NCBI GenBank assembly: GCA_963758525.1
Contig: CAVWVQ010000003.1
Location: 3,328,001-3,392,000 of the forward strand
Direction of reading: 5' to 3'
DNA length: 64,000 bases
From: an uncultured Phycisphaerales bacterium
Lineage (GTDB): Bacteria > Planctomycetota > Phycisphaerae > Tepidisphaerales > Tepidisphaeraceae
Both the position numbers and the translations under genes were made by a program. Numbering within the stretch: the first letter of the stretch is position 1; every line of letters starts with the position of its first letter. The notes beneath the pieces are model-generated. The model had not been told where the DNA came from and made no database searches. It saw only the letters and a list, made by a program, of their open reading frames with translations. This document shows, in pieces, positions 1 through 64,000 of this stretch.

Positions 1-25
1 GGAACGTGACGGAAGGAGAGACCGC

Positions 26-91
26 TTATCCACCGGTTTCTCCACCGGGCAAAGGCTGTCTGTGCCAATGGTTGCGTTTCACGGTGGATAA
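26..91. promoter_or_regulatory. Cluster of DnaA-box-like 9-mers
   Basis: TTATCCACC (26-34), TTCTCCACC (38-46) and inverted GGTGGATAA (83-91); 1-2 mismatches to TTATCCACA. Confidence 0.35.
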
Positions 92-116
92 CTTCGCCGC
101 GAGTGCGTGAAATGTT

Positions 117-145
117 TTGGTGAAATCGCCAAGTTGGCTTAAATT
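117..145 (+). promoter_or_regulatory. Putative sigma70 promoter upstream of the structured RNA candidate
   Basis: TTGGTG (117-122), 17-nt spacer, TAAATT (140-145); predicted start ~151-152. Confidence 0.35.
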
Positions 146-151
146 CCTCCC

Positions 152-800
152 GTCGTCGGACGCGACAGCGGCCGGCGGAAAGGGAGAATGCTCCTGATAC
201 GGAGTCTGGCTTCCGAACAGTCCGTGCGCAGCAATGAATCGCGGGCACGGCGGAATCCAGCGGCCAGCGACAAGGCCACCCGAAACTAATGGGCGAGGAA
301 AACGTCCCTTTGGCCATCCGGGTTAATGTCGCCGCCAGTGGTCGGACGCACCGCGGGGAGAGAGTCCCTCGTCATGCGCCCGATCGAACCCAGGCTTCCC
401 GAGCAGCCCGGTAACGGGCTGCGGAGAGCAGCTGATCCTAGGAATGGGTTCGGGACAGCGAAATCCCACGGCCCTCCAGTCGGGAAACCGCTCTGCCGCC
501 CTGTTGGGCGAGCGATCGCGGCGGTGACAGTCGCGATCAACCGTCTGTATGCAGCATCCCCATAGATCTGCTGCATGCTGATAGGACCGAGGCGGGCCCA
601 GGCCGGGAGCAGATGGTCACAATATCGGTCCGATACCGGCATAGGCCCCTGCGGTGAGTTCGCGACTCACTTCTGGGGCCTTCCGGCTTTGATGGGGAAG
701 CTCGAAGCGCCGGCGCGGGGGGAGCGCAATTTATCGATGAGCGCACGAAGCCGCGCCAGCACAGAGCCGAGCGACTTGTCGCCGGACCCGCAGCGTGTTG
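152..800 (+). ncRNA. Candidate large structured non-coding RNA (~640 nt), family not recognised
   Basis: No credible ORF; dense nested hairpins (222-250, 385-452, 403-422, 481-490, 497-510, 514-538, 549-576, 644-680, 712-757), GNRA loops (GUAA, GAAA), 5'/3' closing helix 160-178/779-796. Confidence 0.6.
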
Positions 801-840
801 CTTGTAAGTTGCGCATGCCATAGCCGCCGTGGATCATCAT

Positions 841-870
841 TTGACAAAATTCCACCCTCGTTTATACGTT
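841..870 (+). promoter_or_regulatory. Putative sigma70 promoter of the ClC gene
   Basis: Perfect TTGACA (841-846), 18-nt spacer, TACGTT (865-870), ~30 nt before the CDS. Confidence 0.45.
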
Positions 871-899
871 AGCTGACTCACACCTGACCAGGCGGAAGA

Positions 900-2798
900 G
901 TGAGCGCGGAAGAACCGAATGCACCCGGCGAACAAAATGTTCGCGCGGCTTCGACCAATGACGGGCTTCCCATCTCCCCATCGCTGGGGCCGACGTTGGC
1001 TGATGCGCACTTGCCGGCGGTGTACAACCCGCTCGACGCGCGGGTGCTGTTCATCTCCGCCCTGTGCATCCTGATCGGGCTGGCGGCGGGACTGCTCTCG
1101 CAAGTGCTGATCCGCACCATCTGGCTGATCACCAGCCTCTCGTTTTACGGCCGGTTTTCCATGAGGCATGTGACGCCGCCGCAGACGATGGCGGCGAATC
1201 ACCTGGGTTTGTGGATCATTCTGGTGCCCATAGCGGGAGCGATTCTCATCGGTCTGCTCGCCCGATACGGCTCTCGGCAGGTGGCCGGTCATGGAATTCC
1301 CGAAGCGATGGAACAGGTGCTTCTCAACCAGAGCCGCATCCCGCCAAAGATGACGTTCCTCAAGCCGCTCTCGGCGGCCATTTCCATCGGCACTGGCGGC
1401 CCGTTTGGCGCGGAGGGACCGATCATCGCGACCGGCGGAGCGCTGGGATCGCTCATCGGGCAGTTGCTGCACACGACTCCCTCCGAACGCAAGGTGCTGC
1501 TCGCCGCCGGCGCCGCTGCGGGAATCGCGGCGGCATTCGGATGCCCCGTCGCGGCGGTGCTCCTGGCGATCGAACTGCTCCTCTTTGAATTCAGTCCGCG
1601 ATCGATCATCCCGGTTGCGATGGCGTGCGCCACTGCCTCGGTGGTTCACTATCGCTTCGAAGGATTCGAGCCATTCTTCACCCTCGACGGCGGAACGTTT
1701 GCGCCGGCAAACTATCCTCAGCTTGCCGCGTGGACCGTTCTCGGCGCGATCATGGGCGTCGCAGCCGTAATAATGACGCAGAGCGTCTACCTCGTGGAAC
1801 ATCTTTTTGAACGCATTCCGTGCCATTGGATGTGGCACCCGGCGCTGGGGGCGGTGGCGGTTGGCGCCATTGGCTGCATCGCCCCTTTCACGCTCGGCTC
1901 CGGATACTTCAACATCGATCACCTGCTGAGCGGCAGTCTTGCCCTCCGCGCGGCCGCGCTTCTGCTCCTCCTCAAATTCCTCTCGTGGACTATCTCGCTG
2001 GGCAGCGGCACCGCCGGCGGCACGCTCGCCCCCGTCTTCACAATCGGCGGATCGTTGGGGGCGGTCCTCGCGCTGATCGCGCATCGCGTCGATCCAGGCA
2101 TCGTGCTGGATGTTCGGGTTGCCGCGCTCGTGGGGATGGTGGCGATCTTTGCCGGGGCGTCGCGTGCCATGCTCACTTGCGTCGTCTTCGCGTTTGAAAC
2201 CACGATGCAGCCCTGGGGAGTGTTGCCGGCGCTGTGCGGTTGTGCGGCGTCGTATCTGGTGGCAACGCTGATTTCCCGAACGTCCATCATGAGCGAGAAG
2301 ATGCATCGCCAGGGCGTCCGAGTGCCCGTGGAATATCGAGCCGACATTCTGGCGCAGGTGCTGGTGCGCGACGCCTGCACACTGGGGCCGGTGATCCTTC
2401 AGGGGGACCAGTCGGTAGCTGCCGCGCGTGCCTGGCTCAACTCCGATTCAGCAGCGGCCAGACACCAAGGCTTCCCCGTCGTGAACCAGCGGGGCGACCT
2501 GATCGGCGTTGTGACACGCCGGGACGTAACCAACCCGCGCCTCGCCGAAACCGCGACAGTGGGAACTGTCCCCACGCGACTGCCGGTGGTGGTATACGAC
2601 GACTCCACGCTGCGGGATGCGATTGATCACATGATTCAACACGATATTGGGCGACTGCCAGTCGTCTTCCGCGAGGGCCTCAAGCTCGCCGGCATCATCA
2701 CGCGAGGTGATATTCTCACGTATTACGGCCGCTGGCAGGCGGACGAACGTCGTTCGCGACGAAGCATCCTCGTCCCGCGGCAACGTTCTAAGCCGTAG
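900..2798 (+). CDS. ClC-family chloride channel/H+:Cl- antiporter with C-terminal CBS pair
   Basis: ClC motifs GHGIPE, GGPFGAEGP, GTAGGTLAP; many TM helices; CBS-like FPVV..G.LIGVVTRRD and GIITRGDI. Confidence 0.92.
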   Translation: MSAEEPNAPGEQNVRAASTNDGLPISPSLGPTLADAHLPAVYNPLDARVLFISALCILIGLAAGLLSQVLIRTIWLITSLSFYGRFSMRHVTPPQTMAANHLGLWIILVPIAGAILIGLLARYGSRQVAGHGIPEAMEQVLLNQSRIPPKMTFLKPLSAAISIGTGGPFGAEGPIIATGGALGSLIGQLLHTTPSERKVLLAAGAAAGIAAAFGCPVAAVLLAIELLLFEFSPRSIIPVAMACATASVVHYRFEGFEPFFTLDGGTFAPANYPQLAAWTVLGAIMGVAAVIMTQSVYLVEHLFERIPCHWMWHPALGAVAVGAIGCIAPFTLGSGYFNIDHLLSGSLALRAAALLLLLKFLSWTISLGSGTAGGTLAPVFTIGGSLGAVLALIAHRVDPGIVLDVRVAALVGMVAIFAGASRAMLTCVVFAFETTMQPWGVLPALCGCAASYLVATLISRTSIMSEKMHRQGVRVPVEYRADILAQVLVRDACTLGPVILQGDQSVAAARAWLNSDSAAARHQGFPVVNQRGDLIGVVTRRDVTNPRLAETATVGTVPTRLPVVVYDDSTLRDAIDHMIQHDIGRLPVVFREGLKLAGIITRGDILTYYGRWQADERRSRRSILVPRQRSKP

Positions 2799-3022
2799 TG
2801 GCAGGCAGGGCTTGAGTGGGGATATTTGGATTTTGAAGGTTTCCTCCCATTTGCGTGGCTGCCGCGACGGATATTACGCGCGTGACGTCTATGTCGCCGG
2901 TGAGCCCACAAAATGTAGGTGTTTCCCCTACGTTATGCCGTAGTTATCAGTTATGTACTCATCGATACCGCCTTGCTGAGCACGCTGTTTTCTCGCGTAA
3001 ACCCATATTCTGTCGATGGTTT

Positions 3023-3052
3023 TTGACAATTTTCGCCCGAGTGGAGTAACAT
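3023..3052 (+). promoter_or_regulatory. Putative sigma70 promoter
   Basis: TTGACA (3023-3028), 18-nt spacer, TAACAT (3047-3052). Confidence 0.4.
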
Positions 3053-3181
3053 GCCCTCCGAACGGAGCAGCAAGGATCCTCCGACGGGCTTGCCCGTCGT
3101 CGGGCGTGGGTGGCTGCTCCGCTAGTCATAACTCATTGCGTCGTGCGCGAGCTTCTGGCGCGTTGCCAAAAGGTAACATCA

Positions 3182-4111
3182 ATGCGCTTTCTTCGAAGCT
3201 TGCTTCGCTCGTCCGGTCGGGTTGCATCTACATCTGCCGTTGTGCCAGAGCAACTGGAATCTCGTTGCCTGATGAGCGTCAGCGTCACCGGCCTCAGTCC
3301 CAGTGGCGTGGTCAACGTGGCCAAACCGTATCTGGTGGCGAGTTTCACCACGACCGACTCCCCGCTTTCCGTGAAGCACTACTCCGCGACCGTGAACTTC
3401 GAGGATGGAACTTCGGGCCCAGCAAAGTTCAAGCTCGCCCATGGAGTATTTTCGGTAACCGCCCAGCATAAATACGTTGATCCCGGACTGGTCGCGGCGC
3501 AGGTAACGATCAACGACAAAGTCGATGGCACCAGCCAGACCGTCACCAGCAACATCAACGTCATCCCGAAATTCACCGCCAATGGCCTCACGAAGCTGCG
3601 CATCGCCCAGAACCAGTACTTTCAGCTCGCCTTCGGCGGAACCTGGGTCAGAAAGGGCAACAACTATGCAAGTCACTCGCTGACCGCGACCCGCGTCTCT
3701 GACAGCAAGGACGTGAATTGGTCCGGCAATGTCGTCAGTGCCAGCGCCGTCGGCGCATTCTCGGTCAGCACGCAGACCCTTGGCTATTTCCCCGGCACGT
3801 CTGGCGGAACCTTCACCAAGCTGTTCGACGTGAGCGGCTTCAACGCAAGCGCTTCTGGCGGCGTGGGGCCAACCACGATCAATGGCACGTATCGCCTCGC
3901 CCGTACCGGTGGCAACGACATTACTCTCACCTCAAACCCCGCCGATAACGTCGACAAACGCGATCACATGGTGACCTATGTCATCAAGGGCCTCCCAGGA
4001 CAGGCGGCCAATCAGACCACGTACATGATCTTCTGGGAAGACTCGCCAGGGCAGGTCAACCTCTTCGACTTCAATGACTTGATCGTTGAGCTGACGCTGC
4101 AGAACGGGTAG
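3182..4111 (+). CDS. Secreted planctomycete-type protein (LEPRxLL-like motif, PKD/Ig-like region, DUF4114-like C-terminus)
   Basis: EQLESRCLMS motif; S/T/G-rich beta content; C-terminal FWED...DFNDLIV; ATG 3182 in frame with ORF 3110..4111. Confidence 0.75.
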   Translation: MRFLRSLLRSSGRVASTSAVVPEQLESRCLMSVSVTGLSPSGVVNVAKPYLVASFTTTDSPLSVKHYSATVNFEDGTSGPAKFKLAHGVFSVTAQHKYVDPGLVAAQVTINDKVDGTSQTVTSNINVIPKFTANGLTKLRIAQNQYFQLAFGGTWVRKGNNYASHSLTATRVSDSKDVNWSGNVVSASAVGAFSVSTQTLGYFPGTSGGTFTKLFDVSGFNASASGGVGPTTINGTYRLARTGGNDITLTSNPADNVDKRDHMVTYVIKGLPGQAANQTTYMIFWEDSPGQVNLFDFNDLIVELTLQNG

Positions 4112-4284
4112 GCAAGGCGCCCGCTGCGCCGGGCAATCTGCCACACCAAGTCAAGAAAGCAAAGAGGGGACGAAGGCCCGTTATGCACGGCCTTTGTCTC
4201 TTCTTCTTTTGGCTCGGGGTGAGCAGCAGCCACTCGCACGGCGCGCCGCAGGAACGGGGCGAAGCCCCGGCGCTTCACCTGACT

Positions 4285-5379
4285 CTACTTACCGACTGGT
4301 ACGGTTTCACTCTCACGCGTTGCGCGGATCGGGGTGGGATTTTCGCCTCGGCTGGCGCTTCGGACCAGATCATCCACGTAATGCAGCTTTTTGACCACGC
4401 CCTCGCAAAAGACCTCCGGCACCAGGTCGGGAAGGCCCATGTTCCGGTTGATCTCATTCATCCCGATGGCCATCGGCGCGTATCGCTTCAGCACCGAGTC
4501 CAGATCGTCGGACGGCATCCTCAGATCGGAGAAGCCCTGCGCCTGGAACGTATCCAGCGTGCCGACGATGTCCAGATACAGGCCGAATGTCTCAGCGAAA
4601 TCCTCCCACGGGTGCATCGTTGCGTAGGCGCTGACGAAGCTCTCCTGCCAGTTGGGCGGGGCGCCTGTCTTGTAATAGGCGCACTGCGCCTTGCCGTAGT
4701 CGATCGTGTGGTCGCCGAAGACAGAGATGGAACTCTCTTCGTCGTGCCCCTTCACCAGCAGGTCCCAGAAGTAATGTGCAATCTCATGGCGGAAGTGGCC
4801 GATCAGCGTCCGCTGCGGCTCGTGCAGATTGACGCGCAACCGCTCCCGCTCCACGTCGTCGGCCTCGCAGATGTTGATGATGATCACGCCGGATGCGTGC
4901 CCGGTGGTGATCGGCTCACAGTTTTTGATCCGCTGCCATTGGCCATTCTGGATGATCTTGTCGGTTTTGAACTCAAAGATCAGCCCCGGCACGAATCCCT
5001 CGTCAGCCGTCCCGTAGGGAAGACCCAGCATATCCAGATCGTAGATCAGCCGGCGCTTCGCCGCTTCGAGTCGCGCCCATCGCTCGACATTGCCAGGAAC
5101 TGAGAGATCTGGAATCGTCCTGTTAAATCGGCAGCAGTCGCAGAAGGCCGGCGCCTTGCCTCCGGGCTGCACCAGGACAAAGCGATTGCAAACATTCAAC
5201 TCCCGGTTGTTGGTGCATTTTAGAAGTGCCGACTTGCAACGGTCGCAGCTGTAATTGCCGGTCTTTCCGTTCACTGCCACAATGCTGCGGCAATGCGGAC
5301 ACCAACCCGTTTCGCGTTTGCAAGTCAGGCAGCGGGAGTTGTCAAAAAAAAGGGTGGAACCGCACCCGCATTTAAACAT
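4285..5379 (-). CDS. Zinc-ribbon plus putative zinc-binding metallopeptidase protein
   Basis: Cys-rich N-terminus (CGC, CLTC, CPHC, CDRC, CDCC); TLIGHFRHEIAHYFW (HExxH); SAYATMHPWEDFAETF. Confidence 0.85.
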   Translation of the reverse strand: MFKCGCGSTLFFDNSRCLTCKRETGWCPHCRSIVAVNGKTGNYSCDRCKSALLKCTNNRELNVCNRFVLVQPGGKAPAFCDCCRFNRTIPDLSVPGNVERWARLEAAKRRLIYDLDMLGLPYGTADEGFVPGLIFEFKTDKIIQNGQWQRIKNCEPITTGHASGVIIINICEADDVERERLRVNLHEPQRTLIGHFRHEIAHYFWDLLVKGHDEESSISVFGDHTIDYGKAQCAYYKTGAPPNWQESFVSAYATMHPWEDFAETFGLYLDIVGTLDTFQAQGFSDLRMPSDDLDSVLKRYAPMAIGMNEINRNMGLPDLVPEVFCEGVVKKLHYVDDLVRSASRGENPTPIRATRESETVPVGK

Positions 5380-5442
5380 TTGCACGGCGAGCTTTCCTCT
5401 CAATCGATTGCCTCGGCAACGCCGGCGACAACCGCCATAGCG

Positions 5443-5613
5443 TCACTGATTCCCCAGCGCCTCATCCAACGTGGACCATGTCGTTGCCGGCATAAACCTG
5501 AAGCCGAAAGCCTCTCGCGCATGCGCGCCCGGCCTCTTCGAGCCGCTTACGCTGACGGCCATCGCCAGCATCCCCACGACCATCAAGATTTCCAACAGCC
5601 GCCATGTGCTCAT
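5443..5613 (-). CDS. Possible small (56 aa) membrane/secreted peptide
   Basis: Read by eye: MSTWRLLEILMVVGMLAMAVSVSGSK..., hydrophobic N-terminus, GAGG upstream, co-directional with neighbours. Confidence 0.35.
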   Translation of the reverse strand: MSTWRLLEILMVVGMLAMAVSVSGSKRPGAHAREAFGFRFMPATTWSTLDEALGNQ

Positions 5614-5677
5614 TGCTCACCCTCGCGCGCAAAGAAACCCCTCCGCAGGGTGGGGAGGGGTCAGAAGGTGGTCTCCT

Positions 5678-5860
5678 TTAACGAGCGCCCTTGTCGGAGT
5701 CAGAGGATGCTTTGCCCACCGCCTCTTGCGCTTTCCCGACAGCCTTTTGCACTTTGCCCTTGACCTGTTGCGCAGGGTTATCAGTGACGGCTCCGATGGC
5801 GTCGTTTGCCTTGCCTTTGATCTGCTTGACTTTCCCCGCTGCTACATCTTCTTGTCCCAT
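5678..5860 (-). CDS. csbD: CsbD family stress protein
   Basis: GKVKQIKGKANDAIGAVTDN...KGKVQKAVGKAQE pattern, 60 aa, AGGAG RBS. Confidence 0.85.
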   Translation of the reverse strand: MGQEDVAAGKVKQIKGKANDAIGAVTDNPAQQVKGKVQKAVGKAQEAVGKASSDSDKGAR

Positions 5861-6287
5861 GATCGATCTCCTGTAAGAGTTGAGGACAAGAACACTTTGG
5901 CAAAAGGTGTGCCTCTAAAGGAATGCGTGCTTTTCAGCCAGCAGGGGCCGCTTTTTAGGTCCAGTGCGACAACATGACGGGAGGGGAGACAGGTTGTTTT
6001 TGCTCGTCTGACAGGCCGAGTCGCTGATGAAGCGCGCTGCCTCCTCCTCCTACCCTGGCGAAGCGACGAGTTGGGTGCGGGAAATCAGAACCCGCTTGGT
6101 GAAAACATGGCAGCCGTAAGTGAGCTTCGCGTCCTGGTTGGAAAACGCTCGTCGCCTTTATGTCCGCCTTCGCGTATGCGAAACACTGAGAGCACACGAA
6201 ACCTGTTGCTGGACATTGTCTGATTTTAGGGGCCGCGCACGAATAACCTGCTCAAATGATTTCGAATCCAGCGGACGGCGATGCCAC

Positions 6288-6344
6288 TGTAGAACAGCCG
6301 TCTCGGCTGTGATGTCGGGCGACAGCCGAGACGGCTGTGCGACA
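6288..6344. repeat. REPIN-like doublet, family GTAG-(C/A)AC(A/T)GCCGTCYCGGCTGTG
   Basis: ACAGCCGTCTCGGCTGT and its inverse separated by a short spacer; related copy at 41735-41791. Confidence 0.7.
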
Positions 6345-6449
6345 TGCCCAAAATTGACGCTCTGCCGCTCGCATTTATAATGCCCCGCTCTCCGCAGGGC
6401 GTCGCAGCCCCGGGGCTGCTATGGGTTTTCGTGCAGGGAAGGAGTCGGC

Positions 6450-9400
6450 GTGCGTCGCAGCGTTGGAGTCGCTCTTCTTTCGCTGCTCACAATTTCCGCG
6501 ATCGCCCGCGCCCAATATCAATCTCCCAGCCAGCAGCTTCTCGTCACGGCCGGCTCGGCGTTCACCCGGCAGCAGGGGGATGGCTCGGTCATCGAAGCCG
6601 AGCGAAACGTCACCATCGAACTCGACCGCGCGAAGCTGTCGGCTGATTCGGCAGTAATCTGGCTTTCCGGAGCCGCAGGGCAGAATCAGCCGCAACAGGT
6701 ACAGATCGGCCTGGTCGGTCACGCCAGCGTTCAGCAGAAGGGGGCATCGCGCAGCGGCGATCAACTGTTCGTCACCGCCGAGGTCGTTGGGACGATCCGG
6801 CTGACGGCAGAGCCGGCGACGGCGCACGGATCCTCGGATCTCTACCAGAAGGCCGCCGCACTGCGCGATTCCGCGCAAACGGCAGTCGCTCCTCCCGGCC
6901 AGGCGCCGCCGGAACCTTCCGCAACTGCACCTCCACTGCTGAGCGATCCCTCCGCTTCGGTCCCGGGTGTCCGCAGCGGCGGTCCCGGGAGCGGGGCGCC
7001 GGAATCTACTGCTGGCCAACCCCGCGCACCGGTCTACTTCGACGACGAACCGCAGTCGGCGACCCGCCGCGCCACCACGCAGCCCGCCACGCGCCCGACG
7101 ACCGCTCCGGTGAATTTCGAGGCCGAGCACATTGAAACCGCCCAGACGCCGGAACACCGCGCGGCAATCCTGCTCAGCGGCGGGGTGCTGCTGTTCCAAC
7201 AGAAGACCAAGGGAGACATCATCGAGCTGCGCGCGCAGCGTGCCGTTCTCTTCACCACTGCCGAGCATGTGAAGCAGCTCGCCGCCTCGGCGCACGGGCG
7301 GCAGGTGCAGGACTCGGTCGAGGGGGCGTATCTGGAAGGGGACGTGCGGATCGTCTACACCTCGCCGGGTTACATCAAGGGCGAACAGCGTCTCACGGCC
7401 GATCGGGTCTACTACCAATTCGGCACCGACCGCGCGATTCTCACGGACGCGGTCGTCCACACCGTCGATGTGAAACGCCAGGTTCCGATCATCATTCGCG
7501 CCAAAACGCTCAGACAACTGGCCGAGGGAGAGTACAAGGGCGACAAAGTCGAGCTGACCACCAGCAGCTTTGCGCTGCCGTCCCTGGCGATTGCCGCCGA
7601 TCGCATGTACGTGAAATCTGAAATGAGCGCCGACAGCGGCGATCAGGAAACCTATTTCAAAGCCAACGGCGCCACGATTCCGATCTTCGGCGTTCCAGTC
7701 TTCTACTGGCCCGTGCTTTCGGGAACTGCGGACGATCGCGGCAGCGCGCTGCGAGGCATCGGCCTGGAGAATCGCAATTCCTTCGGCTTTGGACCCCAGA
7801 CCGAATGGGGGCTCTTTGAGAGCTTAGGCGCCACTGCGCCGAAGGATCTCGACGCCGCCTATCGTCTCGACTACTACTCCGAGCGCGGTCCCGGATTCGG
7901 AATCAGCGCCGCGTATCAGGGCGGCCATATCACCGACACAACCAAGCAGCCGCAGGAATTCGCCGGCGATTTCAAAGCGTATTTCGTCAACGACAAGGGG
8001 CAGGACGATCTGAATCGCCAGCCGATCCACGAATACACCGACGAGACGCTGCGCGGCCGGGTTCTGTGGGAGCATACGCAGTATTTCCCCGACGGATGGG
8101 AAGCGCAGCTTCGCGCCGGCTGGGTGTCAGACGCGACATTTCTCGAGAGCTGGTATCGGCGCGATTACGAAACCGACCTCCCTCTGAGTGTCTCGGCTTA
8201 TATCAAGCATTTGAACGAAACCGAAGCGACCACGCTGCTCTTCGACATTCAGCCAAGCCGCGTGGTAACCACCTCGGATCTCGAGCAGGAGCAGTTTGAA
8301 GTCGAGCGGTATCCTGAGTTCGGGTACCGCCGGATCGGCGACGGATTTCTCGACAACCAGCTCACGTTCTTCAGCGACAACACAGCGGATGCGCTGAAAT
8401 TCCAGCAGAGCCGGGCCTCGCTGATCGATCAGGGATATACGCCCAGCGCCGGTATCACACCGGGGTTGCCGTCACTCGGAACGACCGGCGTTTTCCCGCA
8501 CACACTCTTCCGCGAAAACTTTCGCCAGGAGGTCGATTATCCGCTGACGGCCGGTCCGATTCGCGTCGTTCCCTATACCATGGGAATCCTGACGCAGTAC
8601 TCCAATTCCCCCCGCGACGGAGAGATCACCCGCCTCCTCGCCGGTGTCGGAGCGCGTTTCAGCACGGCCTTCTGGAAGGTCGATCCGACCGCCGAGTCAG
8701 ATTTATTCGACATCCATCAGATTCGCCACATTATCCAGCCGGAGGTGAATCTGTTTACCTCGGCACAGAACATCTCGCACGACGACGTTTACATCTATGA
8801 CGAGCAGGTCGACGCCGTCAATGACGTCTCGGTTGCTCAGCTTGCGCTGCGTCAGACGTGGCAGACCAAACGCGGCGCACCGGGCGAATGGCGCAATGTC
8901 GACGTCTTCTCCCTCAACGTCGAGGCGAATTTCTTCGCCAACAAACCGCCGCCGCGCTTCGCCAACCCGCTAAACTTTCGCGGACTGTTTTTCTCGTCTC
9001 TTCCCGAAGCGTCGGTCCCGCGCAACTCCGTGAATGTGGACGCGTCGTGGCGGGTGAGCGACGAAACCGTGCTGCTGGCCGACATGAGCGAGAACCTCGA
9101 CACCGGCACCTTCGCGACCGCCGCGATCGGCGTTCTGGTTCGCCGCGGCGAGCGGATCAGCTATTACCTCGAGAACCGCTTCGTGCAGGATCTGAACGCC
9201 AACATCACCAGCGCCGACCTGCAGTACCAATTGACCAACAAATACTCCGTTGGAATCAGCGAGTCGTTCAACTTCAGCAACGGCCAGGACGTCAGTTCCG
9301 GCATCAGCCTGCTGCGGACTTTCGACTCCTTCTCCCTTACGGTTTCAGCCTATCGCGATCTGACGACTGGTGTGAACAGCTTTAGCGTCGAGATCACGCC

Positions 9401-9458
9401 ACTGGGTCTGTCCAAGGGAGCCGGGTCCGGGGCGTTTTCGAATAGCTTCCGAAAGTAG
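6450..9458 (+). CDS. lptD: LPS-assembly outer membrane protein LptD-like
   Basis: Signal peptide, N-terminal OstA-like beta-jellyroll (AYLEGDVRI..., LTADRVYY), GVPVFYWP, SDATFLESWY, IRHIIQP barrel region; 1002 aa. Confidence 0.75.
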   Translation: MRRSVGVALLSLLTISAIARAQYQSPSQQLLVTAGSAFTRQQGDGSVIEAERNVTIELDRAKLSADSAVIWLSGAAGQNQPQQVQIGLVGHASVQQKGASRSGDQLFVTAEVVGTIRLTAEPATAHGSSDLYQKAAALRDSAQTAVAPPGQAPPEPSATAPPLLSDPSASVPGVRSGGPGSGAPESTAGQPRAPVYFDDEPQSATRRATTQPATRPTTAPVNFEAEHIETAQTPEHRAAILLSGGVLLFQQKTKGDIIELRAQRAVLFTTAEHVKQLAASAHGRQVQDSVEGAYLEGDVRIVYTSPGYIKGEQRLTADRVYYQFGTDRAILTDAVVHTVDVKRQVPIIIRAKTLRQLAEGEYKGDKVELTTSSFALPSLAIAADRMYVKSEMSADSGDQETYFKANGATIPIFGVPVFYWPVLSGTADDRGSALRGIGLENRNSFGFGPQTEWGLFESLGATAPKDLDAAYRLDYYSERGPGFGISAAYQGGHITDTTKQPQEFAGDFKAYFVNDKGQDDLNRQPIHEYTDETLRGRVLWEHTQYFPDGWEAQLRAGWVSDATFLESWYRRDYETDLPLSVSAYIKHLNETEATTLLFDIQPSRVVTTSDLEQEQFEVERYPEFGYRRIGDGFLDNQLTFFSDNTADALKFQQSRASLIDQGYTPSAGITPGLPSLGTTGVFPHTLFRENFRQEVDYPLTAGPIRVVPYTMGILTQYSNSPRDGEITRLLAGVGARFSTAFWKVDPTAESDLFDIHQIRHIIQPEVNLFTSAQNISHDDVYIYDEQVDAVNDVSVAQLALRQTWQTKRGAPGEWRNVDVFSLNVEANFFANKPPPRFANPLNFRGLFFSSLPEASVPRNSVNVDASWRVSDETVLLADMSENLDTGTFATAAIGVLVRRGERISYYLENRFVQDLNANITSADLQYQLTNKYSVGISESFNFSNGQDVSSGISLLRTFDSFSLTVSAYRDLTTGVNSFSVEITPLGLSKGAGSGAFSNSFRK

Positions 9459-9461
9459 AAT

Positions 9462-10115
9462 TCAGTCCTTCTTTGGCTTGAGCAAATCCGCAAACTTCTC
9501 TTTGAGCAGCGCGAGCTTGGGAACGTCGCATACCTGCACATACGGCTGGTCGGGATTCTTTTCCGCGTAGTCCTGGTGATAATCCTCGGCGGCATAGAAG
9601 CCTTTCAACGGCTCCAGCGACGTTACGATCGGATCCCCGAAGGCGTGATCGTCTGTCAGTTGCTTGATATAGGCGGCGGCAACGCGCTTCTGGTCGTCGT
9701 TGGCGTAGAAAATGGCGGAGCGATAGCTGGTGCCGACGTCATTGCCCTGGCGGTTCAGGGTGGTCGGATCGAAGAGCGTGAAATAAACCCGCAGAAGCTG
9801 GCCAAAGCTGATCTTGGCGGGGTCGTAGGTGATCTGAACGGACTCCGCGTGCCCGGTGCGCTCGGTTGTGACCTGGTCGTAGGTGGCGGTTGACTTGTCG
9901 CCGCCTGCATAGCCGGCGACGACGCTCTCGACTCCATTGAGCTTCTCGAAGACGGCCTGGGTTCCCCAAAAGCATCCCCCGGCAAGCACCAGCGTCTGAT
10001 TTCCCTTCTGGCCCGATACATCTTCGGCAGGGGAAGGGAGGTCGTGCCGCGGACCGGCGCCGCAGGAGAGGCAAAGTCCGATGAGGAAAAGAGCAGCAGC
10101 CGCACAACGATTCAT
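9462..10115 (-). CDS. msrA: Peptide-methionine (S)-S-oxide reductase, exported/lipoprotein
   Basis: LAGGCFWG, GHAESVQ, DPTTLNRQGNDVGTSYRSAIF, FYAAEDYHQDY; N-terminal signal with LCLSC. Confidence 0.95.
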   Translation of the reverse strand: MNRCAAAALFLIGLCLSCGAGPRHDLPSPAEDVSGQKGNQTLVLAGGCFWGTQAVFEKLNGVESVVAGYAGGDKSTATYDQVTTERTGHAESVQITYDPAKISFGQLLRVYFTLFDPTTLNRQGNDVGTSYRSAIFYANDDQKRVAAAYIKQLTDDHAFGDPIVTSLEPLKGFYAAEDYHQDYAEKNPDQPYVQVCDVPKLALLKEKFADLLKPKKD

Positions 10116-10184
10116 GCAAACCTCCAGCAGTTGCAAATCATTGGCGGGCCTGGTTTATTCCGGTTTATCCTGCCTTGTCCAGCT

Positions 10185-11432
10185 TCATTTTGCGGCCACG
10201 TCCAGACAGACCCCTTGTTTGTTGCTCCGCGCATAGATCCGGCCGTCTGCGACCGCCGGGGCCGTCCAGCATTTGCTGCCCAGCGGATGTGCCATGCTGA
10301 GGGGGTGATACCCATCGGGCGTTGCCTCGACCAGCAGCAGTTGGCCGGCGGCGGCCTGCACCAGCAGGACGCCATCGACCAACTCGACTTCGCCCTGGCC
10401 GAATCCCTCTTTGGACCATCGTTCTTTGCCGGTCTGGAGTTCAATGCATTTCAGCGGCGCATTGGTGGTCTGCTGAAATCCGTACAGACCGTAGAGGTAT
10501 CCATCTTTGACAACAGGCGTGGACCAGTGGTTCATCACATCTTTGGTCTTCTGGCGCCACAACTGGGTGACGGCGAATTTGTCGCCCTCTTTCGTGACGC
10601 GGAATGCCCCGGCGCCCGAGCCGTAGCCGGCCGAGCAATAGACGACGTTTCCGCTCACGACCGGCGACGCCGCCGTTGAAGTGCTGTAGGGAAATGCCTG
10701 TCTCCAGAAAACCCTGCCGGTCGCAGGGTCGATCGAGACGAGGCCGGACTGCATGAAGAAGATCAGTTGCTTCACGCCGTCAATCGTTGCCGGCGTTGCT
10801 GTCGCGTGAGTCGGCTTGTCGTCGAGCTCTTTCCAGACGACTTTTCCGTCTTCTTTGTTGAACCCGATGATTGCCTGGCCGGGCCCTCCGCCATCGACGA
10901 TGACCAGATCTCCGTCAACGATCGGCGAACTCGCATTGCCCCAGTGGAGGACGCTTCCGCCAAACTCCGAAACCAGATCGTGCGACCAGAGAATTTTTCC
11001 GTCGGTTCCGTCAAGACATGCCAGCTTCATGTACGTGCTCAGCACATAGACTTTGTCGCCGTCGATAAACGGCGTGGACCGCGGACCGTCGCCTCCCTGG
11101 CGATCTTTGATCGTCTTGTCGATGCGTGTGGACCAGAGTTGCTTGCCGGTTTTCGGATCGAGCGATGTGCAGGACTCGCCGTCGTCGACTTTTTCGAAGC
11201 AGCAAACCTTGCCCGAGCCGACAGCGAATGATCCGAACGCCTCGCCCAGCGGCACGTTCCAGACCACCTTCGGTCCCGCCGATGGCCACTGCGTTATGAT
11301 CTTTTCGGTGGTGGTCCCGTTCCCGTCCGGCCCGCGGTAGCCGGGCCACTCCAATGCGCTGGCAACGCCAGCGCCCATAGCTGTCAGAGCGAAAGAATAG
11401 GCCGCCAGTCGAAGGATGGTGCGTGGGATCAT
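10185..11432 (-). CDS. PQQ-binding-like/BamB-like beta-propeller protein
   Basis: Signal peptide, WPGYRG start motif, repeated D..TG...W docking motifs, STP/SSP repeats. Confidence 0.88.
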   Translation of the reverse strand: MIPRTILRLAAYSFALTAMGAGVASALEWPGYRGPDGNGTTTEKIITQWPSAGPKVVWNVPLGEAFGSFAVGSGKVCCFEKVDDGESCTSLDPKTGKQLWSTRIDKTIKDRQGGDGPRSTPFIDGDKVYVLSTYMKLACLDGTDGKILWSHDLVSEFGGSVLHWGNASSPIVDGDLVIVDGGGPGQAIIGFNKEDGKVVWKELDDKPTHATATPATIDGVKQLIFFMQSGLVSIDPATGRVFWRQAFPYSTSTAASPVVSGNVVYCSAGYGSGAGAFRVTKEGDKFAVTQLWRQKTKDVMNHWSTPVVKDGYLYGLYGFQQTTNAPLKCIELQTGKERWSKEGFGQGEVELVDGVLLVQAAAGQLLLVEATPDGYHPLSMAHPLGSKCWTAPAVADGRIYARSNKQGVCLDVAAK

Positions 11433-11614
11433 GTAGGTATTCTACTCTGCGGGACATGTGAAGTTGAAGGCTGGCAGGCAGTCGTTCGCCAGAGACCTGA
11501 AGCGCGAGGCGGAACAACTTGGAGCCGCACCGCCAGAATGTTAGATTTTCCAACTGCGATTGCGTGCGTATCAGCAATCGAGATTTGACGACCTCTGCAA
11601 TCGGGGTGAATCCG

Positions 11615-11977
11615 ATGGCCTACGACCCGCTCGATCCCGATGCCGATTACTTCCGGCCGCCTGCCGTTTCGATTGAGGTCGGCTGCCTGCACTGCGAAGA
11701 AACCTACGACAGCTATCGAATCGAGTGGCGAATCGAAACCGATGCGGACGGCAAGCAGCATGGGTTCTGGTGCTGCCCCATCGAGAACTGCGACGGCCGG
11801 GGTTTCGGATTCGACATCTTCCCGACCGACCCGAATTACCAGGATGAGCGCGGCGGGTGGTCCTGGACGGACGATGACGACGAGGAAGAATACGACGATC
11901 TCCCCGGCGACGAACCCACGTCCAGCGGCAACGGGCACCGTGAGGATCCCCATGATGACGAAGACCTGCCGTGGTAA
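11615..11977 (+). CDS. Small Cys-rich hypothetical protein with acidic tail
   Basis: CLHC and WCCP..CDG.GFGFDIFP motifs; Asp/Glu-rich C-terminus. Confidence 0.65.
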   Translation: MAYDPLDPDADYFRPPAVSIEVGCLHCEETYDSYRIEWRIETDADGKQHGFWCCPIENCDGRGFGFDIFPTDPNYQDERGGWSWTDDDDEEEYDDLPGDEPTSSGNGHREDPHDDEDLPW

Positions 11978-12020
11978 CGGGAGGAACGCTACCGTGAGCC
12001 GCTCTACTTCGGCTATCAGT

Positions 12021-12572
12021 TTATCCCTGTGGCGTGTCGATCAACAATTGCAGCCTTGAGGCAAGCTCCGGCGCCAAACGTGCCGACCAGGTGGCGTCGA
12101 TCAGGCCAACCTCCAGCATATCCCGCAGATGCGTTTTATCCTTGTCGCAATACGAGGTGAGCTTCATCCGTACGAGCATCTCCAACGCGATGACTCTGAA
12201 ATCATCCGGCTTCACCGCGTCGGACACGTCGGGAGCTGGGGTCAGGTGTTCAGGGCGGCCTCTCTCGCCGGCGATCAAGATGTGGACCTCATCGCGCGGG
12301 CCGGCGGCGGCGCCGTCCATGAACATGTCGATTCCTCCAACTTGGTGGCGGACGAACCCCGCCGCGGATAGCGCCCGCTCGGCGGCGTTGAGGTCGGCGC
12401 GGCGCAATAAGATGTCCACGTCCTGCGTGTTGCGCACGGCTGCAGGGTCGATTGTCGCCACCCAAGCCGCTACGGCGTTGCCGCCGACCACCGCGTACGG
12501 AACGCTGGCCGCCTCCAGCGCCGCCGTCGCGCGTCGCAGGCGCTCTCGCACCCGTTCCACGGCCGGCACCAT
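12021..12572 (-). CDS. Nucleotidyltransferase-fold protein (DUF2204/AbiEii-like)
   Basis: YAVVGGNAV...RNTQDVDILL and MKLTSY.DKD..HL motifs; start uncertain. Confidence 0.8.
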   Translation of the reverse strand: MVPAVERVRERLRRATAALEAASVPYAVVGGNAVAAWVATIDPAAVRNTQDVDILLRRADLNAAERALSAAGFVRHQVGGIDMFMDGAAAGPRDEVHILIAGERGRPEHLTPAPDVSDAVKPDDFRVIALEMLVRMKLTSYCDKDKTHLRDMLEVGLIDATWSARLAPELASRLQLLIDTPQG

Positions 12573-12961
12573 CCTGTCCAGAAGAGACTGGTCTATCCAC
12601 GCCTGAGCTATGGGTACATGATACAGTGCTGATCAAACCGGCAATAATTTTGCTTGTGCCAAGAATAGGCACAGCAGAATCGGTTGCCTAACTCTTGGTC
12701 TGATTTTCCGTAGTATTCCGCGTAACCTCGATCCGCAGACAGCCGTTGGCTCGATTATCGGCTTCGGCGCGGGAATTGCCATACCATTTCAACGGCGGAT
12801 TTCGGCTCGAAGTTGCACAATAGTTAGGCAGCTTTTGGCGAGTTCGTCCCTGTGACACGCTTAGTTTTTTGTTGTGACAGTCTGGCGTTTTGGTAAACTG
12901 CGGAACTCTCATCGCCGGGGCCAGGCTGGCGGTGTTTCACTTAACACGTGTGAGTTGATTG

Positions 12962-15900
12962 ATGAACGGACTGCCTCCCAAACAGGGCTTGTACGATCCG
13001 CGCTTTGAGCACGACGCCTGCGGCGTCGGGTTTGTCTGCCATTTGAAGGGCAAGCCCTCGCATCAGGTGGTGATGGACGCCCTGAAGATGCTCGAAAACA
13101 TGGAGCATCGCGGCGGCTGCGGGTGCGAGCCGGACAGCGGCGACGGGGCGGGCATTCTCGTGAGGATCCCTGACTCGTTTCTCCGCAGGAAGTGCGAGGC
13201 CCTGGGCTTCAAACTCCCCAAGGCCGGGAGCTACGGCGTGGGGATGCTTTTCCTCTCGCAGGACATGGTGGCTCGCCGTGAGTGCGAGCAGATCTTCGAG
13301 AAGATCTGCCGGGATTTCGGCATGGTCGTGCTCGGCTGGCGCGATGTTCCGGTGGACGGGCGTCAGGTGGGCCCGACTCCCAAGAAAACCGAACCGAAAG
13401 TTCGCCAGGTCTTCGTCGGGATGGGCGAGGCGTTTTACAACCGCACCGACTTCGAACGCCGCTTGTATCTCGTCCGCCAGATCGCGGAAAACACCATCGA
13501 GTTTGCCAGCCCGCAGGTGCCGGCGGAGGCGCGCGAAGACTTCTACGTCTGCTGCCTCTCCACCAACCGCCTGGTCTACAAGGGCATGCTGAACACGGCG
13601 CAGCTCAAGAAATATTATCTGGATCTGCAGGATCCGCAGTTCCAGAGCGGGTTGGCCATGGTTCACTCGCGATTCTCCACCAACACATTCCCTTCGTGGA
13701 GGCTGGCGCACCCGTATCGGATGATCGCGCACAATGGCGAGATCAACACGCTCCGCGGCAACCGCAACTGGATGCGCGCGCGGGCCGGATCGCTTCAATC
13801 AGACGCGTTCGGCGATGAACTGACCAAAATGTTCCCGCTGCTCACCGAGTCCGGCAGCGACTCGGCGACGCTCGACAATGCCCTCCAATTCCTCTATTCC
13901 GGCGGACGCTCGCTCTCCCATGCCGTGCTGATGCTGATCCCTGAAGCCTGGCAGAAGCATGAGCTGATGGAGCCGGATCTCAAGGCGTTTTACGAATATC
14001 ACGCATGCCTGATGGAGCCGTGGGACGGACCGGCGTCGATCGCGTTCACCAACGGCGAAGTGATCGGGGCGGTGCTCGACCGCAACGGTCTGCGCCCCAG
14101 CCGTTATTACGTCACCAAAGACGACATGGTCATCATGGCCAGCGAAGTCGGCGTGCTGCCCATCGAGCCGGAGCGCATCGCCAAGAAATGGCGATTGCAG
14201 CCGGGCAAGATCTTCCTGGTTGACATGAAGCAGGGGCGGATTGTCGACGATCGCGAGATTAAGAGCGAGCTGGTCGACAAGCGGCCCTGGCGTCGCTGGA
14301 TCGAAGAAAACATGATCGAGCTGGACAAGCTGCCGGCTCCCAAGAGCGTCCATCAGCCCGACCATGACACGCTGCTCGTTCGCCAGCATGCGTTTGGGTA
14401 CACGACCGAAGAAGTGAAAATGATCATCAGCCCGATGGCGGTCGGCGGCCTCGAAGGGCTCGGATCGATGGGCACGGATACGCCCCTGGCGTGCCTCTCC
14501 GAAAAACCGCAGCTTCTCTATGCCTATTTCAAGCAGCTTTTCGCTCAGGTGACGAATCCTCCGCTGGATGCCAACTTCGAGGAATTGGTCACTTCGCTTT
14601 ACACGTATCTCGGTCGCGAAGGGAATCTGCTAGACGAATCTCCCAAGGCGTGCAGCCTCGTCAAGCTCAAGCAGCCCATCCTGGCCAACGCGGATCTGGA
14701 ACGGCTGCGAGAACTTTCGACAGACACTCTTCATTCTGTCACGCTTCACATGCTGTTCAACGTCGGCGACGGCGAAGGTGGCTTGGAGAAGGCGCTCGAT
14801 GTGCTGTGCGACAGCGCATCCCGCGCAATCAAGGACGGCGCGTCCATCCTCATCCTTTCCGATCGCGGCGTGGATGCCGATCATGCGCCGATCCCCAGCC
14901 TGCTCGCGACCGCCGCGGTGCATCATCACCTCATCCGTCAGGGGACGCGCACGCAGTGCGGCCTCGTGATCGAGACCGGCGAGGCCCGCGAAGTTCATCA
15001 CTTCTGCCTGCTGATCGGCTACGGAGCCGGCGCGGTGAACCCGTATCTCGCGTTTGAAACACTGGCCGATATGGCGCGTCTGGGAATGCTTCCCAAGGAT
15101 GCGACGCTCGATCAGGCGAAGAAAAACTACATCAAGGCGGCCAACAAGGGGATCATCAAGGTCGCCTCGAAGATGGGCATCTCCACGGTGCAAAGCTATC
15201 GCGGTGCGCAGATCTTCGAAGCGGTCGGCATCGGACGCTCCGTCATCGAAAAGTATTTCACCGGCACCGCGTCGCGCATCGCCGGCATCGGGCTCGATGT
15301 CATCGCACGCGAAAGCCTTGAGCGTCATCGCCATGGTTTCCCCCCGATTCGCGTCAACGGCGAAGTCCTCGAAAATGGCGGGCAATATCAGTGGCGCCGC
15401 GACGGCGAATATCACATGTGGAACCCGGACACCGTCGCCAAGCTCCAGCAGGCGGTCCGCATCACCGGCTTCCCGACGTTCCGCGAATACTCCAAACTCG
15501 TCGACGACGAATCGCGCCACCGCTGCACCATCCGCGGCCTGCTCAATTACAAAAAGGCGGCTGTTCCGATTCCGCTTGAGGAAGTCGAGCCGGCCAAGGA
15601 GATCGTCAAGCGCTTCGTGACCGGAGCGATGTCGTTCGGGTCGATCAGCAAGGAAGCGCACGAGAACCTGGCCATTGCCATGAACCGCATCGGCGGCAAG
15701 AGCAACACCGGGGAAGGCGGTGAAGATGCCGACCGCTTCAAGCCCGACGACAACGGCGACTGGCGTCGCAGCGCGATCAAACAGGTGGCCTCCGCGCGTT
15801 TTGGCGTGACCAGCGAATATCTGGTCAACGCTGACGAACTGCAGATCAAGATGGCCCAGGGCGCCAAGCCCGGCGAGGGCGGTCAGCTTCCGGGTTGGAA

Positions 15901-17530
15901 GGTCGATGAATACATCGGAAAGATCCGGCACTCGACGCCCGGCGTCGGGTTGATCTCCCCGCCGCCGCATCACGACATTTATTCCATCGAAGACCTCGCG
16001 CAGCTCATTCACGATTTGAAGAACTCAAATCCCAAGGCGCGCGTGTCGGTGAAACTGGTGAGCGAGGTGGGCGTTGGCACCGTCGCGGCAGGCGTCGCCA
16101 AGGCCAAGGCCGATCATATTCTCATCAGCGGCGACAGCGGCGGGACCGGCGCTTCGCCGCTCACCAGCATCAAATACGCCGGCATGCCCTGGGAACTGGG
16201 CGTCGCCGAGACACAGCAAACGCTGGTGCTCAACGACCTTCGCGGCCGAATCGTTCTCCAGACCGACGGCCAGATCAAGACCGGCCGTGATGTGCTCATC
16301 GGCGCGCTGCTGGGCGCGGAGGAATTCGGCTTTTCCACGGGGCCGCTGATCGCCTCCGGCTGCATCATGATGCGTGTCTGCCATCTCAACACCTGCCCGG
16401 TCGGCGTGGCAACGCAGGATCCTGAGCTGCGCAAGAAATTCACCGGCAAGCCGGAGCACGTGATCAATTTCATGTTCTTCATCGCCGAAGAAGTGCGGCT
16501 CTACATGGCCGAGATGGGCATTCGCAATTTCGACGAACTGGTCGGACGAAGCGATCTTCTCGAGTTCGCCGATCTGTCCTCTCACTGGAAGGCACAACAC
16601 CTCGATCTCTCCGTCATTTTGCATCGGCCCGAGGTTGGCCCCAACGTCGCGATCCGCAATGTGCAGAAGCAGGATCACGGGCTGGAACTATCGCTCGACC
16701 ACACGAAGCTGATTCCACTCGCCCGCAAGGCGCTGGAGCACGGCGAAAAGGTTTCGGCGGAACTGCAGATCCAGAACACGAATCGGACCGTCGGCACGAC
16801 GCTCTCGGGCGAGGTGGCCAAGAAATATGGTTTTGCCGGCCTGCCCGCCGACACGATCACATTCAAGTTCACCGGGTCGGCCGGCCAGAGCTTTGGCGCT
16901 TTTGCCGCTCGCGGCGTCACGCTTCTGCTCGAAGGAGACGCCAACGACTATGTCGGCAAAGGTCTTTCCGGCGGACGCATCGCCGTCTTCCCGCCAAAGG
17001 CGGCCACGTTCAAAGCCAATGAAAACATCATCGCCGGCAATGTGATCGCCTACGGCGCCATCGCCGGCGAACTGTATATCCGCGGCGTCGTCGGCGAACG
17101 CTTCTGCGTCCGCAACAGCGGCGCCGAGGCGGTGGTTGAAGGCGTCGGCGATCATGCCTGCGAATACATGACCGGCGGGCGCGTGGTCGTGATCGGCCCC
17201 ACCGGCCGCAACTTCGCCGCCGGCATGAGCGGCGGCATCGCCTACGTCTACGACGACAGCGGACAGTTGCCCCGGCTGGCCAATCTCGATCAGGTGTCGC
17301 TCGAAACGCCCGACAAGCCGGAGGACATGGCAACGATCCGCCGACTTTTGGAGAATCACCTTCACCTCACCGCAAGCCCCGTCGCCAAGGCCATTCTCGA
17401 TGACTGGGAGAACGAGCTGCGCTGGTTTGTGAAGGTGATGCCCAACGATTATCGCCGGGTGCTGGAGCACCAGGCAGAAATGGAGCAGCGGGCGAATCTG
17501 CTTTCGAAGCGTCAATCGGCAGCGGTTTGA
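12962..17530 (+). CDS. gltB: Glutamate synthase large subunit
   Basis: [63 protein letters not shown]. Confidence 0.99.
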
Positions 17531-17536
17531 ACTGCG

Positions 17537-18004
17537 ATGGCGACTGCGGAGCAGCAAGCACGGGCGAAAGTCTATCGGGACGCCGCAATCGAGCACATTA
17601 CTGTCGCTCGTGAGCTTTATGAAACCGGCAGATATGTCCTTGCGAATTATGTCGCTGGACTCGCGGTTGAATGTATGCTGCGGGCCTACCGGTATAGGAT
17701 TGATCCGAACTTCGACGCGAGGCATGATGTTGAACGACTCTTTAAATTGGCCAAGTTCAATGACCTTGTGCCGGCGGCGGATATTGGGGCTCTTAGCGCG
17801 GCCCTCGGTGATGTTCTCGCGTATTGGTCGAACGATCATCGATTTCTCAGCCTTGCTGCTTTACAAAAGCGGTGGGCGGACAGGGGCTTGTATCGGGGAA
17901 TAAAGGGAAGTGTTGTAAAGGAGTTGGTCCGGCGGACTCTGAACGCTGCCGAACGCATTGTTGCAACTGGAGCAGCCCGATGGAAAAGTTCTTTCAAAAA
18001 CTGA
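17537..18004 (+). CDS. HEPN-domain protein
   Basis: Helical A.Y.AGLAVECMLRA...HDVERL...W...RF pattern; lower GC than flanks. Confidence 0.7.
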   Translation: MATAEQQARAKVYRDAAIEHITVARELYETGRYVLANYVAGLAVECMLRAYRYRIDPNFDARHDVERLFKLAKFNDLVPAADIGALSAALGDVLAYWSNDHRFLSLAALQKRWADRGLYRGIKGSVVKELVRRTLNAAERIVATGAARWKSSFKN

Positions 18005-18237
18005 CGGTCTTGCTTCACCGTAACTTTAAGGATTCGGAGATTGAATTAGAGCCGTTGGACGGCGGCCGTCTTTCCGGTTTTCTGATTTGGGACGGCTTCG
18101 ATGGAGTAGAGCAGATTAAGCGGCAGCGCTCGTTGTGGCGTGTGCTGCGATCGTCGCTCACCACCAAGGAACTTTTGCGGATCGCCGCTATTTTCACGTT
18201 GACTTCGAGTGAGATGGCTAACGCACGCGCAGGCTAG
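17980..18237 (+). CDS. Small BolA-like hypothetical protein, overlapping the HEPN gene
   Basis: MEKFFQ...GRLSGFLIWDGFDGVEQIKRQRSLWRVL resembles BolA F.G....R.R.V...L; 85 aa. Confidence 0.6.
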   Translation: MEKFFQKLTVLLHRNFKDSEIELEPLDGGRLSGFLIWDGFDGVEQIKRQRSLWRVLRSSLTTKELLRIAAIFTLTSSEMANARAG

Positions 18238-18254
18238 AAGGGCTGATTACCTCA

Positions 18255-19745
18255 ATGGGAAAACCGACCGGCTTTAAAGAGATCACTCGCGAAACGCCCA
18301 AGCGCCGCGCCGTGGAACTGCGCATCCTCGACTGGGAAGAGGTTTACCACCCCTTCCCCGAAGACAAGCTCCGGGCCCAGGGCGCGCGCTGCATGGATTG
18401 CGGAATCCCGTTCTGTCACAACGGCTGCCCGCTCGGCAATATCATCCCCGAGTGGAACGACCTCGTGTACAAGAATCGCTGGCACGACGCGCTGGAGATG
18501 CTGTTCAAGACCAACAACTTTCCCGAATTTACCGGCCGGGTTTGCCCCGCGCCGTGCGAGGAAGCGTGCGTGCTGGGGATCAACGATAAGCCGGTGACGA
18601 TCAAGCTCGTCGAGCAGAACATCATCGATCACGCATTTGAGCAGGGGTGGGTCGGGCCGCATCTGCCGGAGCGGCGCACGGGCAAGAAAGTCGCCGTGAT
18701 CGGCTCCGGGCCCGCCGGCCTTGGAGCCGCGGCGCAGCTCAACAAAGCGGGGCATCTCGTCACCGTCTTCGAGCGCGAAGACCGCGCAGGCGGGCTGCTG
18801 ATGTATGGCATCCCCAACTTCAAGCTCGAAAAGCGGGTCGTCGATCGCCGCATTCGACTCATGGAAGCAGAGGGGATCACGTTCAAGCTCAAAGCCAACG
18901 TGGGAGAGAACATTACCGTCGAGGAACTGCGACGCGAGTTTGATGCGATCATTCTCTGCGGCGGCGCGACGCACGCCCGCGATCTCAAAGTGCCCGGCCG
19001 CGACCTCAGGGGAATCTATCGCGCGATGGATTACCTCCCGATGCAGAACAAGCGCAACCTCGGCGACGAAATCGCAGACGAGCAGTTCATCTCCGCCCGT
19101 GATAAACATGTGATTATCCTCGGAGGCGGCGACACCGGCGCCGACTGTCTCGGCACGGCTCAGCGCCAGGGCGCCAGAAGCATCAAGCAGTTTGAGCTGC
19201 TCCCGCGCCCGCCTGAAGAGCGCACGCACGAGCACATCAAGGACGGCCGGCTGCTGCCGTGGCCCTATTGGCCGATGGTATTCCGGTCCAGTTCCGCCCA
19301 TGAGGAAGCAACTCAGCTCTTCGGCGGCGAAATCCGCGACTTCTCGATCAACACCAAATCCTTCTCCGGCAAGGACGGCGTCGTGACCGCTCTCCAGGGG
19401 ATTCGGCTCGAGTGGGGCAAAGATGCCGGCGGCCGCTATCAGATGAAGGAAGTCCCCGGCTCCGAATTTGAGCTGCCGTGCGACCTTTGTCTCCTGGCGA
19501 TGGGTTTCCTCCATCCCGAGCATGAAGGCCCGGTGCAGCAGCTTGGCCTGAAGCTCGACAACCGCGGCAACGTCCAGGTCGGTCAAAACTACATGACCAG
19601 CGTGCCGGGCGTCTTCGCCGCCGGCGACATGCGCCGCGGGCAAAGTCTGGTGGTCTGGGCCATCAGCGAGGGAAGACAGGCGGCCCGCGGCGTCGATGAG
19701 TTTCTTATGGGACGCTCCGAACTTCCCGAGTTGAAACTCTTCTGA
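18255..19745 (+). CDS. gltD: Glutamate synthase small subunit
   Basis: RCMDCGIPFC, GRVCPAPCE, GSGPAG, GGGDTGADC, GDMRRGQSLVVWAI. Confidence 0.99.
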   Translation: MGKPTGFKEITRETPKRRAVELRILDWEEVYHPFPEDKLRAQGARCMDCGIPFCHNGCPLGNIIPEWNDLVYKNRWHDALEMLFKTNNFPEFTGRVCPAPCEEACVLGINDKPVTIKLVEQNIIDHAFEQGWVGPHLPERRTGKKVAVIGSGPAGLGAAAQLNKAGHLVTVFEREDRAGGLLMYGIPNFKLEKRVVDRRIRLMEAEGITFKLKANVGENITVEELRREFDAIILCGGATHARDLKVPGRDLRGIYRAMDYLPMQNKRNLGDEIADEQFISARDKHVIILGGGDTGADCLGTAQRQGARSIKQFELLPRPPEERTHEHIKDGRLLPWPYWPMVFRSSSAHEEATQLFGGEIRDFSINTKSFSGKDGVVTALQGIRLEWGKDAGGRYQMKEVPGSEFELPCDLCLLAMGFLHPEHEGPVQQLGLKLDNRGNVQVGQNYMTSVPGVFAAGDMRRGQSLVVWAISEGRQAARGVDEFLMGRSELPELKLF

Positions 19746-19927
19746 TCAGCGCTCCTGATATTCGCAACATCACGCACGACTGAGCGCGCTGCCGGTCCTG
19801 GCCGATACAGCCACTAGCGGCGACATGATTGTTGCGCCGCCGAGAGCATCACGTCCTCGCGTCTTTTTGAGCTCAGGACAGACGCTTCCGCGGTGAACAA
19901 TGGCGCTTGCGGTTCCGGGCAGGGCTC

Positions 19928-20692
19928 ATGGGCAGTCCCGAGTTTCAACTCCTCAGCGACGCGATCGCGCGAAATTCCGCGGTCGTGCTCTCCTTGCCGT
20001 CCGCCGGCATGCTGCGTCACTATAAATCGCGCTTCGTCGGGGAAACTCCCGAAGGGATGTGGGTCGAAGCCGCCTCAGGAGAGAAGCCTCTCATTCAGGA
20101 ACTGCTGGTGACCGGCCAGCCGGTCGGAGTCGCCTTCCGCGCAGGGCCCAACAAAGTGCTCTTCGCCGCTCCCGTCATTCGTTTCGAGCCTGCTCTGCGC
20201 GTGAACGCGCAAACCGAGTGCGAAGCAGTTCTCCTGGCAACTCCGACGGAAGTGAAGTCAATCCAGCGGCGCAGCAACTACCGGGTCGGCATCAGCGCCG
20301 AATCGGAAATCACCGCCCGTATCTGGAAAATTCCCGAGCACGCCTATCTGAACGACCGGCCAACCGCGCTGGCGGAACTCAAGGTCGAACTGCGCGATAT
20401 CAGCCTCGGCGGCCTCGGCGTGATCATCCGCGCCAGAGACGGCGGCGATCCCAGAATCATCCCCGGCCAGCGCGTTCGAATCGAACTGAAATTTTCGGAA
20501 GTCACGCTTCTGCTGGACGGACGCGTTCGCCAGCCGACTGTGAAAGACGTCGCCGACGGCCTCCGAACCGGCGTCGCGTTCAAGGCGCTCGATAATCAAA
20601 TCGAGGGCCGCCAGAAACTCGCGCAGCTGGCCCGGATTGTGGGCGACCTGCAACGCGACGAAGTCAAACGCCTGCGCAGAACAGCCGGATGA
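19928..20692 (+). CDS. YcgR-like PilZ-domain c-di-GMP-binding protein
   Basis: QRRSNYR (RxxxR) and DISLGG (DxSxxG) motifs after an N-terminal beta domain. Confidence 0.85.
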   Translation: MGSPEFQLLSDAIARNSAVVLSLPSAGMLRHYKSRFVGETPEGMWVEAASGEKPLIQELLVTGQPVGVAFRAGPNKVLFAAPVIRFEPALRVNAQTECEAVLLATPTEVKSIQRRSNYRVGISAESEITARIWKIPEHAYLNDRPTALAELKVELRDISLGGLGVIIRARDGGDPRIIPGQRVRIELKFSEVTLLLDGRVRQPTVKDVADGLRTGVAFKALDNQIEGRQKLAQLARIVGDLQRDEVKRLRRTAG

Positions 20693-20759
20693 ACGACCGT
20701 CGAGGCCGTGATCTCCAGGCTCCTGTGCGAGCCAAAGAGGACCGGCGGCAGACGAACTT

Positions 20760-20826
20760 CGTTCGGTCATTCGGCATTCGGGCTTCGGATTTGATTCTGG
20801 TTTCTGGTTTCGGAATTCTGGTTTCC
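20760..20826. repeat. Single arm of the CGAATGA/CCAGAAT heptamer repeat family
   Basis: ttcggtcattcggcattcggg...tttgattctggtttctggtttcggaattctggtttc resembles arms at 45511-45569 and 47152-47211. Confidence 0.75.
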
Positions 20827-20836
20827 GCCATAGGCG

Positions 20837-21297
20837 TCACAGCGCGTTTTCCTGCTGCACGATTGCGTCGAAAAGCTGCTGCGGAGTGGTGGCTGCCGCG
20901 AGGGCGATGCGAAACTTATCGATGGTCATCAGCCGGCTGATGCGCGCAGCGCGTGAATGTGCGGACCAGTCTTGTCCGGCGGCGACGTGAGCAGCCAGAT
21001 CAGCGTGACGGGCCGGCCGTCAATCGACTGAAAATCAATGGGAGTGGTAGGCCGTCCGATCGCCATGGCAAGCTGCGAAGTGCCGTTGCACTTGCCGTGC
21101 GGAATGGCTAGGCCGTTCCCGATGCCAGTGGTCCGGGTGGCCTCGCGATCGAGAACCGAGTCGAGTACCGCCTTGGGGTCTTTCACATCGCCGTTGGCCG
21201 CCAGCAGATCCACCAACTCACCGATCGCCTCGGCCTTGGTCGTGGCCTGCAGCGACAGTTTGATGTTCTGGGGCTTGAGGATTTCACTCATTCGCAT
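20837..21297 (-). CDS. ptsN: PTS IIA Fru/Ntr-type protein (1-nt frameshift near 20945)
   Basis: RE..TTGIGNGLAIPHG, IDFQSIDGRPV; reading continues in another frame as RISRLMTIDKFR...QQENAL. Confidence 0.8.
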
Positions 21298-21422
21298 ACG
21301 TCAATCACTCCGGCTCGCGACAACGCTCGATTGGTTCAAATCGAAGGGAAAATCGTACCCGTCTGCGACAGATTTGCAAACCCCAGAGCAGTTGCGGTCC
21401 AGCTTGCTCAGCCGCGCCGCGG

Positions 21423-22634
21423 TCATGTTGCGATTCGGTCGCCCAAACGGCGCGTCTCGACCGATGCGGATGCTCGAAAAAAAACCGGGCTCTGCCGGTT
21501 TAGATACTCTCGAAGCTCATCAGGGGCCAGTCCCAGCGCGAACGTGGGTTCGAACTCGTCGGATAGCAGGGCGGCAGACGGCGCATTCGGCGCGCCGACG
21601 CGCATCGGCGACCGCACCACCCAGGCGCGGTCGGCCAGATGTTGCCGCAGAAAACTGGCGTGGATTGTCGGGCCGCCTTCGACAAGCAGGTGCGTCACCC
21701 CCAACTCGTGAGCGAGCCGATTCAGCACCTCGGGCAGAGCGACGCGGCCGCGTTCCTCGCCGGCGGTCTCGTGGACCTCAACTCCGCATGCTCGCAACGC
21801 CGCCGCGCGGTGCTCGCGGCTCGCATCGAATGCTGCATCAACGCAGAAAAGATGCGTGGAATGCTCGCGGGAGGTGCGTGCCAGCCGGGAAGCGGGGGAG
21901 AGCCTCGCGGTTGAATCCAAAACGACGCGCAGCAGAGTGCGATGCGGATCAACGCCGCGCGTGGTGAGCACCGGGTCATCGGTCACCGCGGTCCCGACAC
22001 CGATGAGAATTGCATCGAACTGCGCCCGCAGCAGATGCGCCGCTCGCCGCGCGCGCTCCCCGCTGATTTGCAAGCGCTGTCCACCAGGACCGGCAACTTT
22101 GCCGTCGGCCGACTGCGCCCACTTCAATGTCACGTATGGTCGCCGTAGTGTCTGGCCTGCGAAGAAGGCGGTATTGAGCTGTTTCGATTCCGCCTCGCGC
22201 ACCGGGATCGTGACCGCAATTCCAGCCGCCCGAAGTTGCGTCACACCCATCCCCAAAACCGCGGGATTCGGGTCGGCACAGCCCACCACAACCCGCCTAA
22301 TGCGCGCCGCGATCAATTGCGGAACGCATGGGGGCGTCTTTTTGTTCGTATGACAGCACGGCTCAAGATTGACATAGAGCGTCGCTCCCTCCGGCGACTC
22401 GTGGCAGTTCGCCAGCGCGGTCGGCTCGGCATGGGGTCCGCCAAAACGCTCGTGAAACCCCTGTCCGATCACCCGTCCGTTCTTCACGATGACGCAACCC
22501 ACCATCGGATTGGGCTCGACGGCGCCGCGGCCGCGCTCCGCCAGGTCAATCGCCTGATCGAGGTATCGCTCGTCTTCGGAAGGTGATGAGCACTGGGTAG
22601 ACATAACGACCGGCCCATACCGATCTTTCCCCAC
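21423..22634 (-). CDS. ribD: Riboflavin deaminase/reductase
   Basis: PNPMVGC, HAE, LEPCCH..KTPPC, KWAQSADG, VEGG; start may be ~22604. Confidence 0.96.
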   Translation of the reverse strand: MGKDRYGPVVMSTQCSSPSEDERYLDQAIDLAERGRGAVEPNPMVGCVIVKNGRVIGQGFHERFGGPHAEPTALANCHESPEGATLYVNLEPCCHTNKKTPPCVPQLIAARIRRVVVGCADPNPAVLGMGVTQLRAAGIAVTIPVREAESKQLNTAFFAGQTLRRPYVTLKWAQSADGKVAGPGGQRLQISGERARRAAHLLRAQFDAILIGVGTAVTDDPVLTTRGVDPHRTLLRVVLDSTARLSPASRLARTSREHSTHLFCVDAAFDASREHRAAALRACGVEVHETAGEERGRVALPEVLNRLAHELGVTHLLVEGGPTIHASFLRQHLADRAWVVRSPMRVGAPNAPSAALLSDEFEPTFALGLAPDELREYLNRQSPVFFRASASVETRRLGDRIAT

Positions 22635-22754
22635 GCTCCCTGAAAGCCAACGGATTGCATCCGTGGGTCGACGGCTCGACGAATTTCAAAAGGCCGTCAT
22701 CGCAGGGGTAAGATTGTAGCTATTCCTCGCCCGGCCGGCCGTCGTGAAAACGCC

Positions 22755-23366
22755 TCAGCGTTGCGCGCCGGCATTCTCCGCCGATTCGGCGGGTCTCGTC
22801 GGCTGATGAAAAAAGCTGTAGATGATCATGAATCCGACGCCAACGCACAGCAGCGAGTCGGCGACGTTGAAGACCCAGGGAAACGGCTCATGGCCCAGGA
22901 TCCGGCGATGCGGAAACACGTAGATCATGTCGCGAACGTATCCGAAGACGGCCCGGTCGTAGAGATTTCCCAGTACGCCCGCCAGCAGCAACCCCAGCAT
23001 GATCTGGTAGACCCACTGGTTGGCATTGCTGCTGCGGAACAAGTAAATGATAAATGCCACAGCGGCGATTGACACGACGACAAACAGCGCTCGCTGGCCC
23101 TGTCCGATGCCGAAGACGGCGCCGTGGTTTTCCACGGCCATGAAATCCAGCCAGCCGGAAATGAAGGGATATCCGGTCGGCCAATCCACCAGTTTTTGGA
23201 ATGCGAAAATCTTCGTGAACTGGTCGAGCGCCAGCCCAAGTGCCAGCGGGATCACAAGCCGGAGCACCGCGGCTATGGACTTGTGCGCTGTGGGGACAGA
23301 GGGCGGCATTACATGCGTCCGCGTCGTTCCAACTGCCTTGCCCATTCGATCGAAAACCGAGCCCAT
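22755..23366 (-). CDS. lspA: Lipoprotein signal peptidase II
   Basis: DQFTK, NHGAVFG, GNLYDR, VRD, FNVADS. Confidence 0.93.
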   Translation of the reverse strand: MGSVFDRMGKAVGTTRTHVMPPSVPTAHKSIAAVLRLVIPLALGLALDQFTKIFAFQKLVDWPTGYPFISGWLDFMAVENHGAVFGIGQGQRALFVVVSIAAVAFIIYLFRSSNANQWVYQIMLGLLLAGVLGNLYDRAVFGYVRDMIYVFPHRRILGHEPFPWVFNVADSLLCVGVGFMIIYSFFHQPTRPAESAENAGAQR

Positions 23367-24169
23367 GGCGCCGCTTCCAGACGAGGCCTGCCGATCGGCT
23401 TGCCGGTCCCTTCGCAGATACCGTAGGTGCCGTTCATGATCTTGGCGAGCGCGGAGTTGATTTCCTTCAGGAAATTGCGGTCCTTTTCGACCAACCCGAG
23501 CGTGAACTCCTGCTCGTAGTTGTCCGTGCCCATGTCAGCCATATGAATTGGCAGGGTCGAGAGGTTGGTTCCACCGCTGGTGCGCAGCGCTTCCCGCTCC
23601 ATCGCGCTCATGTCGCCGACGAGTTCGCGGCGTTTGGCAAAGAGCAGGTCCCGAAAATGCTCGAGGTCCTTGGTGCTAAAACCCACCTGGTTCTTGCGAG
23701 GCTTCCCGTCGGTCGGAACCGCATCGGGAATCCGAACGGGCATCGGGGCGGGTTCGGCCGGACGACGAACTTTTGCTTCGGGAGTCGGCCGAGGCGCCGC
23801 AACCACAGGGCGCGCGAGTGGCGCGGCAGGGCGTGCCGCCGCAGCAACTGGGCGCGACGCCGGAGTTGCGGGGCGTGCCGTCGGAGCGGAACGAACGGCG
23901 GGCGCTGATCGAGCCGCCGGGCCCGAACGCCCCTTGGAATTGGAAGCCTGGCGCGCCGCCGGAGTTGGGCGCGAGGCAGCAGCCGGGCGCGGCGCGGGAG
24001 TCTTCGGACGGGCCGGAACCGCCGTCTTGCGTGGAAGTGGCTTGCCCTTCGCGGCAGGCCGCGCCCCCGCGCGTCGCGGCGAGCGCGCCTTAGCCGGCGC
24101 CTTCTTCTTCGAGCTGACCTTGCCGTTTTTTCCAGACGTGGAGGGTTTCTTTAAGGATGCTTTTGCCAC
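23309..24169 (-). CDS. dksA: TraR/DksA family regulator with long basic N-terminal tail
   Basis: HMADMGTD, ALAKI..GTYGICE.TGKPI...RL.A.PWAR; K/A/P/R-rich N-terminus. Confidence 0.85.
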   Translation of the reverse strand: MAKASLKKPSTSGKNGKVSSKKKAPAKARSPRRAGARPAAKGKPLPRKTAVPARPKTPAPRPAAASRPTPAARQASNSKGRSGPAARSAPAVRSAPTARPATPASRPVAAAARPAAPLARPVVAAPRPTPEAKVRRPAEPAPMPVRIPDAVPTDGKPRKNQVGFSTKDLEHFRDLLFAKRRELVGDMSAMEREALRTSGGTNLSTLPIHMADMGTDNYEQEFTLGLVEKDRNFLKEINSALAKIMNGTYGICEGTGKPIGRPRLEAAPWARFSIEWARQLERRGRM

Positions 24170-24394
24170 AATAGCCCCTCGCTCCTTTCAGCAAAATTCA
24201 TTGCCGGAAGTTGTCCCGGACCAGCCGCCGCCGCCTGGCGACCGAAAAGAGGGCGAATGTTAATGCAGACCAGCACTTACCGTCAAGAGCCGTTCGTTTG
24301 ACAGCCGACCCCTGCGGCATACATTTGTCACCTCGCCGCCAACCGTCGAACCGGTCGCGGGCGAGGTGTTGGGGGCGACGAGGCGGATCAGGAC

Positions 24395-26429
24395 ATGCGA
24401 ATCAGCCTGGAGTGGCTTGCGGAATATCTGCCGGGATCTCTCGATCCCCAGCAGGCGGCGGACGCGCTCACGAACGGCGGTCTGCCTGTCGAAACCATCG
24501 AATCCCGTGGGGATGACATGGTTCTGGATGTCGAAGTCACCAGCAACCGAGCCGACTGCCTTTCTTATGTCGGCATCGCGCGAGAGTTATCGGCCCTGCT
24601 GAATCGCCCGGTCCGTTTGGTCGAATCGACCCCCGCCGAGTCTTCCGCTGCTGCGAAGGATTCCGTGTCGGTCGCGATCGAAGCAACTGACCTGTGCCCG
24701 CATTACGTCGCCCGCGTCATTCACAACGTCAACATCGCCGACAGTCCCGGCTGGCTGACGCGCCGGCTCGAAATGATGGGATCGGACAAAAAGCCGGTTC
24801 GGGGCATCAACAATGTCGTCGACGTCACGAATTACGTGATGTATGAAACCGGCCAGCCGTTGCACGCGTTCGACCTCGACCGACTCGATGGAGGGCGAAT
24901 CATCGTTCGCCGCGCCAAGCCCGGCGAAAAGCTGGTCACGATCGACGGCAAGGAACGCCTGCTGACGCCGGAGATGCTGGTCATCGCCGATGCAAGCAAG
25001 CCGGTCGCGCTGGCCGGCGTCATGGGCGGCCGCGATACGGAGGTCACCGCCGGCACGAAAAACATCCTCCTTGAATCCGCGCGGTTTGATCCATTATCCA
25101 TTCGCCGGACCGCCCGTGCGCTGGCAATGGGGAGCGACAGCTCCTATCGCTTCGAGCGCGGCATCGAGCCGGCGCTGCCCGAACGCGCGAGCCTTCGGGC
25201 GGCCGCGCTGTTCCTGCAAACCGCCGGCGGCGAGCTGCTCCGCGGTTCGGTCGATGCCGGCAGGATGATTGCGCAGCCGCGCAGTCTGTCGCTGCGCCTC
25301 GATCAGTTGAAGCGCCTGCTGGGCGTGGAATTTCCCATCGATCGGGTGATGGATGCGTTGACGCGCGTCCGGCTCAGCCCGGTCTTGCGCGGCCGTCAGA
25401 TTGATGTAAGCATTCCGAGCGACCGTCTGGATCTGAATATCGAGGTCGACCTGATCGAGGAGGTCGCCCGCGTAATCGGCTACGACCACGTTCCGGTGCG
25501 CGAGGAAATCTCCATTCGCCTGACCCCGCCCGATCCCGCGGCGCAGCCGCTTGCCGCCGTCTTCTCCGCTCTCTCTGCCGGCGGATATTTCGAAGCCGTC
25601 ACCTTCAGCTTCGTCAGCGATCTGCTGGCCGGCGACTTCGCCCCGAAAACCGGCGCGCATCCGACAGATCCGCTTCCGCGCCGACTCCAGCGTACGCAAG
25701 GCGGACGCTTTTTTGCGTCCGAGCCTGCTGCCGGGGCTGCTCGAAGCCGCGCGGCGCAATCAGGCCAACGGCCTGGATAACCCGCAGCTTTACGAGCTCG
25801 GCTCGGTCTTCTGGAACGCGCCCGATGGATCGGTGCAGGAACGGCGGCGCCTGGGGATCGTGGGAACCCCCGATCTGCGGGAAGTGCGCGGCGTCGTCGA
25901 GGCAATCCTCCGGAAGCTGGACGCCAGCCGATCCGTCAGCGTGATCCCCGACGCCCCCGCCGGTTACGCTTCCGCGGCCGCTGGAAGGATCGAGTGGGGC
26001 GGCAGTCCCATCGGTTTCATTGGCAACATCGATCGCCGAATCGGCGAGAAACTCTCGCTCCGGGAAGCTCCCGCAGCGGCCGAGCTGGATCTAACCGCTC
26101 TGCTGGCTGGCGCCGTTCGCGTCCCGCAATTGCGCGAGCCGCCGCGATTTCCCTCCGTTCGGCGGGATCTGTCGCTGGATCTCCCCGAGGCAACTCTCTA
26201 CGAGCAAATCGCGACGATGATCCGCTCCATCGATCCGCAATGGCTGGAAGCCGTCGAATACGTAACGACCTACCGCGGTAAGCAATTGGACGCATCGCGG
26301 AAAAGTGTGACGATCACGCTGGTTTTCCGTTCGCCGAACGAAACGCTCACCAGCGAGCAGGTTGAAGCGTCGGTGCAGCGCGTGATCGGGGCGGCGAAGA
26401 ACCAACTCGCCGCGCAGGTGAGAAGTTAA
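24395..26429 (+). CDS. pheT: Phenylalanine-tRNA ligase beta subunit (frameshift near 25680)
   Basis: NRADCLS, INNVVDVTNYV, QPLHAFD, SSYRFERG, DLIEEVAR in ORF 24395..25780; LRPSLLPGLL and FPSVRRDLS FDX-ACB domain in ORF 25551..26429. Confidence 0.95.
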
Positions 26430-26448
26430 TGATCTGCACTCGGCACGA

Positions 26449-27127
26449 TCATCGCGCGTCGCTGTTGCTACTCGCTTGCGCCTTCGCCTTCTTGTGAAAC
26501 GGGAAGTTGTCATAAGGAACGACAAAATCCAATTGCTGCGGCGGAAGCTTTTCCTTGAGGGGATTCTGCTCGACGTAATCAATGCGATCCCAGACTTCGT
26601 TCGTCTCGTACAGAAACACCTTGTACGGACGGGACGATATCACCGGGTGCCGCGGGGCAATCTCGCTGGGGAGGCGAAGGCGCAAGCGACTTCGGATGGC
26701 TTCCGCGAAATGGGTCCATATCGTCAGCGCATCGTGCTTGTGCGTTCGGATCAGCAGGTGAATGTGATTCCCGCAGATCGCGCATGCGTAGCACGTGTTA
26801 ACCGTTCGCTTTGATCACGTCGTTGATCGCTCCTGCGATGATTGTGCGTTTCGCATCGTCGATCCAGAAAACCGGAAAATTCAGCAACTCCTCATGCTGT
26901 GCGTGAAATTCCTTTAACTCCCTGCGCGATGGTTGTTCGTCCCGCGGTTTGCGCCCATGAAGAATTGGTCCAAGCGGCGCAAACTTCAAATCCAGGAAAT
27001 CGCTCGATCCCGATCCGCGCGGATCGTTCACCGCCCAGTGACCGTACAGCGTCAGCACCAGATGCGCCGCGATGACCCTTCGGGGACCCGCTTGCCTTTT
27101 CGCTTGCGCCTTCGCCTCGCTTCTCAT
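26449..27127 (-). mobile_element. RAYT/IS200-like Y1 (HUH) transposase (frameshift near 26798)
   Basis: HLVLTLYGHW..NDPRGS N-terminus, NHIHLL HUH motif, YVEQNP catalytic Tyr. Confidence 0.8.
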
Positions 27128-27206
27128 GGAACCTCCACGATCCTCAAACGCTCAGTCCCACGATCGTACACATCTCCCGTCACGTTCCAATTACCCATCA
27201 CCAGCG

Positions 27207-27947
27207 TCACATCCTCACAAACCGCGATTTGATCTGCTGCCGGCCGTATTTCCGAGTGATGTCAACCGTCCCCTCATGCTGCACGGCCCCGTGCGTGGCG
27301 AGCCAGGTTTGACCTCGCTCGAAAAACTCATCGAACGCCGCCGGCGACATTTCTTTGGCGAAATACGTGTCGCGCCGTACGGGTATCACGCGACACAGCG
27401 GCGCCCCTTTTTTGATCTCGACGCGCCTGGCGGATTCGTCGAGTTCGATGACTGTGTGCCAGGGGTAGCTGGCCGGGTACCAGTCGGTATCCACCAGCGC
27501 CGTCATGGCCCGCCATGGGCGCGGAAGATTGGGCACGTCGGTCATGTAAAGCAGCTCATTGGGATCGGTCCGCAAAAAAAGGAAGCTGCTGATCTTCACC
27601 TGATTGCGGATTTGCTCGTACACGTTGTCAGAAATGACGTGCGGCAGCTTCTGTCCTTTCTCCCAAAACCACGCGTATTGCTGCCGAAGCGGAATGCCCG
27701 CCGACGACTCGCTGCCGGCGTAGCTGAAATCGCTCTCGATCACGACATCCGGATCGATCTTCCACCCGGCTCGCGATCGCACGAACGTGACGTCAAAATT
27801 CGCCAGCAGATCGAATCCGAACGCGTTGGCCGCACGGATCGGGGGGCACTCCTCGGGCCAACCTTTTCCCGGCCCTCGCTTCAGATACACTTCCTTGCCC
27901 GGCTCCGGCGCCAACAGATCCTGGCGGAATTTGAAATAGTTGAGCAT
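27207..27947 (-). CDS. Hypothetical protein, DUF6065-like (dUTPase-like beta-clip)
   Basis: CPPIRAANAFGFDL, VDTDWYP, IKKGAPLCRVIPV motifs. Confidence 0.65.
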   Translation of the reverse strand: MLNYFKFRQDLLAPEPGKEVYLKRGPGKGWPEECPPIRAANAFGFDLLANFDVTFVRSRAGWKIDPDVVIESDFSYAGSESSAGIPLRQQYAWFWEKGQKLPHVISDNVYEQIRNQVKISSFLFLRTDPNELLYMTDVPNLPRPWRAMTALVDTDWYPASYPWHTVIELDESARRVEIKKGAPLCRVIPVRRDTYFAKEMSPAAFDEFFERGQTWLATHGAVQHEGTVDITRKYGRQQIKSRFVRM

Positions 27948-27969
27948 GTGTGGGGGAAATGTAATCGCG

Positions 27970-28216
27970 GAGGAGCCAGAAGCCAGAAGTAAGGAGCCAG
28001 AAGCAAAATCAGTCGCCAGATCCCCGTCTTGATTCTGGCTTCTTACTCCTGGCTTCGGGTGTAACTTTTATTTGTGGCGATTGCAGATTTTGCGATCGTA
28101 GGGCGGGATTCATCCCGCCGTTTTCTCAGCCGGCCAACAAATCGGCGGGATGAATCCCGCCCTACTCGGAGCCGATCGCCACTTTCGAGCGCCACACCCC
28201 CTGGCTTCTGGCTTCA
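27970..28216. repeat. GAAGCCA/GGAGCCA heptamer repeats as an inverted pair, interrupted by a MITE
   Basis: ggagccagaagccagaagtaaggagccagaag then inverse ttctggcttcttactcctggcttc|MITE|cctggcttctggcttc. Confidence 0.7.
28057..28199 (+). mobile_element. 143-bp MITE carrying a GTAG REPIN, copy 1
   Basis: Ends GGGTGT-N11-GTGGCGAT; 9-bp TSD CCTGGCTTC (28048-28056, 28200-28208); same sequence as 53695-53837. Confidence 0.9.
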
Positions 28217-28227
28217 CCCGTTCCCCC

Positions 28228-29754
28228 TGTCAAGCGCCGATAGAAATGTCCGGTGTTTCCGGCCGATAGAAATGTCCGGTTCACGCCGTGGCGGATCTGC
28301 GCCAGGGATGGGTTGACGCTGGACGCCACGATTGTTTTGAGCTACCACAACTGCCGCCGGCGGAAGGACAGGGCTCCGCAGGAGTGCGACCCGAGCGCCC
28401 GCCGGTCTGATGTACCGTGATCGACCCGGTCGAGCCTTCGGCCGGGTCGTTTGCTTTCATCACGGGGATCAGCCCATGCGGCAAACTCCGGGGGGTCGGG
28501 GGCAGAGCCCCCAATTCATCCGCTTCCTTCTTTTTTCCCGACGCCGCGAGCGCCGGCTCCCATGCCAGATATCTGCCTTTGAAACGAATCCTCATCGACC
28601 CGTCCGCTCGATTCTCGACAATCACCTTCCCGCCGCGCTGGCCGGGCAACGCCGGCGGCAGCAACTGATACACCTGGTTCTCAAAGCGGATTGTGTAATC
28701 GTTCATCACCACACGCTCATGCTGAATCGATAGAACCGCATCCAGGTCCAGCTTGTCGATCGGGCGATGCGCGTCGTTGCCGCCGGGCTTGTTGGTGCAG
28801 CGACGGTTGAACCAACCGCTGAACTTCTCGTCCAACACCCCGTTGGCCCCCTCCAGCGTACGGGTTTGGGCCAGCCGCAGTTCCTTGACCAATCGATCCT
28901 GGCATGTGCTCCACAATCGCTCGACACGCCCCTTCGCCTGCGGGGAATTGGCCAGAATCAACTCCATTCCCAATTCGTCAATCGCCCGGGAAAACTGCGT
29001 CGAAACGCTCTGCTTCTCGTCGTAACCAGCCACCGATTCCTCCGCCCGGAAAATGCCGTGGCGATCGCTGTACCAACTCACCGGACGACCAAACTTCCTG
29101 ATCCAACGCCCCAGCACGTCCATGTACGCCTCGGTCGTCTCCGACTCATGAAACCTCAGCACCACCCGGTCCGTCGCATCATCGATCATCCCCACCAACG
29201 CCAGCATCGGACCCCGACCCTCCAGCCAGTCATGCGTGCTGGCGTCCGCCTGCACCATCTCCCCGAAACACATTCGCCGCGCACGACGCTGGCGATGCTT
29301 GTCCCGGCGCCGCTGACGCTGCCACAATCCCTCTGACAGCATCCACTCCCGCAGCGTCCGAGTCGCCACAACCACCTTGTCATCTTCCGCCAGCTTCTCC
29401 GAGGCCAGCGTCGGACCGAATCCCAAATACTTGCGGCGATACAACGACAACGCCTGCTTCCGAACCGCCTCGCCGAACCGGCGGTTGGACGGCTTGCCGC
29501 GCAACCCATGCACAATCGCGCCGTCGCCACCAGCCACCAGCCGTCGCCGGATTCGATTCACCTGACGCACAGACAGCTTCAACAGCCGCGCCGCTTCCAC
29601 CTGCGTCCGATCTCCTTTCAATACCAGCGACATCACCTTCAGAACGTCCCGCTCACGCTGAGTCATCTCGATCCGGTCTTTCTCCATCCACTCTCTTCGT
29701 CCAACCGGACATTTCTATTTGCCGAAGACCGGACATTACTATCGGCCGACGACA
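28228..29754 (-). mobile_element. IS1202-family (ISNCY) insertion sequence, 1527 bp
   Basis: TGT...ACA ends, 27-bp imperfect TIR with repeated ATAGAAATGTCCGGT sites, 18-bp TSD GGCTTCACCCGTTCCCCC (28210-28227, 29755-29772). Confidence 0.92.
28281..29687 (-). CDS. DDE transposase, IS1202 family
   Basis: N-terminal HTH, GPTLASEKL, GEMVQADAS.HDW, DDAT, YSDRHGIF, SPQAKGRVER. Confidence 0.93.
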   Translation of the reverse strand: MEKDRIEMTQRERDVLKVMSLVLKGDRTQVEAARLLKLSVRQVNRIRRRLVAGGDGAIVHGLRGKPSNRRFGEAVRKQALSLYRRKYLGFGPTLASEKLAEDDKVVVATRTLREWMLSEGLWQRQRRRDKHRQRRARRMCFGEMVQADASTHDWLEGRGPMLALVGMIDDATDRVVLRFHESETTEAYMDVLGRWIRKFGRPVSWYSDRHGIFRAEESVAGYDEKQSVSTQFSRAIDELGMELILANSPQAKGRVERLWSTCQDRLVKELRLAQTRTLEGANGVLDEKFSGWFNRRCTNKPGGNDAHRPIDKLDLDAVLSIQHERVVMNDYTIRFENQVYQLLPPALPGQRGGKVIVENRADGSMRIRFKGRYLAWEPALAASGKKKEADELGALPPTPRSLPHGLIPVMKANDPAEGSTGSITVHQTGGRSGRTPAEPCPSAGGSCGSSKQSWRPASTHPWRRSATA

Positions 29755-29831
29755 GGCTTCACCCGTTCCCCCTTGCCTTCCAAACGTCCATCTGCATAGT
29801 GTTCCCCTTCTTCCTGAGGCGGAAGTTGACC

Positions 29832-29904
29832 GGCCCCGTCGTCTAGAGGCCTAGGACACGGCCCTTTCAAGGCCGCGACACGGGTTCGAATCCCGTCGGG
29901 GTCA
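29832..29904 (+). tRNA. tRNA-Glu(TTC)
   Basis: Acceptor GGCCCCG/CGGGGTC, D-arm GTCTAGAGGCCTAGGAC, anticodon loop CTTTCAA, T-loop TTCGAAT; CCA not encoded. Confidence 0.97.
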
Positions 29905-29951
29905 ATTATCGTCACGTCGCATGCTATCGGTTCGGCCCCGGATGGGGTAAA

Positions 29952-30623
29952 ATGGGACGTTCAATGAGTAAACAGCCACGTTCACAATCGCTGGTAGCGG
30001 CTCGAGCCGCACTGCAACCCCTTCTCGATTACGATGCTTTCCTGGAAAAGCTCAGCCCCAAAGACCGGCTGAACGTTACCCGGCATGTGGAGGCATGCGA
30101 TGCCAACGGCGATCCGCGGCACGCCCAGCTCTGGAAACGCCTGGCCTGCGCGATGATGACCCTCGCGCCGCATTTTGCCAAAACTGACGGGCAGCAGCGC
30201 ATCCGCTTTTTCGTTCCCGACGGGCAGTACCGCATGCAGGTCTTCGCGATGGAAGACCTGCGTGACGGCGTGCTGAGCGTCTATTGCGGCGATGCGCTCG
30301 ACGAAGCGATTGCCGCCGGCCTCGTCGCGCCGCATAAGCCGACCGGCGACGTGGAACCGGGTCAGCCGCTCGACTATCTGCTTCCCGAATCGCACGAGAG
30401 CCTGGCGATCCTGCGCCTCAGCAACGACACGCACGTTCCCGCCATGTTTTACAAGGACATGATGGGATGGAACCGCAAGGCTCTGTGCATCCGCATCCCG
30501 GCAGGGGCCTCGGCGTCGCAAGCCGGCGCCGTCGAACTGCTGGCGGCGCTGTCGTTGGTCCGCGCCGGGAAACCGGCGGCCGCCGCGGCGGCAGCGCCCG
30601 CGCCAAAGGGACGGCGCGGGTAA
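29952..30623 (+). CDS. Hypothetical protein
   Basis: 223-aa ORF with GC3-rich codon use; RFFVPDGQYRMQVFAMED and MMGWNRKA; start may be 29964. Confidence 0.75.
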   Translation: MGRSMSKQPRSQSLVAARAALQPLLDYDAFLEKLSPKDRLNVTRHVEACDANGDPRHAQLWKRLACAMMTLAPHFAKTDGQQRIRFFVPDGQYRMQVFAMEDLRDGVLSVYCGDALDEAIAAGLVAPHKPTGDVEPGQPLDYLLPESHESLAILRLSNDTHVPAMFYKDMMGWNRKALCIRIPAGASASQAGAVELLAALSLVRAGKPAAAAAAAPAPKGRRG

Positions 30624-30663
30624 TTTCCGGCCTGCGACTTGCGCGTCGTTCCATCATCTGCTT

Positions 30664-30764
30664 AGCCGCGACGCGCAGCGGAGCGCGTCCAGTTGCGTGT
30701 CCTGCCGGATTATGCTGAAAACGCGAAAAACGCTTTCGGACGCGCTCCGCTGCGCGTCGCGGCT
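30664..30764. repeat. REPIN-like perfect 27-bp inverted repeat
   Basis: AGCCGCGACGCGCAGCGGAGCGCGTCC (30664-30690) and exact inverse (30738-30764). Confidence 0.8.
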
Positions 30765-30844
30765 GAGCAGCTGGTCGGACCGCTGTTACTCCGCGCTGAT
30801 GTTGCAACCCAACCCGAAACTGACGGACGCTTTCTTCTGATTCG

Positions 30845-31599
30845 ATGCGCACCGACTGGGACAACGTCGCCGACTGGTACGACCATCTTGTTGGCGAATC
30901 CGGAAGCGAGTACCACCGCGAAGTGGTTCTTCCGGGAGTTCTGCGGCTCCTTTCGATACAGAAGGGCGAGCAAGTTCTCGACATTGCCTGCGGCCAGGGC
31001 GTGCTCTGCCGGATTCTTCACCAGCGCGGCGCGATCGTCACCGGCGTCGATGCCGCTCAGGGATTGGTCAACGCGGCGCGCGAACGGGGTCCCGAGGGGA
31101 TCACCTACCTTACCGGCGACGCCCGCCAGCTCTCATTTCTTCCGCCCGATCGCTTCTCTGCCGCGGCGTGTTTGCTGGCGATTCAAAACATCCATCCGAT
31201 TCAGGGAGTGTTCGACAGCGTCGCCCGCGCTTGCGCCCCGATGGCCGATTCGTGCTGGTGATGATGCATCCGAGCTTCCGCGGGCCCAAGGAAACCAGTT
31301 GGGGATGGGACGAGGCCGCGAGTGTGCAATATCGTCGGGTCGATCGCTATCTCGAGCCGCGCAAGACGCCGATCACCACGCACCCCGGCAAAGACGCCGG
31401 CAGCTATACGTGGTCGTTCCACAAGCCCTTGGAAATGTACGTCAAGTCCATCGTCAAAGCCGGGCTGTTAGTCGATGCGCTGGAAGAATGGCCCAGCCAC
31501 AAAAGCAGCACAAGCGGGCCACGCGCCAAAGCGGAGAACGTGGCGCGGAAAGAGATTCCGATGTTCCTGGCGCTGCGGGCGCGGAAGATCGCCAAGTGA
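30845..31599 (+). CDS. Class I SAM-dependent methyltransferase (frameshift near 31230)
   Basis: VLDIACGQG, VTGVDA, GDA; continues LRPDGRFVLVMMHPSF in ORF 31168..31599. Confidence 0.88.
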
Positions 31600-31615
31600 T
31601 CCCAAGTCGGGCTCT

Positions 31616-32969
31616 TCAGCGCTGCGGCGTAAGCGTCGCAACTGTTTTCACCTCGACCTGCTCGTTTCGCGCCAGGTCCGCCAGCGTTCGCTTTCCCATT
31701 ACGGCCTTCAGTTGCACCCGGCCGTCATTGAACTGGCGGTCGTGAATCCGCGAGTGCGATTCGATGAAACTCAGCAGCCGGCCGTTGGTGACGTCGGCTT
31801 CGAGCGTGACATCCACCTGCTGCCCGCGCACGTGATTCCATACGGCTTCGACAAGCTCGGCCAGTCCGGTGCCGGCGCGGGCGCTGATAGGGATCGCGCC
31901 GGTATGCAGCGTTCTCCAGAAGGGGAAGGCGGCCTCGCCTTCGTCGGTATCGATCTTGTTCAGCAGCAGGATCTCCGGTTTGCCGGCTGCGCCGATCTCG
32001 GCGAGCACTTCGTGCACGCTCTTGAACTGCTGCTCGGCATGCGGATGGCCGACGTCCAGCACGTGCAGCAGCAGATCGGCATGGACTGCCTCCTCGAGCG
32101 TGGCGCGAAAACTGGCGACCAGGTTGTGCGGCAGATCGCGCACAAACCCGACGGTGTCGGACAGGAGCACCTCGGTGCCGCGCTCGATGCGCCACGCCGC
32201 GCGTTTTCGTGTCGAGCGTCGCAAAGAGTTTGTCATCGGCATACGCGCCGGCGGCGGTGAGCGTGTTAAAGAGGGTGCTTTTGCCGGCGTTGGTGTAGCC
32301 GACGATGCAGACGGTGAAATGCTCCAGGTTGCGCTGCTCGACCATGCGGGCCTTGCGGCCCTGGATGTGATCGATCTGCTCCTGGAGCATCGAGATGCGC
32401 TTGCGGACCAGACGCCGGTCGATTTCAAGCTGCTGTTCGCCGGGGCCGCGCGTTCCGATCCCGGCCGGGGCGCCGCCGGCGATGCGCTCCAGATGGCCCC
32501 ACATCCGCGTGAGGCGCGGATAGGTGTATTGCATCTGCGCCAGCTCGACCTGCAGTTTTGCCTCATGCGTCCGTGCCCGCGTGGCGAAGATGTCGAGAAT
32601 CAATTCTGAACGATCGAGCACTTTGACGCCTTCGCCGCGCGGGGAGCCGAGCTCCTCGTTGATGATTTTTTCCAGGCCGCCGATCTGGCCGGGGCTCAGG
32701 TCGTTGTCGAAGATGATGACGTCGGCCTTTTCCTTCTTCGCGAGGTGCGCGGCTTCGAGCGCCTTGCCGCTGCCGATGTACGTGCCGGCATCTATTTTCT
32801 GGCGGCGCTGGAGGATTTGACCGACCACTTTTGCCCCCGCGGTTTTCGCCAGCGAGGCAAGCTCGCCCAGCGGATCGCGCGGATCCGCGGTCGTATTGGG
32901 AAGGATGACCCCAACGAGCACCGCCCGCTCCTGGCGGACGGACAACTCGGTTCGCTTCAACTCGGCCAA
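31616..32969 (-). CDS. hflX: Ribosome-splitting GTPase (frameshift near 32200)
   Basis: GPGEQQLEIDRR, GYTNAGKS, LFATLD, SDTVGFV, NKID, ISA. Confidence 0.95.
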
Positions 32970-33023
32970 ATGTTTCTCCCGACGGAACAGTCGCTTGGTC
33001 CGGGAGGATTATAGCTGGGATTC

Positions 33024-33310
33024 GCCAGAAGCCAGAAGGGGGTGGGAGGAGCTGGAAGCAAGGAGCCAGGAGCAAGCAGCCAGAAGCAAGGAGCCAGAAG
33101 TCAGGAGCCAGAAGAAAAGCAGCGAGAAGCCGGAAGCCAGCCAAGCCAGAAGCCGGTGGGGTTCCGATCACAGATTTGAAATTTGAAATATCTGAAATCT
33201 GAAATCGTCTAATTTGAAATTGGAAATTTGAGATCTTCTTCTCCTTCTCCTGGCTCCTGACTCCTGGCTTCTGACTCCTACTTGTCCCCTCCCCTTCTGG
33301 CTTCTGACTC
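33024..33310. repeat. Composite heptamer repeat: GAAGCCA arm, AATTTGA/AATCTGA core, inverse TGGCTTC/TGACTCC arm
   Basis: Tandem 7-mers in the divergent hflX/bactofilin gap; same layout at 39830-40007. Confidence 0.75.
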
Positions 33311-33402
33311 CTTCTTCCCTATAATTCCCCGTTCCTCGGGATTGACGCAGTCGGCGGAGGACGGCCGATGTCGCGGTCCCGCAAACCACTTGGAGATGCG
33401 CC

Positions 33403-33828
33403 ATGGCAGAAGCCGGAAATCAGGAATTCCCCACCGTGCTCGGACCCGATGCGACGTTCAAGGGAGAACTGACATTCGAGAAGGGGATGCGCGTGATGGG
33501 GCGATTCGAAGGCAAGGTCACTTCGCCGGGCAGAATTCACATTGCCCGCGAAGCGAAGATGCAGGCGGACGTCGAAGCCGGCGCGATTATTGTCGAGGGT
33601 GAAGTGAAGGGAAATCTGTCGGCCAGCGATCGCATCGAGCTGAAGCAGTCGGCCAATTACGAGGGCGATCTTCGGGCCAGCAAACTCGTGGTCGACGAGG
33701 GCGCCGTGTTCAGCGGGCACGTGAGCGTTGGTCCCGAAGCCGTGAAGGGTCGCACGCCGCAACCCGGCGGCGGCGTCGTTCGGCCCGGCGGAATTCCCGG
33801 CCAGCCGCAACCCGCCAAGATCGGCTAA
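33403..33828 (+). CDS. Bactofilin (polymer-forming cytoskeletal protein)
   Basis: TVLGPDATFKGEL...GRFEGKV...VEGEVKGNL...EGAVFSG beta-helix pattern. Confidence 0.92.
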   Translation: MAEAGNQEFPTVLGPDATFKGELTFEKGMRVMGRFEGKVTSPGRIHIAREAKMQADVEAGAIIVEGEVKGNLSASDRIELKQSANYEGDLRASKLVVDEGAVFSGHVSVGPEAVKGRTPQPGGGVVRPGGIPGQPQPAKIG

Positions 33829-33843
33829 CGCATCGCCCTAACG

Positions 33844-34274
33844 ATGGCATCTGAAGAATATAAAGTTCCCACTCCCGATGATCGCCAGACGATCGTCTGT
33901 CTGTATTGCAACAAGTCGCAGGAGATCGGTGCAAGGCGCTGTCGGTGACGTGCCGGTATTGCAGCAAATCATTGAAGCTCGAAGACCTCCGCTACAAGGA
34001 TTACCAGGCCCGGCGAGTGATCGAAACCTGCGGCATTGTCACGGTCGAACGTAAGGCCAACGTCGTCGCCGATCGTGTCAATTGCGGCGGGCTGATCGTC
34101 CGCGGCCGGCTCAAAGGGGCGGTCAACAGCCGCGGCCCGGTGCTCGTCGGGCCCGAAGCGGAAATCAACGGAGACGTGACCGCGCCAATCCTGGCGATCG
34201 GCGCGGGGGCGATCCTCGAGGGAAAGTACGCCATCGGCCAAACGAAAGAAAAAGACGATAACGCTCCCGCGTAG
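33844..34274 (+). CDS. Bactofilin with N-terminal zinc ribbon (frameshift near 33930)
   Basis: ATG 33844 gives MASEEY...CLYC; joins CRYC and VRGRLKGAV...EINGDVTA...GAILEG. Confidence 0.8.
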
Positions 34275-34299
34275 AATCGCTGACGTTCGAAAGTCGATC

Positions 34300-34325
34300 G
34301 TAGCCGCGGATGTACATCCGCGGCT
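34300..34325. repeat. GTAG-led perfect palindrome (REP-like) between convergent genes
   Basis: AGCCGCGGATGTACATCCGCGGCT is a perfect 24-bp palindrome. Confidence 0.6.
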
Positions 34326-34361
34326 TCTGTCGTTTCAGCGCACACTCGAAGTACGACCGAA

Positions 34362-35424
34362 TCACGCTGTCGCGACCGGCGCAGCGATACGAAGCTGCTC
34401 TTCCGCCAGGGTCAGCACCGGCTCGATGCCGAGCCATTGCAGGCAACTTTGGTGCGAGCATTTCCGCGAAAAGCAGGGGCTGCAGGGAATCTTGAGTCGC
34501 ACGACCGAATCCATCCGCCCGAACGGGCCGGTTCGAATTGGATCGGTCGGACCGTACATCGTGACCAACGGTTTTCCCAGGGCCGCGGCAATGTGCATCG
34601 GACCGGTATCGGCGGCTATGACCAGCTTTGCGCTTTCGAGCAATGCCACGAGCTGACGCAGCGTTGTCTTGCCGGTGAGGTCTTGCGCGCCGTGATCTGC
34701 GCGGCCAGAGCCGCGTCGCCCGGCGCACGGCGACGATGCATCGAAGGCCGAATCGCTCCCCAATGGGTCGGACCAGCGCCGAAAAGCGTTGCGGGGGCCA
34801 GCGCTTGGTATCCCAGTTGGCTCCGGGAAGCAGCACCGCATAGGGCCCGGGGTCGGGCAATTGAGAGGCAATGTGCGCTCGATCTTTGTCATCCACGGCA
34901 AAGTGAAACTCGATCGGAGCTTTCCCGACGCCCAGCGCCGCGGCGATGCAAAGATATCGCTCGACCGCATGATCCTCCCACGATGCGGCAACGCGGTGCG
35001 TGTAAAAGAGCCAGCCGAGCTCACGCGCATGGGAGAAGCCGACGCGCAGCGGGGCTCTGGTCTGCCCGCTGAACCATCCACTGCGAAACAATCCCTGCAA
35101 ATCAACGACCAGATCGAACCCGCCCCGGCGAATGTCGTCATTGAGCCCCAGCAGCTTCAGCGCACCTGCCGGACTGCGCCAGGCGCTGCGCATTCCAACC
35201 CGGTCGAAACGGATCACTTGATCAATCTGCGGATGATTCTCCACCAGCGCAGCGCAGGCCGGCGTGACGAGCCAGGTGATGTGCGCCGCCGGCCAGCGAC
35301 GGCGGATGAGATTCAACACCGGCAGCGAATGCACGATGTCGCCAATGGCGCTGGGCTTAATGATTAGAATGCGCTGCGGCGCCTGCGGAATCGGCACCGT
35401 CGCGACAGTAGAGCTGCCAGTCAC
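34362..35424 (-). CDS. GT9 LPS heptosyltransferase (WaaC/WaaF-like; frameshifts near 34690-34730)
   Basis: ILIIKPSAIGDIVH, DLQGLFRS, PGANWDTKRWP, DTGPMHIAAALG. Confidence 0.9.
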
Positions 35425-36932
35425 TTGACGGTCTCCTGCGATGAAGCTGCCGCGATCTCCGCAATCGCTTCATTGTCGCGAATCAGGGGCGCGTACGGCG
35501 CGTAGCCCTGGCAGAGCGCCAGCGAATCCGCGGCGGTGTATTGCCGATGCGCGCGCAGGCTGCGGAGCAGACGAGTGATGCCCAGGGCGACCCAGCGGCG
35601 CTGGCGGACTCCATCGACGTCGATCAGCACCGGGGACGGCCCGAGCTTGTCATCCTCCCGCACGATCCAGTTGCTCGACTTGGCGTCAAAGTGCGAGAAG
35701 CCGAGCTGCTCGATCCGCCGAAGAATCCGTCCGATGCGGCGGAACAGCAGCTCGCGCGCCAGAGGCTGGAGCGCATCGAGATCGGTTTGCCAGAGTGTTT
35801 TGCCGGGCACGCATTCGAAGATGATGAGGTTGTCGACGACATAGCCGAGTTTGCGCCGTTCGAGCATGAGCAGGGGCCATGCCGTGGGCAGATTGCGGAT
35901 CAGCAGTTTCCAGGCTTTCCGCCAGGCGCGCCGCGAGCGCGGTCCCCGGCCGATTTCGTTGATGTAACGATACCAGTAGCGCCGGCGCGGGCGCTTGATG
36001 ATGATGTCGATCTCCTCGCCGGCGAGTCGCACGCGCCCGCGCAGCACGTCGCCGCTGGGGCTGCGCTTGATGATCGGGAGCTGATCGGCCTCCATCGCGG
36101 CAAGCAATGCCGGCAGCGCTGCAAGCCAGTCGCGGCGATCGATCGTCAACTGGCTCGCTCGGGACCAGCGGCGGGGATTCTTCTCCTGCTTAAAGAAATG
36201 TCCGTGCCACCCTTCGCAATCGAGCTGTCCGAAATAGCGGTTGTTTCCGGTAATTCTGTAGATCCATTCCCGGGAGAATTGCGCAGTAACCGGATTGCGC
36301 ACCGGCATGCGCCCGCCGGGGCCCAGTTCGTCCCAGCCGCGCTGCAGGTCGGTGAGCGTCGCGTAGCGCCCGACGCTGTTGGCCAGCAGTTGCAGGTCGC
36401 GCAGCCGCATGCCGTCGTCATGCACGGCATAGGCGTCCAGCAGATGCAGCTTTCCTTCGTGCAGCAGCAAATTGCCCAAGTGCAGATCCTTGTGGCCGAG
36501 CTTGGCTTTGACCAATTGCTGGATGAGCGAGCGGATCTGCCCGGCCAACTCAAGATGGTTGGGAATCGGATCTCCGTTGAGCTCGCACTGATTGAGCAGC
36601 GCGTCGAGTTGAACGGACGGCTCGATCGCGTCGATCACGACGGCGTCGCCTCGGCGGGGCCCGATATGGAATCCCATCAGAACCGCGATCGCGCGCGGGG
36701 CGGGAATTTGCGCCTTCTGAAGACGCTGCAGCCGGAGAAATTCCAGCATCGCCGGGCTTCCGCGGGCAAGCCGGCGCAGCCAATCGCGATAGCCCCCGAT
36801 CGGATAAAACTTCAGGAAATAGCCCCGACCCCCAAACTCGAAACGCCAGACCTGGCGATACCCGCGGTCCTTCACGAGCGTTCCGATGCGAGGGAGCTCT
36901 TTGAGCGCTAGTTCCAGCCCGGGCAACGACAC
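35421..36932 (-). CDS. LPS kinase (Kdo/WaaP/InaA family), tandem kinase domains
   Basis: Two catalytic sets, HKDLHLGN..LLD and HFDAKSSN..LID; overlaps the GT9 start; GTG start inferred. Confidence 0.82.
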   Translation of the reverse strand: MSLPGLELALKELPRIGTLVKDRGYRQVWRFEFGGRGYFLKFYPIGGYRDWLRRLARGSPAMLEFLRLQRLQKAQIPAPRAIAVLMGFHIGPRRGDAVVIDAIEPSVQLDALLNQCELNGDPIPNHLELAGQIRSLIQQLVKAKLGHKDLHLGNLLLHEGKLHLLDAYAVHDDGMRLRDLQLLANSVGRYATLTDLQRGWDELGPGGRMPVRNPVTAQFSREWIYRITGNNRYFGQLDCEGWHGHFFKQEKNPRRWSRASQLTIDRRDWLAALPALLAAMEADQLPIIKRSPSGDVLRGRVRLAGEEIDIIIKRPRRRYWYRYINEIGRGPRSRRAWRKAWKLLIRNLPTAWPLLMLERRKLGYVVDNLIIFECVPGKTLWQTDLDALQPLARELLFRRIGRILRRIEQLGFSHFDAKSSNWIVREDDKLGPSPVLIDVDGVRQRRWVALGITRLLRSLRAHRQYTAADSLALCQGYAPYAPLIRDNEAIAEIAAASSQETVK

Positions 36933-36987
36933 GACGGGAGTATAGTGGGGGAGAGGCACGAAGGCACGATTGGGGAAGGCACCATTC

Positions 36988-37019
36988 GGGAAGGCACGAA
37001 GGCACGGAGGCACGAAGGG
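36988..37019. repeat. GAAGGCAC octamer tandem repeat
   Basis: 31/32 identical to the inverse of 62525-62556. Confidence 0.65.
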
Positions 37020-37172
37020 TGAGGAAGGGGAAAGAGAGGCACTGAGGCAGGAAGGGAAATGGAAACACGCGGCGCAGAGCAGAGGCTGGGAGCCTTCGTC
37101 GTTTATCCGGCGGTCGAACTCGCCATCCGCGCCGCCGTGGCTTGCCCTTCGCGCGATGCAGCGCCCTGCGAA

Positions 37173-38577
37173 CTACCCTGCCGCGCTCTCGCTGACCTCT
37201 GCGGCGACTTGCATTCCTGTCGCGACTTCCGGCGGGAGGATGCCCTTCTGGACGTAAAGCTTCCGCACAATCGGACGCAGCACCGGCAGCTTGAGCGCGA
37301 AGTTAATGCCAACCAGAACGCAGATCGCCCCCTCGATGACGAGGGTATGCGAAGCGCCGGTGACGGCAGCAGACACTGAGTTCGCATGCGCACGGCCAAA
37401 CCACGCCGCAAGCTCGCCGGCCATCAGATTGCCCCACGGAGCCATTCCCAGGAACGAAACTGCGAAGAGACTCATGACCCTCCCCCGCATGTTGTCGTCG
37501 ACGAAGGTTTGTATCAACGTGTTGGACGACGCGAAGGTGATGATCATGGCGCACCCGGCCACGGGACAGATCATCAGCGAAAGCCACAGATGATGTGAGA
37601 ATGAGAAGGCCATCAGCGCTGCTCCAAACGCGACCGCTCCGCAGGCGATCACCCGGCCCAGCCCCAGGACGGTGCGCCGCGACGCGAGATAGATCGATCC
37701 GACCAGCGCCTCCGCCGCCGGAGGCAGTCATGAGCAACCCGAGTGTTTGTGCGCCGTGCGCGGGGCCGCCGAAAAAATCGCCGAAGATCGGCATGAGGAT
37801 GCTGAACGCGGGCATGCCGGTCAGACTGAAGACCGCCATGAGAACGAGCAGGGCGCGGATGGGAGCGAAGTTCCAGACGTACCGAAAGCCGTCGAGCAAA
37901 TCCGCAAAGACGCTGCGCGGCGCGGGCATGACCCGCGGAGCGATGCTCATGGCGATCAGGGCCGCGATCACGGCGACGTAGCTGACGCCATCAAGAAGGA
38001 AGCAAAGGCCCGCTCCGACCCAGCCGATCAGCAGCCCCGCCAGCGCCGGGCCGATCAACCGCGCCCCGTGCACCATCATCGAATTGAGCGCGATGGCGTT
38101 CGCCAGGTCGGTGCGGTCGGTCACCATTTCAACGACAAACGCCTGGCGCGCGGGAATATCAACGGCGTTCACGAGCCCCTGGAAGACGCTCAGGGCAATG
38201 ATTTCCGGCACGTTGATCAGGTGCGTCAGCGCGAGATACGCCAGCGCGAAGGACTGAACCATCGCCAGCGTCTGCGTGGCGACCAGGAGCTTCTGGCGAT
38301 TGACCCGATCGGCCCAAACGCCGGCGAATGGCGCCAGGACAAACATTGGAATCTGCCCGGCAAATCCGACCACGCCCAGCACCCAGGCCTTGTGGGTCAT
38401 CGAATAGACGAGCCAGAGAGTCGCGACCTGCGTGAGGAACGTGCCGACGAGCGAGACCAACTGTCCGGCGAAAAAGAGCCGGTAATTCCGGTGGCGCAGC
38501 GCCCGCAGCAGCATCGGCGTGCGGCCTTCATGCGGCTTGGCATAGTCAATCACATTCGCGGGCGCGGTGTCGCTCAT
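37173..38577 (-). CDS. MFS transporter (MFS_3/H+ antiporter-like; frameshift near 37712)
   Basis: NYRLFFAGQLVSLVG, GVWADRVNR, D.MRGRVMS; 12-TM pattern split over two frames. Confidence 0.88.
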
Positions 38578-38627
38578 CGATGCTCGATGATAGGGAAGAT
38601 GCGCCCGTCATGCGACGAACGTGCGAT

Positions 38628-39508
38628 TTAGTGGTGCGGAAAATAGACCTGAATGTATGAGTAGATCAGCGAGAAGATGCCAACGATCACGCTCGCCCAG
38701 AGCGTGATTTTGAGGATGCGGATGCGGTTGGCGATTTCCTTGTCGCGCCATTCGGCGAGCCGGCGGTCGATCTCATCGAGCTTGCGGTCGATGCGGGCTT
38801 CGACTTCGTCGAGCTTCTGGTTCAGATAGGAATCCGCGGTCTTCTTGATGCGGTTGGTGATCCCACCGAACAGGCCGGACTCTTCGATATCGTCCTTAAT
38901 CGTGGCGCGCGCGGGGCGGCAGACGGGGCTTCAGATCGCGGCGCTGGATCTGAGGGAAGAAACTGATAGTCCGATGCGCTTCCCTCTTCGCCGATCATGT
39001 TGGCGACGAGCGAGCCAAGTGCCGCCCGCCGCTTGCGGTTGAGCTTGGAGAAGAGGCCCTCTTTTTTCTTGAGGCTGCGGATCAGCGCGGGAACTGGAGC
39101 ATCATCGGGGGCGATCAATCCGCGCAGCCGAACCAGCACGAGCAGCCCGCGCTGCGACAGGCCGCTGAATTTCATCAGCCGGATGCGGGCAATCTCCTGG
39201 GCGATCTGCTCCTTGGTGGCGCTGGCGGTGACGGGACGGCGGCCCCAGCGGACGACGTCGAGCATCGCCTCGCGGTCCAGCCCGGCGATCAGTTGCCGGC
39301 GGTCGTGAATCGCCGCCACCAGGTGCTGACGTGTCTTATATTCAGTCGGATCGAGTCCGAATTCCTCGGCCAGATGGTTCAGCTCATCGCGCGGCATCTC
39401 GGCCAACTGGCGCAGCGGCGCGCTGGCCAGGCTCATCGCATCATTTGCGACGGCTGTGCCGGGCCGCGCGTCACCGGGCAGCAGTTTGCGTTCAGTGGTA
39501 TCGGGCAT
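38628..39508 (-). CDS. Hypothetical protein with C-terminal coiled coil and TM helix (frameshift near 38905)
   Basis: ORF 38822..39508 continues in another frame as IKDDIEESG...KLDEIDRRL...LWASVIVGIFSLIY to stop 38628. Confidence 0.7.
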
Positions 39509-39824
39509 GGGGCTGCAGGTTGGTGGACCTTGCGATCTGGCTCATCGTTGCCTCCAGATCATAAATCAGACGATGGGCATGGCACAAAATCAAAAACGCC
39601 ACGCAGAGCAAGCCGCAGATAATGACATCTCCCCAGAAGGTGCGAAAGCGCAGCCGCAAGCCGTGCAAGACCAGATAGCGCCGAAGCATCCCCATGTATT
39701 TGTCGCTGCCCGCGAGCCAGACGTACCAGCCGTAGAGCGACTGGAGCGTGATCACCGTCGCATAAATCGTAACGACGGTACCCAGCGCGTAGCGGAAGAA
39801 ATTGAAAAAGTCGATGGAAGGCAT
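39492..39824 (-). CDS. Small membrane hypothetical protein
   Basis: 110 aa with two hydrophobic segments; overlaps the downstream start. Confidence 0.7.
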   Translation of the reverse strand: MPSIDFFNFFRYALGTVVTIYATVITLQSLYGWYVWLAGSDKYMGMLRRYLVLHGLRLRFRTFWGDVIICGLLCVAFLILCHAHRLIYDLEATMSQIARSTNLQPHARYH

Positions 39825-39829
39825 TGGGG

Positions 39830-40007
39830 GAGAAGCCAGAAGTCAGGAGCAAGAAGCCAGAAGCCAGGAGCAAGAAGCCAGCAAGGCAGGATCTCAAATT
39901 TGAAATCTCAAATCGGAGCACCGAACTGTTTTCCGGGAACAGGCGTTGCTGGCTGCCTTCCTTCCGTCCTTACTTCTCCTTACTTCTGGCTTCTGGCTCC
40001 TGACTTC
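39830..40007. repeat. Composite heptamer inverted repeat filling the yggS downstream gap
   Basis: gaagccagaagtcaggagcaagaagccag..., atctcaaatttgaaatctcaaat, inverse cttctggcttctggctcctgacttc abutting the yggS stop. Confidence 0.75.
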
Positions 40008-40780
40008 TATTCTTCAATCTCCTCATGATCCGCCACCTTCCCGCCAAAGAGAAGCGTGCCAATGCGTACCATGGTGGAGCCTTCGGCGATGGCTAGCTCG
40101 AAATCGTCGCTCATTCCCATGCTCAGGTGCTTCAACCCGGCTCCGCCGATCTTGTGCCATTTCATTTCTTCAAACAGCTCGCGCGTCCGGCTGAACGCCT
40201 GCCGCACCTTCGGCTCGGGCTGATCGAGCGGGCCCATCGTCATGAGCCCGGTGAGCTGAAGGTTGGGCATCGAATCGATCTGCTCGGCAAGATGGACCGC
40301 CGCCCCGACGGCGACGCCGTATTTGCTTGCCTCTTCGGACGCATTGACCTGCAGCAGCAACTGGACCTTTCGGCCCAGACGCGCGGCGTGCGCATCCAAC
40401 TCCTCGGCGAGCCGCAGGCTGTCCACGCTGTGAATCAGGCTCACCAATGGCAAAATGCCCTTCACCTTGTTGCGTTGCACGTGCCCGATCATGTGCCAGC
40501 GTACTTTTTCCGGCACGCTTCCCTCCCCGTGGGCGATGCGCCGCTGCATAAATTCGTTCACTTGTGCGGTGCGCTGCGAAAGGATCTGCACCCGGCTTTC
40601 GCCCAGATCGGGGACGCCGAGCTGCAGAATCTCGCGGATTTGCTCCGGAGCGGCGGTTTTCGTGACCGCGATCAGCGTGATTTCGGCTGGATCGCGCTTC
40701 GCTTTGCCAGCGGCGGCGGCGAGCCGATCCCTCACAAGATGCAACTTCTCGGCTAGCGGCGAACGTTTGGCCATCGTCAT
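40007..40780 (-). CDS. yggS: PLP homeostasis protein
   Basis: LIAVTK, GESRVQ, WHMIGHVQRNK, IHSVDS, GLMTM, LSMGMSDDF, GSTMVRIGT. Confidence 0.96.
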   Translation of the reverse strand: MTMAKRSPLAEKLHLVRDRLAAAAGKAKRDPAEITLIAVTKTAAPEQIREILQLGVPDLGESRVQILSQRTAQVNEFMQRRIAHGEGSVPEKVRWHMIGHVQRNKVKGILPLVSLIHSVDSLRLAEELDAHAARLGRKVQLLLQVNASEEASKYGVAVGAAVHLAEQIDSMPNLQLTGLMTMGPLDQPEPKVRQAFSRTRELFEEMKWHKIGGAGLKHLSMGMSDDFELAIAEGSTMVRIGTLLFGGKVADHEEIEE

Positions 40781-40848
40781 TCCCTGTTCTTTCCCCTCGC
40801 CGGTGCATTATAAAGGGCCGGCGCGCCACGGTATAGCAGGCAACCAGG

Positions 40849-41439
40849 ATGACCAACCAACAAACTCGCTTCGAGCGCGCCATTTTCCTCTTCGACCAGG
40901 CCAATGCGCGCGATCCGAACCAGATCCTCATCGACGGTGAAAATCGCCCGCGCGAGCTCGTGTACGCGCAGCGCATGACCGACTGGCTGAATCGCATCGC
41001 TCCCGACGCTTCAGAGCCGCTGCGACTGGCCGCTCGCTCGCAACACATCTGCCGATGGACCCGGCCACGAGCGGATTATCCGATGACGCGGGCCGGGTAT
41101 CACCGCTGGCGAACCGACCTGGGCCGTTTTCACGCAGAGACGGCTGGAGCCATTTTGCGCGACTCCGGATATGGCCAGACGGTGATCGACCGCGTCGGCT
41201 CGCTGTTGCGCAAGGAGCATCTCAAGACCGATCCTGAGGCGCAGACTTTGGAAGACGTCATCTGCCTGGTCTTCCTCGAAAATTATTTCGCCGATTTCGC
41301 GGCTCAGCATCCGCGCGAGAAGGTGATCGAGATCGTGCGGAAGACGTGGAGGAAAATGTCGCCGCGAGGTCACGAGCTGGCGATGGGGCTGCCGCTGACG
41401 CCGGGCGCCGCAGATCTGGTTCGCGAGGCCCTCGCGTAG
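40849..41439 (+). CDS. DUF4202 family protein
   Basis: DPN...ELVYAQRM, AARSQHICRW..PR..YP..R.GY..WR, LEDVICLVFL, KTWRKMS. Confidence 0.85.
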   Translation: MTNQQTRFERAIFLFDQANARDPNQILIDGENRPRELVYAQRMTDWLNRIAPDASEPLRLAARSQHICRWTRPRADYPMTRAGYHRWRTDLGRFHAETAGAILRDSGYGQTVIDRVGSLLRKEHLKTDPEAQTLEDVICLVFLENYFADFAAQHPREKVIEIVRKTWRKMSPRGHELAMGLPLTPGAADLVREALA

Positions 41440-41896
41440 GGCGGGATTTATCCCGCCGCTTGCTTGCGAAACCGCAAAATACGATGGGATGAATGCCGCG
41501 TTAGCTGGGAGCCCGTTTCAGGATCTTCAGCCGCTGGGGGAGAGGAAGTTTTCAGAATTGAGGGCGACATACCCCCTCTCCCGGTAATCCGGGAGAGGGC
41601 GGGGGTGAGGGTGATTTCGAACGTCGGGCGCCGCTGGTTCTCGAAATCACCGTCACCCCAACCCTCTCCCGGATTACCGGGAGAGGGGGTAAAGAAGCGC
41701 TCGATCCGAGCTTCGGAGTACCTCAGACTCCCCCGTAGCACTGCCGTCCCGGCTGTGATTCCGACGGCCGCAGCCGAGACGGCCGTGCTACAAAATTGCC
41801 TCACTCGCGAGTTTCGTACTTGAAAAGTAGGGCGGGATTCATCCCGCCGCTTCCTCGCGAAACCGCAAAAGAACGGCGGGATGAATCCCGCCCTAC
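41436..41896. repeat. Cluster of four REP/REPIN families between convergent genes
   Basis: GTAGGGCGGGAT REP 41436-41457; ~120-bp CCCCTCTCCC palindrome 41570-41691; half element 41697-41730; REPIN 41735-41791; REPIN 41827-41896. Confidence 0.85.
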
Positions 41897-43295
41897 GCAG
41901 ACTGGAACGCGCGCTGCCGGTACAAGTGTTCGAACAGATTCCCTTCATGCGGCTGATCCCAACTCAGTTGATACGTTGGAATCGCTCCGAGATTCAGCCG
42001 GTCGATATCAGGGGATGCCATCAGCGCTTTTGCAAACGACGGATCGCGCGTGAGCGCCGTGGCGACGAGCGTCGAGCCGATCGCGCCGGGCATTTCGCTG
42101 GTCGGGCATTCGATGACCGTCGCGAACGGAAACAGAAATTCCTTGTTGGCCAGCGGATGTTCGCGATCGCAGCGGAGAATCGTCGGCAGCAGATATGTGC
42201 ACCGACCCACGCTGACCAGTCGCGGCGAGCCGCGATGTTGCAGCGTCAGGTCTGTCGCGCCGCTCATCGCACCGTCGATCATCGCATTGATCCGCTGCGG
42301 CATCAGCGGATTGGCAAACGCGGCGATCTGAGCATCAGGATGCTCGGCGGGAAGCGCTTTCACCGTCGCGAGCTTCCGCGCGATCGCGTCGGCAATCTTA
42401 TCCGCATTTTTCGGAGTCCAGACGGCTGACGCGTTGATGCACGAACGCCCGCCGTTGGCGGCGATCGACCCCACCATCAGGTCGACATATTTCTCCCAGT
42501 CATCGGCCGCGTCGTCGCCGAGGATCACTTTGCTGTAGCCGGGCCCGTGCAGTTCGATGCGCGGGTCTTTGCTCCAGGCCTTTGTCGTCGAAGCGTCGCC
42601 AAAGAGCATCGCCCGATCGACCGCCTGCAGCAGGCTCGACGCTCCGCCGTGATCCGTCGGATAGAAGCCAAACGCCTCGCGTGGCAGGCCCGCGGCGGCA
42701 AGCGACTCGATCACTCGCAACGGCGTCCACGGCTCCTCGCGCCCGGCTTGAGAATGATCGGGCTCTTGAGCGCGATGGCCGGGATCCACAGCGAATGCAC
42801 GCCAGGCGAATTGCTCGGAAGGACCGCGCCAAACGTCCGCGCTTCGCGGAACCACGAGAGCGTTCGCCCGTCGTCGCTTCCATATCCGCGATCGAGGATG
42901 GACAGATCAAACCCACGCGTCAGCCCGGCAAGAATCACGTCCATCTCCGCCAGCACGCGATAAATCTTGCGGGCGTTCCCCCGGCAATAGCTGTACGGCA
43001 TGCCGGTCGTCGCCGAGAGCTGCATCATGTATTGGTCGAACGACTGCGGCTGATCGCCCAGCGGAACCGAGCCGTTCAAAAAGATCTCGCCGGCTTTCTT
43101 GCAGATGTCGATCAGCTCGGCGACCTTAAACGATTCGAGCACATCCGTATCCCACCGATGAATGTCCCGCATGATCAGCCCGGAGTTCGCCTGACTGATC
43201 GAGGCGAAAGGTTCGCCGGTCGCGTGATGCAGAATCTCGATCTTGTCGACCGATTCGTAGGGTTTGCCGTGACGGAGGATGGGGATGTGAAGCAT
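41893..43295 (-). CDS. Aldehyde dehydrogenase-fold protein, GriD/EhpG/LuxC-like reductase (frameshift near 42742)
   Basis: VLPSNSPG, LKPG.EEP, ELHGPGYSK, NGGRSCINAS (catalytic Cys), KEFLFP. Confidence 0.8.
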
Positions 43296-43306
43296 TGTTG
43301 TAAATC

Positions 43307-43876
43307 TCAGGGTTGTCCCGGAGGCCACAGCTCGTCGAGGTGAATCGCCAGGTCGGGAAATGGTGCGAAGCTGACAATATCGTGACCACGGCCTTGTCCG
43401 GCAGGCTGGTATTCGGGACCCTCGAGATTGAAAGCTTCAATCGTCCGTTCGTCCGGATCGATGATCCAATAATGAGGGATCCGTGCGGTGGCGTATTGGC
43501 GAAACTTGTCTCTGCGATCTACGGTGTCGCTTGACGGGCTGATGATTTCGACGCAAAGCTCCGGCATTGTCCGGATGGGCTTCTTCATGTTGATCAAGGC
43601 TATCTGTGCCTTCGTGAAATAGAGCAAGTCCGGTCGGCGAACATTGAACTCATCCAGCACGGTATCGGTGTCGCCAAGCAAGTCGCCGAGATCGTTGTCG
43701 ATGATATGATTCAGCAGAATGCGGGAAAGTCTTTTGTCGACGTGAGAATGCAGCGGCTGCGGACTCGGGCTCACGATGATTTCCCCTTCCACAAGTTCCA
43801 GGCGCACACCCGGCGGGTCTTCTCCAAGGAGGGCGTATTGCCGGGCAGTCATTTTAGTGGTGCTGTCAATCGACAT
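43307..43876 (-). CDS. Uma2 family PD-(D/E)XK endonuclease
   Basis: ELVEGEI..SP...H, RRPDL, PELCVEIISPS, DK..QY...IPHYWIIDP. Confidence 0.92.
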   Translation of the reverse strand: MSIDSTTKMTARQYALLGEDPPGVRLELVEGEIIVSPSPQPLHSHVDKRLSRILLNHIIDNDLGDLLGDTDTVLDEFNVRRPDLLYFTKAQIALINMKKPIRTMPELCVEIISPSSDTVDRRDKFRQYATARIPHYWIIDPDERTIEAFNLEGPEYQPAGQGRGHDIVSFAPFPDLAIHLDELWPPGQP

Positions 43877-43996
43877 AGCGTTCCAGCGAGTATAGCACGG
43901 AGCGAGCGCAAATTTCCGACTGCTCTGCCGTTTCGCGTGCGCAATGGCAGGCTCGAGGCCTGCACCACAAACGGGCAATCCCGCGTTTTCTCCGAG

Positions 43997-45073
43997 TCAG
44001 TAAACCCCCTCCACGACCGTGCCCGCAAATCCGCTGAACGGCTGCACATTCCCCGCCCCATCCCAAGGATACGGCTGACAGGGCGGACGGCGAATCGCCT
44101 GGTCGCGCTCGAGGAAGCGGGGGATGAAGGTTTCCTTCGTCAATGTCGTGAGCATCACCCGGCCGCGCTGGCCGTAGGGGACTTTCTTCCCGGCGTTGTC
44201 GGGTTCGACGATCTCAATCACCGCTCGCGGCTGCGGCGCGTGGTAGATGATCTCGTAGTTGTCGGCGGGGTCGAACGGCTTGTGTGTCGCGAGGCCCATG
44301 AGCGTGTTGCCGTAGGTCGGAACGAAGTCGACGCCGGGGCAGAGTTCCTCGCGGGCGAAGCGGTGGAATTGCGGCGTAAGTTCGGTGCCGCCGCAGAAGA
44401 TTCCCTTGATGCCGTAGTGGGCGAGGTCGATTTTCTCAGCCAGTGCTTCCAGGAGCTTGGGCGTGGTGAACATGCAGCGAATGTTGTCGTGGCTGCGGAG
44501 AATGGTGAGAGCCTGGTCCACGCAGTGTTGTTTGTAGAGATTGGCTTCCTGCATCTCGCCGCGCTTGATGCACTTGATGACCCAGCGCGGATCGAGGTCG
44601 ACGCAGAACGCGATTCCGCCGCGATGCTGGGCGAGATGTTCGATCGCCAGTCGCAGGCGGCGCGGGCCGGATGGCCCGAGCATGAGCCAGTCGCTGCCGC
44701 GGGGGAAGGTCTGGTCGGAGAGGGTTTTGCTGAAGGTTTCGTAGTCGATGCGGAAGTCGTCGATTTGCAACCGGCTCTTGGGAACGCCGGTGCTGCCGCC
44801 GGTTTCAAAAACGTAGAGCGGCCTGCCCGCCAGACCTTTGGGAAGCCAGCGGCGCACGGGGCCGCCGCGGAGCCAGTCGTCCTCGAAGTGAGGAAATTTC
44901 GCCAGATCGGCAAATGACTTCACTTCCGCGCGCGCATCGAACCTGGCCCCCTTCGCCCAATCCAGCCAGAACGGGCAGCCGGTTTCGGGGTTGAAGTGCC
45001 ATCCGATGATGTCGCGGATATGGATGTCGAGGGCGGCCCGTGCGTGTTGAACTTGTTCTTGCAAAGATGCCAT
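43997..45073 (-). CDS. GriC/EhpF-like short adenylate-forming enzyme
   Basis: WHFNPETGCPFW, FETGGSTGVPK loop, DLDPRWV, PTYGNTLMG, RFLERD. Confidence 0.78.
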   Translation of the reverse strand: MASLQEQVQHARAALDIHIRDIIGWHFNPETGCPFWLDWAKGARFDARAEVKSFADLAKFPHFEDDWLRGGPVRRWLPKGLAGRPLYVFETGGSTGVPKSRLQIDDFRIDYETFSKTLSDQTFPRGSDWLMLGPSGPRRLRLAIEHLAQHRGGIAFCVDLDPRWVIKCIKRGEMQEANLYKQHCVDQALTILRSHDNIRCMFTTPKLLEALAEKIDLAHYGIKGIFCGGTELTPQFHRFAREELCPGVDFVPTYGNTLMGLATHKPFDPADNYEIIYHAPQPRAVIEIVEPDNAGKKVPYGQRGRVMLTTLTKETFIPRFLERDQAIRRPPCQPYPWDGAGNVQPFSGFAGTVVEGVY

Positions 45074-45077
45074 GAAT

Positions 45078-45569
45078 AAACCCGAATGACGAAACCAGAA
45101 TCCCCGAATCAAACCCGAATGACGAATGACTGAATGAAGAAAAAGTTCAACTATCCGCAACTTCTGCGGATTTTTCCGAAGATCAGGTTTAGCTCTTTCG
45201 CTTCTTGCCACAACAGCCGCGCACCCGGCTGCGCCGTCGGTTCCGCGGCTGCGAGCATCCGCAGCCAATATTTGGTCTCGCGGGATTCTTTTCTGCACAA
45301 CCCGATCTTATGACGGAAGTCCTTCTTGCTCTCCGCGTCGTCCGCCTCACAGTAGTTGGCTCCGACACTCGTACCTGCCCTGACGAGCTGCGACAGAATC
45401 GGCTGATTGACCGGAGAAACCATGACCCGCTTGCAGAGCCGAATGATTTCTTCACCAAACTTGGCGGTGCGCTCATCCAAGTCAAAGCCACTCCCAGACT
45501 CGAATGCTTCCATTCGGTCATTCGTCATTCGGGTTTGATTCGGGGATTCTGGTTTCGTCATTCGGGTTT
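45078..45569. mobile_element. Four-helix-bundle cassette bounded by 59-bp inverted repeats
   Basis: Arms 45078-45136 and 45511-45569 are reverse complements with 1 mismatch. Confidence 0.65.
45151..45561 (-). CDS. Four helix bundle protein (23S rRNA IVS/bAvd-like family)
   Basis: DLDERT..F, SQLVRAGTSVGANYCEA..AESKKDF.HK...KESRETKYWL; start 45561 or 45513. Confidence 0.92.
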   Translation of the reverse strand: MTKPESPNQTRMTNDRMEAFESGSGFDLDERTAKFGEEIIRLCKRVMVSPVNQPILSQLVRAGTSVGANYCEADDAESKKDFRHKIGLCRKESRETKYWLRMLAAAEPTAQPGARLLWQEAKELNLIFGKIRRSCG

Positions 45570-47228
45570 CCCTTGAATCGCGTACAGCTTATCCCGCGTG
45601 CTGATATACAAAACGCCATTCGCGAACACCGGCGAGCAATAGCTCGCGCTTCCCATGTTTTGCTCGGAGATCATGTTCATTTTCTCCGACTCGTCGAAGA
45701 TGCGGACATCGCCGTCTTCGTCGGTCACGTAGACTTTCCCGTCGCAGATCAGCGGCGAGCCCCACATGGCCGACTCCATGTCATAGGTCCAGAGCACCTT
45801 GCCGGTCTTGGCGTCGAAGCAATGCAGAAAGCCGGAGAAATCGGGAACGAAGCAAAGACCTTTGTCGACGACCGCGGTGGAAATCGTGCGGTTCATGTGC
45901 TCGCTGCGATCGATTTTGCCGTCGCCGTTGAGATCGTACTTGTCGTAGTGCCAGATGACGGCGGAGTTGGGATTGGGAATGCCCTTTCGGCTGGGGACAT
46001 TGGCGGCGTTATCGAGCAACTGGTCGCCGGGTTTGGGCTTGGGGATGTTGGGATGGGGATCGAGCTCGGCGCTCACGTCGCCGGTCTTGGTGATATCGAC
46101 GCAGTACATATGGCCGTATCCTTCGCCGTGCTCGGGGTCCTGGCCGTTGGCGATGTACATCCGGTCGCCCACGATGCACGGCGTGGCGATGATCTCGTTG
46201 CGCGTCTGGGGATAGACGGCGTCTTTCGGATTGGTGTCAAACTTCCAGACAATCTCGCCGGTCCTCGCGTCAAACGCATACACCCATGCGTCGCCCAGCG
46301 GCGCGATCACCAGCGGGCGGCCGTTCACTTCCGTGATCGCCGGGCTGGCCCATTGCCCGTGCAGCACGTTGGGGCCCGGCGAGTTGTTGGTCCAGATGAC
46401 CTTGCCGGTGCCCTTGTTGAAGCAGACGATGGACGGGGCGTTGGGGGCGACGACATGCTTATGAGTGTCGTCCACGCCATTGGCGGTGATTACATAGATG
46501 AAATCGCCCCATGACGCCGTCGCGCAGCTCGTCATGTTGTGGGGAAAAACGCCCAGCGTGGTCATCATGTCGCAGGTCCAGACTTCGCTGGGGTGCTTGT
46601 CGGCCGAGCTGATGTCAAGGCAGACCACCTCGCAGCGGTTGGTGCAGAACCAGATGCGATGGCCCTCAGAATAGACGGTCGAGCAGAGTCCTTCGCCCGG
46701 CCAGTCATTCACCCGTCCGGTGGGGAGCTTGGCACTGTAGCGCTGCCAGAGGAATTTGCCGGTCGCTTCGTCGAACGCCATCAGCACACCGCCGTCGGCC
46801 GTGATGCTGGGGTCGCGTTTGCCTTCGTTGTTGGTCCCCACGTAGACCAGACCATCACTGATGACAGGATTCCCGTAGCTCTTGGAGCCAAGGTCCGCGC
46901 TCCACTTGATGTTTTTGCCAGTCTGCACATCCCACGTCGTCGGGGGATTTTTCTCAGGCGAGATCATTTGCCGAAGCGGAGTCCGGCCCCACATGGGCCA
47001 GTCGTCGGCCCGCGTAGAAACCGGTAGGGCGCAAAGTGCCATCAGGCCGCAGAAGAGGATGGGTGCGCGGGAAACCCGAATTCCGAAACCCGAATGACGA
47101 ATCAAACCCGAATGACGAATGACCGAATGAAAACATGCGATAGCGCGGCGCCATTCGGTCATTTGGTCATTCGTCATTGATTCTGGTTTCTGGTTTCTGA
47201 ATTCTGGTTTCAACGTCATGTTGTTCAT
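45558..47228 (-). CDS. PQQ-binding-like beta-propeller protein
   Basis: DDWPMWG, repeated D..TG...W motifs, EF-hand-like DLNGDGKID; N-terminus contains an in-frame repeat insert. Confidence 0.88.
   Translation of the reverse strand: MNNMTLKPEFRNQKPESMTNDQMTEWRRAIACFHSVIRHSGLIRHSGFGIRVSRAPILFCGLMALCALPVSTRADDWPMWGRTPLRQMISPEKNPPTTWDVQTGKNIKWSADLGSKSYGNPVISDGLVYVGTNNEGKRDPSITADGGVLMAFDEATGKFLWQRYSAKLPTGRVNDWPGEGLCSTVYSEGHRIWFCTNRCEVVCLDISSADKHPSEVWTCDMMTTLGVFPHNMTSCATASWGDFIYVITANGVDDTHKHVVAPNAPSIVCFNKGTGKVIWTNNSPGPNVLHGQWASPAITEVNGRPLVIAPLGDAWVYAFDARTGEIVWKFDTNPKDAVYPQTRNEIIATPCIVGDRMYIANGQDPEHGEGYGHMYCVDITKTGDVSAELDPHPNIPKPKPGDQLLDNAANVPSRKGIPNPNSAVIWHYDKYDLNGDGKIDRSEHMNRTISTAVVDKGLCFVPDFSGFLHCFDAKTGKVLWTYDMESAMWGSPLICDGKVYVTDEDGDVRIFDESEKMNMISEQNMGSASYCSPVFANGVLYISTRDKLYAIQGKPE
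47071..47211. repeat. Empty heptamer inverted-repeat element (141 bp), in frame within the CDS
   Basis: Arms 47071-47129 and 47152-47211 homologous to the four-helix-bundle arms, 22-bp spacer. Confidence 0.8.
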
Positions 47229-49693
47229 TTTTCATTCTCACTGACAACAATGTTGTCGTAATAGATTTCCAGATCATTGGAGAAGCCCCAGAAGCCAGGG
47301 CTGCCGTTGCGATTGGGTGTGTAGTCTTCAAGTTGAACCGTCCAATCGCTGGGCTCGGGCTCGCCGGATTTCCAGACTTTTCCCTTCATGACCGCTTTGT
47401 CTTTTTCCTGGGAAACCGTCAGCTTCTCGCGGTACCAGGTGCCGGCCTTGAATTCGAAGGGGACGGCGGTGTGCGTCGCCAGGCCCGGCTCCACTTCGTT
47501 TCTGGGAAGCGCCGCAGGCCAGGAGTGAAGCCCCAGGGTCTGTCGGCTTCCCTTCAACTCGAGCACGTAGCGGCTGTTGATGATTCCGACATCGGGAATC
47601 TTGTGGACCAGCGTTCCCGCGTCGTCGTAGACAATCTCTTTGACCATCACATCGGCCTGCAGCGTGTAGTCGTGCATGTCTTCGGAGCCGAAGTAGGTGC
47701 GGGCGCGGGCAAACAGCGGAATGTCGGTGAGCTTGACCAGCACCTTGTTCTTCGGACCGGTCGGCCCGGGCATCTCGCGCACGGCAAACTTCATTCCTGC
47801 GCCGATCCAGACCAGGGGCGGCTTGCCGACGGGCGCGGCTTCGAAATCGATCTTCCACGGCAGCGGCGGGAAGACGCGGACGCGCCCCTCGCCGGTGAGC
47901 TTGCCGACCGTCGCGATGACCGCGCCGCCCTGGATCGGACCGCCAGCGGCAGTGAACGTGCCGCTGTTATCCACTTCGCCCTTGAGGTTGCCAATCTTTG
48001 TTGGCTGCGTGCTGGCGACCGGAGCAGTCGTCGGTTGCGTCGATGGAGCGCTGGTCGGAGCCGGCGGGGGGGTCGCGCCTGCGACCGACAGCGACACCGG
48101 CCGCAACAGCGCCTTGGGGCGTGGCGGCATCGGCGGCACCGTGAGTTGTCCCACCGCCCAACTGTCCGCTTTCATCTGGCCCAGCGCCCGACCTTTCGCG
48201 TCAAACCCGAAAACGGTGAACGTCGTCTTCTCGCCGGGCTTGCTCACCACGTCGGCGGGTCGGACCTGGAGCACCGCCGCTTCAGCGGTCTTGTCGGCGG
48301 GTTCTTCCGTCGCGGTTTCGGGAATCGGATCGGAACTTACCTTCGGTTCTTTGGGCCCGATGCAGAACATGCTGTTGGCACTTTGAAGGAACAGTTGCCC
48401 ATTGGAAATTGCAAACGAGCCGAACACGGCATATTCGCGGCCCATCTTTTCTTCGATGTCTTCGTGGCTCAGCACTGTCGGCTTGGTTTCTCCGTTGACC
48501 TTTAAAATCCAAACCCGCCCGTTCGCTTCGGGGAAATACAGCTTCCCGTCGGCATAGACGAGCGAGGCCTTGCCGATGGTTCCATATCCTTTGTGCCAGA
48601 GGATCTTTCCGCTTTTCGCGTCAAACGCGTAGATGACAGCGCTGTCTGTCGGGACGTAGAGAATGCCGTCGAACAACGTCGAGGAGGGGAACCCGGCTTC
48701 GATGCCGTCCACGCGCCAGACGACCTTGGGTGTGCCGTCCTTACCGATTTCCGAGGCGTCGAGACATGCCACGCCCCCAAGCCTGGTGCTGCTGAAATTA
48801 TCCAGATCCCAGGAGCAATAGATCAGATTGCCAGCAATGATCGGCGAGCAGTTCATGCCGCGTTTGCAGGGCTTGTATGACCAGAGCTTTTTCCCGGTGC
48901 GCACCTGGAACGCGTGGAATCCGCCGTCGCCGGCGTTGATTACCGCGATGCGCTGGCCGGCGACGACACCTACCACGGGCGTGCCGTAGGGCGCGTCGAC
49001 GGGAATACCGCCGGTGCCGGTCGTCCAGTTAAGCTGGCCGGTGTTCTTATCAAACGCATAGAGGCGTTGTTGCGAGAGGAAATTGTTCCCCCAGCCGAAG
49101 CTGACGCCGGAGATCAGCAATTGATCTTCATCGATGGCCGGGGAGGGGGTTCGCCCGCCGAAGGTGGTGATCATTCCGAATTCTTCCACCATCTGGCGCT
49201 TCCACACGACCTCTCCGGTTTTGCCGTCGCAGCAGACAAGCTCATTTTGCGCGCCCAGCCCATAGACTCGGCCGGTCTTCGGATCGCCGGTGATGTTGGA
49301 CCATCCCAGACGGTGGAACGGATCGTCGGAGACATACATGTTCTCCAGATGCTGCCAGACGATCTTGCCGGTTTTGGCGTCGACGCACGTGAGCGCTTCC
49401 TGCGTTTTGGGGCCGGGGTCCAGCGTGGCGGTGCCCTCCTCGCCGGCGGGAACTTCGCCAACGCGCGTGAAAGCGTAAACGCACCCGTTCATCACGATCG
49501 GGCTGGACATCCCTCCAACGCTGTTCTTCCAGACGACGTTCTCGCCGTCCGGCGTCCATTTTTCCGGCAGATCCTTTTCGCGCGACACGCCGTTCTGCTC
49601 CGGCCCGCGCCATTGATACCAGTCGCCCGCCAGCGCCGGCGCCGCCATGATCAGGCCCGTTAGCAGCCACGCCGCAATCCTCGAATTCAACAT
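47225..49693 (-). CDS. Large PQQ-binding-like propeller protein with Ig-like and C-terminal lectin-like domains
   Basis: Signal peptide, DWYQWRG, propeller repeats, P/T linker, C-terminal beta-sandwich (WYREKL...GKVW...IYYDNI). Confidence 0.86.
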   Translation of the reverse strand: MLNSRIAAWLLTGLIMAAPALAGDWYQWRGPEQNGVSREKDLPEKWTPDGENVVWKNSVGGMSSPIVMNGCVYAFTRVGEVPAGEEGTATLDPGPKTQEALTCVDAKTGKIVWQHLENMYVSDDPFHRLGWSNITGDPKTGRVYGLGAQNELVCCDGKTGEVVWKRQMVEEFGMITTFGGRTPSPAIDEDQLLISGVSFGWGNNFLSQQRLYAFDKNTGQLNWTTGTGGIPVDAPYGTPVVGVVAGQRIAVINAGDGGFHAFQVRTGKKLWSYKPCKRGMNCSPIIAGNLIYCSWDLDNFSSTRLGGVACLDASEIGKDGTPKVVWRVDGIEAGFPSSTLFDGILYVPTDSAVIYAFDAKSGKILWHKGYGTIGKASLVYADGKLYFPEANGRVWILKVNGETKPTVLSHEDIEEKMGREYAVFGSFAISNGQLFLQSANSMFCIGPKEPKVSSDPIPETATEEPADKTAEAAVLQVRPADVVSKPGEKTTFTVFGFDAKGRALGQMKADSWAVGQLTVPPMPPRPKALLRPVSLSVAGATPPPAPTSAPSTQPTTAPVASTQPTKIGNLKGEVDNSGTFTAAGGPIQGGAVIATVGKLTGEGRVRVFPPLPWKIDFEAAPVGKPPLVWIGAGMKFAVREMPGPTGPKNKVLVKLTDIPLFARARTYFGSEDMHDYTLQADVMVKEIVYDDAGTLVHKIPDVGIINSRYVLELKGSRQTLGLHSWPAALPRNEVEPGLATHTAVPFEFKAGTWYREKLTVSQEKDKAVMKGKVWKSGEPEPSDWTVQLEDYTPNRNGSPGFWGFSNDLEIYYDNIVVSENEK

Positions 49694-49700
49694 GTCACTC

Positions 49701-51047
49701 TCACTTTGTTGTCGATGGGTGTCGAACGAATCGCTGCGACTTCATCTCCGACCGGGGAAGCGTCCCCGGCCCCACCAGCGAAACCTCCGCCCGGAACGAA
49801 AAGGCGCTCTGCAACGCGCGCTGGGCGCGTTCGATCAGGCTATTATCCGCGCCCGGCGCCGCCGGCTCAAGTTCGAGCTTCACCTGCGCAAGGGGACCCT
49901 GGTCGAAAACGGTCATGCGAAATTCGGCAATCTCGGGAAAGCTCCGCAGCACGGACTCCACCGCTGTTGGAAACACATTATTGCCACGAACCACCAGCAT
50001 GTCATCGACGCGCCCCAGGATTCCACCTTCGAGTCGCGCGAAGCTGCGCCCGCAGGCGCACCCGCGCCGACTGATGCGCACCTGATCGCCGGTACGATAG
50101 CGAATCAGCGGGCTTCCGGCCCGCCCCAAATTGGTCAGAACCAGCTCTCCGATCTGATCGTTGGCCACCGCGACTCCGCTGACCGGATCGACCGACTCCG
50201 CGATAAACTCATTCTCGTTCACGTGCAGCCCCGTCCCGGGATTCTCCCGGCATTCAAACGTGACGGCACCCATCTCTGTCATACCGCTGTGATCGAAGAT
50301 GCGCGCACCCCACGCCTGCTCAATTCGCTTTCGCGTGCCGGGAATGCTTCCTCCCGCTTCGCCCGCGACGATGAGCATCCGCACGGACGATGCCGGCAGA
50401 TCGATCTTGAGCTCCGCCGCAACGTCGGCCATGCGCAGCGCGTAGGTCGGCGTGCAGAACACGACGGTCACCTGATTGTCCAGAATCATCCGCAGCCGGC
50501 GATCGGTGCTCATGCCTCCGCCGGGGATGCAGAGCCGGCCCATCGCCGCCGCCCCTTCAAATGCCGCCCAGAATCCGACGAACGGGCCGAACGAAAAGGG
50601 AAAGAAAAGCCGATCCTGCTGCGTCACCCCGGCCGCGTCGAGGATCGTCGCCCAGCAGGTCTCAAACCACCGCCAGCTCTGCGGGGTGTCCAGCCAGCGC
50701 ATCGGCTTGCCGTGCGTTCCGGAGGTCTGATGAAATCGGGAATATCGCTCAAGGGGATACGTGAGATTGGTTCCGAATGGCGGATGATCGACTTGATCTT
50801 TTTCCAACTCCTCGCGGATGGTGAATGGAAGTTGCGAAAGTGGATCACGGGCCGGGTTGAATGCGATCCCGCCAAGCTTGCGGCGATAGAACGGATTCTC
50901 CGCGGCCACAAGTCGAATAAGCTCGGCTAGCCTTGTTTGCTGAGTTTCGCTCAAGTCGGGCAATGGCGTTCCCTCACTCGCGGCGTCAACGCCATCGTTG
51001 ACCCGATAGAGCCTAGCATTGTAGCCTTGCGGTGAAGGGCGAGCCAA
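49701..51047 (-). CDS. Phenylacetate-CoA ligase (PaaK) family adenylate-forming enzyme
   Basis: QTSGTHGKP, AGE, HSGMTEMG, YRTGD, GRVDDMLVVRGNNVFP; start uncertain. Confidence 0.88.
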   Translation of the reverse strand: MARPSPQGYNARLYRVNDGVDAASEGTPLPDLSETQQTRLAELIRLVAAENPFYRRKLGGIAFNPARDPLSQLPFTIREELEKDQVDHPPFGTNLTYPLERYSRFHQTSGTHGKPMRWLDTPQSWRWFETCWATILDAAGVTQQDRLFFPFSFGPFVGFWAAFEGAAAMGRLCIPGGGMSTDRRLRMILDNQVTVVFCTPTYALRMADVAAELKIDLPASSVRMLIVAGEAGGSIPGTRKRIEQAWGARIFDHSGMTEMGAVTFECRENPGTGLHVNENEFIAESVDPVSGVAVANDQIGELVLTNLGRAGSPLIRYRTGDQVRISRRGCACGRSFARLEGGILGRVDDMLVVRGNNVFPTAVESVLRSFPEIAEFRMTVFDQGPLAQVKLELEPAAPGADNSLIERAQRALQSAFSFRAEVSLVGPGTLPRSEMKSQRFVRHPSTTK

Positions 51048-51073
51048 GACAGACGGAGCCTGCCGTATTGCCT

Positions 51074-51174
51074 GGGTGTGGCGCTCGAAAGTGGCGATCG
51101 GCTCCGAGTAGGGCGGGATGAATCCCGCCCTACGATCGCAAAATCTGCAATCGCCACAAATAAAAGTTACACCC
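51074..51174 (-). mobile_element. MITE copy 2 (101 bp, REPIN collapsed to one palindrome)
   Basis: Same ends as 28057-28199 in inverse orientation; 8-bp TSD TATTGCCT (51066-51073, 51175-51182). Confidence 0.9.
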
Positions 51175-51243
51175 TATTGCCTTGGATGTGTACCGTTTCG
51201 GCGGAAAGGTCACGCACCCTATCGTCCTTCTCCAGCCTGAGCC

Positions 51244-53003
51244 TCAGAGCCGAAGGCTACCGGGGGAGGAGCCAGGAAGCAGTTTTCCTGACTTCTTCTG
51301 GGCGGACTCGTGGCGTTCGACGGCGTTCTCAATTTCCTCCAAGGCCCGATTAAGGCATCGGTAGAGCTCGCCACTCAGCCATATTGCAATCGGATGCCTC
51401 GCGGTCGTTCCACGCACCGTAGGCGTCGGTTTTGCGAATGTTCGAATCGATTCCTGCAGCCGAAAATCCGCCTTCGTCGTCCGCGAGTGATGCTGGGCAA
51501 ACTCCGCTTCACTGCGAAAAGAATACGCTTCCAGCAAATGTCCGCCGGGATTGTTGTCGTGAATTAACCGCCAGGTTCTCGCGCCGTTGCGCAGACGCTG
51601 CCTGCGCAGTTCGCGCATCGCCGGCGCATGGGCATTGAGTCCCTCTCGCGCCGGCCATTGGACGCTCGTTTCGATCCCGCCGTCGGCTGTTTGGACGATC
51701 GCCGGGGCGCCGGCGGCAAGTGCGTCGCCGCGAATGCGGGCGTGAAATCACTCCCCAGCGCCATGGTCAGACGAAACCGGCCAAAGACCACGAGGCCGAC
51801 GATCATCAGAATTCCCGCCAGCACCAGCGCCTCGGAAATCGAAGTATGCTTGGCGACGGTTCCCCAGATCGCGCTGCCGATGGCCCAGCACCCGAACAGC
51901 GTCGTCATATACATCCCCAGCGCCCGCCCTTTGACCCATCCGGGCACGGAGCGCTGCGTCGCGACATTGAAGTTGGTGGGGATGATGACCCAGTTGAATC
52001 CGATGAACAGCATCAGGATAAACGCCAGCACCGGAATCCGCAGGACGCCCAGCAGGATCAACCCGACGGCAAAGCACAGCGTGCAGGCGGCCACCATCGC
52101 GTCGATCGATAACTTCTGCTGAATTTTCGGCATCATGACGACGCCGACCACCGCGCCTGCGCCGAGACATGTCATCAAAATTCCGTATCCCCCTTCGCCC
52201 ATCCCCAGGCGATCGCTGATCACCGGCAATTGCGCCCACATCGCCACCGCGCAAAGAATGAACGCCGCAACTCGAACGAGAATTGCGATCATCGGCGGAC
52301 TGTAACGCGTGTACTGGAAACCCAGCTTAAATGCCTCCACAAACTGCTCGGCATGCGCAGTCGTGATCTGCTTGGGACGATTCCAGCGATACAGAACATA
52401 TGCCACGCCGAGGAATGTCACGGCATTGAAGACGAACGCCGCCCCCGACCCGCGAACCCCGCCGCCCGCGGCAATCATCACCGTGACGCCCAGTGCCGGG
52501 CCGACGGCGCGCGCCACGTTCAATGCAACGCTATTGAGCGCGACTGCCAACGGCATATCCGCCGGCGCCACCAATTCCGGCACGATCGCCTGAAACGGCG
52601 GCCCGCTCAGTGCGATTCCCACGCCCAGCAAGGCCCAGAAAAACAGCAGCCACCCCGCGCTGATCGTGCCGCATAGCGTCAGAATTCCCAGCGCCCCGGA
52701 CGCACCCAGCATCCAGAGCTGCGTCCAGATCAGCAGCTTGCGCCGGTCCACCACATCCGCCAGCACACCGGCAACGATCGTGAGCAAAAAAATCGGGACA
52801 TTCTCCGCGACCGCAACCAGCGCCACCCATTTGGGGTCGCTGTGCTTGAGCAGCTTCATCAGCCAGGGGCCGCCGGCTTCCTGCGCCCAGGTGCCGATGT
52901 TGGAAACCACCGTTGCGAGCCACAACGCTCGAAAAAGCGGAATGGCTAAGGGGCTCCAGGCTGATTTTTGAGCAACGGGGGCGATAGGAGCAGCTTGCGG
53001 CAT
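51244..53003 (-). CDS. MFS_3 (DUF894) transporter with C-terminal soluble domain (frameshift ~51620-51700)
   Basis: FRALWLATVVSNIG, ADVVDRRKLL, ARAVGPALG, PGWVKGRA; tail MRELRRQRLRNGA..W in ORF 51244..51618. Confidence 0.85.
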
Positions 53004-53075
53004 AGGTTGTCTGGCAGCGCCCAGAACCTAAGTCAGCATTTGTTCTGGTACCGCGCGAATAAGAATGCTGCCAGG

Positions 53076-53495
53076 TTACGGGTTAAGAACCACTTCGCTG
53101 GCGGGGCCGCGGAAAAGCACATCCATGTGGTTGAGAACATCTCGGCCAAGAATGCGCTCACTTCCAGCAAAGTCGGCTTGCATGCGGCACGGACAATTCC
53201 CGTCGTAGGCAAAAGAAGCACGACGAACGCGGGACGGCTGCTCCTCCTTTCCAACGCAGATCAGAAAAGGATGCCGGCCCGACGATTCGGCTGCATGCAG
53301 AACGGCCACTGGGCTATTGCCCGAAGCGATCACCTTGCCGTCGGCAAAACCGATCCACTGGCCTTGGTACTGACTCAGCAGCTTCGCGCGCACAGCCCAA
53401 TAACCAGCCTCGTTTTTGCGCCGGTCAGGATGAATCTGCGCAGCAATCTCGGGTGGCAATCGGTCGGCAATGCTGTTCATGACGCGTCTGGCCAT
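53076..53495 (-). pseudogene. DUF5678-like protein with an apparently internally deleted aspartyl-protease-like C-terminus
   Basis: Y.GQWI....GKVIASG then ILGRDVL, but no DTG motif between them. Confidence 0.5.
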
Positions 53496-53694
53496 AAGCT
53501 GACAACCGGGGCATTCTATCAGTGGGTCGCGGGATTGTCTCCAGATGGATCATTCGCTGACCAAGTGCGATATCTGTCGCTCCTGGTAGGAGAAGCGATC
53601 AAAGATGCCGAACATTGACCGACGATACGAGGTCTGGGGGCGCCGCAGCGGTTGAGTTAAACTAGAAGCGCTGTACGCCGGGAACGGGCTGCAC

Positions 53695-53837
53695 GGGTGT
53701 AACTTTTATTTGTGGCGATTGCAGATTTTGCGATCGTAGGGCGGGATTCATCCCGCCGTTTTCTCAGCCGGCCAACAAATCGGCGGGATGAATCCCGCCC
53801 TACTCGGAGCCGATCGCCACTTTCGAGCGCCACACCC
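53695..53837 (+). mobile_element. MITE copy 3 (143 bp)
   Basis: Same sequence as 28057-28199; 8-bp TSD GGCTGCAC (53687-53694, 53838-53845). Confidence 0.92.
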
Positions 53838-53860
53838 GGCTGCACCAGACTCAGAAAAGA

Positions 53861-55546
53861 ATGTTGACCGCCAACGGTGGCCGGGAGATAATAGCACTAG
53901 TGGGTCGCTTTCGCATTGACAGCCTCGCCGCGCTGGCTCGCCAGATGGCGTTTACGCCGCAGGAGCCTCGCGTAGCGCAAGTCGCTGCCGCGGAAGAACT
54001 TCTGCACTCCATCGAGCCGGGCAAAGGCTATCCGTACTCGTTCGTAGTCTTCCGGATCACTTCATACCACCCCAAGTCGGGACCCGGCGATCTGCTCACC
54101 GGACTGGCCCTGCAGCACGATCTTGGCCTGCTCATTGAACAGGTCAGTGACACACTCAATCTAGCTGCCACCGATCAGAGCGAGCCGGTCTTAGGCATCG
54201 ATCAGGTGGGCGAGCGATTCAACGTCACCAGCAAAACCATCCAACGCTGGCGGCGGAAGGGTTTGCCGGCCCGGCGATTCGTCTTCGCCGACGGCAAGCG
54301 CCGAGTGGGCTTTTTTCTCAGCAGCGTCGAGCGGTTTTTCGCCGGGCATGAAGAGCAAGCGCCTGACGGGACGAAATTCTCGCCGATCCAGCAATCCGAA
54401 TGTGAGGAGATCGTCCGTCGCGCGCGCCGGCTGGCGATTGAAGGCCGCTGCTGCGCTGACGAGATCGCCCGCCGCATCGGCCGGCGCGTGCATCGCTCCC
54501 CCGCCGCGGTGCTGCATGTCCTTTCCATCCATGACGAACGATCCCCTCGCGAAGCAATTCTCCCGAGGGCGCAAGCTCCGGTCACTCCGCTCGAACGAGC
54601 GAAAATACTGGGGAGTCATCGGCGGGGCCTGTCGATCAAAGCGCTGGCTCGCCGGGCGCGTCGCCCCTGGTCGGCGGTCTATCGCGTCGTGCTCGATGCG
54701 CAGGTTGCCCGGCTCGCGCACCGCAAGGTGAAGTTCATCGACGATCCGCTCTATCACCAGCCCGATGCCGCCGGCACGGTCGCGGCCATCGCCGCGCCTT
54801 CGGAGGATCTGCTGGCCCCCCATCGGGCGCACGACGCCCGCGTCCCGCGCGATCTGCCGCCCTATCTGGCGGAGCTCTACCGAACGCCGCTGCTTTCCCC
54901 GGCCCGCGAACGAGCCCTGTTTCTCCAGCTCAACTTTCACAAGTTCCAGTTTGCCAGCGCCCGCCGACGGCTGGATCCCTGCCGGGCGCAGGCGCGCGAT
55001 CTCTCCGAATTGGAACGTCATCTCGCCGCCGCCACGGAAAGCAAGAACGCGATCGTGCGCGCCAACCTTCGCCTGGTCGTCAGCGTCGCCCGCCAGCACC
55101 AGCGCCCCGGCCTGTCACTGATGGAACTGATCAGCGAGGGAAATCTCACGCTGATGCGCGCAGTGGATGGCTTCGACGCCCATCGCGGCAACCGCTTCAG
55201 CACCTACGCCACATTCGCGCTGATGAAGGGCTTCGCCCGCAGCGTTCCCCAGTTGCTCGCCTCCCGCTCCGCTGGAGAGGAAGCCGGCGCGTTGGCCGCG
55301 ATCCCCGATCCCCAATTTCAAGCCGCCGGCCAGCGCATTGCCGACCGCGAGCAGGTCGGCCAGTTGCTTTCCCGCCTCGACGAACGGGAGCGCCGTGTCC
55401 TGCTTGCGCACTACGGTCTCGGTTCCGTACGAGCGCCCGCGACGTTCGAGCAAGTCGGCGAGTCGCTGGGCCTTTCCGGCGTGCGCGTGCGTCAGATCGA
55501 GCAACGCGCCATCGCCAAGCTTCGTCTTGCCGCCGGCGGCGAGTAG
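53861..55546 (+). CDS. Sigma-70 family factor with N-terminal extension and extra HTH motifs
   Basis: ANLRLVVSVA, ELISEGNLTLMRAVDGFD..RGNRFSTYA, region 4 VGESLGLSGVRVRQIE; upstream FNVTSKTIQRWRRKG; start may be GTG 53900. Confidence 0.9.
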   Translation: MLTANGGREIIALVGRFRIDSLAALARQMAFTPQEPRVAQVAAAEELLHSIEPGKGYPYSFVVFRITSYHPKSGPGDLLTGLALQHDLGLLIEQVSDTLNLAATDQSEPVLGIDQVGERFNVTSKTIQRWRRKGLPARRFVFADGKRRVGFFLSSVERFFAGHEEQAPDGTKFSPIQQSECEEIVRRARRLAIEGRCCADEIARRIGRRVHRSPAAVLHVLSIHDERSPREAILPRAQAPVTPLERAKILGSHRRGLSIKALARRARRPWSAVYRVVLDAQVARLAHRKVKFIDDPLYHQPDAAGTVAAIAAPSEDLLAPHRAHDARVPRDLPPYLAELYRTPLLSPARERALFLQLNFHKFQFASARRRLDPCRAQARDLSELERHLAAATESKNAIVRANLRLVVSVARQHQRPGLSLMELISEGNLTLMRAVDGFDAHRGNRFSTYATFALMKGFARSVPQLLASRSAGEEAGALAAIPDPQFQAAGQRIADREQVGQLLSRLDERERRVLLAHYGLGSVRAPATFEQVGESLGLSGVRVRQIEQRAIAKLRLAAGGE

Positions 55547-55589
55547 TGCTTCGGAACCCTGACGTCGAACCACCCGCGGAAATGCCCGA

Positions 55590-55871
55590 ATGACCAAACC
55601 CGAACCCCCCCATGCAGCACTCCCCGAACGCGATCAACCCAGTCTTCACGAAGTGATTCGGACAATCCTTCTGAGGAAGAAGAACCGCACTGCCAGCTTC
55701 ATCACCATCAGCAACGAAAATCAACGGAACGATCTCTATCGCCGACCGGCGGACGGCAAGCATCCCAACGCGGTCCAGATCCGGGCACGGGCTGCGAAAT
55801 ATCACAAGCTCTTCAAAAGAATCGGGGGCGGGGAAGTGCAGTACATCGGACCGATTCCGCCCGCGGTGTAG
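55590..55871 (+). CDS. Small hypothetical protein
   Basis: 93 aa, LHEVI..IL...LY.R.D......Q.RAR..KY..LF, HTH-like; starts within a heptamer repeat fragment. Confidence 0.5.
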   Translation: MTKPEPPHAALPERDQPSLHEVIRTILLRKKNRTASFITISNENQRNDLYRRPADGKHPNAVQIRARAAKYHKLFKRIGGGEVQYIGPIPPAV

Positions 55872-55878
55872 TGCATAT

Positions 55879-56085
55879 AAACCCGAATTCCGAAACCAGA
55901 AACCAGAATCAAACAATCAAACCAGAATGACGAATGACCGAATGAAGATCATGCCGGACAGTCGACGTAGTGCTGATTTGACGCTCGCACAGCCGAGGGC
56001 GGCGGTGCCACATCTCCCCATTCAGTCATTCGTCATTCTGATTTGATACTTTGATTCGGGGATTCTGGTTTCGTCATTCGGCTTT
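55879..56085. repeat. Empty heptamer inverted-repeat element
   Basis: Arms 55879-55944 and 56019-56085 homologous to the four-helix-bundle arms, ~75-bp spacer. Confidence 0.8.
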
Positions 56086-56140
56086 GGCGTGAAGTTCGCG
56101 CGCCTTGCACGACGCGCCAAATTTCCGCATCCTCTCCCCC

Positions 56141-56704
56141 ATGAGTCCAAATGCCCCCAAGCAAATCGTCACCAGCGGCAAATACGTGAATCTCGCCACG
56201 CGGGGCGGCTGGGAATTTGTCGAGCGGAAGAACATCTGCGGCATCGTCGGAATCGTCGCGGTAACCGACGCGGGAAAGATTCTGCTGATCGAGCAATACC
56301 GCCCGCCGATGGACAAGGTGGTCTTCGAGCTGCCGGCCGGGCTCGCGGGAGACATCAAGGGGAGCGAGACGGAAGACCTGGCGATTGCCGCCCGGCGGGA
56401 ACTGCTGGAGGAAACCGGATACGAGGCGCGGGATATGATTCGCCTCGCGGACGGCGCATCGTCAGCCGGCATCACCGACGAAGTCGTCACGCTGTTCCGC
56501 GCGACCGGCCTGCGCAAGACCGGCCCCGGCGGCGGTGACGGAAATGAGCAGCTTGTGTTGCACGAAGTCCCGCTGGCCCAAGTAAATGATTGGCTCGCCG
56601 AGCGCTGCCGCGGCGGGGCGGCGGTCGATATGAAGGTCTACAGCGGGCTCTATTTTGCGCAGCCCATCCCCGCGCCCTTGCCCGGCAACCCACTGCACCG
56701 GTAG
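56141..56704 (+). CDS. NUDIX hydrolase (ADP-ribose pyrophosphatase-like)
   Basis: EQYRPP, ELPAGL...AARRELLEETGY Nudix box, S.GITDE. Confidence 0.92.
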   Translation: MSPNAPKQIVTSGKYVNLATRGGWEFVERKNICGIVGIVAVTDAGKILLIEQYRPPMDKVVFELPAGLAGDIKGSETEDLAIAARRELLEETGYEARDMIRLADGASSAGITDEVVTLFRATGLRKTGPGGGDGNEQLVLHEVPLAQVNDWLAERCRGGAAVDMKVYSGLYFAQPIPAPLPGNPLHR

Positions 56705-56717
56705 AGTTTCGCCCCGA

Positions 56718-57716
56718 GTGACCAACAAAGCCCCCATCCGACTCGGGTTGTGCGCCATCTTCGCAGCAGCGGCCACGCTGTGGCTGCCGATGCCCGAATC
56801 GCACGCCGACGATCAACCGCCGGCAGCGCCCCTCTCGCTGGTCGCGTCGCCGGCGCAGGCTCCCGCGCAGCCGGGCAGTCGCGTTGCCGACGCTTATTCC
56901 CCGGTGCGTTTGGCGATTGTCGATGAGCCGGAGAGCGTCTATCCCCAGATCATTGCCCCCCAGTCGCAGGAGCCTTTCAACGCCGGCTCGGTCAGTTTCG
57001 ATCTTTCCGTCTCCTATCTGAGCCGATACGTTTTCCGCGGGATCGATCAGGCGACGCTTCCCGGGAACAACTCGGAAAATTCCCTCCAATTCAACGGCGC
57101 CGCCGAGTTCGACCTGGGCCGGATTCCGCATCCGTTTATCGGGCTGTTCGTGAACGTCTTCAACAACGACCCGGTTTCGCGTTTCGAGGAAGTGCGGCCG
57201 GTGGCGGGACTGCGCTGGATCATCAAGCCGCTGACCGTGATCGCCCAATACACATCCTACATCTTCCCGAATCGCAAGAGCCTGGACACGCAGGAGGGAA
57301 TGCTCCGCCTCGAACTCGATGACTCGCGGCTCTGGAACACCGACAAGCCCGTCATTTCTCCCTATATCCTGGCTGCATACGATTTCGACCGATATTACGG
57401 CGTCTATCTCGAAGTCGGCCTGAAGCACGATTTTGCGATCGAGGAGACCGGCCTGACCATCACTCCCTCCGCGTCCATCGCCTATGTCCTCAGCGACAGC
57501 TATTTTCGCGAAACTCCCAACGGCAGCGACACCGGCCTGCAGCATTTTGAGGTGGGTCTGACCGTTTCCTACTCTCTCAACAACCTGCTCAACATTCCCC
57601 GTCGTTTTGGCCAGTTCAACATCAAAGGCTATCTCTTCGACGACGGCGGCATCGATTCCAAGCTCCGCGCCGACACCCGTCTCTTCGGCGGCGCGGGAAT
57701 CGATTTTCAATATTGA
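56718..57716 (+). CDS. Putative outer-membrane beta-barrel (TorF/Gcw_chp-like)
   Basis: Signal peptide, SRYVFRGIDQ motif, amphipathic strands, C-terminal GIDFQY. Confidence 0.65.
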   Translation: MTNKAPIRLGLCAIFAAAATLWLPMPESHADDQPPAAPLSLVASPAQAPAQPGSRVADAYSPVRLAIVDEPESVYPQIIAPQSQEPFNAGSVSFDLSVSYLSRYVFRGIDQATLPGNNSENSLQFNGAAEFDLGRIPHPFIGLFVNVFNNDPVSRFEEVRPVAGLRWIIKPLTVIAQYTSYIFPNRKSLDTQEGMLRLELDDSRLWNTDKPVISPYILAAYDFDRYYGVYLEVGLKHDFAIEETGLTITPSASIAYVLSDSYFRETPNGSDTGLQHFEVGLTVSYSLNNLLNIPRRFGQFNIKGYLFDDGGIDSKLRADTRLFGGAGIDFQY

Positions 57717-57950
57717 ATCCGGCAAGCAATCGTGGTGCAGCCGTCCATCCTGCCGTCATTAAAACCACCAGCCCATGGCACTCCGCGGGCTGGGTGGGCG
57801 ATCGAATCCAATCGCCGCGCGGGATTTCCCTACATCACCGTAGGGAAAGCTTGCAGGAATGACACTTGGCGGTTGATAATTGCCATAGCCTCTGTCTGAT
57901 CGGATAAGAAGCTTCCAAGCTGCGGGAAGACGGCTTTTCCTGACACTTCA

Positions 57951-58054
57951 CTAAATGAACGTGCGCGATTACGCGCACGTGCGAGCAGTATGCTGCCCTT
58001 AGGGCAGCCGCTAAACGGTTTTTGGAAGCGCGTAATCGCGCAAGGTCATATAGC
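57951..58054 (+). mobile_element. 104-bp MITE with 26-bp imperfect TIR, copy 1
   Basis: CTAAATGAACGTGCGCGATTACGCGC / CTATATGACCTTGCGCGATTACGCGC ends; central GCTGCCCTTAGGGCAGC hairpin; inverse copy at 63081-63184. Confidence 0.8.
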
Positions 58055-58059
58055 GCCCA

Positions 58060-61000
58060 ATGTCAATTCCCCGGTCGTTTCACCTCGGTCTGCCGATGCT
58101 GCTGATATCGGCCTTGTACGCGATCGCATCGGCCGATCAGTGGCAGCCGAAATGCGCGGTGATTGTCGACGTGTCGTCCGCGCCGTCGGGAAACGCGATA
58201 GCAACGCTCGTTGAGGCGAAGCTGTCGGAGCAGAACATCCGCCTCGTTGATCGGCAGACGATCGATCGCATCCTGCCGGAACAGTACCTCTCCAAGACTG
58301 GATTGGTCGATGCGCAGCACGCGGTGCAGACGGGGAAACTGCTCTCGGCGGATCTATTGGCGTTTGTCAGCACGTCCCCCGATGGCAGCGCGTTGACCGT
58401 TTTCGACGCGGGAACGGGCGCTCGCCTGGAGGACGAGGCGGCGACAGCCGTCGAAACCGCTTTGGCAGACGAGTTTGCGCGTGGAATCGTTCGCGCTATC
58501 CAGAAGCGCACCCGCGAACGGGGCGGAGGCGCCGCGGGGTTGAGAACCGTCTGTCTGCAGACCGTTCGCAATGCCGATCTTCCGCTGGGGAAGCAATCGG
58601 TCGCGCGTGCCGCCGGCGAAATCCTGATGCGGCGATTGGCCGCATCCGCGGACGTGGCCGTGCTGGAGCGCAAGCGCCTCAATCATGTGACGCAGGAGCG
58701 AGAACTCACCGGCGTTGACGAGGCGCTAATCGCGTCGACAGTTTCGATCGAGCTGCAGATTGCCCGCAGCGCAGGGAACAGCGGCATCGATGTCAGCGCC
58801 GTCCTGGACTATGGAAAAGGCGAACGCAAGGCGGTTCCCGCGGTTCAGGTGGGCAGCGAAAATCCGGACGACATCGCCAGGGCGATTCTGCCGGGAATTT
58901 CAGAAATGCTGGCGGTGACCCGTCCGTCCCCGTCCACGGCAGCAGAGCGTGAGGCCGAGTCGAAGCGCTTCGCGCGGGAAGCGATGCTGCAATGGAGTCA
59001 TCAGGAAGTTGATGGAGCGCTCGACGCTGCCCAGGCCGCATACGCGATGAACCCCGGCGATTTTCATTGCGGCGCGCTGCGGGCGCGGGCGCTGGTGGTG
59101 TCGGGATTGGCACAAGTGTGTTACGGCGACTTTGCCGATCCGGCGCTCTCCCCGCAGCCGTATATGAAGGAGCATCCGGACGCATTGATGCCATCGCTGC
59201 AACTGGTCGGAGAAGCATGCGATGCGCTTGAAACGTTGGAAGTCGGCGCCAGCGCGGTCGCTGCGGCAAGTGGGCCGGCGGCTTTGCGGCTGATGACGCC
59301 GCTGGATCGCGATCCCCTTGGCGTCAATGCCCAAACGCTGTTGCGGCGGTATTTGTGTGCGCTCCGCTCCGAGATGCCAAAGGGCACTGCATCCTGGACC
59401 GGAATTTCCCCGTACATCACCGGCCCCGATCAGACGGCCCTGTTGAAGCAGATCAGGCAGCGGTTTCGGCATCGAAGATTCGATTTGGAGCGGGAATATG
59501 CGCGCAGCTCGTAAGCGACCGCCGGAGTCTCAGCGCATACGAAGCGTTCCTGGAGGACTTGTTTCACGATTCGCGATGCGCGTGGTTCGAGGATGGAAAG
59601 CAGTGGACTTTGGAGTGGGCGATTCTGCTGGCCGACTGGACGGCGCTGGAAAAACAATACGGGCCGCCCCCGCTGATGGAAACGCCGATTCCCGAGGCGG
59701 TGGCGCAGATCGCGCTGAGGTACGCGTATTTCCACAACCGAACAACGCCATGGGACTACGCGTGGAGGATGACGCCCGACGATTGGCAACGTCTGGTGGA
59801 CGCCACCGCGGCGTTCAGGGACCTGCCGGGCGTCCGGTCGCACCGCCTCGCGGATGCCATGCGCGACTATGCCGGACCATACATTCATCCGCAAAACGTC
59901 AGCGCAATCAGCAATCGGCCGGCTGACGCTCCGGCGCCGCCCGCACGGCATCTGATCGCGCCCCAACCGATTCAAACCGAGACCGCGCAAGCGCCGACCG
60001 CAGGTCCCGGAACCAATTGGCCGGACGCAAAGCTTCTCGCAGACGCCGATGCCCAGGACGTTTACCGCGCGGCTCCCGGCAACCGCGGCGTGGAATTCCC
60101 GCTGGTGGATCGGGCGGCGAATACGGCTTACGGGTTGTCGTTCGCAACGCCAGCCGATCGCCGCGAACCATCGCGATTGAATTTAATTCGCTTCGACCTC
60201 GCAACCGGGTCGTCGCAGCGCGTCTGCTCTTATGCCGCGACAAGCTCCGCTGATCGGCCGGTGGGATGGAGGATCGAAAGGCTCTCGCTGGATTGCGCTG
60301 AATTGACGCCAGGCTGTTACCTGTACTGCAATGCGGACCAGGGAGTGTTTCTGTTTCCCACATCGGGCGAACCGGTGCTGACGGTCGATCGTTTTACGGC
60401 AAAACTCCCGGACGGATCTTTTCAGGCCGCGACGCTGTTGGACAACACCGTATATCTGGCGGTGGGCCAGCCAAGTCGCGACGGTTACCTGCTTTCGCTG
60501 AATCTCAAAGACCAGACATTGCGAACGCTGGCATCGAGTCGGCGACTGTCGACAACCGCGCCGGCGAGCGCGGGCGGCGCTGTCGCCCCCGCCACGCAGG
60601 CGGCGGGGTCACCCTTTGATGACGCGCCGCCGCTGATTGCGTGGCGCATGCGCGCCGACCCGCCGCGCCATCGCATCGTGCTGCTGGTTTCAAATCCCTC
60701 CTGGCCAAACGGGATGAGCGGTTGGTGGGAGTTCAAGCCGGCGTCCGGCCAATTCAAGTTGCTGGCCCCCCTCGATATGACGCGCGAGACCGATCGCTCT
60801 TCAAGCGGCGACTGGCAATCGCCCTGCGGGACGGATCGCATCGCGTTTGCCACCATAACCAATCGAGCCGCCGTGCTGGATCTTGCAACAGATCGCGTCT
60901 CGCCCATGCCCTCGGTCCCGCGCGCGCCCGATGATGCCAGCCCAAAAAACGCTTCCGCGGATCGCCCGGCGCTCGGTTTTCCACTGGTCCCGGCGGATGA

Positions 61001-62399
61001 ATGGATCTGGGGGAAATTCGGGCGGTATCGCGTCGTGCATGCAACCGGACGCAAGGACTCGATCGAACTACAGAGTTTCAAGCCGCTGACGTCTGAGAAT
61101 AGTCAGTGGGGACGTTGGCCGGGCGTTCTCGAACCGATTGATGATGATCATGTAATCATTGGCGACAAGGGCAGCCTCTGGCTGCTCCACGTGCCTTCGC
61201 AAGACCCGGCGGCCATGTCGCGGCTCCTGCAGCCTCCGCGTCCGATGTACGTTTCGGTCGAGCCGGCGGGAAAGCCGCCAGTCGATGCCCATCTCCCCTG
61301 GACTTCAGTGACGACGATTTGCGACGCCGCTCGCGGAATCAATTTGGGCGAGGATTCACCGCGGTTTCTGCTGGCGCCGCAGATTGTTGGTGACGATGCA
61401 TATGTGTTTGCTGCCGGGAGCGCTGGGCATCCTGACGGCGGCGTTCTGCTCAAATTCTCTCTGCTCGACGGAAAACGGACCGGGCTGGGAACAGCGTATG
61501 CACCTCAACTGGACTTGCGCTCCGGCACGCTTGCCGAGCGAACGACTGTTCATCTGGGCGGATGCAGTTCTTGTATCGATGATCACAATTACTATCTGGT
61601 CGTCCCCAACAATCTGATCCTTGCGTTTCCCCTCGGCGGAGGCGCGCCGCGGCAGTTTCCTTTCGGCGGGTTCGTCTCGCAGATCGCGGCGATTTCCGAC
61701 ACTTTGTTCGTGATCGAACGGATTCCTCATCCGCGAACGCAAGAGCAGGATTTCCCCGGATGGACGGAGCGATTGGTTCGGATCAATCTTGCCACCGGCG
61801 TCCGTGAAGCGCTGCCATTGCTGAATGCCTCATCTGACTCAGGCGTGCTGCCTGCGGTGAACCTGATGCGAGCGGATGCGCGGCGGGGGCGGGTGCTGTT
61901 TTTCATCGATCATTCGGGCAAGGTGAATCCGGGTACGTCGGGGCTATGGAGCTGCGCGCCCGCCGGAGCGCCGTGCCGCCTCGACCCGTTCGACATCTGG
62001 TCGGCCACCGGCGAATGCTTCGGAGCAGCGGGCGACTGGGCCGGCGAAATCGACGGTGATGCCTGGCTGCTGCTCTCCAGCAACGGCGCGGTGCGGGTTC
62101 ATCTGAATCCGCTGCATATCGAGCGCCTGTGGCAAGTGGAGCCCAAAGGCGAATCCGCGCTCGGAGCGAGCTACGACTTCCGCGCGCCGATCGCAGTCGT
62201 CGACGGCTGGCTCTGGGATCAGACATTCAGACGTGCAAAGCTGGATGGAACGGCATTCGAACAGCTTCCGTACCTGCGAACGATGCATTCGCCGCAGTAT
62301 GCGCTGGGAGCGCAAACAATGCGCGTCCTCCACGGAGGCGATCAATTATTCGTGGCAGATAATTGCGGGATGTGGGTTGTGAAGTTGCGAAATCGCTGA
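58060..62399 (+). CDS. Large secreted protein: CsgG/HfaB-like N-terminal domains plus beta-rich C-terminus (frameshift near 59503)
   Basis: Signal peptide, LVDRQTIDRIL.EQ...G.LLSAD and VLERKRL..V.QE; ORFs 58060..59514 and 59355..62399 join at a CGCG run. Confidence 0.7.
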
Positions 62400-62524
62400 G
62401 CAGTGCGGCGGTCAAAGTTCCCGCGAAGGGCAAGCCACTCCCGGCACGTTCGGCAAGATCGTAACGGCGATCTCCCTCGCGCTCGTTCCCCTCCGTACCC
62501 AAATGCTTTCCCTCTAATGCCTTC

Positions 62525-62556
62525 CCCTTCGTGCCTCCGTGCCTCCGTGCCTTCCC
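62525..62556. repeat. GTGCCTYC octamer tandem repeat
   Basis: Inverse of 36988-37019, just downstream of the atpC stop. Confidence 0.6.
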
Positions 62557-62560
62557 CCCT

Positions 62561-62950
62561 CTACTTCCCCAATTTCTCTTTCACCCTCGCCCGCGCCATC
62601 TGGCGGGTTCGCGCCTCGGCGGTCTTCGCATCGGTGGGAACGCGGGCTTCCGCCTCGGTGTATTCGGCGCGGGCGGTCTCGGCACTGATCTGATCCGAGG
62701 CGATCGCGTCGTTAGTCAGCACCGTCAGCTTGTTGTCCTTCATTTGCGCCACGCCTCCCTCCACCAAAAACGTTTTCTGCTGTCCGCCCGGCAAATCCAG
62801 CCGAAGCGGGCCCAGACCCAGTTTGATGAGCAGGGGGGCGCGATCGGTGAGGATGCCGATCAGTCCGTCGTGCGCGGGCAGGATCGCCTGCGTGACCGAT
62901 TCGTCCAGGGCCTGCTGCTCGGGGGTGACGATGACGCATTGAAATGCCAT
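62561..62950 (-). CDS. atpC: F0F1 ATP synthase epsilon subunit
   Basis: IVTPE, LPAHDGLIGIL, L.LG, VEGGVAQ, C-terminal helical hairpin. Confidence 0.9.
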   Translation of the reverse strand: MAFQCVIVTPEQQALDESVTQAILPAHDGLIGILTDRAPLLIKLGLGPLRLDLPGGQQKTFLVEGGVAQMKDNKLTVLTNDAIASDQISAETARAEYTEAEARVPTDAKTAEARTRQMARARVKEKLGK

Positions 62951-62995
62951 GACCGCTCCAGATAAAAGGCCGTCTCGAAACCATGACCCCGCTCA

Positions 62996-63078
62996 CCACG
63001 CCGAGTCTGAGGTACTCCGAAGGCTCGGATCGAGCGCCAAAAAATCCGAGCCTTCGGAGTACCTCAGACTCGGCGTGG
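62996..63078. repeat. Perfect 35-bp inverted repeat (REPIN-like)
   Basis: 62996-63030 and 63044-63078 are exact inverses; half copy at 41697-41730. Confidence 0.85.
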
Positions 63079-63080
63079 CA

Positions 63081-63184
63081 GCTATATGACCTTGCGCGAT
63101 TACGCGCTTCCAAAAACCGTTTAGCGGCTGCCCTAAGGGCAGCATACTGCTCTCACGTGCGCGTAATCGAGCACGTTCATTTAG
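63081..63184 (-). mobile_element. 104-bp MITE, copy 2
   Basis: Inverse of 57951-58054 with 2 mismatches. Confidence 0.8.
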
Positions 63185-63428
63185 ATGCGCGGTTCGCAGA
63201 CCGCCGCACGCCACTCGATGCGACGAACGCGGTCCAATGTAGGGGCCGGCCCCGGAGGCGTCAAATGCCGGATTTTCTTAGCGGCGGGGGCATTCGGTGG
63301 TTGCGAAACAGGGTTGCGGATATATGATGCCGGTTGGAAATTGCTTCAAAATCACCGCGCCGCCGGCGCGGTGTTGCCGTTAATAGGGATTGTCGTTTCG
63401 GGCGGAGTCGCCGTCCGGGAGTGATCGC

Positions 63429-63896
63429 ATGCAAATGATGAGTGCCAAGGAGAAGGCGGTTCTCGAGGCCAAGCGCGAGGAACTCTACAAGATGCAGCTC
63501 GACGTGCAGGAGCGCATCACCAAGGCAGCCTCCCTCGGCGACCTCAAGGAAAACTCCGAATACCATTTCGCCAAGGAAGAAAACCGCAGCATTCAGCGCC
63601 AGCTCGCCGAGCTGAATCTGAAGCTCAAGAGCATTGCCGTCGTCGACACGGACAACGTCCCCGAAGACGTCGTCTTCCTCGGTCACACCGTCAAGTTGCT
63701 CGACCTCTACGACGACTCGGAGACGATTGTCCGCCTCGTCGGCGAAGCGCAAGCGCCAACCACCGACAGTGACGTGATGCCCGTCAGCGTCAACAGCCCT
63801 ATGGGCGAAGCGTTGATGAAAGCCCGCGTAGGCGAGACAGTGAAAGTGAAAGCGCCCCGGGGGACGAATGAGTTCAAGATTCTGGAGATTATGTGA
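63429..63896 (+). CDS. greA: Transcription elongation factor GreA/GreB
   Basis: GDLKENSEY, VFLGHTV, SVNSPMGEALM. Confidence 0.92.
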   Translation: MQMMSAKEKAVLEAKREELYKMQLDVQERITKAASLGDLKENSEYHFAKEENRSIQRQLAELNLKLKSIAVVDTDNVPEDVVFLGHTVKLLDLYDDSETIVRLVGEAQAPTTDSDVMPVSVNSPMGEALMKARVGETVKVKAPRGTNEFKILEIM

Positions 63897-64000
63897 GTCT
63901 GGTGGCTCTGGTGATGGGAACGTGGAACGTGACAAGAGGGGACTGAAACCTGAAAACGTGAAACGTGAGGGGAGGGAGACGCAAATCCGTGGAGATCCTG

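Follow-up and report, generated by a model that had tools for sequence, protein, structure and literature searches.

OLE, ROOL and GOLLD are among the handful of giant RNAs described in bacteria and are the closest counterparts of the RNA characterized here. OLE (577–578 nt) acts apart from the flanking mRNA, is found mainly in extremophiles and binds Oap proteins; in the accessible text of PMC12286853, it is described as a symmetric kissing-loop dimer, with a palindrome that changes from GGCC to GAUC or AGCU. ROOL (about 580 nt) contains several multistem junctions and three pseudoknots and resides near tRNAs or in prophages. GOLLD is associated with phages and tRNAs, has a variable 5' region and, as far as the accessible text describes it, forms a cage the half-shells of which are joined by two self-interacting kissing loops (B8 and B9). 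Two other RNAs are relevant for comparison, namely the class A RNase P RNA (RF00010), a single-copy chromosomal RNA with a conserved pseudoknotted core and variable peripheral insertions, and ARRPOF, a 255-nt multi-pseudoknot homodimer from a Fusobacterium plasmid with a suggested link to replication (PMC12990946, accessible part).

The window analysed here is a 64,000-nt stretch of DNA (positions 3328001–3392000 of contig C3 in the host genome, G000). It carries, at 152–690 on the plus strand, the gene for a large ornate noncoding RNA (539 nt here, with the ends placed by conservation). The homologues are 524–1,012 nt long (median 599 nt in 83 full-length homologues), and peripheral insertions account for the variation. 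This RNA resembles OLE, ROOL and GOLLD in size, complexity and self-kissing signature but fails to match their models. With OLE, it shares the approximate length and a similar palindrome signature, here at two sites; it differs in that it belongs to soil Tepidisphaeraceae, contains three long-range helices that cross one another, is preceded by DnaA-box-like sites and has identified neighbours that are unrelated. The likeness to ROOL, in length and in the number of crossing helices, is one of complexity level and does not imply homology: a tRNA is present in only 1 of 124 loci of the new RNA (median 1.8 kb), the nearest tRNA genes of G000 are about 29 and 45 kb away, and the 168 highly conserved positions of the new RNA within one family, compared to 10 such nucleotides in ROOL across three phyla, are not a like-for-like count. 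Elsewhere in G000, there is a dense tRNA array (C3:3764011–3766477) and a group of five overlapping tRNA-Ser calls (C3:4444824–4445528). Length variants above 800 nt are reminiscent of GOLLD, but the new RNA is conserved in both halves and varies in the peripheral arms. Unlike RNase P RNA, it is dispensable and has a different order of helices; unlike the plasmid-borne ARRPOF, it has no match in Rfam or among plasmids.

A search of Rfam 15 matches no family to the window or to 12 homologue loci and returns chance hits only (best 17 bits). For OLE (RF01071), there is no match at E ≤ 10 (556 nt) or, in the 12 homologue loci, at E ≤ 1; a search of G000 with this model, which had no responding positive control, is negative as well, and so is the single-family search with ROOL (RF03087), likewise without a responding positive control. 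The conserved 3' domain of GOLLD (RF02032) has no match either, also in a single-family search. The preliminary description of this DNA saw no signature of RNase P RNA, tmRNA, 6S RNA or group I and II introns, and the Rfam search agrees. The true RNase P RNA gene is located at C3:4269428–4269938 (254 bits, with no cross-match by either profile) and is expanded to 511 nt; the cell's tmRNA is at C3:4321607 and the SRP RNA at C3:237038 (70.5 bits). The 6S model (RF00013) matches neither the locus nor any other part of G000, and 6S RNA is a rod of about 190 nt with a central bubble, as opposed to the branched architecture of about 540 nt. The group II intron models give no Rfam match, and the RNA lies between its own −10 box and a U tract, not within a gene.

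No description of this RNA was found in the accessible full-text literature, and the accessible main text of five papers (PMC5737381, PMC11109978, PMC8632094, 10.64898/2026.10.21.760802 and 10.64898/2026.09.22.753630) does not mention planctomycetes. Given that this survey covers freely accessible main texts, and that a database of 5.14 million intergenic clusters (10.64898/2026.10.21.760802, accessible part) may contain the RNA unnamed, its undescribed status is likely but not proven. Thus, it is probably a new, undescribed class of large ornate bacterial noncoding RNA; the earlier proposal of a new class in planctomycetes stands with respect to Rfam but has to be narrowed to Tepidisphaeraceae alone among the genomes searched. 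Each new class of giant RNA is a candidate ribozyme or RNA machine, and this one turns up in soil RNA libraries of many studies yet is missing from Rfam. Unlike ROOL and GOLLD, it is chromosomal, it follows the host genus, and a candidate regulator exists; this would offer a first handle on its physiology.

Limits, strand and expression of the RNA

Conservation sets in at G152 and ends at a U tract near position 690. The 3' boundary had been placed at 800, but positions 691–800 have no BLAST match across 123 homologue loci, and a stem drawn at 712–757 falls outside the RNA. The pairing of 160–178 with 779–796, by which the ends of the molecule had been joined, is favourable on paper (−27.6 kcal/mol) but coincidental, because its 3' partner belongs to a genome-wide repeat unrelated to the RNA: a REP-like element of 40 bp (746–790, no strand assigned) that is absent from the homologue loci and has 31 further copies in G000, many of them in inverted pairs 40–120 bp apart. 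A closing helix does exist; it is formed by 190–195 and 605–610.

Upstream, a −10-like hexamer (140–145, plus strand) reads TAAATT here and TATATT in 58 of 88 homologues; the pattern TANNNT precedes the RNA in 84 of the 88 and starts 13 nt upstream of G152 in 74. Of the promoter earlier assigned to 117–145, the −10 hexamer is conserved and the −35 part is not; a promoter scanner called no sites in positions 1–1500 of the window. At the other end, the 3' terminal stem (635–638/684–687 and 644–680, plus strand), followed by the U tract up to position 690, is likely to be the terminator and 3' end. In 96 of 99 homologues, TTT appears no more than 9 nt beyond the last stem; a simple scanner did not call a terminator.

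Length differences that break the reading frame are present in all 95 complete homologues, and 542 of all 628 length differences are not multiples of three. Within helices, G-U pairs (1,190) far exceed A-C pairs (142), which fixes the plus strand. The gene is flanked by a divergent AMMECR1-domain gene and by a co-directional gene for a ClC-family chloride channel with CBS domains (900–2798, plus strand), which adjoins the RNA in this locus only. A scan of 40 loci, which took in 150 of 163 candidate ORFs and left three further loci out, identified a downstream gene at 31; 19 are convergent and 12 co-directional, and they represent 19 families, ClC not being one of them. Because the downstream genes vary and often are convergent, the RNA is not a leader, in agreement with the preliminary description, which had noted a separate TTGACA ahead of the ClC gene; together with the repeat, this sequence indeed sits between the RNA and ClC. 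The segment that starts with it (841–898) has an 81%-identical 58-nt copy at G000:C3:2744788–2744845 and appears to be a shared promoter or leader element.

Part of the stretch is present in 20 of the 22 RNA runs listed, from 17 studies; these runs were picked because they contain the stretch, and contigs only were used. Sixteen runs with a small word share, X5 and X6 excepted, were left out of the evidence, and six runs were compared. In all four RNA runs of the first set (3 studies), contigs extend over 151–700; the zero coverage outside the RNA in this set was not used because the flanks are not conserved. In one study, all four runs contain 97%-identical contigs that cover 279–630/649 at a depth of 27–100, and the other 13 kb, rplT and rpmI included, is represented in the same four runs by short pieces only, at a depth of at most 3.1. 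Several contigs from the metagenome collection consist almost only of the RNA or of the RNA joined to rRNA, as expected, judging from their anatomy, of an abundant RNA in RNA libraries. The RNA thus has a conserved structure, is noncoding, is encoded on the plus strand with a −10 box of its own and a 3' stem with a U tract, and is found in RNA libraries. The suggestion that this is a stand-alone RNA of the OLE/ROOL/GOLLD size agrees with the homologues, covariation, −10 box, terminal stem, variable neighbours and RNA-library coverage, and we regard a structured, stand-alone noncoding RNA as virtually certain.

A knotted core and two palindromic loops

The case for a structured RNA is carried by covariation, not by folding energy. 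Among 31 genomic homologues, 98.0% of the 4,145 cells of a 134-pair structure can pair, compared to only 34–44% in slid controls; 69 of the 134 pairs show two-sided changes vs 30±3 in shuffles (0 of 500 shuffles reached 69). This score leans to the favourable side because the structure was drawn from the same sequences. A larger set consists of 124 homologues (<95% identity) drawn from 166 distinct sequences after removal of fragments, near-duplicates, two misassembled-looking copies and one sequence with Ns. Across these 124, about 25 helices are supported by compensatory changes, and all 21 pairs with E < 1 are located inside the proposed helices, with only 8 pairs reaching E ≤ 0.05, under a home-made parsimony-tree null and not R-scape. 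The structure is supported independently by the 97%-identical relative seen in four RNA runs: of the 10 sites at which it differs, six make up three compensatory pairs (344/381, 387/450 and 405/420). The folding z-score of 152–800, −5.0 on the plus strand and −3.6 on the minus strand, is low; for 152–690, the values are −3.1 and −3.6, respectively, and a score of −3.1 or less is also seen in 3 of 25 windows drawn at random from the genome. Folding energy is weak proof because it is not strand-specific and is matched by random windows.

The strings quoted in the preliminary description are all found at the positions given there, and the stems 385–391/446–452, 403–422, 497–510, 514–538, 549–576 and 644–680 are borne out by compensatory changes. 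All elements of the RNA described in this section are on the plus strand. The 5' hairpin P1 (153–178; 153–159/172–178 and 161–163/168–170) has a GNRA-type tetraloop and is 96–97% paired, with 69 two-sided cells. The core is closed by the long-range strand a, 190–195, which is 96.6% paired with 605–610 and has 18 two-sided cells, as opposed to 84% only for the local alternative 190/205. The P3/P4 arm (206–261; 206–214/252–260 and 222–227/245–250) is 97% and 100% paired and is followed by a domain (262–332) that comprises P5 (267–271/328–332), P6 (278–282/319–323) and P7, with an insertion site after 271. A possible local pseudoknot in this domain, 262–265/274–277, is always pairable (262/277 in 100%) and shows a single two-sided change, which makes it a weak candidate. 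Strand d (312–318) pairs with 612–618; its pairs at 313–318 are 96–100% paired, at least 19 independent swaps in this helix can be placed on the tree, and two of its pairs, 317:613 and 318:612, rank within the top 8 for covariation.

The P8/P9 arm (341–384) has a GAGAG-type, T-loop-like loop (355–359/365–369). It is followed by P10 (385–452), which is supported by compensatory changes and encloses the variable P11/P12 arm (403–422) and a palindromic bulge, and by the most conserved part, the 3' core (453–604), with P14, P15 (470–473/601–604), P16 (482–484/597–599 and 488–491/592–595), P17, P18 and P19; large insertions occur after 455. A hairpin CGG-GAAA-CCG earlier drawn at 481–490 shows no two-sided changes in 124 homologues and is disfavoured because the pairing of 488–491 with 592–595 is better supported: the pair 488:595 is formed in each of the 119 homologues scored and shows 4 two-sided changes. 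Pseudoknot e (584–590/625–631, within 584–631) crosses P15, P16, a and d and is 99.6% paired, with 43 two-sided cells and at least 19 swaps. Thus, three long-range helices that show compensatory changes in the 124 homologues, 190–195/605–610, 313–318/612–617 and 584–590/625–631, cross one another, and four long-range strands follow in close succession within 601–631, the pairing 470–473/601–604 being among them. Longer homologues have extra stem-loops after 271, in the P8–P12 arms, after 455 and near 640. Several segments without variation have candidate pairings, namely 333–335 with 458–460 or 260–262, 481–483 with 541–543, and 477–479 with 578–580.

Two palindromes are of particular interest with respect to self-association. 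Palindrome 1 (436–443, plus strand; UCCUAGGA) is too tight to form a hairpin; its core, CCUAGG (437–442), lies in the unpaired bulge, and its self-duplex has an energy of −11.8 kcal/mol. Palindrome 2, UCGCGA (660–665, plus strand), is the loop of the 3' stem. In 157 sequences, the core of palindrome 1 is CCUAGG (148), CCAUGG (2), UCUAGA (2), CCUCGAGG (2) or one of three imperfect forms (CCUGGG, CCCAGGG and CCUAAGG; one gapped variant is left out of the count); in 130 sequences, palindrome 2 is UCGCGA (127), UCUAGA (1), UGGCCA (1) or UCGCGCGA (1), all palindromic. Altogether, 9 of the 12 variant sequences at the two sites are perfect palindromes, and the other three are largely self-complementary, although the changes that keep a palindrome go back to about 7 events only. 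Elsewhere, among conserved unpaired hexamers, the commonest variant usually is a single substitution; palindrome 2 has none. In the accessible text of PMC12286853, variation from palindrome to palindrome marks the inter-chain kissing loops of OLE (B3) and GOLLD (B8), and interactions of ROOL and GOLLD that had been predicted by covariation proved to be inter-chain. Given that neither CCUAGG nor UCGCGA can pair within one chain, both are predicted to pair between chains, palindrome 1 as an inter-chain pairing site and palindrome 2 as a symmetric kissing loop, so that the RNA likely associates with copies of itself. How common multimer formation is among large natural RNAs is an open question in the accessible text of PMC12286853, and the new RNA tests it directly because two specific symmetric contacts are predicted and natural compensatory variants exist. 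These palindromes, the pseudoknots and the DnaA-box-like cassette described below were missed in the earlier reading.

DnaA-box-like sites and distribution in the family

Three DnaA-box-like sites precede the RNA gene. Site 1 (26–34, plus strand; TTATCCACC) has one mismatch to the Escherichia coli box TTATCCACA and lies about 126 nt upstream; site 2 (38–46, plus strand) has two mismatches and is TTCTCCACC here and most commonly TTATGCACC in homologues; site 3 (83–91, minus strand), about 69 nt upstream, is inverted, with TTATCCACC on the minus strand (one mismatch), and has this same sequence in 56 of 84 homologues. All three are 9-mers within two mismatches of the E. coli consensus, the definition of a box in the accessible part of PMC4285127, and their fixed distances recur across homologues. 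Of 84 homologues, 70 have both outer boxes within two mismatches and 66 have all three, vs 1 in 20,000 random positions; most of the boxes end in C, not A, and boxes are missing in three homologues (L003, L056 and L094). The box pair is present in 42 of 56 RNA-bearing vs 5 of 85 RNA-lacking genomes. Because the cassette travels with the RNA although the upstream genes differ, it belongs to the RNA gene. Judging from the spacing and recurrence of the boxes, it appears reasonably likely that DnaA controls this gene; another factor could use the box-like sites. The two dnaA genes of G000 (C5:186905 and C2:422360) are both on contigs other than that of the RNA, and no full box was found ahead of either. 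The DNA-binding domain encoded by the C5 gene contains the canonical DnaA motif DHTTV, and that encoded by the C2 gene contains NHSTV. Clusters of DnaA-box-like sites also occur apart from the RNA (G008:C116:7001–7068; G000:C3:1888692, 3579020 and 3808745; C4:138629) and represent a possible DnaA regulon or origin.

The homologue search that had been proposed as a check did find relatives: of 140 other Tepidisphaeraceae genomes, 55 carry the RNA by a covariance model of the 3' core and 57 by BLAST, two of the 57 as short matches only. With the covariance model, 24 of the 72 high-quality family genomes, G000 included, carry the RNA. About 60% of the family genomes, near-complete ones among them, have no match; the absence looks real in part because five well-assembled family genomes yield nothing above 20.2 bits, and fragmented assemblies may conceal further copies. 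Matches in the family score at least 98 bits, one fragmentary match excepted; outside the family, the maximum is 25.6 bits in 130 other genomes of the class, 149 of the phylum and 121 of a sister phylum. This sister phylum is that of a Verrucomicrobia-titled record, and the RNA was found in none of its 121 genomes. Candidate distant homologues, 45 short BLAST hits in 400 genomes of the phylum, were rejected, as none of the 29 loci checked could be extended.

In the species-wide genome collection, 45 of 65 pattern matches are real by profile HMM, and the other 20 are chance matches or too short. Forty-four of the 45 are titled Tepidisphaeraceae, Tepidisphaerales, Phycisphaerales, Phycisphaerae, Planctomycetota, Humisphaera or Fontivita pretiosa; the 45th, the full-length L176, is titled Bacillota but is not counted as a second phylum because it is letter-identical over 500 nt to a copy from family f1. 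Among the 119 matches listed in the metagenome scan, 104 are real, and 15 are chance matches or too short. The carriers include a named strain with a complete genome, Fontivita pretiosa B-254 (L148). The RNA is independent of neighbouring genes and, in the genomes searched, lineage-restricted. In the RNA tree, sequences cluster by host genus for 7 of the 8 genera with several members, a pattern suggestive of vertical descent with losses. One unpublished genome, G004, is a single unit in the family tallies, one row in alignments A1 and A2 and in the palindrome counts, and one locus in the DnaA-box and upstream-neighbour sets; it is excluded from the 124-sequence set, and no conclusion hangs on it. 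One genome, G082 (contamination 4%), has three copies of the RNA (L094, L096 and L099), two of them near-identical and preceded by boxes and the third divergent, short (524 nt) and without boxes.

Candidate functions

On balance, we lean towards a reading in which DnaA sets the supply of a noncoding RNA that forms a dimer or cage by pairing with itself and acts as a scaffold or sponge. Under this scheme, DnaA bound at the three upstream boxes would set transcription from the −10 box and thus tie the supply of the RNA to replication or growth state. The 540-nt RNA would fold into a knotted core with the variable arms outside, and its CCUAGG and UCGCGA loops would pair with the same loops of other copies. 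If both contacts were made with one partner, the result would be an OLE-like dimer; contacts with different partners, or one of the long-range 'pseudoknots' made in trans (as are B4 of ROOL and B7 of GOLLD), would yield a ring or cage, with the variable insertions at the periphery. As an abundant scaffold or sponge, the assembly could assist soil cells in moving between growth and stress, and would be useful but not essential; the scaffold role itself is tentative. A bolder version, namely a chromosomal DnaA-controlled RNA nanocage of planctomycetes, the first of its kind, made in pace with the initiation of replication and closed into a shell by the self-kissing loops and trans pseudoknots, with a conserved core for chemistry or cargo, seems unlikely.

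A new ribozyme or ligand-binding RNA, with a core that acts in trans as a monomer or incidental dimer, is rather improbable. RNase P RNA has a constant core with variable peripheral arms, and the new RNA follows this pattern; furthermore, the three crossing helices converge on 601–631, and conservation reaches at least 97% in 168 of 553 columns, including many unpaired ones (UCCAG at 475–479, GCGA at 458–461 and CGC at 333–335), although this figure is inflated because it was measured within one family (mean identity 72%). On the other hand, no RNase P or group I/II family of Rfam matches, the RNA interrupts no gene, and a pure monomer would leave the two kept palindromes unexplained. Less probable still is an OLE-like ribonucleoprotein with dedicated protein partners, possibly the divergent AMMECR1-domain protein. 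The AMMECR1 gene is the commonest upstream neighbour (a cluster of 38 loci) and is present in 48 of 56 RNA-bearing vs 27 of 85 RNA-lacking genomes, but this association is confounded by kinship, and the gene often is unlinked. As an obligate partner, AMMECR1 is unsupported: of two single-contig genomes, G093 has the RNA and no match to the protein, and G034 has the protein and not the RNA. Both of these possibilities can overlap with the self-pairing, DnaA-set RNA favoured here.

It is highly doubtful that the boxes are an origin or a device for DnaA titration, with the RNA acting in cis as a primer, R-loop or origin helper. In favour of this, G000 has no pair of TTATCCACC sites within 300 bp other than the one at the RNA gene, the spacing between boxes and RNA is fixed, and ARRPOF, also a multi-pseudoknot dimer, is implicated in plasmid replication (PMC12990946, accessible part). 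Nevertheless, there are three boxes only, an AT-rich unwinding element is not evident by eye near them, the GC skew along contig C3 lacks a clear switch and is uninformative on oriC, the dnaA genes are on other contigs, RNA-lacking genomes mostly lack the cassette, and three homologues have no boxes. A selfish or domesticated mobile element (an ORF-less group II intron of the HYER type, a MITE or a phage RNA) is largely refuted and very improbable: the patchy distribution, the three copies in G082, one of them divergent and without boxes, and the size close to that of HYER1 (637 nt) would fit, but the RNA is single-copy in 53 of 56 carrier genomes, has its own promoter and terminal stem, follows the host genus in its tree, and has no group II match and no real match in viral contigs, phages or plasmids. 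Finally, a 5' leader or riboswitch of ClC, or a protein-coding region, as might be suggested by the position upstream of ClC on the same strand and by a 118-codon ORF at 286–642 on the minus strand, is refuted by the downstream genes and the length differences; the repeat and separate TTGACA that intervene before ClC also speak against it.

Apart from this RNA, two other sequences without an Rfam match were noticed in apparently chimeric contigs in which they are joined to it. One consists of short repeated hairpin-like units (L245:716–1170 in the oriented contig). The other is a second, different large conserved sequence (at least 550 nt) with no match in G000, in viral contigs or in 201 genomes belonging to another phylum; it is located at L270:590–1150(−), L252:557–1150(+), L276:620–1142(−), L261:5–473(−), L222:4–120(+) and in parts of L288 and L309. 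With its signs of covarying stems and an invariant GCATGC palindrome, it is possibly another undescribed abundant RNA.
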